Shown: positions 1-32,341 of the stretch, piece by piece
Position numbering within the stretch: the first letter of the stretch is position 1
Layout: each line of letters begins with the position of its first letter
Source of the DNA: Methanothrix sp.
GTDB lineage: Archaea > Halobacteriota > Methanosarcinia > Methanotrichales > Methanotrichaceae
DNA: 32,341 nt
Assembly: GCA_040770465.1 (NCBI GenBank)
Contig: JAXGJB010000035.1
Span: 1 to 32,341 of the forward strand
Reading direction: 5' to 3'
Notes under the pieces: model-generated
Told to the model about the DNA's origin: nothing
The model's database searches: none
What the model saw: the letters and a program-made list of their open reading frames with translations, nothing else
Program-made: the position numbers and the translations under genes

Positions 1-69
1 TCCGGAACTCAGCCGGTGGCCGGTGGTCGGAGCCTCGGAGTAGGCGCAGAACTAATGGGATAAGTCGAA

Positions 70-561
70 ATGAGCCGCATAGCGTATCTCTTGGTCTCAG
101 TTCTCTTAGTTATCCAGACTGCGAGCGGAGCCGATGTCCTCATGTCGACGCGAGAGAGGATCACCTTCGCCGAGAACCTGACCGTGGTGGTGATGGACGT
201 CGAGCCGGCGGCGGGCGCGGGAGCGGGCGTCGTCTGGCTGGAGCTTAGGGACGATCGCGGCCCCGTCAAGTCCTCGATCCTCGGGGCGGGGGAGAGCTTC
301 ACCTACGACGAGAGGGGCGATGGCCTGAACCTGACCGTCACCAGGATCTACGCCGGGGGGGAGAGGGATCTTGTGGAGCTGGAGATCGTCTCAGGCGATG
401 TGGTGGGCAGGGCCGCCGGGGATCTCTCCACCGAAGCGGTTCAAGATAGCCTACCGGCCGGAGAGGGGGACTCGTCCCTCATGAACCGGGGACTTGCGGC
501 TCTGCTCGTCGTACTTTTGGCTGCCTGGGTTTACTTTGGGGCGAGGCAGAGGGGTAGGTAG
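70..561 (+). CDS. Exported, C-terminally membrane-anchored hypothetical protein (S-layer-like beta domain)
   Basis: N-terminal hydrophobic signal peptide and a C-terminal TM helix followed by basic residues. The 'VWLELRDDRGPVKSSILGAGESFTY' segment resembles Methanosarcinales S-layer domains. Codon usage is GC3-rich. Confidence 0.75.
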   Translation: MSRIAYLLVSVLLVIQTASGADVLMSTRERITFAENLTVVVMDVEPAAGAGAGVVWLELRDDRGPVKSSILGAGESFTYDERGDGLNLTVTRIYAGGERDLVELEIVSGDVVGRAAGDLSTEAVQDSLPAGEGDSSLMNRGLAALLVVLLAAWVYFGARQRGR

Positions 562-591
562 AAGGCGATATTATCTCAGGGAAGATCGAGG

Positions 592-702
592 TCAGACGAG
601 GTGGCAGAGGACCTGGTGGTCTCTTGCAACCTCGACCATATCGGGCTGCTTTTTGATGCAAACGTCTTCGGCGATGGGGCATCGAGGACGGAAGACGCAT
701 CC
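592..702 (-). pseudogene. 3' remnant of an oligopeptide/nickel ABC ATPase (OppD/DppD-type C-terminal Cys domain)
   Basis: The minus strand reads GCVFRPRCPIAEDVCIKKQPDMVEVARDHQVLCHLV*, matching the GCxFxPRCPxAxxxC...P...HxVxCHL tail of Opp/Dpp ATPases. No ATPase core is recognisable upstream. Confidence 0.75.
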
Positions 703-1106
703 TTGGAGGCTGCCGTCTCCGCCGTTCGCGTGATTACCATTCTCAATACCGCTATCTGAGCAACATTTTTTATTGGCCCTCTAGCCAGGAAGTGTGGGAC
801 CCGGGCCGGAACGTCGCCTCATTGCGAGAGTTTTGGGAGACCGTCTCCCCTTGCCCCGATAGCTCTCTGGCGAGTTCAAAATCGTACATTGTCTAACTCT
901 CTCTCGCCAGAGGGCCGGGAACGCGGGGTCGGGTCCCCAAAAGGACGAAGGTTTCTGACTATAAATAGAATCGACATATATGAAGGATGGGCGCACACCA
1001 TATGTGTTGCCGATCAATTGTGTTGTCATCTTGTCGCAACTTTAAGATGATAAACGATCAAGGCCTCGTGCCTTGATATTCCCGTCGCGAAGCAGGAGGT
1101 GAGTGC

Positions 1107-1889
1107 ATCGCTAAGATCACCATAACGGGGCTCAAATTCAGCTACGGCAAAACCAGGATTCTCGATGGCTTCGACGTGGCGGTCGGCGGCTCGGAGGTTC
1201 TGAGCCTGGTGGGCCCCAACGGCTGCGGAAAGACCACCCTCATCAAATGCGTCTGTGGGATTCTCAGGCCCGAGGGGACGATACTCCTCGGAGAAGAAGA
1301 AGTCGGGTCCATGAGCAGGCGCGATGTGGCCAGGTTTATAGGTTACGTCCCCCAGTCGACGACGAGCGTCCTCTCCACCACCGTCTTCGATACGATTCTG
1401 ATGGGGAGAAAGCCCCACATGGGCTGGCGGGTCGGAGATGATGACATCGACCGGGTCGTGGAGGTGATGAAGCTCCTCTCCATCGAGGAGTTCGCCCTCA
1501 GGGACTTCTCGGAGCTATCGGGCGGCCAGAAGCAGCGGGTTCTCATCGCAAGAGCCCTGGCCCAGGAGCCGGAGGTCCTCCTCCTCGACGAGCCCACATC
1601 CAACCTGGACATAAAGCACCAGCTGGAGGTGATGGAGACGATCCGCTCCCTCGTCAAGAGGACGGGGATATCCGCTCTGATGGGCATCCACGACCTCAAC
1701 CTGGCGGCGAGGTTCTCCGACACCCTGGTGATGCTGAAGGACGGGAAGGTTCATGCAAAGGGCGATCCCTTTTCCCTGTTGACGAAGGATAATATCAGGT
1801 CCATCTTCGGCGTCGAGGCGGAGGTGATGAGGGATCTTGACCGGCCGTACGTGGTACCTCTACGATCTCTGGATGGCGAAACAATTTGA
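1107..1889 (+). CDS. Fe-siderophore/cobalamin-type ABC transporter ATP-binding protein (FepC/BtuD family)
   Basis: Walker A GPNGCGKT, signature LSGGQ, Walker B LLLDEP and H-loop IHD. The frame extends upstream of the GTG at 1176 to an ATC at 1107 (IAKITITGLKFSYGKTRILDGFDV), behind RBS GGAGGTGA at 1095-1102. Confidence 0.9.
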   Translation: MAKITITGLKFSYGKTRILDGFDVAVGGSEVLSLVGPNGCGKTTLIKCVCGILRPEGTILLGEEEVGSMSRRDVARFIGYVPQSTTSVLSTTVFDTILMGRKPHMGWRVGDDDIDRVVEVMKLLSIEEFALRDFSELSGGQKQRVLIARALAQEPEVLLLDEPTSNLDIKHQLEVMETIRSLVKRTGISALMGIHDLNLAARFSDTLVMLKDGKVHAKGDPFSLLTKDNIRSIFGVEAEVMRDLDRPYVVPLRSLDGETI

Positions 1890-2138
1890 TTTTGGAAGAG
1901 ATGTAAGACGATTAGATCAAGAGAATCGTGTGTGCGGTTTTGAACGCCTCTCGATGTCTCCAGACCCGCTCCGATCTCCAGGACCGACCAGGGGGTCGAT
2001 CTCCGGGGCGTCCCTCTCGGGATGCCTGGGGGAGAGCTTCCATATGCGGTTCCAGTCGATTATCGGCGCCGTGATCGGCCAGCATGAGCAATCCTTATGT
2101 ACTTCAATGTTCATTCAACATGCATAGGATGATGAGCT

Positions 2139-2381
2139 ATGAATGTTAATCTTGGGGCTCCGTACGAGGTTGCCATAAGAAGCATCATCGAGAAAGGATA
2201 CGCGGGAAATCGGACGGAGGTCATACGTCAGGCCATAATGGCTTATAAGCGGATTATTGAGGAAGAAGAGCTGATGTTGGTACATAGAGGAGTCATGACG
2301 GAGATGGGCGAGCTGGAAGCCGGAAAGTCAAAGACTCATTCCTTTGAAGAGATAAAAAAGATCCTTGAGCCCGAGCTCTGA
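2139..2381 (+). CDS. Ribbon-helix-helix antitoxin (ParD/CopG-like)
   Basis: 80 aa; N-terminal RHH pattern (MNVNL...GYAGNRTEVIRQAI); C-terminal 'SFEEIKKIL'; directly upstream of a RelE-like gene. Confidence 0.8.
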   Translation: MNVNLGAPYEVAIRSIIEKGYAGNRTEVIRQAIMAYKRIIEEEELMLVHRGVMTEMGELEAGKSKTHSFEEIKKILEPEL

Positions 2382-2387
2382 CGATCT

Positions 2388-2648
2388 ATGGAACTCGTCT
2401 TCTCAGATTCTGCAAAAAAGGAGCTTGAGAATCTCCCGCAGGAGCTGAAGGTCCTTTTTCTGAAACGCTTGGAGAAGATGATGGTGTTGCCTCCTCGCAA
2501 ACGGATGAAGCACGGGATCCCTTGCCATGCAGTGAAGGTGACCAAACAGGCGAGGATCGTCTGCGAGATCAGAGGAGACAAGATCTATGTCCTTCACTGC
2601 TTTGGAAGTCATAAGGAGTATGAGCGATGGTACAGATCATACAAATAG
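2388..2648 (+). CDS. RelE/ParE-superfamily toxin
   Basis: 86 aa basic protein; 'ELVFSDSAKKELENLP' start and 'RIVCEI..DKIYVL..FGSHKEY' end are typical of RelE; 6 bp after the antitoxin. Confidence 0.8.
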   Translation: MELVFSDSAKKELENLPQELKVLFLKRLEKMMVLPPRKRMKHGIPCHAVKVTKQARIVCEIRGDKIYVLHCFGSHKEYERWYRSYK

Positions 2649-2891
2649 GTCCATCTCATATACCGTATCAGATCCCGGAATATTTTTGGCATAATGGTTC
2701 TCTCCTCGTGAAATAGGTCTCATAAACTGCCGGTCGTCATCGGGATCTGTTGGTATTGCGAGGAGGTACTCTCGACTGGTGGCAGCTCAGAGCGATGAGC
2801 TGATCGGTTGCGCGGGAGCATATGCTTGATTACGTGTGAGCCTTTCCACCCATCCCTCGTTGGTGGAGATGCGACCACCGAGATCAGATCC

Positions 2892-3140
2892 TCAGAGCCG
2901 ATCGAATAGCTCCTCATCCCGCCTCTCGGAGACCTCCCAGGCGAAATCCTCCAGATTGACGTATTTTCCGGCCTTTATCTCCGCCATCACCCGGTCTTTC
3001 ACCTTCAGAGTCAGGGACTTTCCGTCGACGGAGAAGGTCGCCTCGGCCCTGCCCAGGTCGACGGTTGCGATGTTGCCTTTGCCCATGGTGCAGCCGGTGG
3101 AGATCTGAATCCCGTCCACAATACAGGAGATCGCTGAGTC
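2892..3140 (-). pseudogene. 5'-truncated FmdE/FwdE-family (formylmethanofuran dehydrogenase subunit E-like) gene
   Basis: SCIVDGIQISTGCTMGKGNI is the FmdE signature. An in-frame TGA lies a few codons upstream and the N-terminal HGHxCP motif is absent. Confidence 0.75.
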
Positions 3141-3642
3141 CGAAGATCAGAGGCTGAAGGAGAGGATCTCTCTTGAGAGCTTCCGGCGGCTCTACCGGGT
3201 GGAGTACTTTGCTGTCCTCGCCTCCTTTCTCAAGAGGAGGCTTTGAAAAACTCAGAATCATATATCTCTTATGACCTTGGTTCACACATCTCTGTGCCTG
3301 CTTGTAGTGACTTTAATACTGCTTTTGAATTAGAGCCTTCGTCTCGCCGGCCGACGGATATAATTAGTATTATATTTAATCTTATGGCTACTAAATACTA
3401 TTTCATCGAAAGATTTATGGGTAAAACCGTCTCTTTCAGATCGATCATAACAATAAGTAGGAAATATATCCAGAAATTTTGGACGAAATTTGGGGTGCGC
3501 CATCTGTCCGTCTTTCTGGGAGGTTGTGATGAGGAATATCGTTTATGCGACCGTTTTGACGGTCTTCCGTCTCGCTTTCGTTCAAGCGGTGGCCCAGAAC
3601 GTTGCGATATTACGTTGAGATTTTATAAGGATGTGAAAAAGA

Positions 3643-4395
3643 ATGAAGGTATTGGTATGCGGAAAAGGCGGCAGCGGCAAGAGCACCGTCGCTGCGCTCC
3701 TCGCCAAGAGCATGGCAAAGAGAGGATATGAGGTTCTGGTGGTCGACAGCGACGAGTCCAACTACGGCCTCCACCGGCAGCTGGGGATGGAGCTTCCCAG
3801 CACCCTGATGGACCACTTCGGAGGAAAGAAGGAGATGATGGGGAAGATGAGAAAGTCCTTCACCGAGGGGGAGCAGGTCTCGCTCTTCGATGAGAAGTGG
3901 GCGCTCGCCGACATCCCGGCGGATGCCACGTCGGAGAAGGACAAAATCAAGCTTCTGGCGATAGGCAAGATCCACGACTTCGGGGAGGGGTGCGCCTGTC
4001 CCATGGGGGCCCTCTCCAAGAAGTTCCTTGACAACCTCGCTGTGGGCGAGAAGGAGATGGTGATCATCGACACCGAGGCGGGGATCGAGCACTTCGGCCG
4101 GGGGATCGAGGCCGGATGCGACACCATCCTAGCCGTATTGGACCCCTCTTACGAGTCGCTCCTCCTCTCGAAGAAGATCGCCGAGATCTCAGAGAAGATA
4201 GGAAAGAGCCTCTACTTCGTCTTGAACCGGGTGGACGACGAGCGGAAAGCCGCCATGCTAGAGTTTCTGGACAAAGAGAGGGTGGCGGCGTCCATCCCCG
4301 AATCGAAGGAGATATTCAGGGCGGGGCTCGCCGGCGACGAGTTCGACTTCGCGGTTGCGGAGGTGGAGGGGCTCGCCGACCTTTTGACGGGATAG
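3643..4395 (+). CDS. cooC: CooC/AcsF-family nickel-insertion ATPase (CO dehydrogenase maturation factor)
   Basis: Deviant Walker A GKGGSGKS, Ni-binding GCACP (CxC) and DTEAGIEHFGRG motif. Confidence 0.88.
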   Translation: MKVLVCGKGGSGKSTVAALLAKSMAKRGYEVLVVDSDESNYGLHRQLGMELPSTLMDHFGGKKEMMGKMRKSFTEGEQVSLFDEKWALADIPADATSEKDKIKLLAIGKIHDFGEGCACPMGALSKKFLDNLAVGEKEMVIIDTEAGIEHFGRGIEAGCDTILAVLDPSYESLLLSKKIAEISEKIGKSLYFVLNRVDDERKAAMLEFLDKERVAASIPESKEIFRAGLAGDEFDFAVAEVEGLADLLTG

Positions 4396-4464
4396 GGGGC
4401 GATGGGCCGAAAATCCCTTTTTTGGCTCGTCGGTGTTTAGTGCTGGCGAATACTCCTCTCCAGT

Positions 4465-4803
4465 TTAATGCCTAATTATCTTCTCTAAGGAGAGGACGAG
4501 CTCCGGCAGGTCGTGATTCAGGATCTGCCAGAGGATTTCGTAGTCAATGGCATCATAGCCATGGATCAAGCGGTTTCTCAAGCTTATTATCTGTGTCCAG
4601 GGGATCTCAGGATGTTCTGATCGTTTCTCATGTGGAACCCTGTTTGCGGCCTCGCCGACGATCTCCATAAGTCTAACAATCGCCAAGCTGAGCACACGAT
4701 CGTCGACAAGCTCCTCTGCGCTTTTGCCCTTCGATAAGATCATCGCTTCCCTGGAATGATCGAGCATCTGGCGCAAGGCGACTTCCGGATCATGCCGTGC
4801 CAT
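4465..4803 (-). CDS. hepT: HepT-like HEPN RNase toxin (DUF86)
   Basis: LEIVGEAA-like motif and IPW...RNRLIHGY (RX4HxY); overlaps the upstream MNT gene. Confidence 0.9.
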   Translation of the reverse strand: MARHDPEVALRQMLDHSREAMILSKGKSAEELVDDRVLSLAIVRLMEIVGEAANRVPHEKRSEHPEIPWTQIISLRNRLIHGYDAIDYEILWQILNHDLPELVLSLEKIIRH

Positions 4804-5092
4804 ACTGCACTTCCGATTCTCTCTCGATTCTGTCCCTAAAGCGAGGGTTCAAGAATCCGGGTGTGTTAAGATCTACCTTTCTCCCGATAATTCGGGAGAG
4901 CTCCTCTTCCATCGAGAAGAAAGCAAGTCCTGGAGTATGGCCGGGCTCGAACTCCACAAGTATGTCGACGTCGCTCTCCGGCCCAAAGTCGTCTCTCAAG
5001 ACTGATCCGAAGAGGGAGAGACGACGGATATGATGCTTGCGGCAAAAATCAGCTATTTTATCCGAGTCGATGGGTATGCGGGACATCTCCAT
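4790..5092 (-). CDS. mntA: Minimal nucleotidyltransferase antitoxin (MntA)
   Basis: FGSVLRDDFGPESDVD (GSX10DXD) motif, ~100 aa, paired with the HEPN gene. Confidence 0.9.
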   Translation of the reverse strand: MEMSRIPIDSDKIADFCRKHHIRRLSLFGSVLRDDFGPESDVDILVEFEPGHTPGLAFFSMEEELSRIIGRKVDLNTPGFLNPRFRDRIERESEVQYGTA

Positions 5093-5352
5093 TTACTTCC
5101 AGCGTGCAAAGGTTATATCCTTTTCCAAAAACGATTTCATTTGCCGCCCATGGCCTATAACTGAGCAAGATCGTTTCTTGTCCGCGCCTATGGGTGGGCC
5201 CGATTGCGTACACATGTTAAGAGTGTCGGCTGGGATAGGGGCAGTCGGATAATTTCATGAGTCAAGTTGCGGCGGTGCACCCCGCAGCAGAGCTGCAGAG
5301 CATTCGATAAAAATAAATCCTGCAGGCAGGACCGCCTCGCCGGCCCCCGATC

Positions 5353-6087
5353 CTAGGCCAGATGTTCCAGAATGCCCTTCTGGAGGGCCGAGACGATGGG
5401 AAGCTTCACCATCACTGCCTGCCTCTCGTCTCCCATCTTGTAGATGACGATAGATTCCTTTCCGTCTGCGATCATGGTGCATTCTAGGCTATAGTCTACG
5501 CCGTCTTCCAGGACGTCCCTGTAGATTTCTGCAAAGCTATCCTCGGTCTCCCGAAGGTCGAGCCCCAGATCCGCGAACCTCTCCATTTTATCGACGATCA
5601 GAACGAGGCTGCACCCCTCATTCAGATCTGATAGAAGGTCGGATCTGTGCTCTCTCAGAAACTCAGGGCTTCTGCAAAATATCGTCAGCTCGTCATCTGC
5701 CCTTTTAATAATGTCTCTGACCCTGTTTTTTATCCCCCACTCGTTTCTGACGCACCATACCGGAGTGGGAACGGGTGTTTCAAGGTTCAGGTTCTTCAGC
5801 TCGTCGGCCGATCGGCTTGCGGCCTCCAGGAGCTCCTCTTTCAGCCTTTCGATCACCCTCTCCGGCTCGATGGCCCGGTAGTAGGTCGGCGATCCCTGGA
5901 CGAACTCGGCAAAGCCCTTCCCCGTCAGATCTTTGAGGATGTCGTAGACTCTCGTCCTCGGAACCCCGCTCGCCTCATGGACATCTCTCGCGGTCGCCTC
6001 GCCGAGCCCCACCAGGGCGGCGTAACTCCTCGCCTCGTACTCCGTCAGGCCCAGCTTTCTGAGGCCATCCACTATTTCAACGTTCAT
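5353..6087 (-). CDS. TrmB-family transcriptional regulator
   Basis: LGLTEYEARSY...SGVPRTRVYDILKDL..KG wHTH motif plus a C-terminal effector domain; divergent from the ABC operon. Confidence 0.92.
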   Translation of the reverse strand: MNVEIVDGLRKLGLTEYEARSYAALVGLGEATARDVHEASGVPRTRVYDILKDLTGKGFAEFVQGSPTYYRAIEPERVIERLKEELLEAASRSADELKNLNLETPVPTPVWCVRNEWGIKNRVRDIIKRADDELTIFCRSPEFLREHRSDLLSDLNEGCSLVLIVDKMERFADLGLDLRETEDSFAEIYRDVLEDGVDYSLECTMIADGKESIVIYKMGDERQAVMVKLPIVSALQKGILEHLA

Positions 6088-6165
6088 TGTAACTCAATTA
6101 GTTACAACAAACTTAAATATGGCGCTGGTCCCTTTATGTCTTAGTGGTATTGTGAGGATTTTAGC

Positions 6166-7266
6166 ATGAACGCCGAAAGGTCGCCGCCATCAAAGCTCGC
6201 CCTGCCTTTGAGCCTCTTTTTGCTCGCCCTCACCCTTCTGATCGTTCAAGTGACGGTATCGAATGCGGTCCTTCAGGGGTCTCCCAACGCCCTCGAGAAG
6301 TTTCCCGGCGACTTCTACAAGGTGGAGGGATCGCCCGATATCGCTGCCACCCTCGAGCGGGCGAGGGTATACCAGGGCGATGAGACGAGCCTCTACCTGA
6401 CGCTGACGAACAGGGGCCAGGTCACCTCCATCGAGGTGAACGAGGACCCCACCCGGAGTGCCCCCGAAGAGGTCTATGCTGCAAAGGTCGAGCTTGAGCT
6501 GGAGAACGGCAGGACCACGGCCCAGGACGTCTCAGTGAGCCTGCTCGTTCCCGGCAGCCGAGAGGACGCCCCCCTGGAGGTGAAAAGGCAGGTCGCCTAC
6601 GCCGGAACCCTTCTCGAGGGTCAGGTCTCGCCGAGGCTCGAGTTTCCGATAGAGGTCTATGAGAACGCGCCGCCCGGCGATTATGAGCTTCTGGCAGTGG
6701 TCAACTATTCCTACCAGTGGGACGTGGCGGCAGAGCCCGAATCGAGCCGTCCGGAAAACCCCGACATATACTACCTCTACGAGAGCGATAGCCAGACGCT
6801 TCCCCTTACGGTCCGGGTGGCGCGGGAGAGCGGCGCGGAGTTCAAAGTGCTGGAGGTCTCTCCGTCGGACCTCTCAGTCGGATCGAAGGATAACGTGGTC
6901 AGGATGACGATCGAGAACGTCGGCGACGATTATGCGAAAGATCTGGTGGCAAGGCTGCGGCCTGAGAGCGGGATCTACGTCAGCGTCGACGAGTCGCCGA
7001 TCCCCCTCCTCGGGCCTGGGGAGACGGCTGATCTCGTCTACAAGCTGGACGTCTCCGGCGACGCGGTCCCGGAGAAGACCTATTCGCTCACCGTCCTCTT
7101 TGAGTTCTCCGACTCGAAGAGCGACGACCTGTTGGAGACCGAGCACGCCTACGTCCGGATCGAGGACGACGGAAAAGGGCCTCTCATCTTCGCAGCCGTA
7201 GCCGTCCTCGCAGCGCTGGCCGCGGCAGGTTTTGTGATCCGTCGCCGGAAAATGGGCAGGGTCTGA
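6166..7266 (+). CDS. COG1361 S-layer-family protein
   Basis: Signal peptide, repeated Ig-like/CARDB segments (TIENVG..YAKDLVARL; LGPGET) and a C-terminal TM helix with RRRK; heads an ABC exporter operon. Confidence 0.8.
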   Translation: MNAERSPPSKLALPLSLFLLALTLLIVQVTVSNAVLQGSPNALEKFPGDFYKVEGSPDIAATLERARVYQGDETSLYLTLTNRGQVTSIEVNEDPTRSAPEEVYAAKVELELENGRTTAQDVSVSLLVPGSREDAPLEVKRQVAYAGTLLEGQVSPRLEFPIEVYENAPPGDYELLAVVNYSYQWDVAAEPESSRPENPDIYYLYESDSQTLPLTVRVARESGAEFKVLEVSPSDLSVGSKDNVVRMTIENVGDDYAKDLVARLRPESGIYVSVDESPIPLLGPGETADLVYKLDVSGDAVPEKTYSLTVLFEFSDSKSDDLLETEHAYVRIEDDGKGPLIFAAVAVLAALAAAGFVIRRRKMGRV

Positions 7267-7279
7267 GAACGCCAGGGAG

Positions 7280-8257
7280 ATGGACCGCTTGAACGACGGA
7301 GAAAACTCGGCCCCTATCCCGGCTCCTAACCCGGACCCTGTCTCTTTCGAGGATTGCAGCATCGTCGCCCAGGGCCTCCAAAAGAGCTTCGGCAAATTGA
7401 GGGTCCTCTCCGACCTCTCGGTCAAGATCCCTCGGGGCACGACATACTGCCTCCTGGGGCCGAACGGATCGGGGAAGACGACCTTCATCAGGGCGGTGGC
7501 CGGCCTGCTCAGGATGGACGGCGGCGACCTTTCGGTCCTCGGAATGCCCATCTCCGATGTGAGGATGGTCCGTCCTCGGATCGGCTACATGACCCAGCAC
7601 AGGGCCCTCTACCCCGACCTCACCCTCCGAGAGAACATGGAGTTTTACGCCGGCCTCTACGGGATCGAAGGAAGGCGGATGGCCGAGAGGATAGCAGAGC
7701 TTCTCGATATGGTGGACCTCGCCGAGCACGCCGATCGGATCACGGGAGACCTCAGCGGCGGGATGTACCAGAGGCTGTCACTCGCCTGCACCCTGATCCA
7801 CGAGCCCGACCTCCTTCTCCTCGACGAGCCGACGGTGGGGGTGGACCCGGTCCTTCGGGAGGCCTTCTGGCGGTTCTTCGACGACCTCGCCGGCAAGGGT
7901 GCGACGATCCTCATCACCACCCACCTGATGGACGAGGCCGAGAGGTGCAAAATCGTCGGATACATGCGGGCAGGCCGAATGCTGGCGGAGGGAAGCCCCG
8001 AGGATCTGAAGCGGCTTGCGGGGCTGCGGCCGGTCTTGAATCTCCGGACAGAGGAGCCCGAAGCGGACGCCTCCCGCCTCAGGGCCGAGGGCTTCGAGGT
8101 GGAGGTGGAGGTCGCCCGCGGCGAGCTGCGCGTCGCGATCGAAGAGGGAGTCCAGCTCAAAGATGTCCTGAATCTGGTGGAGCCGATCGACCTCAGAATC
8201 GTCGAGCCGACCCTGGGGGACGCCTTTCTGAGGCTTGCGGAGGAGGTACATAGATGA
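7280..8257 (+). CDS. ABC-2-type exporter ATP-binding protein
   Basis: GPNGSGKT, LSGGM, LLLDEPTVGVDP and TTHLMDEAE motifs. Confidence 0.93.
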   Translation: MDRLNDGENSAPIPAPNPDPVSFEDCSIVAQGLQKSFGKLRVLSDLSVKIPRGTTYCLLGPNGSGKTTFIRAVAGLLRMDGGDLSVLGMPISDVRMVRPRIGYMTQHRALYPDLTLRENMEFYAGLYGIEGRRMAERIAELLDMVDLAEHADRITGDLSGGMYQRLSLACTLIHEPDLLLLDEPTVGVDPVLREAFWRFFDDLAGKGATILITTHLMDEAERCKIVGYMRAGRMLAEGSPEDLKRLAGLRPVLNLRTEEPEADASRLRAEGFEVEVEVARGELRVAIEEGVQLKDVLNLVEPIDLRIVEPTLGDAFLRLAEEVHR

Positions 8258-9429
8258 AGGGCTTTGGCCTCACCTTCAATTCGAAGAGGGTTCTCGTGGT
8301 GGCGAGGAGGGTCGTCCGCCAGCTGAAGCGGGATAAAAGGACGATCGGCCTGATCACCTTCTTGCCCATATTCCTGATGATCCTCTTCGGCTACGCCCTC
8401 TCGGGGGAGATGTCCGGCATAAACCTCGGGATCGTCGACTTTGGAGGCCAGGACGATCTGAGAGACCACCTGACAGCCGTCAACGACTTCAACCTCCTCC
8501 ACCTAGGGTCGGAGTCGGACGCCGAGAGGCTGATCGTCGAGGGGAGACTCCACGGGGCGGTGGTGATCGGCGAAGAAGGGGATGAGGTCCGGGTCCTGCT
8601 GGACGGGTCGAGCCCTCAGATATCAAACTCCATAATGGCCGAGGTGAGGAGCGGCCTTCAGCCAAAAACCGGCCTCCAGAATGGTAAGAAGGGTACAGGT
8701 GACGGGGAACCCGGAGGCGTTGTAAGCGTTGTAAGCGTTGCCAGCGTTGCCAGCCCCGGCGAATCTTCTGCCGTTGAGGCGGCGCGCCCCGAGATCGTAC
8801 CGCGGTACGTCTATGGATTCGACCTGGAGATGATGGACTCCGTCGGCCCCGCGGTCCTGGGGCTCGTCGTCTTCTTCTTCACCTTCATCACCGCTGCGAT
8901 CTCGTTTCTCAGGGAGAGGACCCAGGGGTCTCTTGAGAAGTTCATGGTCTCGCCCCTCAGCAGGCCCGAGATGGTGGCGGGCTACCTCCTGGGGTTCAGC
9001 CTCTTCGCCCTCCTCCAGTCGGCGACTACCCTCCTCGTCGTCGTCTTCGTCTTCGGGGTCCCCATGAACGGAAATCCCCTCACCGCCTTCGCCGTGCTCC
9101 TCCTCCTGGGGGCGGGAGCCCTGGTCCTGGGGGCATTCTTCTCTAACTTCGCGAAGACCGAGTTTCAGGTCGTCCAGTTCATACCGATGGTGATCCTGCC
9201 CCAGGTCGTTTTATCGGGGGTATGGTGGCCTCTCGAATCGATCCCGGGCTTCATCAGGCCGATCTGCTACATCCTCCCCCTCACCTACTCCAGCGACGCC
9301 CTGCGGGCGGTGATGCTGAAGGGGGCGGGGGTGTCGGAGATACTGGTGCCGGACCTGCTCTTTCTGGCCGGATTCTTCGTCATAGTGTTCGGGGCGGCGA
9401 CCTTGATGCTGAAACGGGAGGTGGGGTAG
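8254..9429 (+). CDS. ABC-2-type exporter permease
   Basis: One N-terminal TM, an extracytoplasmic loop, the 'RERTQGSLE...SPL' motif and five further TMs; ATGA overlap with the ATPase. Confidence 0.92.
   Translation: MKGFGLTFNSKRVLVVARRVVRQLKRDKRTIGLITFLPIFLMILFGYALSGEMSGINLGIVDFGGQDDLRDHLTAVNDFNLLHLGSESDAERLIVEGRLHGAVVIGEEGDEVRVLLDGSSPQISNSIMAEVRSGLQPKTGLQNGKKGTGDGEPGGVVSVVSVASVASPGESSAVEAARPEIVPRYVYGFDLEMMDSVGPAVLGLVVFFFTFITAAISFLRERTQGSLEKFMVSPLSRPEMVAGYLLGFSLFALLQSATTLLVVVFVFGVPMNGNPLTAFAVLLLLGAGALVLGAFFSNFAKTEFQVVQFIPMVILPQVVLSGVWWPLESIPGFIRPICYILPLTYSSDALRAVMLKGAGVSEILVPDLLFLAGFFVIVFGAATLMLKREVG
8717..8754. repeat. In-frame 9-bp tandem repeat (GCGTTGTAA x2, GCGTTGCCA x2)
   Basis: Read directly; encodes VVSVVSVASVAS in the permease loop. 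Confidence 0.85.
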
Positions 9430-9514
9430 GCCCGTCTGCTCAAAAATCAGCTCGAATCAAACGGAGAGCGGAGCCAAAACCTGGCCCGATAGCAACTCTG
9501 AACCTCACCCGGAA

Positions 9515-10381
9515 TCATCCCTCAAGCCTCGCCCTGGCCGCCTTCTTCACGCTCTGGTCGACATCCTCGGCGAGGCTTCGCACCAGATCCTCCGGCGTCG
9601 CCGGGTTCTTCGCCACCCGCTCCCTCACCTTCCAGGCCCAGTCCCGGGAGAGGCTCTCCAGGGTCGCTTGCTCTGCGCTCGAGTTCGATGCGACCGCCGC
9701 CCGGATCTCCACGTCCCGATCGGCGGCGAGGCTGGCGAGGGATTCGGTTGTGGTCTTGGGATTTTTGGCCACCGCCACCCGGACGTCCTGGATTCTGTCC
9801 GCGGCGAGATGGTCAAGGACCTCGACGGATACGGCTGGGTTCTTCGCCACCGCCGTCCTGACCGCCCAGGAGATGTCGATCCTCCTCTTGAAGAGGACGT
9901 CTCCGGGGACGCTGGGGTTAGAGACCGCACCGGCCCTGACCCCCTCGTCGGCGTGCTCGGAGAGGGTCCTGATCGCCTCTTCGGGGGTGTTCGGGTTTTT
10001 GGCTGCCGCCTCCTGGACGATGTAGCGGTTCTTTGAGAGTGAGTAGTCGAAGTCCAAAGTCTCGTCCCAAGAGAGTTCTTCCAGGATCTCAGGAGACGCT
10101 GCGTGGTTATTGGCGACGGCGGCCCGGACGAATCCGTCGCCGTCTTCGGAGAGGATGTCGAGGATCTCGCCGTCGGCCCGGAGGCTCGCCGCCACCGCCT
10201 CCCTCACCCACTGGACCTGGTCATTCGCCAGGTCCCGCAGGATCTCGATCGGCACGCTGGGGTTCACTGCAACGGCTCTCCGGACGTGCCAGTCCCAGTC
10301 TTTCGCGAGAGCCTCCAGCTCCTCTCGATCGGTGCCGGCGTCCTCCGCCGTCTTCTCCTTCTCCCAGTCTCTCATCCTCAA
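9515..10381 (-). CDS. Leucine-rich-repeat-variant (LRV)/HEAT-like repeat protein
   Basis: About ten ~24-aa repeats of the form L..LA.D....VR.AVA.NP..P. Confidence 0.85.
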   Translation of the reverse strand: MRMRDWEKEKTAEDAGTDREELEALAKDWDWHVRRAVAVNPSVPIEILRDLANDQVQWVREAVAASLRADGEILDILSEDGDGFVRAAVANNHAASPEILEELSWDETLDFDYSLSKNRYIVQEAAAKNPNTPEEAIRTLSEHADEGVRAGAVSNPSVPGDVLFKRRIDISWAVRTAVAKNPAVSVEVLDHLAADRIQDVRVAVAKNPKTTTESLASLAADRDVEIRAAVASNSSAEQATLESLSRDWAWKVRERVAKNPATPEDLVRSLAEDVDQSVKKAARARLEG

Positions 10382-10396
10382 AACCCTCCAGCCGGA

Positions 10397-11371
10397 TCAT
10401 CCGCGAAGGATGACAAACCCGTAGACCTCCTCCAGGATCTCGTCGGGCTTCTTCCGGTCGAATCTGCCGATCTTCGCCTCCAGGATCGGCATGTCGATGG
10501 CGGGGGCGATAAGCTTGACGAGGGAGGGGTCGCCGCTGACGACGGCGAAAGTCGGGATCGACCGGTACCCTTCCAGGACCTGAGGGAGCCTCTCATTGAC
10601 GAGGTCGGCGTGCTGGCGGATGTCCTCCTCCCTCAGCCGCTCAAACCTCTTCTGGCTCCAGCCGCCCTTGGTGTGCTTCTCCTTGACGGTGCTCCTGACC
10701 ACGGCGTGCTCAGAAAACCCCTCCCTCCCCAGGGCCACCCCCAGAAAGGTCTCCCCGGCGTGGGCAGCCACCACCAGGACCGGGGTGTCTAGGATCTCCC
10801 TCAAGGGTTCCGTCTTGAAAGATCCGGCCATGGTCATCTCGTCCTTTTTGATGGGGAAGGGCGGGATTAGGGCGATGGTGAATAAGAAGGGGTCGGAGAA
10901 GGCCGCAACCCCCCGATCCGAGCCGGCCCGCTTCACCAGATCTGCGACCTCGGGGGAGAGGCCCTCCAGAGCCGATCCGCGGGCCGCGTAGGCCGAGAGT
11001 AGGTCGCCCTGGGGAGAGCGGACTGCGTCCAGCCTTTCGAGGAGCCGCTCCAGCTCCCTCGGCTTGAGGGCGCGGGGTGGGCTGGAGCCCTGGCTCTGCC
11101 CCCCTCCTTCCGTCGCCGTCTCTTCTCTCTCCCTCGCCCCCTCGCCTTCACCCTCTCCGGCGCCCCGCGCCTGGAGGGCGGCGATCCTCTGCTCTGCGGC
11201 CTTGAGGGCGAGGCTCGTCTCCTGGGATGCGCTCGTCAGCTTTCTTATCTTATCCTCGCGCCTCTCGATCTGCAGCTCTAGGGAGCCCTTCTCCACCTCA
11301 AGCTCCCCGACCCGAGACCGCAGCCGATCTATCTCATCTTCCAGCTTCTTTTTTCCCAGAAGGTCGACCAA
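10397..11371 (-). CDS. Vms1/ANKZF1-like release factor (archaeal VLRF1) with N-terminal coiled coil
   Basis: Signature KHTKGGWSQKRFER. The start is moved to the TTG at 11371 (LVDLLGKKKLE, behind a purine-rich RBS) because the longer ORF runs through a tRNA gene. Confidence 0.85.
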   Translation of the reverse strand: MVDLLGKKKLEDEIDRLRSRVGELEVEKGSLELQIERREDKIRKLTSASQETSLALKAAEQRIAALQARGAGEGEGEGAREREETATEGGGQSQGSSPPRALKPRELERLLERLDAVRSPQGDLLSAYAARGSALEGLSPEVADLVKRAGSDRGVAAFSDPFLFTIALIPPFPIKKDEMTMAGSFKTEPLREILDTPVLVVAAHAGETFLGVALGREGFSEHAVVRSTVKEKHTKGGWSQKRFERLREEDIRQHADLVNERLPQVLEGYRSIPTFAVVSGDPSLVKLIAPAIDMPILEAKIGRFDRKKPDEILEEVYGFVILRG

Positions 11372-11488
11372 ACCCTCACCACCTTCCTCCTGATGGATCT
11401 CTTGGCAAAAAGGGTTTTCCGCACTGGCGAACGGGATGGCGCAATTGAAGATCCGGGCCCCGATCGAGTAAATCCAAAAAGAGGCGAA

Positions 11489-11577
11489 CGGACCCGCTGG
11501 GATTCGAACCCAGGTCAGCGGGTTTCTTCGAGAAACCTCTCCGAAGCCCGCTAGGATATCCTCTACCCTACGAGTCC
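11489..11577 (-). tRNA. tRNA-Arg(TCG) with 17-nt intron at 37/38 (intron 11524-11540)
   Basis: Acceptor stem GGACTCG/CGGGTCC, D arm GGGT/ATCC, anticodon stem GCGGG/CCCGC with loop CT-TCG-G|A, T arm CTGGG-TTCGAAT-CCCAG. Intron AGAGGTTTCTCGAAGAA forms a bulge-helix-bulge. Confidence 0.95.
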
Positions 11578-11602
11578 ACGTCCAAGCCTTGCCCTTCAAC
11601 CG

Positions 11603-11617
11603 CTATTAACCTTTTCC
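11603..11617 (-). promoter_or_regulatory. BRE/TATA promoter of tRNA-Arg
   Basis: GGAAAAGGTTAATAG lies about 26 nt upstream of the tRNA 5' end. Confidence 0.7.
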
Positions 11618-11941
11618 AGAGCCGGGCGGCGCGCGGGCGATCGTTCGTTCCTCCGGCCCCGATCGGCTCCAGGGCAACGATTCAAAAATCGTGATCTCGA
11701 TTTAACATAAAGCAAGCGCATGCGGAAGTTATCACGATTTTAAAGCCATTATGTGAGCATTTTTTGAATAGAAGGATGAAACGCTACGGCAAACTATTTC
11801 AACCATCGAATCCAGGGTGACGAAACCCCGGAAGCTCCTCGAAGCTCTTTTAATCGCTGAGTCGGAACTTTTCGGGGCATGAATGTCTAATTCCATAGAG
11901 AACCCCGGATCGACCATCCTATTGGAAGGGTCTGGGGGCGT

Positions 11942-12895
11942 TTGGTGGGTGAAACCCTCATGGAAGAAACCATATGTGAAAGGTCGGTCGGCTCCATCCC
12001 AAACGAGATCGTCCGAAAAGAGACCGTGGCGCCCGGCTTCACTCTGATGGAGATCAGGGCTCCTGAGATCGCAGAGAAGATTCGGCCGGGGCAGTTCATG
12101 ATCCTTCGGGTCGACGACGCGGGGGAGAGGATACCCATGAGCGTCGCCGACTGGGATCTCGATCGTGGGACAGTGACCCTCGTCTTCCAGGAGCTGGGCC
12201 TCTCAACAAAAAAGCTCGGCCTCATGGAGCCGGGAGAGCGGCTTGCAAACCTTGCAGGCCCCCTGGGCAAGGCCGCCGAGGTGGGATACTTCGGGACCGT
12301 CGTCGTCGTCAGCGGCTGCTTCGGCGCGGGACCCGCCTACGCCCTCGCAAGAGCCCTTAAGGAGGCGGGAAATCAGGTGATCTGCATCGTCGAGGCCTTC
12401 AAGGGCGAGTACCTCTTCTGGCTCGACCGTCTGGAGGAGGTCTCCGACCGGCTGATAGTGACCTCCGGCGATCGATCGGTGGGCGTCGCCCGGTGGGCCA
12501 AGGACCCCCTGAAGGAGATCCTCGAATCCGAGGAGATCGATCGCGTTTACCTAGTCGGCTGCACCTTCATGATGGCGACCTGCTCTCGGGCGGCGGAGCC
12601 CTTCGGCGTCGGAACGAGGGTGAGCCTGATGCCGATAATGATCGACGGGACCGGGATGTGCGGAGCCTGCCGCGTCAACGTCGGAGGCGAGACGAAGCTC
12701 GCCTGCGTCGAGGGGCCGGAGTTCGACGGCCACGAGGTGGACTGGGACGAGCTGATGGAGAGGGCGAGAGGCTACCTCAAAGAGGAGGAACGCGCCCTCG
12801 ACCTCTGGGAGATCGACAACTGGCACCTGGTTCGGTTCCGGGACCGCGAGCAGGATAAGAGTAAGAGAAAGAGGGGCGGGCCGCGTAGGTGCTGA
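11942..12895 (+). CDS. NfnA/SudB-like FAD/[2Fe-2S] oxidoreductase subunit (ferredoxin:NADP+ reductase small subunit/PyrK family)
   Basis: PGQF, GERIP.S, GPLG and DGTGMCGACRV...ACVEGPEFD motifs. The true start may be the ATG at 11960. Confidence 0.88.
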   Translation: MVGETLMEETICERSVGSIPNEIVRKETVAPGFTLMEIRAPEIAEKIRPGQFMILRVDDAGERIPMSVADWDLDRGTVTLVFQELGLSTKKLGLMEPGERLANLAGPLGKAAEVGYFGTVVVVSGCFGAGPAYALARALKEAGNQVICIVEAFKGEYLFWLDRLEEVSDRLIVTSGDRSVGVARWAKDPLKEILESEEIDRVYLVGCTFMMATCSRAAEPFGVGTRVSLMPIMIDGTGMCGACRVNVGGETKLACVEGPEFDGHEVDWDELMERARGYLKEEERALDLWEIDNWHLVRFRDREQDKSKRKRGGPRRC

Positions 12896-12970
12896 AGCTC
12901 TTCCTCGTAGTTTCGATCTTTCCGTCCGACCCCGAGGAACATTTTTACCCGTCGGCGTCTTCTCTCCAGC

Positions 12971-13792
12971 ATGACCGATACGAAGAGAATCATACCGTGC
13001 CTCGACGTCAAGGTGGTCGACGGCCAGCCTTCCGTCGTAAAGGGAGTAAAGTTCGTTGACCTGAAGCGGCAGGGCGACCCCGTCGAGTTTGCGATCCGAT
13101 ACGAAGAGCAGGGCGCCGACGAGCTGGTCTTCCTGGACATAACCGCCTCTTCTGAGGGGAGGAAGACGATGGTGGACGTGGCACGGCGGACCGCCCAGGA
13201 GGTCTCGATACCCTTCGCCGTCGGCGGCGGGATCGGAACCTTAGAGGGGATCGTCGAGATCCTGGACGCCGGGGCCGACAAGGTGGGGATAAATACGGCG
13301 GCGGTGAAGGACCCCGACCTGATCAAGAAAGCCTCGAAGGCGGTGGGGTCCGAGAGGATCACCGTCGCCATCGACGCCCGAAGAAACCCCGTACTGAGAA
13401 AGGATGCTCACGCCTTCAAGCTCGAGGACGGGAGCGAGGCCTGGTTTGAGGTGGTGATCTACGGAGGGCGAACGCCCGTCGATATCGACGCCATCGACTG
13501 GGCCCGCCGGGTCGAAGAGCTGGGAGCAGGCGAGATCCTCCTCACCAGCATGGACCGGGACGGCACCAACGACGGCTATGACATCCCCCTGACCCGAGCC
13601 GTCGCTGAGGCCGTAGGCATCCCGGTGATCGCGAGCGGCGGTGCCGCAAACCCCGAGCACATGCTCCAGGCCTTCAGAGAGGCCGGGGCCGACGCCGCCC
13701 TGGCTGCGGGGATCTTCCACCGCGGCGAGTTCACCGTCGGGGAGGCGAAGGAGTACCTCCGGTCCCACGGGATAAATGTCAAGCTCGACTGA
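12971..13792 (+). CDS. hisF: Imidazole glycerol phosphate synthase cyclase subunit
   Basis: [37 protein letters not shown] and PVIASGGA motifs. Confidence 0.97.
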
Positions 13793-14099
13793 AGTAAGGC
13801 TCGACTTAAGGATGGGCTGGACCGGTCGGGGGAGAGGGGTGCGCAGCCGATGGGAACAGGTGGCGGAGGCCGCGCCGATCCTCCCACCGGTCAACTGCCC
13901 GATCCTCCCTATTCTCACATTTCCGTCATCCTTTTTGTCTTTACCAGCTCCTGTTTCGCCAAGCCGTTCTGGCTGATTAGATCGAGAGACCTCACTGTTT
14001 TAGCCATCGATCGCAGAGGCAAAAGCAGAGCTTACTTGATCATCAGTTGGTTGAAGATATCGAGAGAAGTTGGCCGACTGAATCAGCCATAAAACAGCT

Positions 14100-14195
14100 C
14101 TAGTTTCTTACCAGCTCACGGATGTCCTTGTAGATGTCCAGGGTTATGGCAAATGCTACGCCAGAGAATAGCAGAGCCACGAAGATGCCTTCCAT
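14100..14195 (-). CDS. Putative 31-aa single-TM small protein
   Basis: MEGIFVALLFSGVAFAITLDIYKDIRELVRN*; a TATA-like AAGGTATATATAG at 14239-14251 lies on the same strand. Confidence 0.5.
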   Translation of the reverse strand: MEGIFVALLFSGVAFAITLDIYKDIRELVRN

Positions 14196-14583
14196 TATCA
14201 CGACAACCACTTCCCAATAGTCTATATAGCACTATATTCTATATATACCTTATCCTGGGACTCGTTCGCACTTAACGATGTTAGACAGATAGAAGGAGGA
14301 TCAGAAGGAGGATCTGAGGGTATGGGTGGTGAGGCATGACTTCATGCTGGGAACGCTATGCGACGACGATTGCCACCTCTTCGGCTTCCTCAAAGGGTCG
14401 AAGGGTTCCATAATCCAGGAAGAGATGGGCATATGCCTGCCCTACGTCCTCAGGTGGGTGAATACATAAGTAAAATTTTATTTAATCTTTTCGATCGCAA
14501 AAATATTCGCCGATCGCTAGGCTTATATTTTAAATCAGCCTTGTTATATTCCGGAGCTTCTGTTGGTCGGGAGGTTGTAATCC

Positions 14584-16866
14584 ATGAGTTTTCTGATCGA
14601 TCCGCCTCTTCTCATATTGTCAGGGATCTTGATCTACTTCGGAGGCCCGAAGCTGGGCTGGAATAGACATGCGAAGATCGTGGTAGGCGTTGCCATAGTG
14701 CTTATATTTATAATATTTAGCTCTCTATTGTACGCCGGCATTTTCCGTTGCGTCTTTCCCTTCTTCCCCGAGAAGACCGGCTCAGATTTCATGTTCAACT
14801 CGTATACGACGCATATCACCACGGATATGGTGCCCACCGCTGCCGCCGTCCTCCTCTTCCTCCTCTACCCGGTCTGGCTCTTCGCCGGGTATGCGGCGAT
14901 GCTCCTAATCTCGAAGCGGAGGCTCGTCTCAAGCGATGAATATTCCTTTAAGGATGTCAAGAGCCGCGTCGTCCGGGGCTCATCGGAGTACGCCGTCAGG
15001 AGGGGCACCGACCCCCGAAGGTGCGTGAGGGAGGCGGTCGCTGCCCTCGGCGGCATCGAGAAGTTCGTCGGAGCCGGCGACCGGGTCCTGATCAAGATCA
15101 ACATCTGCGGCGGGGTTCCCGAGGTGCCGGGGACGTTCACCAGCACCGACGTCGTCGAAGAGATCGTCGAGATGGTCAAGGGTGCCGGAGCTGAACCGAT
15201 CATCGCAGATGCGGACATGATCTGGAACAAGTTCTGGACTGTGGCGGACGCCTCCGGCTGGGCCGATTGGGCGAAGAAGAAGGGGGTGAAGCTTGTGAAC
15301 CTCTCCGAGACGAAGATCGTGGGCTTCAACTTTGGAGACGATAGCGTCATCGGGACCGACAAGGTCTCCAAAGAGATCGTCGACGCCAACGTCATAATAT
15401 CGGTGCCGACGATGAAGACCCACCTCCTGACGGGGGTCACCCTGGCGATGAAGAACATGTACGGCACCTTCCCCGAGGTGGACAAGGCCAAATACCACAA
15501 GATGAAGATCGAGGAGGTGATCTACGAGGTGAACAAGGCCTTCACGCCAAACCTTGTGATCATCGACGGGAGCATCGGAAACGAGGCGATCGGGCCCCTG
15601 AGTTCCAAGCCCATCGACTATCAGACGATCATCGCATCTAACGACGTCGTCTGTGCCGACTCCATCGCATCTCAGATGATGGGTTACAAGCCGTCGGAGG
15701 TGGAGCACCTGAGGCTCGCCGCCGAGCGGGGGCTAGGCGACGCATCTTTACGATTCGACTTCGACACCCTCCCCTATAAGCACGCCAGCGGCAAGGATGG
15801 GAACTGGGACCGGCCCGAGGCGAAGGTGAAGGACTTCTACAACTGGGGGATCGAATTGATGCTGAAGTTTCCGGGGTGGCCCACCCTCTTCAACGTAGGA
15901 GCCGACTTCTTCCTCTTCGACATGGCGAGGCTTCCGGTCTTCAAGTACCTCACCCCCGCCTTCCTGAAGCTGTTGAACGATTCGGTCTTCCTGATCCTGA
16001 GTGGTCAGGGGGATACCGAAGCCGACCGCGCCCGGAGGAGGACGAACGTTTTCATACTCCTCCTTCTGGCGGAGGCTGCTCTCCTCGGCTTCTGGATGGA
16101 CGGGTATGTTCGGAACTCCTCCTTCTTCGACCTGAACTTCCTTTTTGCCATAGTCGTCTCGATCCTCGCCGCCGTCAGGATGAAGACGAGAAACCTGTTG
16201 GCCCTCATCCTCTCGTCGGCGGCGGTCATGTTCGTAGTGGAGAGGTTGATCTCATTTGATACTGGCATCGTTTTGGAGACCGACATCATACGAGGCGGGA
16301 TCGTGGACTACGCCAACAGCTTTGCAGGTCCCACCCTCTTCGTCGTGACCGCCTGGGCGCTGTTGATGGTGGTTGTGTTCGGGTTATCGGACCTTTTTAG
16401 GCTGTGGTTTTCCAGGCTTCGGATATTCGATAAGCTCGAAAGGTGGCGGCCCCTCCCCTTCGCCGCGGCGGCGGCGGTCTTCTTCATATTCTTCTATCTG
16501 GAGGGTTATTTTGGGGTGGTGAAGAGGGAGGTTCTGGTTCTCTATTCGGTCCTGGTCCTCGTTGGGCTCTTCTTCTCCAACAGATGCTCCATCGACTGGA
16601 ACGCCGCCCTCGTCTTCGTCAGCGTGGCCATCGTCGGGTACATGGAGCTTGTGGGGTCGCTCGCAGGGATCTGGAGCTACCGGTTTTGTGAGGCTCTGCC
16701 CATCTTCGTCACCATCGCGGGCGCCGTCTACAGCGGGGCGATTCTGGGGGTCGCCCGCCTCGTCGGGGTGGACCTCTCCAACTCCACCGCCGGAAAGCCT
16801 GTCGGGGACGAGGAAGAGGAGGTTTCCGGGGACAGAGTTCTGGAGGCTGCCGGGGCGGGGTCGTAG
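14584..16866 (+). CDS. DUF362-domain protein fused to N- and C-terminal multi-TM regions
   Basis: Central GDRVLIKIN...PTMKTH..TGVTLAMKNMYG...IIDG...S.DVV.AD DUF362 motifs; about three TMs before and many hydrophobic helices after. Confidence 0.85.
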   Translation: MSFLIDPPLLILSGILIYFGGPKLGWNRHAKIVVGVAIVLIFIIFSSLLYAGIFRCVFPFFPEKTGSDFMFNSYTTHITTDMVPTAAAVLLFLLYPVWLFAGYAAMLLISKRRLVSSDEYSFKDVKSRVVRGSSEYAVRRGTDPRRCVREAVAALGGIEKFVGAGDRVLIKINICGGVPEVPGTFTSTDVVEEIVEMVKGAGAEPIIADADMIWNKFWTVADASGWADWAKKKGVKLVNLSETKIVGFNFGDDSVIGTDKVSKEIVDANVIISVPTMKTHLLTGVTLAMKNMYGTFPEVDKAKYHKMKIEEVIYEVNKAFTPNLVIIDGSIGNEAIGPLSSKPIDYQTIIASNDVVCADSIASQMMGYKPSEVEHLRLAAERGLGDASLRFDFDTLPYKHASGKDGNWDRPEAKVKDFYNWGIELMLKFPGWPTLFNVGADFFLFDMARLPVFKYLTPAFLKLLNDSVFLILSGQGDTEADRARRRTNVFILLLLAEAALLGFWMDGYVRNSSFFDLNFLFAIVVSILAAVRMKTRNLLALILSSAAVMFVVERLISFDTGIVLETDIIRGGIVDYANSFAGPTLFVVTAWALLMVVVFGLSDLFRLWFSRLRIFDKLERWRPLPFAAAAAVFFIFFYLEGYFGVVKREVLVLYSVLVLVGLFFSNRCSIDWNAALVFVSVAIVGYMELVGSLAGIWSYRFCEALPIFVTIAGAVYSGAILGVARLVGVDLSNSTAGKPVGDEEEEVSGDRVLEAAGAGS

Positions 16867-17384
16867 GGCTGATCTGACCCCGAGATGGATTATCTGCAAG
16901 GTCCATCCGCAGGAAAGGCTCCGAGTTCGAAGGAGAGAGGCGGAACCGGGGGCCTGCATCGGCGAAAGGGGAAGGCGTGCTCGGATACGGAGGTGACGGG
17001 ACCGGGTCGGAGGGCCGGGTCGGAGGCCGTCTGGCGTTCCGGGCTTGCCGGGCGGCGAGGCCGCCGTCTCACCTTGTACGGTTCTCTCTCCTCAGATAGT
17101 CCGCAATAGCTCAGGGATGTAGCAGCCATCCTTCCCACGAGCTTTCTATCGAATCCGCCCCCCCGCCCCCGCATCCTTCGGCGCAAGGTCGAAAACCTTG
17201 GAGATGACTGGATTGAAGGCCGCAAATTGTCAATTATAATATGGAATCTTCGGGCAAAATAGCATATAATCATTCAGTTCATCCCAGATATGGCTGGATA
17301 CATCTCGGTTCCAGCGATCAACGAAACAGTCAGAACGCAATGGTTATAAATCTTGAAGAATATGCAGGGTAGCGGGGTTAGTAT

Positions 17385-17912
17385 ATGAAAAAAATTTCTT
17401 TGATATTGGCTTGCCTGTGTCTGGCATCCGCGGTTGCGGCATCGTCTCCGCCATACAGCGCACCTCCTGGGACTGGATCAGACTTCTATCCGCCATCGGA
17501 CGTTCCGCCGGGGAGTGGGCCGACCATATCGCCGCCCGTGGACGTTCCTCCGAAGGCCGGGTCATCCGGATCGCCGCCTTCCGATATGTCGGGAACTGGA
17601 ACAGCACCATCGCCGTGGAGAGGATCAATTCCGTCCCACGACTGGCTCTCTGATGACGTCGGCTTTTTAACCTACTACGGTCCCTTCGGTTATCCGGTCT
17701 GGGGTGGGTTCTATGACTATCGGTTCTTCTACGACGAGTGGTATCCCGTCGCTCGATCGTTCCTGGACGGCACTCCCTATCGCACGTATTACTTCACCGA
17801 GTATCGCCCTGTTTATGTGACCGATGGCTGGTGGAATGATCCGCAAGGTTATCGTCCCCTATATAGGACGAGTTCAGGATTTTCTTTCTCCGGCACCACG
17901 GTTCATGGCTGA
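17385..17912 (+). CDS. Secreted Pro/Ser/Gly-rich, Tyr/Trp-rich hypothetical protein
   Basis: Classical signal peptide MKKISLILACLCLASAVAA, repeated PPxDVPP, aromatic-rich C-terminal half; TATA-like TTATAAA upstream. Confidence 0.7.
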   Translation: MKKISLILACLCLASAVAASSPPYSAPPGTGSDFYPPSDVPPGSGPTISPPVDVPPKAGSSGSPPSDMSGTGTAPSPWRGSIPSHDWLSDDVGFLTYYGPFGYPVWGGFYDYRFFYDEWYPVARSFLDGTPYRTYYFTEYRPVYVTDGWWNDPQGYRPLYRTSSGFSFSGTTVHG

Positions 17913-18022
17913 GAGCAGCGGCCCGGTCCTTTGTCTGGATCCGGCGGCCGCGCGGCCAGAACGTTCTTTTTTATATATATTTTTATTATATCTCTTTTTC
18001 AACTCCGTTTGATGGCCGTGAA

Positions 18023-18105
18023 GATCGATAATCCGTGATCGATAATCCATGATCGATAATCCATGATCGATAATCCATGATCGATAATCCATGATCGATG
18101 ATCGA
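18023..18105. repeat. 14-bp tandem repeat GATCGATAATCC(A/G)T x5 plus partial units
   Basis: Units start at 18023, 18037, 18051, 18065 and 18079, followed by GATCGAT GATCGA; intergenic. Confidence 0.95.
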
Positions 18106-18165
18106 AGGCGGAGATAGAAATAATAGGGCGGCCTTTACCCAGCGGCAAAGAGGATGGTGTGAAGT

Positions 18166-18432
18166 TTGCGCAAATTAGATGGCGTCATCATGGAGCTGGA
18201 GGGTCGGGGGTTGAAGTTCAGGCTACAGACCTCTCTAAGGGTGGGGTACGTGGCAGACATATTATTTAAAAAGGAGAGAATAATCGTCCTCGACACCCGG
18301 AATGCAGATTCCTTCGCTGTCAGGAAGCTTGTGGCGGCGGGATATGAGGTCTTTGTCATCCCCGAGGGAAAGCTCGACGACGACCAGATCAAGGCGTTCT
18401 GTGATGAGGTGGAGAAGGCTTTGAGTGGGTGA
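18166..18432 (+). CDS. Small hypothetical protein, possibly a degenerate DUF559/Vsr-like nuclease fold
   Basis: 'GLKFRLQ...GYVADILF..ERIIVLD...GYEVF' resembles the DUF559 pattern but lacks the E-x-DG catalytic motif. Confidence 0.55.
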   Translation: MRKLDGVIMELEGRGLKFRLQTSLRVGYVADILFKKERIIVLDTRNADSFAVRKLVAAGYEVFVIPEGKLDDDQIKAFCDEVEKALSG

Positions 18433-18830
18433 GAGGCAGGCGATCTCTTCAATCTGGCCGGGTCCATCTGGGATTTGGGTCTCATCCCGTAGCCGTCGCC
18501 TTCTATTTGATGGCGATCTCCACCGCCATCAATCCGTAAAGCACGCAAATGGGTGGTCTGATGCTTGCGATCTGGCGACTTGTGAGAGCTTCCTGGTCTG
18601 TCCAGATAGTGCATAATCTCGGTGAGTTTCATCATCGCATCGTTGCAGGGCCGGAGGCGGCGGTATCGAGTGATGTGAGATGGAAGCCGAAGCTGAAGGT
18701 GGGGGTGGAGGCGCTTGATCATCGGCGGTTTGCCGAAACGTTTTTCGAGGTGGCGGTCTTGATATCGAGGAGGGCGAGGTGATCCGACTTAAAAGGATCT
18801 CGCAAGGATCTCGCGCGAGGTGACTTATCG

Positions 18831-19247
18831 ATGCTGGCGACGGATTGGCTTTCTGAAGGCGATTCTCTCTATTCGATGGGCAGGTACGCCGAGGCCGTCC
18901 GGGCTTATGACGAGGCCGTCCGGCTCAATCCCGAGGATGCCGATGGCTGGAATAAGAAGGGCGCAGCTCTGGCAGCTCTGGGCGACCATGCGGCGGCGAT
19001 CCGGGCCTGCGACGAGGCCATCCGGCTTGATCCTGAGTTCGCCCTGGCATGGAACAACAGAGGATTCGCCCTCAGGAATCTGGGCAGGGTTCTTGAGGCG
19101 ATCGAGGCTTACGACGAGGCCCTCCGCATAAATCCTGTGTACGTCAGGGCCTGGATTAACAAGAGCGCCGCCCTCGAAGCCCTCGGCATGAGGTCCGAGG
19201 CGGAGTCGGCCCGTGGACGGGCAAGAGAGCTGCAATCGAGGAGATAG
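18831..19247 (+). CDS. Tetratricopeptide repeat protein
   Basis: Three to four 34-aa repeats (W..KG.AL..LG...EA..AYDEA.RL.P). Confidence 0.9.
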   Translation: MLATDWLSEGDSLYSMGRYAEAVRAYDEAVRLNPEDADGWNKKGAALAALGDHAAAIRACDEAIRLDPEFALAWNNRGFALRNLGRVLEAIEAYDEALRINPVYVRAWINKSAALEALGMRSEAESARGRARELQSRR

Positions 19248-19349
19248 ACGGGATCGGTAGGATTCTGAGGCGTCCGCTTCTCAGCCGTGGCTTACAGCTG
19301 TGGCTTAATATCTTGCAGGGGCTGGCGGAAGACCGCCCGTCCGGCCGTG

Positions 19350-19479
19350 CCCGCCGGTCGGCGGGATCACCGGGCGGCTTCCTCGACGATGTCGATCTCC
19401 TTCTCCGTGAGCCCGCGAAGCTCGCGGACGAGGCCACCGATCTGCCGACCGGTCCGGTGCCATCGATCTGCCGCAGGAG
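19350..19479 (-). pseudogene. Degenerate copy of the 3' end of the Type IIG RM gene (direct repeat of ~20095-20219)
   Basis: Encodes RQIGGLVRELRGLTEKEIDIVEEAAR* versus RQIDSLVYELYGLTAEEIAIVEDATR* in the intact gene; shares the 14-mer CCCGCCGGTCGGCG beyond the stop; carries a 5-nt frameshifting insertion. Confidence 0.85.
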
Positions 19480-19529
19480 TCGGTCATTTCGCGGCTGGTC
19501 TTTTGTCGTCTCACCAACTAAACCGAGAG

Positions 19530-19736
19530 CTATTCATCTCTCTCGATCCCGGCCTCTCGCAAGATTATTGCCAAAAGCTTCACCCCGATCGTCTCGCCGT
19601 GGGGGTTTGGGATGGTGACGAGAATGTCTCCTTTGACCATGTAAGGATGCTTCGTTCCGTGATACGGCCCATCGAAGCCGAGCTTTCGGAGCCGCCGGAT
19701 CAGGTCTCGATGAGAGACGGGCAGAAGCTTAGACAA
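19530..19736 (-). CDS. hicA: HicA-family toxin
   Basis: LIRRLRKLGF...GTKH...VTIPNPH...L..ILREAGI pattern; overlaps hicB. Confidence 0.9.
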   Translation of the reverse strand: MSKLLPVSHRDLIRRLRKLGFDGPYHGTKHPYMVKGDILVTIPNPHGETIGVKLLAIILREAGIERDE

Positions 19737-19980
19737 CGGCCTCGGGCTCCGCGGAGACTTCGATAGTTTTGCCGCCGATCGTCGGTATGGCCATCCCGAG
19801 CCTCAGCCTCAGGGCGATCCATCCTTCCAGGACCTCGATGAGATCTTTGCGGCACTCCTCGATAGTCTTCCCGGTGGCGATGACGCCCTGGAGGCCCGGA
19901 ACCGTTGCGCAGTAGTCGCCCTCCTCGATCGGCTCGTACTCTGCTCGGGCGAGGGCTGCCTGTATGTACTCGGAGAACAT
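19729..19980 (-). CDS. hicB: HicB-family antitoxin (short form)
   Basis: Y.ATVPGLQGVIATGKTIEEC...L.EVLEGWI partial RNase H-fold motif. Confidence 0.9.
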   Translation of the reverse strand: MFSEYIQAALARAEYEPIEEGDYCATVPGLQGVIATGKTIEECRKDLIEVLEGWIALRLRLGMAIPTIGGKTIEVSAEPEAVV

Positions 19981-20111
19981 AGCTGGAATTTTGTTTGGCC
20001 CTCCGCCGATTTATATCCTTTTGCTGGGCTTGGGCAGAGGTTAAATGCGATCCTCTCCTCTCATCATTCAGGTTTCGTTACCGTCTGGGATCGCCCCGCC
20101 GGTCGGCGCCG

Positions 20112-23100
20112 TCACCGGGTGGCGTCCTCGACGATGGCGATCTCCTCCGCCGTCAGCCCGTAAAGCTCGTAGACGAGACTGTCGATCTGCCGATCGGTCG
20201 CCTCGATCTGCCGCGAGAGGAGGGTCTTCTCGTGGCCGGTCTTCGTCTCCGCCAGCCGCCGGTGCAGGTCCAGCATATTCTCGACGAGCTTCACCATCCG
20301 ATCGTGGCGGGCCTTTTCGGACGAATTATTTAAGTCGATGTTTGGAACAGGAAATTTCTCCAAGGTATTCGCGTTGATTTTTGGAAATGCAGCTCTGTCA
20401 AGGTTCACATTCTGACTCTTTAAATGGCTAAAACATGGGCGTGATAAAATTATACCCACAAAAAAGAAAATATTCAGAGATCTGGTATAAGTAAAACTAA
20501 ATTTTGGTATCAATGTAATTACATCGGTGTTGCATATATACGGGTTTTCGGTGAAGGTCCCATCTAAACAGTTGCCCGATGCGATACGCCTAATAAGTAT
20601 TCTTGGACCTACGAAGATTTCGGGATTTCGAGGTGCAGCGAGATTTTCACCATATTTGATCCAATCCTCCTCCCATTCAAGACTATACCGCTTTATGTTT
20701 CTGGCACGCAACAATGGGAGATAGCTATCATCAAGCTTTTCTTTTGAGTCATATATTTTTTGAATCATCATATTCCTGGTTTGGGGAGGATATCCTTTTC
20801 CCTCTTCATAGGGTTTCATTCCAAATTTGAAAATAAAATATTCTTTGAGTACAGAATTACCTTGTAATTTGGATGATTTAGAGAAGCTAATCCTAACATC
20901 TTGATTTTTGGATTCAATACTATAATTCTCGTCATATGCCCAGTTCTTGTTTTTGACAGCTAATAACCTTTCAGCTATCGCTTTTAACGATCGATCTATT
21001 CCTTTAATCATACAATTCTTCGGAAACTTATTCGTACTATCTTTCTCTGCTATTACAATCAAGGTATCGACAGTTACATTCTCAAAAACCTGATATACAT
21101 TTAAAAGTTCGTATACATTATTCTTTATGAATAAGAATTCGCGTAATTTATTGTCGAAATCTGTCGAAAGCCAGTAATTAGGTACAATCATCCCGAGCCT
21201 ACCGTCACGATTTAACAACTTAACCGCTTTCTCCAAAAATAGGCCATATGTGTTTAGTTGATACTCAGCAGTTCCAAATTTATCCTGATAATAGCTCTTA
21301 TCGAATTTCTCTAAAAGTCCTGATCGGGACTGTATATAAGGCGGATTCCCGATCACAGCATTGAACCCGCCCCGGCTCATGATCTCGGGAAACTCCATCT
21401 CCCAGTCGAAGGGGTTGATCCTCTCGATCTCCTCCTCGCTCATACCGGGATTTGACTCCAGGATGTCCCACCCGATCAGCGAGTTACCGCACTTGACGTT
21501 CTCGCCCAGGTCGGGGAGCGCCCGCTCCTGGAAGAGCTTCAGCTGCTTGGAGAGGGTCTCCTCGCTCTCCCCCTCCAGGACCTTCAGGTGGAGGGAGAGC
21601 TTCGTCACCTCCACCGCCTGGGGGTCGATGTCCACGCCGTAGATGTTGTTCAGGAGGATCCGCTTTCTCTCCTCGGTCGTCAGCTTCCACTCGCCGCCCT
21701 TGGCCTGGAAGATGGGAAAGGGGCTCTCGTTCTCCTCGGCCTTTCCCTTCCTCGTCTTGTTTCCCCTCCTCGTTCCAGCCCCGGAGGCAGCGCCGCCGCC
21801 GGGCAGAAGGGCGGCGACCTCCTTCGAGGTGGCTGGCCGGCCTGTCTCCAGGAGGGGGACGAGCTTCTCGACGTACCAGTCCCGGTGCCAGTCCAGAAGC
21901 TTCTGGTACGCGCCGATGAGAAATGATCCTGAGCCGCAGGCGGGATCGAGGATGCGGAGGTCTGAGGCGGCGGCGGGGGTCTGCCCTTCGAGGAGCTTTC
22001 CGACGGTGTTCTCGACGATGTACTCCACGATGTACGCCGGGGTGTAGTAGACGCCTCCCGCCTTCCTCACCTCGGGCTTGTACTCCACCTTCGCCCGATG
22101 CCCCGGAGTCAGGCTGATCACCTTCCCCAGGAACTGCTCGTAGACCTGCCCCAGAATCTCCGGCGGGACGACCGAGAACTCGTAGGGGCTGTCGGGATAG
22201 TAGAGATCTTTTATGATCTCTTTGAGGATCTTGTCGTCGATAACGAGGCTCGGGGTCAGCTCGTCGGGCGGCTCCTTGCGGGCCGGGTCGTCGGCGAAGG
22301 CGAAGAGGCCGGAGTTGTACCGCTCGTCGGCCCGCAGGAATAGCTCGACGAGCCTCGGGTAGACCCGGGGGCCTTCAAGGAGGGACTGGAGCCACCCGTA
22401 CTTCTCGATCCCCCGATCCTCGCAGATCCGGAGGAAGACGATCCGATCGATCGTCCGCTGGACGGCGAAGTTCAGCTCCCGGGTGGTGAGGTCGGGATTC
22501 CGGAGCGCGATGTTTCGCGCCAGCTGGTCCCTCCAGCTCTCGATGTCCTTCAGGAAGGCGGCGTCCACCTCCGCCGTCCCCCGTTTCGCCCTGGTCGACT
22601 CGACGTACCGGTCGAAAGAGCCCTTCAGCACCTCCTCCCGCGAGAAGATCGAGGCGATCTCGTCCCACCGGTCGACGTACTCCTTGTAGGTGAGGTACTT
22701 GACCCGGGCCTTCGACGCCTTGTCGCTTTTCTCCGGCTTGATCCTGCCGTCGTAGACCGCCAGCTCCTCGAAGTCGGTCAGAATCCCCAGGGGAAGATGT
22801 TTTGCAGACCAGGAGTAGCGGCGGAGCTGGAAGGCCGGGCTGATCTCGTCTTTGAGGTTGACAGAGGGCTTCTTCGCCTCGACGAAGAACTTCCGGACGC
22901 CCCCGATCCTAAAACAGTAGTCGGGAGCCTTGACGGTCGACCCCACCTTTATGGCGTCCTCGTGGACCACGTCCTTGTACGCCTCGGCGTATCCCCGCTC
23001 GTTGTCCACGTCCCAGCCCAGGGCCTTGAAGAACGGGTCGATGAACTCCCGCCGCAGCTGGGTCTCGTTGTACCGTCCCGATCGGTAGGATTCGACGTTC

Positions 23101-23147
23101 CTCTCGAACCGCTCCACCAGCTCCTCGATCTCCCTGGGCGCCGCCAA
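20112..23147 (-). CDS. Type IIG restriction-modification enzyme (REase + N6-adenine MTase + TaqI-like C-terminal specificity domain)
   Basis: N-terminal PD...EAK nuclease (APDY..FFVEAKKP), GVYYTP, motif I ILDPACGSGSF, motif IV GNPPY, and terminal ID.LVYELYGLT.EEI helix. Confidence 0.93.
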   Translation of the reverse strand: MAAPREIEELVERFERNVESYRSGRYNETQLRREFIDPFFKALGWDVDNERGYAEAYKDVVHEDAIKVGSTVKAPDYCFRIGGVRKFFVEAKKPSVNLKDEISPAFQLRRYSWSAKHLPLGILTDFEELAVYDGRIKPEKSDKASKARVKYLTYKEYVDRWDEIASIFSREEVLKGSFDRYVESTRAKRGTAEVDAAFLKDIESWRDQLARNIALRNPDLTTRELNFAVQRTIDRIVFLRICEDRGIEKYGWLQSLLEGPRVYPRLVELFLRADERYNSGLFAFADDPARKEPPDELTPSLVIDDKILKEIIKDLYYPDSPYEFSVVPPEILGQVYEQFLGKVISLTPGHRAKVEYKPEVRKAGGVYYTPAYIVEYIVENTVGKLLEGQTPAAASDLRILDPACGSGSFLIGAYQKLLDWHRDWYVEKLVPLLETGRPATSKEVAALLPGGGAASGAGTRRGNKTRKGKAEENESPFPIFQAKGGEWKLTTEERKRILLNNIYGVDIDPQAVEVTKLSLHLKVLEGESEETLSKQLKLFQERALPDLGENVKCGNSLIGWDILESNPGMSEEEIERINPFDWEMEFPEIMSRGGFNAVIGNPPYIQSRSGLLEKFDKSYYQDKFGTAEYQLNTYGLFLEKAVKLLNRDGRLGMIVPNYWLSTDFDNKLREFLFIKNNVYELLNVYQVFENVTVDTLIVIAEKDSTNKFPKNCMIKGIDRSLKAIAERLLAVKNKNWAYDENYSIESKNQDVRISFSKSSKLQGNSVLKEYFIFKFGMKPYEEGKGYPPQTRNMMIQKIYDSKEKLDDSYLPLLRARNIKRYSLEWEEDWIKYGENLAAPRNPEIFVGPRILIRRIASGNCLDGTFTENPYICNTDVITLIPKFSFTYTRSLNIFFFVGIILSRPCFSHLKSQNVNLDRAAFPKINANTLEKFPVPNIDLNNSSEKARHDRMVKLVENMLDLHRRLAETKTGHEKTLLSRQIEATDRQIDSLVYELYGLTAEEIAIVEDATR

Positions 23148-23272
23148 CTCTTCTTCCTCCGCCTTCAGATCCGCAGATCAAAGGATAAAATTGTCGGATG
23201 AAGGCCGAGGCAGGGAGATGAGATCGAAATGAAGGAAAAACAGATGGGGAAAACGGTAATAGAAGTTAAAGG

Positions 23273-23312
23273 GTCCAAGGTCCGCCTGAGGGTTCAGGCG
23301 GTGATCTTGGAC
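23273..23312. other. Inverted repeat/hairpin spanning the stop codon of DUF1699 copy A
   Basis: GTCCAAG-gt-CCGCCTGA-gggt-TCAGGCGG-tgat-CTTGGAC. Confidence 0.8.
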
Positions 23313-23701
23313 TTGGCGATGTACTTGATCAGGTCGGGGGCGAGCCTCGTCTTCCTCTGGATCGTGGCGGCCGCATCCTCTATGCTCTCGCCTTCCTTGA
23401 TGAGGTTGCCGATCTCCTCGATCGCCTCTTCGTCTACGACGTAGTACTCGTCGATGTCTTTTCTGTGTCCCCAGACGTCGCCCTCCAGAAGGTCGATCCC
23501 CTGCATCTCGAGGAAGAGCTTGATCGCCTTGGACATGGTCTTGTGGTAGGATGGCGGAACCTGTACGGCCCTCAGCCTCGGGCAGCTTCTCATCAGGTCG
23601 AGGAAGTCGACGTTCGAGGGCCTGAAGGCCAGGTGGACGATCCTCTCGTTCGGGTTCAGCTCACTGATCTCGTCTTTTGAACTCACAACTCTAATTCTCA
23701 T
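23294..23701 (-). CDS. DUF1699-family protein (copy A)
   Basis: RVVSSK.EI..LN.NE..VHLAFRPSN...CP.L...EGDVWGHRKDI.EYY signature, 135 aa. Confidence 0.9.
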   Translation of the reverse strand: MRIRVVSSKDEISELNPNERIVHLAFRPSNVDFLDLMRSCPRLRAVQVPPSYHKTMSKAIKLFLEMQGIDLLEGDVWGHRKDIDEYYVVDEEAIEEIGNLIKEGESIEDAAATIQRKTRLAPDLIKYIAKSKITA

Positions 23702-23739
23702 GCAAATTCACCTCAACAAATACTAGGATGTAAATTCAA

Positions 23740-23770
23740 GTATTAATAGTCAATTGCGTTGTATACTAAC
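23740..23770 (-). promoter_or_regulatory. Promoter (TATA/BRE-like) plus conserved GTTAGTATAC box, DUF1699 copy A
   Basis: Plus strand GTATTAATAGTCAATT, then GTATACTAAC starting 21 nt further on; same spacing as copy B. Confidence 0.65.
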
Positions 23771-24154
23771 GTCCAGATTGAACGCAAATTCGATGATGAT
23801 GGGCTTGTAGCACGTTCTCCAGATGGACAGATCCGACCTCTTCTATCCCAAAAGATCCCATCTTCTCACTCTGATCTTGCGAGATTAAAGTGTCTGGTGG
23901 CCAAGTTCACAATCAAATCCTTTTCTCAATCGGTCCAGCCCAGGAGATGGGAGGGATCTCCAAAGGAAGCTCTGCCTGCGGATTCGATGGGGTTGGAGAT
24001 AATTCTCAAAGAGAGCGGGCTGAGCGCGTGGCCGGCCTCGGGACGGGATGGATGACTGATCTCAGAATGGATCAGATAATGGTGCCAAGAAAAGGGTTGG
24101 GGGTTGAAGTTGAGAAAAGCGCCAGCGATCGGGCATCAATTTCGAACTTCGAGA

Positions 24155-24198
24155 AGGTTTGAGGACCGCCTGAGGTTTCAGGCGGTGATCTTGGACCT
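24155..24198. other. Inverted repeat/hairpin spanning the stop codon of DUF1699 copy B
   Basis: AGGTTTGAG-g-ACCGCCTGA-ggtt-TCAGGCGGT-gat-CTTGGACCT. Confidence 0.8.
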
Positions 24199-24585
24199 GG
24201 CGATGTACTTGATCAGGTCGGGAGCAAGCCTCGTCTTCCTCTGGATCGCGGCCGTCGCATCCTCGATGCTCTCTCCCCCTTTGATCAGGGTTCCTATCTC
24301 GTCGATCGCCTCTTCATCGACTACGTAGTACTCGTCGATGTCCTTTCTGTGACCCCAGACGTCCCCTTCAAGGAGGGTGATCCCCTGCATCTCCAGGAAG
24401 AGCGTGATCGCCCGGGAGAGGGTCTTGTGGTAGGATGGGGGCACCTGGACGGTTCTCAGCCGCGGGCACGCCCTGATCAGGTCGAGGAAGTCGACGTTCG
24501 AGGGCCTGAAGGCCAGGTGGACGTTCCTCTCGTTCGAACCGAGCTTTGATATCTCCTCTTTTGAGCTGACTACTCTTATCTTCAT
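24178..24585 (-). CDS. DUF1699-family protein (copy B)
   Basis: Same signature, 135 aa. Confidence 0.9.
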   Translation of the reverse strand: MKIRVVSSKEEISKLGSNERNVHLAFRPSNVDFLDLIRACPRLRTVQVPPSYHKTLSRAITLFLEMQGITLLEGDVWGHRKDIDEYYVVDEEAIDEIGTLIKGGESIEDATAAIQRKTRLAPDLIKYIARSKITA

Positions 24586-24622
24586 GGTCTTTCACCTTTA
24601 CAATTGCTGATCTGTTATCAAA

Positions 24623-24653
24623 GTATTTATAGTCACTTACGATGTATACTAAC
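24623..24653 (-). promoter_or_regulatory. Promoter plus GTTAGTATAC box, DUF1699 copy B
   Basis: Plus strand GTATTTATAGTCACTT...GTATACTAAC. Confidence 0.65.
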
Positions 24654-24939
24654 TCCCATATTGCTTTTGTTCCATGATAACAGGTTGCATGGGGCATCGA
24701 ACCCATGCTGGATAATCTCGTTCTATTCCCAAAATCAGACCTCCTTTTATTCCGTCTTGCGCGATTAAAAGAGGCTCATCCGCCAAGCCGAACTCGGTCG
24801 GTCTCCATCACCACCGCCCTTCCGGCAGAGGCGGCGTCTCGGTGGAGGGAAGGGGATCGAAAAGAGGCACCGGGAAATTTCGAGGGAGGGCCGCAACGTA
24901 CAAATGTATATGGACGGCCCACCCGGCGAGGCCGAAATC

Positions 24940-24982
24940 GGGTCAAAGTCCGCCTGAGGTTTCAGGCGGTGATCTTGGACTT
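24940..24982. other. Inverted repeat/hairpin spanning the stop codon of DUF1699 copy C
   Basis: GGGTCAAAG-t-CCGCCTGA-ggtt-TCAGGCGG-tgat-CTTGGACTT. Confidence 0.8.
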
Positions 24983-25369
24983 GGCGATGTACCTGATCAG
25001 ATCGGCAGCCAGCCTCGTCTTCTTCATGATCTGGTCTGCAGTATCGTCGATGCTCACGCCGCTGGCGATCATCGTCTCGATCTCGCCGATCGTCTCATCG
25101 TCGACCATGTAGTACTCGTCGATGTCCTTCCTGTGCCCCCAGACGTCCCCTTCGAGCAGCTCGATCCCCTGCATCTCCAGGAAGACCTTGATCGCCTTGG
25201 ACATGGTCTTGTGATAGGAGGGTGGAACCTGGATCGCCCGAAGGCGGGGACATCTCTTCATCAGGGAGAGAAAGTCCACGTTCGACGGCCTGAAGGCCAG
25301 ATGGACCATCCTCTCGTTCGGGTTAAGATCCGGTATCTCATTTTTTGAGCTAACAACTCTGATTTTCAT
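24962..25369 (-). CDS. DUF1699-family protein (copy C)
   Basis: Same signature, 135 aa. Confidence 0.9.
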   Translation of the reverse strand: MKIRVVSSKNEIPDLNPNERMVHLAFRPSNVDFLSLMKRCPRLRAIQVPPSYHKTMSKAIKVFLEMQGIELLEGDVWGHRKDIDEYYMVDDETIGEIETMIASGVSIDDTADQIMKKTRLAADLIRYIAKSKITA

Positions 25370-25406
25370 GACCTTTCACCTCAACAATTGCCAAGATGTA
25401 GTTCCG

Positions 25407-25422
25407 GTATTAATAGATACTT
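25407..25422 (-). promoter_or_regulatory. Promoter, DUF1699 copy C
   Basis: Plus strand GTATTAATAGATACTT, 38 nt from the ATG, as in copies A and B. Confidence 0.6.
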
Positions 25423-25631
25423 GTATAAACCTCATTGAAGGGAAATCGAAGCTCCACGATCTGGTGGGCGATTATAACAGGGATAAAGACATACCGGATG
25501 GATGGATGAAGATCCATCTGGCTCATCAAAAAGGGGGCAAGAAGTCAGCATCTGCCTGTCATCACCAAGGACGAGCAAAACCCGAGAAGAGGGGGTGAAG
25601 GAGGCCTCCGCTCCTCGTCCCATTCATCATT

Positions 25632-26039
25632 TCACGCTTGAACTTTGGATTTGGCTATATATTTGATCATGTCGGGGGCGAGCCTCGTCTTCTTCGTGAT
25701 CAGGTCGGCGGCCTCATCGATGCTCGCTCCCCCCGAGACCATGGTTTCGATCTCGCCGATCGTCTCGTCCTCGATCATGAAGTACTCGTCGATGTCCTTC
25801 CTGTGCCCCCAGACGTCCCCTTCCAATAGCTCGATCCCCTGCATCTCCAGGAAGAGCTCGATCGCCTTGGACATGGTCTTATGATAAGAGGGGGGAACCT
25901 GGATCGCCCGGAGCCGGGGGCATATCTTCATCAGGTTGAGGAGGTCGACGTTTGAGGCCCTGAAGGCCAGATGAACTATCCTCTCGTTTGGGTTCAGGCT
26001 GGTTATCTCATTTTTTGAGCTCACAACTCTAACTCTCAT
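25632..26039 (-). CDS. DUF1699-family protein (copy D)
   Basis: Same signature, 135 aa, with a divergent C-terminus (KVQA). Confidence 0.9.
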   Translation of the reverse strand: MRVRVVSSKNEITSLNPNERIVHLAFRASNVDLLNLMKICPRLRAIQVPPSYHKTMSKAIELFLEMQGIELLEGDVWGHRKDIDEYFMIEDETIGEIETMVSGGASIDEAADLITKKTRLAPDMIKYIAKSKVQA

Positions 26040-26070
26040 GAATCCTCACGACCGGCGAGATGAAAACAAA

Positions 26071-26101
26071 ATACTAATAGACACTTGTGGCGTTCACTAA
26101 T
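26071..26101 (-). promoter_or_regulatory. Promoter plus degenerate box, DUF1699 copy D
   Basis: Plus strand ATACTAATAGACACTT and GTTCACTAAT at the same +21 offset. Confidence 0.5.
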
Positions 26102-26642
26102 GTTCATATCCATATGCATCGACCTAAATCTTTCAATTCGGAGGTCCTGGATATCCCCGTTTATGCGGTCGTGGAGGACCATTCCGACGAAGATTTTGGG
26201 GTCTCAAATTCGTGGACGGAGGGCCAACTTCGCATAACAATTTCACGAAACTTCACAACCATTTAAATGACCGACTTCCGAAATGGCGGCCAAAGCCCGC
26301 AGGTAAGTCGCAGTCATCGATCCGAAAGAAAAGTCGGCACTTTGGATGCGGGGTTCCCATTAACGATCGATCCTGATGCGGTGGCGGGTTTCGCGTAGAT
26401 GCGCCCCTCCCGTCGAGTTTCCTCCTCCTCTTCCTTCCGGCTCATCCCCGGTCCCCCCATGCTCCAAAGTTCCCATCAAAAGGATGATAACGGGGCGGTC
26501 CAATAGACCCACGAATAGACCCAAGAAGCGATATGCAAGGGCCCTGAGGCGCTGGACCTCTTTCAATCTGCCGACCCCTCCACCAGGTTTAAATAAGTTA
26601 TAATAATCCCTCCTAGGAGAACGATCCAGGCTGGTAATCCTT

Positions 26643-26915
26643 ATGAACATTGACGAGATAGTCCGGTGGGTCCTCAGCGTAGATCGGCGCCTTCTCTTGA
26701 TGAGGACGATCCGAAATTCCAGGGTGGTTAAAGCATCCGAGGTGGCTCAGTTGACAGATAGATCGATCCAGAATATAAGCCGCGCATTGAAGGAGTGCGA
26801 AGAGCTGGACCTGGTCAGATGCATAACCCCCGAGAAGCATACCTGGAAGAAGTATATGCTCACCGATCTGGGACATGTCGTCTTGAGGGAGCTTGAAAGA
26901 TTCGAAATGATCTGA
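26643..26915 (+). CDS. Winged helix-turn-helix regulator (MarR/ArsR-like)
   Basis: ASEVAQLTDRSIQNISRALKECEELDLV...YMLTDLG wHTH pattern. Confidence 0.85.
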   Translation: MNIDEIVRWVLSVDRRLLLMRTIRNSRVVKASEVAQLTDRSIQNISRALKECEELDLVRCITPEKHTWKKYMLTDLGHVVLRELERFEMI

Positions 26916-26936
26916 CGGAATTAGAAGGTTGATCTC

Positions 26937-28643
26937 ATGAGTAAAGTAAGGCTTACGGAGACGGTTTTCAGAGATGCTCATCAATCACTGTTGGCCACCA
27001 GGATGAGGACGCGGGACATGCTCCCGATAGCAGAGAAGCTCGACGAGGTGGGCTTCTTCTCGATGGAGGTCTGGGGAGGCGCCACTTTTGACTCCTGTAT
27101 CAGATATCTCAACGAAGATCCCTGGGAGAGGCTGCGCGCCCTCAAGCTCGCCATGCCCAACACCCCCATGCAGATGCTCCTCCGGGGCCAGAACCTGGTA
27201 GGCTACCGCCACTACGCCGACGACCTGGTGGAGAAGTTCGTCGAGAGGGCGGCGGCAAACGGTGTTGACGTCTTTCGGATATTCGATGCAGTAAACGACA
27301 TCAGAAACATGCTCGTCGCCATCAAGGCCGCCAAGAAGACCGGCGCCCACGTCCAGGGCTCCGTCTGCTACACCACAAGCCCCGTCCATTCCATTGAGCA
27401 GTTCACCAGGATGGCGGCAGAGCTTGCCGACCTCGGCTGCGACTCCATCTGCATCAAGGACATGGCGGGGCTGATCCTCCCCCATGACGCCTATGATCTG
27501 GTTGCTTCGATGAAAGAGGCGGTCTCCGTCCCCATCTGCCTCCACTCTCACTGCACCAGCGGCATGGCCCCCATGAGCTTCATCTTCGCCTGCGAGGCGG
27601 GGGTCGACATCCTCGACACCGCCATATCCCCCCTGGGATGGGGGTCGTCCCATCCCCCCACCGAGAGCATCGTGGCGTCCCTGGTGGGGACCCCCTACGA
27701 GACGGGCCTCGACCTCAGGCTCTTGACCCAGATCAAGAGGTACTTCGAGAAGCTGATGGAGGTTTACGCCCCCGTCTTCAACCCCATCTCCGCTCGGGTC
27801 GACACCAACGTCCTCGTCTACCAGGTGCCGGGCGGCATGTTATCAAACCTCGTCTCCCAGCTGATCGAGCAGAAGGCCCTGGACAAGTACGACGAGGTTC
27901 TGGCGGAGATCCCGAGGGTGAGGGAAGACCTGGGGTACCCGCCCCTCGTCACCCCAACAAGCCAGATCGTGGGAAGCCAGGCGGTTCTGAACGTACTCAC
28001 CGGCGAGAGGTACAAGGCCGTACCCAAAGAGGTCAAAGATTACGTCAAGGGACTTTATGGCCGGTCGCCTGCAGAGATCAACCCCAAGATCAAGGCTGAG
28101 ATCCTGGAGGACGAGGAGCCGATAACCGTCAGGCCCGCGGACCTGATCCCCCTCGAGTACGAGAAGATGAAGGCTGAGGCGGAAGGGAAGGGGCTGGTCA
28201 GAACGGAGGAGGACATCCTCACCTACGCCCTCTACCCCCAGGTGGCGGAGAAGTTCCTCAAGGGCGAGGCGAAGGAGGAGGTCATGAAGAAGGCGGCTCC
28301 CTCGGAGGCCCAGGCCGCCGTCACCATCGGAAAGCCCGCCGCCTTCAACGTCGAGGTCGACGGCGAGGCTTATCTCGTCAAGGTAGCGCCGGCGGGGATG
28401 TCCATCGAGGCGGCTGAGCCGAAGGCCCCCAAGGACGGGGTTACCGTCCCGATGCAGGGGGTCATCATCCGCTATCAGGTGGCCAAAGGGGACAAGGTCT
28501 CCAAGGGGGACACCGTCGCCGTCCTCGAGGCGATGAAGATGGAGAACGACGTCTGCGCCAATAAAGACGGGGTCGTGGCGGAGATATACTCCGAGGTTGG
28601 GGCGACGGTATCTCCGGGCGACATATTGATGTCCATCGACTGA
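26937..28643 (+). CDS. pycB: Pyruvate carboxylase subunit B (carboxyltransferase + biotinyl domain; OadA-like)
   Basis: RDAHQSL, WGGATFD, IKDMAG, HSHCTSG, PGGM.SN and LVTPTSQIVG motifs; biotinylation motif EAMKM. Confidence 0.93.
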   Translation: MSKVRLTETVFRDAHQSLLATRMRTRDMLPIAEKLDEVGFFSMEVWGGATFDSCIRYLNEDPWERLRALKLAMPNTPMQMLLRGQNLVGYRHYADDLVEKFVERAAANGVDVFRIFDAVNDIRNMLVAIKAAKKTGAHVQGSVCYTTSPVHSIEQFTRMAAELADLGCDSICIKDMAGLILPHDAYDLVASMKEAVSVPICLHSHCTSGMAPMSFIFACEAGVDILDTAISPLGWGSSHPPTESIVASLVGTPYETGLDLRLLTQIKRYFEKLMEVYAPVFNPISARVDTNVLVYQVPGGMLSNLVSQLIEQKALDKYDEVLAEIPRVREDLGYPPLVTPTSQIVGSQAVLNVLTGERYKAVPKEVKDYVKGLYGRSPAEINPKIKAEILEDEEPITVRPADLIPLEYEKMKAEAEGKGLVRTEEDILTYALYPQVAEKFLKGEAKEEVMKKAAPSEAQAAVTIGKPAAFNVEVDGEAYLVKVAPAGMSIEAAEPKAPKDGVTVPMQGVIIRYQVAKGDKVSKGDTVAVLEAMKMENDVCANKDGVVAEIYSEVGATVSPGDILMSID

Positions 28644-28648
28644 GATCG

Positions 28649-28690
28649 TCTGCCGAATCTGGTCTGCCAAGTCTGGTCTGCCAAATCTGC
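28649..28690. repeat. Imperfect 14-bp tandem repeat TCTGCCRARTCTGS x3
   Basis: tctgccgaatctgg tctgccaagtctgg tctgccaaatctgc directly after the pycB stop. Confidence 0.8.
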
Positions 28691-28760
28691 TCAGCTGCGG
28701 AGCAGCTCAACGGGAATCAACAGGATGGAAAAAAGGGAAGGATAAGGGAAGGATCTGCGG

Positions 28761-29639
28761 ATGTCGGTCAAAAGGGAACAGGTGCTCATCGAGGCTCTCC
28801 CGTACCTCCGGGAGTTCTACGACTCGATCATGGTGATAAAGATAGGCGGGTCGATCATGTCCGATAGGGAGGTTCTGGACACTTTCGTCCAGGATCTCGT
28901 CCTCCTCCGGTACGTCGGGATTCATCCCGTCGTCGTCCACGGCGGCGGCCCTGAGATCTCCGAGAAGATGGCCCGGTTTGGAAAGAAGTCGGTCTTCGTG
29001 GGGGGGCTTCGGGTAACCGACGAGGAGACGCTGGAGATCGCGAGGATGGTTCTCGTCGGAAACATCAACTCAAGCCTGGTCACCCTCATCGGAAAGCATG
29101 GCGGCAAGGGGATCGGCCTCTCCGGGAAAGACGGCCAGCTGATCGTGGCAAGGAAGAAGGAGCCGATCGTCATCGCCGGCGAGGAGCTGCCCATCGATCT
29201 CGGCTGGGTCGGCGAGGTGGTGCGGGTGAACCCGGAGATCATCATGATCACCGCCGGGAAGGGGTACATCCCGGTTATTTCGCCCATAGCCGTCGACGGC
29301 GAGGGGAACAACCTGAACGTCAACGCCGACACCGCCGCCGGGGTGATCGCCATCGCCCTGGGCGCGAAGAAGCTGATCTCGGTGACCGACGTCGAGGGGG
29401 TGAAGCTCAAGCCCGACGATCCCCTCTCTGTCGTCTCCAGCTTCAGGATATCCGAGTTCAGAAGGATGGTCGACGAGAAGGTGATCACCGGCGGGATGAT
29501 CCCGAAGGTGGAGGCATGCGTCAAGGCCGTCGAGGGCGGGGTCCAGTCGGCCCACATCGTCGACGGCAGGACGCCTCACGCCCTCCTTCTGGAGCTATTC
29601 ACCGACACGGGCGTCGGGACGATGATCGAGAGGGGATGA
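28761..29639 (+). CDS. argB: Acetylglutamate kinase
   Basis: VIKIGG, VHGGGPEI, GLRVTD, NVNADTAA, GGMIPK and ELFTD.G.GT motifs. Confidence 0.97.
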   Translation: MSVKREQVLIEALPYLREFYDSIMVIKIGGSIMSDREVLDTFVQDLVLLRYVGIHPVVVHGGGPEISEKMARFGKKSVFVGGLRVTDEETLEIARMVLVGNINSSLVTLIGKHGGKGIGLSGKDGQLIVARKKEPIVIAGEELPIDLGWVGEVVRVNPEIIMITAGKGYIPVISPIAVDGEGNNLNVNADTAAGVIAIALGAKKLISVTDVEGVKLKPDDPLSVVSSFRISEFRRMVDEKVITGGMIPKVEACVKAVEGGVQSAHIVDGRTPHALLLELFTDTGVGTMIERG

Positions 29640-29824
29640 GGGCCCCCTCTCGGTCGGGATCGATTTTTCTTTCAACTCACGGCGGGCGGCGCCGAAAGAC
29701 CCTGGGCCTGCATCGGTCGTCGGGTTTGCGCCACCCCGCTCATCCCTCTTCGCTGGCCAACCCCCACCTACGCCAATCCCAAAAGTTAATTTATAAAAGG
29801 TCGAATCTATTGTAGGCGATTCTC

Positions 29825-30118
29825 GTGGAGAAGATCGGCGACCGGCTGAAGAGAAAACGGGACGAAGTGCTCGCCATAGCCGCGGCTCACGGGGCGAGGA
29901 ACGTCCGGGTCTTCGGCTCGGTGGCGCGAGGGGAGGAGAGGGCTGACAGCGATCTCGATCTTCTGGTGGAGATGGAGCCGGGCAGAAGCCTCCTCGATAT
30001 GGGGCGTCTCCTCATGGACCTGCAGGATCTTTTAGGCTGCGAGGTCCAGATCGCAGAGCCCGAGGCGCTTCATTGGTACGTTCGCAAAAGGGTTCTCGAA
30101 GAGGCGGTGCCGCTGTGA
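29825..30118 (+). CDS. mntA: Minimal nucleotidyltransferase antitoxin (MntA)
   Basis: FGSVARGEERADSDLD motif, 97 aa. Confidence 0.9.
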   Translation: MEKIGDRLKRKRDEVLAIAAAHGARNVRVFGSVARGEERADSDLDLLVEMEPGRSLLDMGRLLMDLQDLLGCEVQIAEPEALHWYVRKRVLEEAVPL

Positions 30119-30312
30119 AGGATGATCGGCTGTACCTGGTCCACGTCCTGGAGTGCATCGATCGGATCGAGCGTTATACTGCTGAGGGAAAGATGGCTTT
30201 TATGGCTGATGAGAGGACCCAGGACGCCGTGTTGAGGAACTTGCAGGTGCTTTCTGAATCGACCCAGCGGTTATCCGAAGATCTGAAAACGGCCCATCCA
30301 ATCTTGCTTTAG
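30115..30312 (+). pseudogene. hepT: Truncated HepT/DUF86 HEPN toxin
   Basis: GTG start overlaps the mntA stop; KDDRLYL.H.LECI...DAVLRNLQVLSES..RLS..LK.AHP, then the frame ends (ILL*) before the RX4H motif. Confidence 0.85.
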
Positions 30313-30484
30313 TAGGTAGAGCTCTAGGACTCGCCATATCTTGTTTATCGTATTCTCCGATCGAGTTCGCAACAGATTTAACTGGCATGTGCTGAGCCAT
30401 TAAAACTATCAAGGAATCCATGAGGTGGGAAAAACCGCTACATTTTCTTGCCCAAGGCACCTTAACAAGTTTGACTCCATACAC
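30301..30484 (-). mobile_element. ISL3-family transposase remnant (frameshifted internal fragment)
   Basis: GVKLVKVPWARKCSGFSHLMDSLIVLMAQHMPVKSVANSIGEYD, then, after a frameshift, NKIWRVLELY; matches the ISL3 'VPWAR..S.FT...MPV..VA...GEHD..LWR.L..Y' segment. Confidence 0.75.
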
Positions 30485-30514
30485 TTTTTACTCGATAGCG
30501 TGATGTGATAAATG

Positions 30515-31705
30515 CTATCTCTCCAGACGGAATAGCGAAGAGATTTTTTTGTTTTTTCGTTTTTCTTTTTCAAACTCAATTAAAGCAGGTAACCTCCTGT
30601 CGATATAACTTATATATGACTTTATTTTTTCAATTGATTTAACATGCTCATTTATGTCCTCCAGATTTGGATTGCCGATATCTTTACGTTCTCTGATATC
30701 AAGTATGATGCCGAACAATTTTTCGATATCTGGTACTATTTGTTGGTAATAATCTGGAAAAACATGTACAAGAGTCTCAGTAGAGATCCCATCGAGTTTT
30801 GTGCTGATCAGTTCTTGTTGATATATCAATATATACTCTAAAAGATCAAATGTAGCGCGATAAATATGTGAAAACGCCTTATTGAGGTTAGTTGATACAT
30901 AATTGTCGTACTCTGCAATTAATTCAAATCTAACTCCAAATATTCCCATCAAATGATCAAAAGCATATCTTATTTCGTTTATGGGCGGAATAAATGTGTC
31001 TTGCTGGTTTAATTGCTCCGCATATAGCATTAACTTTTTATTGACATAGTATAATTCAGTAATTACTTTTAATGATTTTACTTCATCTGCTTCAAATACG
31101 ATATCTCCGGGGGTCGTTCTGACAGGATTTATGGGAAGTTGGTCGGTTTTTGACCCAGTTGAAGCTATGACTGGAGGTTCCGAGGTCTCTGTAGAAATGC
31201 CCTGTAGAACATCACGAATCTGGGTTGACATCTTCAACATCAACTTTCTAATCTTCAGAGAATCGAGATCTTCGATAAGAATATCTCGGCAGTCAGCATA
31301 CTGGCGGGATGATATATTCTGTGCAAGCTCATCAGCGGAGCGAGCGGAGCCATTTTCGATAAGATGCGTTTCAATGTAATAAACGGGGAGGATAAGCTTT
31401 AGTCCTAGTCTCTCCTCTCGTTCCAAGAAGCGGGCTAATTCATCGCGGCAGTACTTGCTCCGAAAGAAGCTTGGCGTAATTATAGGTATGAAAAAGGTGA
31501 CCTCAGCCAGCGACTCGTCTATCCGAGCCTCCCATTCCTGGCCCCACTTTATGTCTTCACAATCCTGAAAGATGGGAAAACTCTCTCCGATGAGCTTTCG
31601 GGTTTGAGCACTCAGCTTTTCTCGAAACTCGCTCAGCCGGCCGTCATCGTCGTCTATGTGGGCGTAGCTCATGAAGGCCCCAGGATTTCGATTCTTGCCG
31701 TACAA
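30515..31705 (-). CDS. TIR-domain protein fused to an uncharacterised helical domain with an RX4H motif
   Basis: FMSYAH...FQD...WGQEW...IITPSFFRSKYCRDEL (catalytic Glu intact)...ILPVYY; Ser/Thr/Pro linker; C-terminal NEIRYAFDH...AFSHIYRATFD. Confidence 0.85.
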   Translation of the reverse strand: MYGKNRNPGAFMSYAHIDDDDGRLSEFREKLSAQTRKLIGESFPIFQDCEDIKWGQEWEARIDESLAEVTFFIPIITPSFFRSKYCRDELARFLEREERLGLKLILPVYYIETHLIENGSARSADELAQNISSRQYADCRDILIEDLDSLKIRKLMLKMSTQIRDVLQGISTETSEPPVIASTGSKTDQLPINPVRTTPGDIVFEADEVKSLKVITELYYVNKKLMLYAEQLNQQDTFIPPINEIRYAFDHLMGIFGVRFELIAEYDNYVSTNLNKAFSHIYRATFDLLEYILIYQQELISTKLDGISTETLVHVFPDYYQQIVPDIEKLFGIILDIRERKDIGNPNLEDINEHVKSIEKIKSYISYIDRRLPALIEFEKEKRKNKKISSLFRLER

Positions 31706-31802
31706 GCCTCTTCTTCCTCCGATCTCTTGTAGGACTTAATAGAAATAAACCTTAGCCTTAGCGATTTATTCTCGTCCAACTTACCTCAACAAAGTTAGTT
31801 GG

Positions 31803-32162
31803 TCAGTTTTTCTGCTCTTTCCCCTTCCCCGCCTGCTCCTGATAGCTGACCCACTTCGCGTGCTCGGTGGAGATCAGCGCCTCGACCCTCTCGGCGAAGA
31901 GGGCTTCAAGGGTGGGATTTTGGGGATCTTTGTACGGCCCGGCCCTGGCGAGCCAGAGGAACCTCTCGTGCTTCAGCCTCTCGGAGGTGGAGCGGTAGTT
32001 CGTCCAGTTCTGCTGGAACTGGTAGAGCCCCTGCACCGACTCCAGGATGACGACGATCACGCCCAGGCCGCCGGTGATCACCGGATCGGCCCGGAGCCCA
32101 GCGGCTAAAGGTAAGGGCATTTTCTTGGCGAAAGGTTCGCTCAGCCCCGAGTCGTCTACCAA
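31803..32162 (-). CDS. DUF4231/SLATT-domain membrane protein, probably 5'-truncated
   Basis: PLAAG...ITGGLGVIVVILE..Q.LYQFQQNW..YRST.E.LKHE...AGPY...ERVE.LIS.EH..W; the usual N-terminal Q..WY helix and most of TM1 are missing. Confidence 0.75.
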   Translation of the reverse strand: MVDDSGLSEPFAKKMPLPLAAGLRADPVITGGLGVIVVILESVQGLYQFQQNWTNYRSTSERLKHERFLWLARAGPYKDPQNPTLEALFAERVEALISTEHAKWVSYQEQAGKGKEQKN

Positions 32163-32166
32163 GCCT

Positions 32167-32341
32167 TCATTCGATTCGCGTTCTAAGTCGTCTCATGCGG
32201 ACTCGATGGGTTTCGACTACGGAGAAATGGCCTTCCCAGTCGTCCCTTGACCGAATCGCCTCTGAAAGAAATCGGGCCGCTTCGGCTGGAGAATTCATGG
32301 GCATCCTGAAGAGAATAATTCCGGATGCGGCCGGGTGCTTC
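32167..32341 (-). CDS. C-terminus of a DUF5615-family PIN-like toxin (runs off the window edge)
   Basis: Minus strand reads KHPAASGIILFRMPMNSPAEAARFLSEAIRSRDDWEGHFSVVETHRVRMRRLRTRIE*, matching the GIILFR...GxFSVV...RIR tail of DUF5615; not in the ORF track. Confidence 0.7.
   Translation of the reverse strand, partial: KHPAASGIILFRMPMNSPAEAARFLSEAIRSRDDWEGHFSVVETHRVRMRRLRTRIE

Follow-up and report, generated by a model that had tools for sequence, protein, structure and literature searches.

A tandem array of four DUF1699 genes with family-specific promoters in the Methanocrinis clade encodes candidate small DNA-binding proteins

The window analyzed here, the whole stretch of 32,341 nucleotides of Methanothrix sp. 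contig JAXGJB010000035.1, contains four DUF1699 genes in an array that is ancient and stable. The array has grown stepwise at a single locus on the pycB side. Since then its members have diverged as genes in their own right, with purifying selection acting on every one of them, and each forms an independent unit behind a family-specific promoter of its own. What might these proteins do? The explanation that we favor, with the chances for and against it evenly balanced, is that they are co-regulated, possibly self-regulating, small helix-turn-helix (HTH) DNA-binding proteins. A large share of the biogenic methane on Earth is made from acetate by Methanothrix/Methanocrinis and Methanosarcina, whose lineage-specific genes in many cases still await explanation.

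Results

The array genes and their family

The four genes lie head-to-tail on the minus strand in the order D (25632-26039), C (24962-25369), B (24178-24585) and A (23294-23701), D being the first gene of the array and A the last, with spacers of 262, 376 and 476 bp. Each is an intact ORF of 135 amino acids and a full-length match to PF08004 (DUF1699), with E values of 1.8e-57 for D, 1.6e-59 for C, 3.9e-56 for B and 1.8e-60 for A (188.8-202.7 bits, profile positions 1-129/130, against a gathering score of 33.4 bits), which bears out the four intact tandem genes of the initial annotation; they are plain members of the family and do not differ from it. Copy B is 86% identical to copy A, C is 79% and D is 74% identical. 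The alternation of invariant blocks with variable, mostly C-terminal positions was also correctly perceived: 86 of the 135 alignment columns are invariant, including VHLAFR, CPRLR, VPPSYHKT and EGDVWGHRKDIDEY, and variation concentrates toward the C terminus, with 26/47 variable columns after residue 88 versus 23/88 before it. Only eight positions are fixed differences between the paralog groups. The protein is net acidic, as counted from its sequence.

Within the phylum sample, PF08004 was found only in Methanosarcinales-type families, where no genome searched had fewer than two matches; Methanosarcina carries two old orthogroups. Every genome searched from the family to which the array belongs contains at least 2, and up to 14, matches, and in 120 rows listed, public sources give the relatives no other name than "DUF1699 family protein" or "hypothetical protein", in agreement with the earlier description of an uncharacterized family expanded in methanogens. 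A literature text search found "DUF1699" or "PF08004" only as a FAM83-domain misprint or a Plasmodium gene identifier, and a search by title for Methanosarcinales signature proteins of unknown function found nothing on DUF1699. Domain fusions were sought in 15 longer family members and gave a single coiled-coil fusion and a single, weak match to UN_NPL4, neither of them informative.

Array history and selection

The array comes from a genome of the Methanocrinis/"Methanothrix harundinacea" clade. Tandem arrays of 3-4 DUF1699 copies occur at ten related loci, and the four-gene arrangement is therefore far beyond chance. DUF1699 genes adjoin pycB at 18 loci with one, two or 3-4 copies; other Methanotrichaceae have one or two at this locus and the Methanocrinis/M. 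harundinacea clade has 3-4. In a 40-row tree the copies cluster by array position and not by genome, with a B clade of 11 rows (support 100/98) and a C+D clade of 15 rows (support 95/98). Because the paralogs are older than the genus, the dosage amplification suggested at the outset is not supported as a recent event.

Purifying selection acts at all four positions, the orthologue dN/dS being 0.096 for D, 0.152 for C, 0.130 for B and 0.061 for A, the slowest-evolving copy, at dS values of 0.4-0.97; the position-orthologue sets comprised ten sequences for D and four intact ones for C. Copy C occupies a dispensable position: it is missing from the 3-copy arrays and degenerate in two loci (L019 and L022), so not all copies are essential. 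Gene conversion between the four copies has no robust support, the longest identical runs giving borderline P values of 0.021-0.022, uncorrected for six pairs, and these runs fall in the most conserved protein blocks.

Sequences of all four copies are present in RNA libraries. This evidence consists of contigs from four metatranscriptome runs of one study (a fifth run, X5, with 0.05 of sampled words, was left out), which reveal neither the strand nor the ends nor the level of a transcript and among which DNA may be present. Contigs cover 25514-26033 over D, 24963-25375 over C and 23293-23540 over A; copy B is covered at 24229-24352 in run X1, with depth also in X2 (2/4 runs, low depth). No contig from the four runs covers the spacer bins 23580-24123 and 24396-24939 or the stretch 26164-26950, the last containing a winged-helix gene and the start of pycB, and none joins two DUF1699 genes, which says nothing about operon structure or silence. 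With RNA-library contigs over all four genes and purifying selection at all four positions, the idea of a single expressed copy accompanied by neutrally evolving ones fails.

A promoter class almost exclusive to DUF1699 genes

Each gene is preceded by its own promoter block on the minus strand, found by nhmmer with E values of 4.9e-15 for D (26040-26113), 1.1e-12 for C (25370-25441), 7.8e-15 for B (24586-24665) and 8.8e-17 for A (23702-23782). The D block contains the 15-mer AAGTGTCTATTAGTA at 26072-26086 and the C block AAGTATCTATTAATA at 25408-25422; the B block contains ACTATAAATACT at 24622-24633 with an upstream element at 24643-24661, and the A block ACTATTAATACT at 23739-23750 with an upstream element at 23760-23778. 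As first noticed, every copy has its own TATA-like element, of the CTATWAATA type, which starts 34-48 nt 5' of the ATG, and a GAGGTGA-type ribosome-binding site precedes each of the four genes. This TATA-to-ATG spacing suggests that the leaders are probably short.

The blocks are better conserved between orthologues than codon position 3 of the genes that they precede: identities are 0.83 versus 0.70 for D, 0.83 versus 0.78 for C, 0.88 versus 0.72 for B and 0.78 versus 0.73 for A. Identity drops from 0.78-0.88 at -75 to -1 to 0.49-0.54 at -90 to -76, and in the middle of the spacers pairwise identity falls to 0.05-0.5. In a search of the whole genome, the promoter-block profile matched nothing but the four genes of the array and a single solo paralog. 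A CTATWWDYA anchor, embedded in the near-invariant AAGTGTCTATTAATA, is present in 107 of 113 Methanotrichaceae DUF1699 upstream regions, 34-48 nt (median 42) from the ATG. Searching with the 15-mer at one mismatch or fewer gave 60 matches distributed over 26/26 family genomes, compared with six for the reversed control, and all 19 matches that could be compared with listed gene coordinates precede a DUF1699 gene on the same strand by 31-39 nt. This BRE/TATA-like 15-mer is thus found almost only in DUF1699 upstream regions across the Methanotrichaceae.

The upstream element ATATGGACGTTAGTATACA, at three mismatches or fewer, is confined to the A and B promoters, and so does not point to a wider regulon. 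An upstream palindrome was considered and rejected as weak, a perfect inverted repeat of at least 5 nt being absent from 70 of 107 promoters. A sigma-70 and terminator scan gave background levels, and Rfam returned only two sub-threshold, snoRNA-like rows for 23000-26700 (E 0.56 and 0.85).

A two-domain model

To the AlphaFold model of copy A (pLDDT 95.6, pTM 0.87), which has two domains, the C-terminal 47 residues (89-135) contribute a three-helix bundle whose third helix is near-identical among the four copies. This bundle superposes on DNA-binding three-helix domains with Z scores of 5-6.3 and rmsd of 1.6-2.3 over 42-51 residues, although all matches are below Z 8, perhaps reflecting just a common arrangement, and bundles that do not bind DNA (RecX, designed proteins) score alike. 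The phage G20C small terminase is aligned over 47 residues (Z 6.3, rmsd 2.3), the engrailed homeodomain over 48 (Z 5.9, rmsd 1.9), and Mos1 follows at Z 5.8, with ISCth4, SETMAR, Tc3 and TnsB further down the list. The nucleic-acid-binding or regulatory role proposed initially is made plausible by this HTH/homeodomain-like bundle in the predicted structure, but the match score is modest. In the ESM Atlas, one DUF1699 cluster carries Pfam HTH_7 on 27% of its members; a whole-genome search with HTH_7 (PF02796) at E up to 10 gave five weak matches, none of them in a DUF1699 gene, and HTH_7 is not among the 25 most-matched families listed for 39 DUF1699 members. Among natural proteins in the PDB, neither a profile of the whole protein nor one of either domain had a significant match; the C-domain profile picked up only designed helical repeats with a G-x-S-x-x-E-I helix cap in common.

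The N-terminal alpha/beta domain appears, in the model, to have no clear structural relative. It contains the strongest family-wide conservation, with H23, F26 and G74 each at 90% or more and a conserved EGDVWGHRKD loop, and none of the candidate catalytic residues is strictly invariant in 39 aligned members. Some variants in the family consist of the N-domain alone and some have other C-termini, and Pfam 38.1 has a separate DUF1699_N (PF28505). The nearest fold is the DRTGG domain of AF1212 (PDB 2ioj; Z 6.5-6.6, 83 residues aligned, 7% identity, rmsd 3.5-3.6), followed by the rifampin phosphotransferase swivel domain (Z 6.0) and CoA-binding-like domains; none of the matches stands out, with Z scores under 7, identities of 6-16% and rmsd values of 2.5-4 throughout. 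The monomer check proposed initially delivered a confident model but no Foldseek match at E of 0.001 or less, whether for the full model and the N-domain in the PDB or in BFVD. Among the BFVD matches are leucine-rich-repeat proteins, at E 0.013. Retroviral-integrase-core matches (TM about 0.3, rmsd 13-15) were dismissed as partial alpha/beta overlap, and an N-domain query of the ESM Atlas gave no usable match.

Discussion

If the array proteins are HTH regulators, DNA would be bound through the C-terminal three-helix domain, and the N-terminal domain may serve in oligomerization or ligand sensing. The DUF1699-only motif AAGTGTCTATTAATA and the GTGTACA-like element upstream of it would mark the paralogs as one co-regulated set. 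It is simplest to imagine that the paralogs regulate themselves and each other by binding their own core promoters; alternatively, the shared motif could be read by another factor or by a special TBP/TFB. The copies would then differ mainly in the helix 1-2 surface and in promoter detail, which may provide graded or condition-dependent dosage. A more ambitious and rather doubtful form of this explanation is a closed and self-wired paralog network, particular to Methanosarcinales, in which DUF1699 proteins, possibly as mixed oligomers, would bind their own and their sisters' AAGTGTCTATTAATA/GTGTACA-like promoters; copy number and the helix 1-2 surface differences would then set a shared, tunable output.

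What else might explain four such similar genes in a row? They could encode abundant DNA-binding proteins of an architectural, nucleoid-associated kind; the array and a strong shared promoter would then serve mainly for dosage of a single activity, the paralogs being redundant. The 74-86% identity of the copies, the near-identical third helix and the paucity of fixed differences are all compatible with this, as are the variable copy number of 3 or 4, the decay of copy C, the 2 to 14 matches per family genome and the RNA-library contigs over all four genes. Redundancy, however, predicts homogenization or loss, whereas the position lineages persist at dN/dS of 0.06-0.15 and gene conversion left no robust trace; DUF1699 is net acidic, and the contigs cannot give an expression level. 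We consider the architectural role unlikely. We are equally skeptical that the proteins do not bind DNA at all, the N-domain working as a small-molecule, phosphotransfer-like or adaptor module and the C-terminal helices making protein contacts. Such a role would suit a family in which the N-domain is the best conserved part and exists alone or with alternative C-termini, and in which its nearest folds are of regulatory or swivel type (DRTGG, phosphotransferase); the leucine-rich-repeat proteins in BFVD can be counted on the same side. However, those folds are all distant, the candidate catalytic residues vary, and the neighboring genes include no conserved partner from an enzyme or pathway.

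The array does lie between a restriction-modification (RM) gene and a divergent winged-helix (wHTH) regulator, as originally annotated, and it was put forward as an undescribed system. The RM gene (20112-23147, minus strand) encodes a type IIG restriction enzyme-methyltransferase of 1011 amino acids (Pfam Eco57I/N6_Mtase/MmeI; PADLOC REase_MTase_IIG, E 2.8e-210), and the wHTH gene (26643-26915, plus strand) encodes 90 amino acids with weak HVO_A0261_N, HVO_A0114 and MarR_2 matches. A multi-gene system with either of them, for example a defense-related module, would find its support in this adjacency, which is seen in this window only, and the evidence against it is such that we regard it as very improbable and largely refuted. 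A full-length relative of the RM gene is present in only one of 14 related loci searched (L016, 62% identity), and RNA contigs from related strains diverge right after the stop codon of A, at 23292/23293; the RM gene is strain-variable context outside the feature. The wHTH gene ends 21 nt upstream of pycB (26937-28643), is found in 11 of 18 pycB-adjacent DUF1699 loci and absent from 7, and belongs with pycB and not with the array. PADLOC, PHROGs and NCBIfam gave no DUF1699 match, and DUF530 (PF04409) has no match in the genome itself, which is 94.85% complete. Neighbors are heterogeneous across 80 loci and include no conserved DUF1699 partner gene, which is what would be expected of stand-alone regulators.

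The explanation of the array proteins as small HTH regulators can now be tested on the basis of a confident model of the two domains, four paralogs that are each conserved, and a short motif almost exclusive to DUF1699 upstream regions. If DUF1699 binds the motif, it would represent a new lineage-specific family of archaeal regulators and a compact example of paralog cross-regulation; if it does not, the motif would still be an unusual dedicated promoter class.

How does DUF1699 compare with known systems? The DRTGG domain, present in AF1212 and in the regulatory region of CBS-pyrophosphatase (3l31), is likewise a small alpha/beta regulatory module, but its match is not above those of unrelated alpha/beta folds at Z 5-6, and a Pfam scan of 39 members showed no DRTGG match. 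With tri-helical HTH domains (Mos1, Tc3, G20C terminase, HTH_7) the predicted DUF1699 C-domain superposes at Z 5.2-6.3, and the G-x-x-W-G-H-R-K-D segment and following helices align with a resolvase arm and HTH (hhalign, probability 2.3%); unlike transposase and resolvase HTH proteins, DUF1699 has a net acidic C-domain, and its partner domain is not a recombinase or transposase core. A bolder and likewise doubtful variant would make DUF1699, with its parallel alpha/beta domain, G-x-x-W-G-H-R-K arm and three-helix HTH, a miniaturized, catalytically dead descendant of a DNA-binding protein of the serine-recombinase type. Membership among the serine recombinases themselves was rejected: the Resolvase catalytic HMM (PF00239) has no match in the genome itself or in 15 same-genus genomes, all of which contain DUF1699, the 2.3% alignment, made against six archaeal resolvases, leaves the N-domain unaligned, and there is no invariant nucleophilic serine after strand 1, the VSS serines S7 and S8 giving way in many of the 39 members of the alignment to N, T, H, A, K, D or G.

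A further comparison is with the Lrp/AsnC-type feast/famine proteins, which are small two-domain archaeal one-component regulators that oligomerize and autoregulate. Their domain order is the reverse of that in DUF1699 and their alpha/beta domain is unrelated; the searches made here turned up no match to them in sequence or fold. As a working likeness, DUF1699 is nevertheless reminiscent of them: a putative small HTH plus alpha/beta protein, present as multiple paralogs, stand-alone, and with promoters suggestive of autoregulation.

The DUF1699 array and its flanks

The initial annotation described a tandem array of four 135-aa DUF1699 genes between a restriction-modification gene and a divergent winged-helix regulator, and both array and flanks are present as it stated. 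The genes lie on the minus strand in the order D (25632-26039), C (24962-25369), B (24178-24585) and A (23294-23701), separated by spacers of 262, 376 and 476 bp, and each 135-aa ORF matches PF08004 (DUF1699) in Pfam end to end (E 1.8e-60 to 3.9e-56). Identity to A is 86% for B, 79% for C and 74% for D. Across the four proteins 86 of 135 alignment columns are invariant, and past residue 88 the share of variable columns roughly doubles, from 23/88 to 26/47. Beyond A is an Eco57I/MmeI-like gene of 1011 aa (20112-23147), called by PADLOC as a type IIG restriction enzyme-methyltransferase (E 2.8e-210); on the other flank is the divergent 90-aa winged-helix gene (26643-26915), then, after 21 nt, the gene for pyruvate carboxylase subunit B (pycB).

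Several smaller features accompany the array. Immediately behind their stop codons, A, B and C have similar stretches of 13-15 nt (23279-23293, 24163-24177 and 24947-24961), AACCTCAGGCGG-type and kept across species, which indicates that the duplicated unit reaches slightly beyond the stop codon. A T-run element, minus strand, is common to the B-A (23869-23948) and C-B (24712-24791) spacers; it is moderately conserved across species (pairwise identity 0.53-0.72), holds a hairpin and T-run at 24789-24773 in the C-B spacer, and could represent either a terminator or a remnant of the duplicated unit. Long plus-strand ORFs antisense to the DUF1699 genes within 23229-25884, such as 24705-25112 (135 aa) and 24842-25348 (168 aa), look like shadow frames in GC-rich coding sequence and not genes.

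Age and maintenance of the paralogs

Ten related loci carry three to four tandem DUF1699 copies. In a maximum-likelihood tree of 40 copies, from which L016_1 (holds an X), L018_3 (a 263-aa read-through) and L019_2 (truncated) were left out, sequences sort according to their place in the array and not according to genome: support is 100/98 for B (11 rows), 95/98 for C+D (15 rows) and 88/91 for a D subclade, with the A types as short basal branches. The paralogs are thus older than the split of these species and have not been homogenised. The longest identical runs in the adjacent pairs D-C and B-A gave borderline, uncorrected P values for gene conversion (0.022 and 0.021) and sit within the most conserved protein blocks. 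Nei-Gojobori dN/dS between position-orthologues was 0.096 for D (45 pairs), 0.152 for C (6 pairs), 0.130 for B (55 pairs) and 0.061 for A (45 pairs), at dS of 0.4-0.97. Least secure is position C: three-copy arrays lack it, locus L019 has a truncated copy, and the L022 copy forms a long branch. Fixed differences between the paralog groups number only 8 positions, 6 of them in the C-terminal 47 residues. The array as a whole is old, and each of its four copies has been retained.

Neighbouring genes

Eight of the 10 array loci have the argB-pycB-winged-helix block upstream of the DUF1699 genes, the exceptions being L010 and L015. Among all fetched loci, DUF1699 adjoins pycB in 18, with one, two or three to four copies, which points to stepwise tandem duplication at a single ancestral site; 11 of the 18 include the winged-helix gene. 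Of the loci fetched, only those of the Methanocrinis clade have that gene; it has a weak match to the C-terminal winged helix of CARF3/Csa3-type PADLOC models (E 3.2e-07), and probably encodes a pycB-linked regulator.

On the other side, the sole full-length relative of the restriction gene among 14 related loci is in L016 (62% identity), and RNA-library contigs of related strains part from the window at 23292/23293, right after the stop codon of A; the region downstream of A is thus variable. The type IIG gene is itself strain-variable, and the site is an insertion or replacement hot spot.

The genes next to DUF1699 differ from locus to locus over the 80 loci and include pycB, PAS histidine kinases, PCC-domain proteins, oxidoreductases, an integrase and peptidases. 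In four or five genera of Methanosarcinaceae type (L118-L127), gene order is conserved around two old DUF1699 orthogroups, one as Hel308-hisD-DUF1699-cobA-hemD and the other with UPF0047, an unknown gene, RecJ-like DHH, NrpR-like, cupin-type GPI and UvrC genes. Both sets are assortments of housekeeping genes and lack the shared theme of an operon. A GPI neighbour also recurs in four Methanothrix loci. A pairing with DUF530 does not apply here, as the window's genome gave no match to that family.

A promoter class of the family

The block of ~75 nt directly upstream of every copy has an orthologue identity of 0.78-0.88, compared with 0.70-0.78 at codon third positions and 0.49-0.54 in the next 15 nt upstream; spacer middles are poorly conserved (0.05-0.5 pairwise). 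In the whole genome, a profile of this block matched the four array copies, the paralog on contig C32 and nothing else. In 107/113 Methanotrichaceae DUF1699 upstream regions the element CTATWWDYA occurs at a distance of 34-48 nt (median 42) from the ATG, within a near-invariant AAGTGTCTATTAATA preceded by a semi-conserved GTGTACA-like element. The string GTCTATTA[AG]TA occurs twice in the window's own genome, both times upstream of DUF1699. Allowing at most one mismatch, the 15-mer core of the block has 60 matches in 26/26 family genomes (the reversed control has 6), and all 19 of the 60 that could be compared with listed gene coordinates lie on the same strand, 31-39 nt upstream of DUF1699. 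Given the spacing from motif to ATG, we infer a putative archaeal BRE/TATA element with a leader of ~5-20 nt holding a GGAG/GGTG ribosome-binding site. The C33 and C4 paralogs have upstream sequences different from those of the array, and the Methanosarcinaceae orthogroups have conserved upstream blocks of their own.

Parts of the array are present in contigs of at least 95% identity from four metatranscriptome runs of a single anaerobic-digester study. The contigs span 23293-23540 for A, 24963-25375 for C, 25514-26033 for D and, for B, a short segment (24229-24352, depth 3 in run X1, with depth also in X2), and they speak only to presence in RNA libraries, not to strand, transcript ends or level, with DNA carry-over possible.

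Range of the family

In public records the nearest loci (93-98% protein identity) are labelled Methanothrix harundinacea, Candidatus Methanocrinis and Methanotrichaceae. PF08004 is matched nine times in the window's genome, which measures 2.54 Mb and is 94.85% complete; the matches outside the array are a pair on C33, singles on C4 and C32, and a weak copy on C44. The C33 pair (24588-25489) is tighter, 126 nt apart, and of a different subfamily, its downstream copy on a long branch. The divergent C44 copy (5753-6136; 1435-1818 of locus L009) has the DUF1699 N-domain only (E 5.8e-10) and a low-complexity acidic tail, and neighbours ftsZ and a winged-helix gene.

PF08004 is carried by 38/41 relatives, including 15/15 same-genus genomes, and by 63/301 genomes in an even phylum sample: every genome of four families (11/11, 47/47, 1/1 and 2/2), each with at least 2 and up to 14 matches, plus one weak match, aside from which the other families sampled lack it. 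The two large carrier families are Methanotrichaceae and, judging by the Methanosarcina acetivorans control, presumably Methanosarcinaceae. The family is small, with 251 clusters (50% identity) of 1.84 billion representatives at E 0.001. Among the 120 matches listed, no name goes beyond 'DUF1699 family protein' or 'hypothetical protein', and a literature text search on DUF1699/PF08004 returned only misprints and Plasmodium gene identifiers.

Discussion

How should the array be read? The suggestion that it forms an undescribed system is not supported. Its genes belong in the ordinary way to a family that is catalogued but functionally unknown. The best-supported description is of stand-alone small proteins whose C-domain is HTH-like, encoded by four separate, retained genes under a promoter class essentially private to the family. 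From this we infer, with about even confidence, that DUF1699 proteins would bind DNA and might co-regulate or self-regulate at the family promoter. What is new here is that the array is conserved position by position, that the protein has a confident two-domain model, and that there is a DUF1699-specific promoter motif, which makes function directly testable.

A system tied to the restriction or winged-helix gene is very improbable and largely refuted: both genes do flank the array, but array neighbours are not partners, and neither PADLOC nor PHROGs has a DUF1699 match. An abundant architectural protein, its copies kept for dosage, is an unlikely reading. We hold it similarly doubtful that the N-domain is the centre of a function other than DNA binding.

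The DNA-binding reading looks to the C-domain. The AlphaFold2 model (39-sequence alignment; pLDDT 95.6, pTM 0.87) has a beta-alpha-beta-alpha-beta-alpha-beta domain in residues 1-88, followed by a conserved EGDVWGHRKD loop, and three helices in residues 89-135. Neither the HTH_7 nor the Resolvase HMM matched the array genes, and hhalign against six archaeal resolvases gave a probability of 2.3%, a single alignment pairing GDVWGHRKD and the helices with the resolvase arm and HTH. In one ESM Atlas DUF1699 cluster, HTH_7 is annotated for 27% of members. Foldseek found no match at E <=0.001 in PDB or BFVD. In a wide VIA-align search, three-helix bundles without DNA binding score like DNA-binding ones against the C-domain. 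With all Z below 8, a range where likeness may be mere common arrangement, the N-domain resembled the DRTGG domain of AF1212 (Z 6.5, 83 aligned; Z 6.6 for the domain modelled alone at pLDDT 89.8, no match standing out) and other small alpha/beta modules, and the C-domain resembled DNA-binding three-helix domains, among them those of the phage G20C small terminase (Z 6.3, rmsd 2.3, 47 aligned), then the engrailed homeodomain (Z 5.9, rmsd 1.9, 48 aligned), Mos1 (Z 5.8) and, lower in the list, ISCth4, SETMAR, Tc3 and TnsB.
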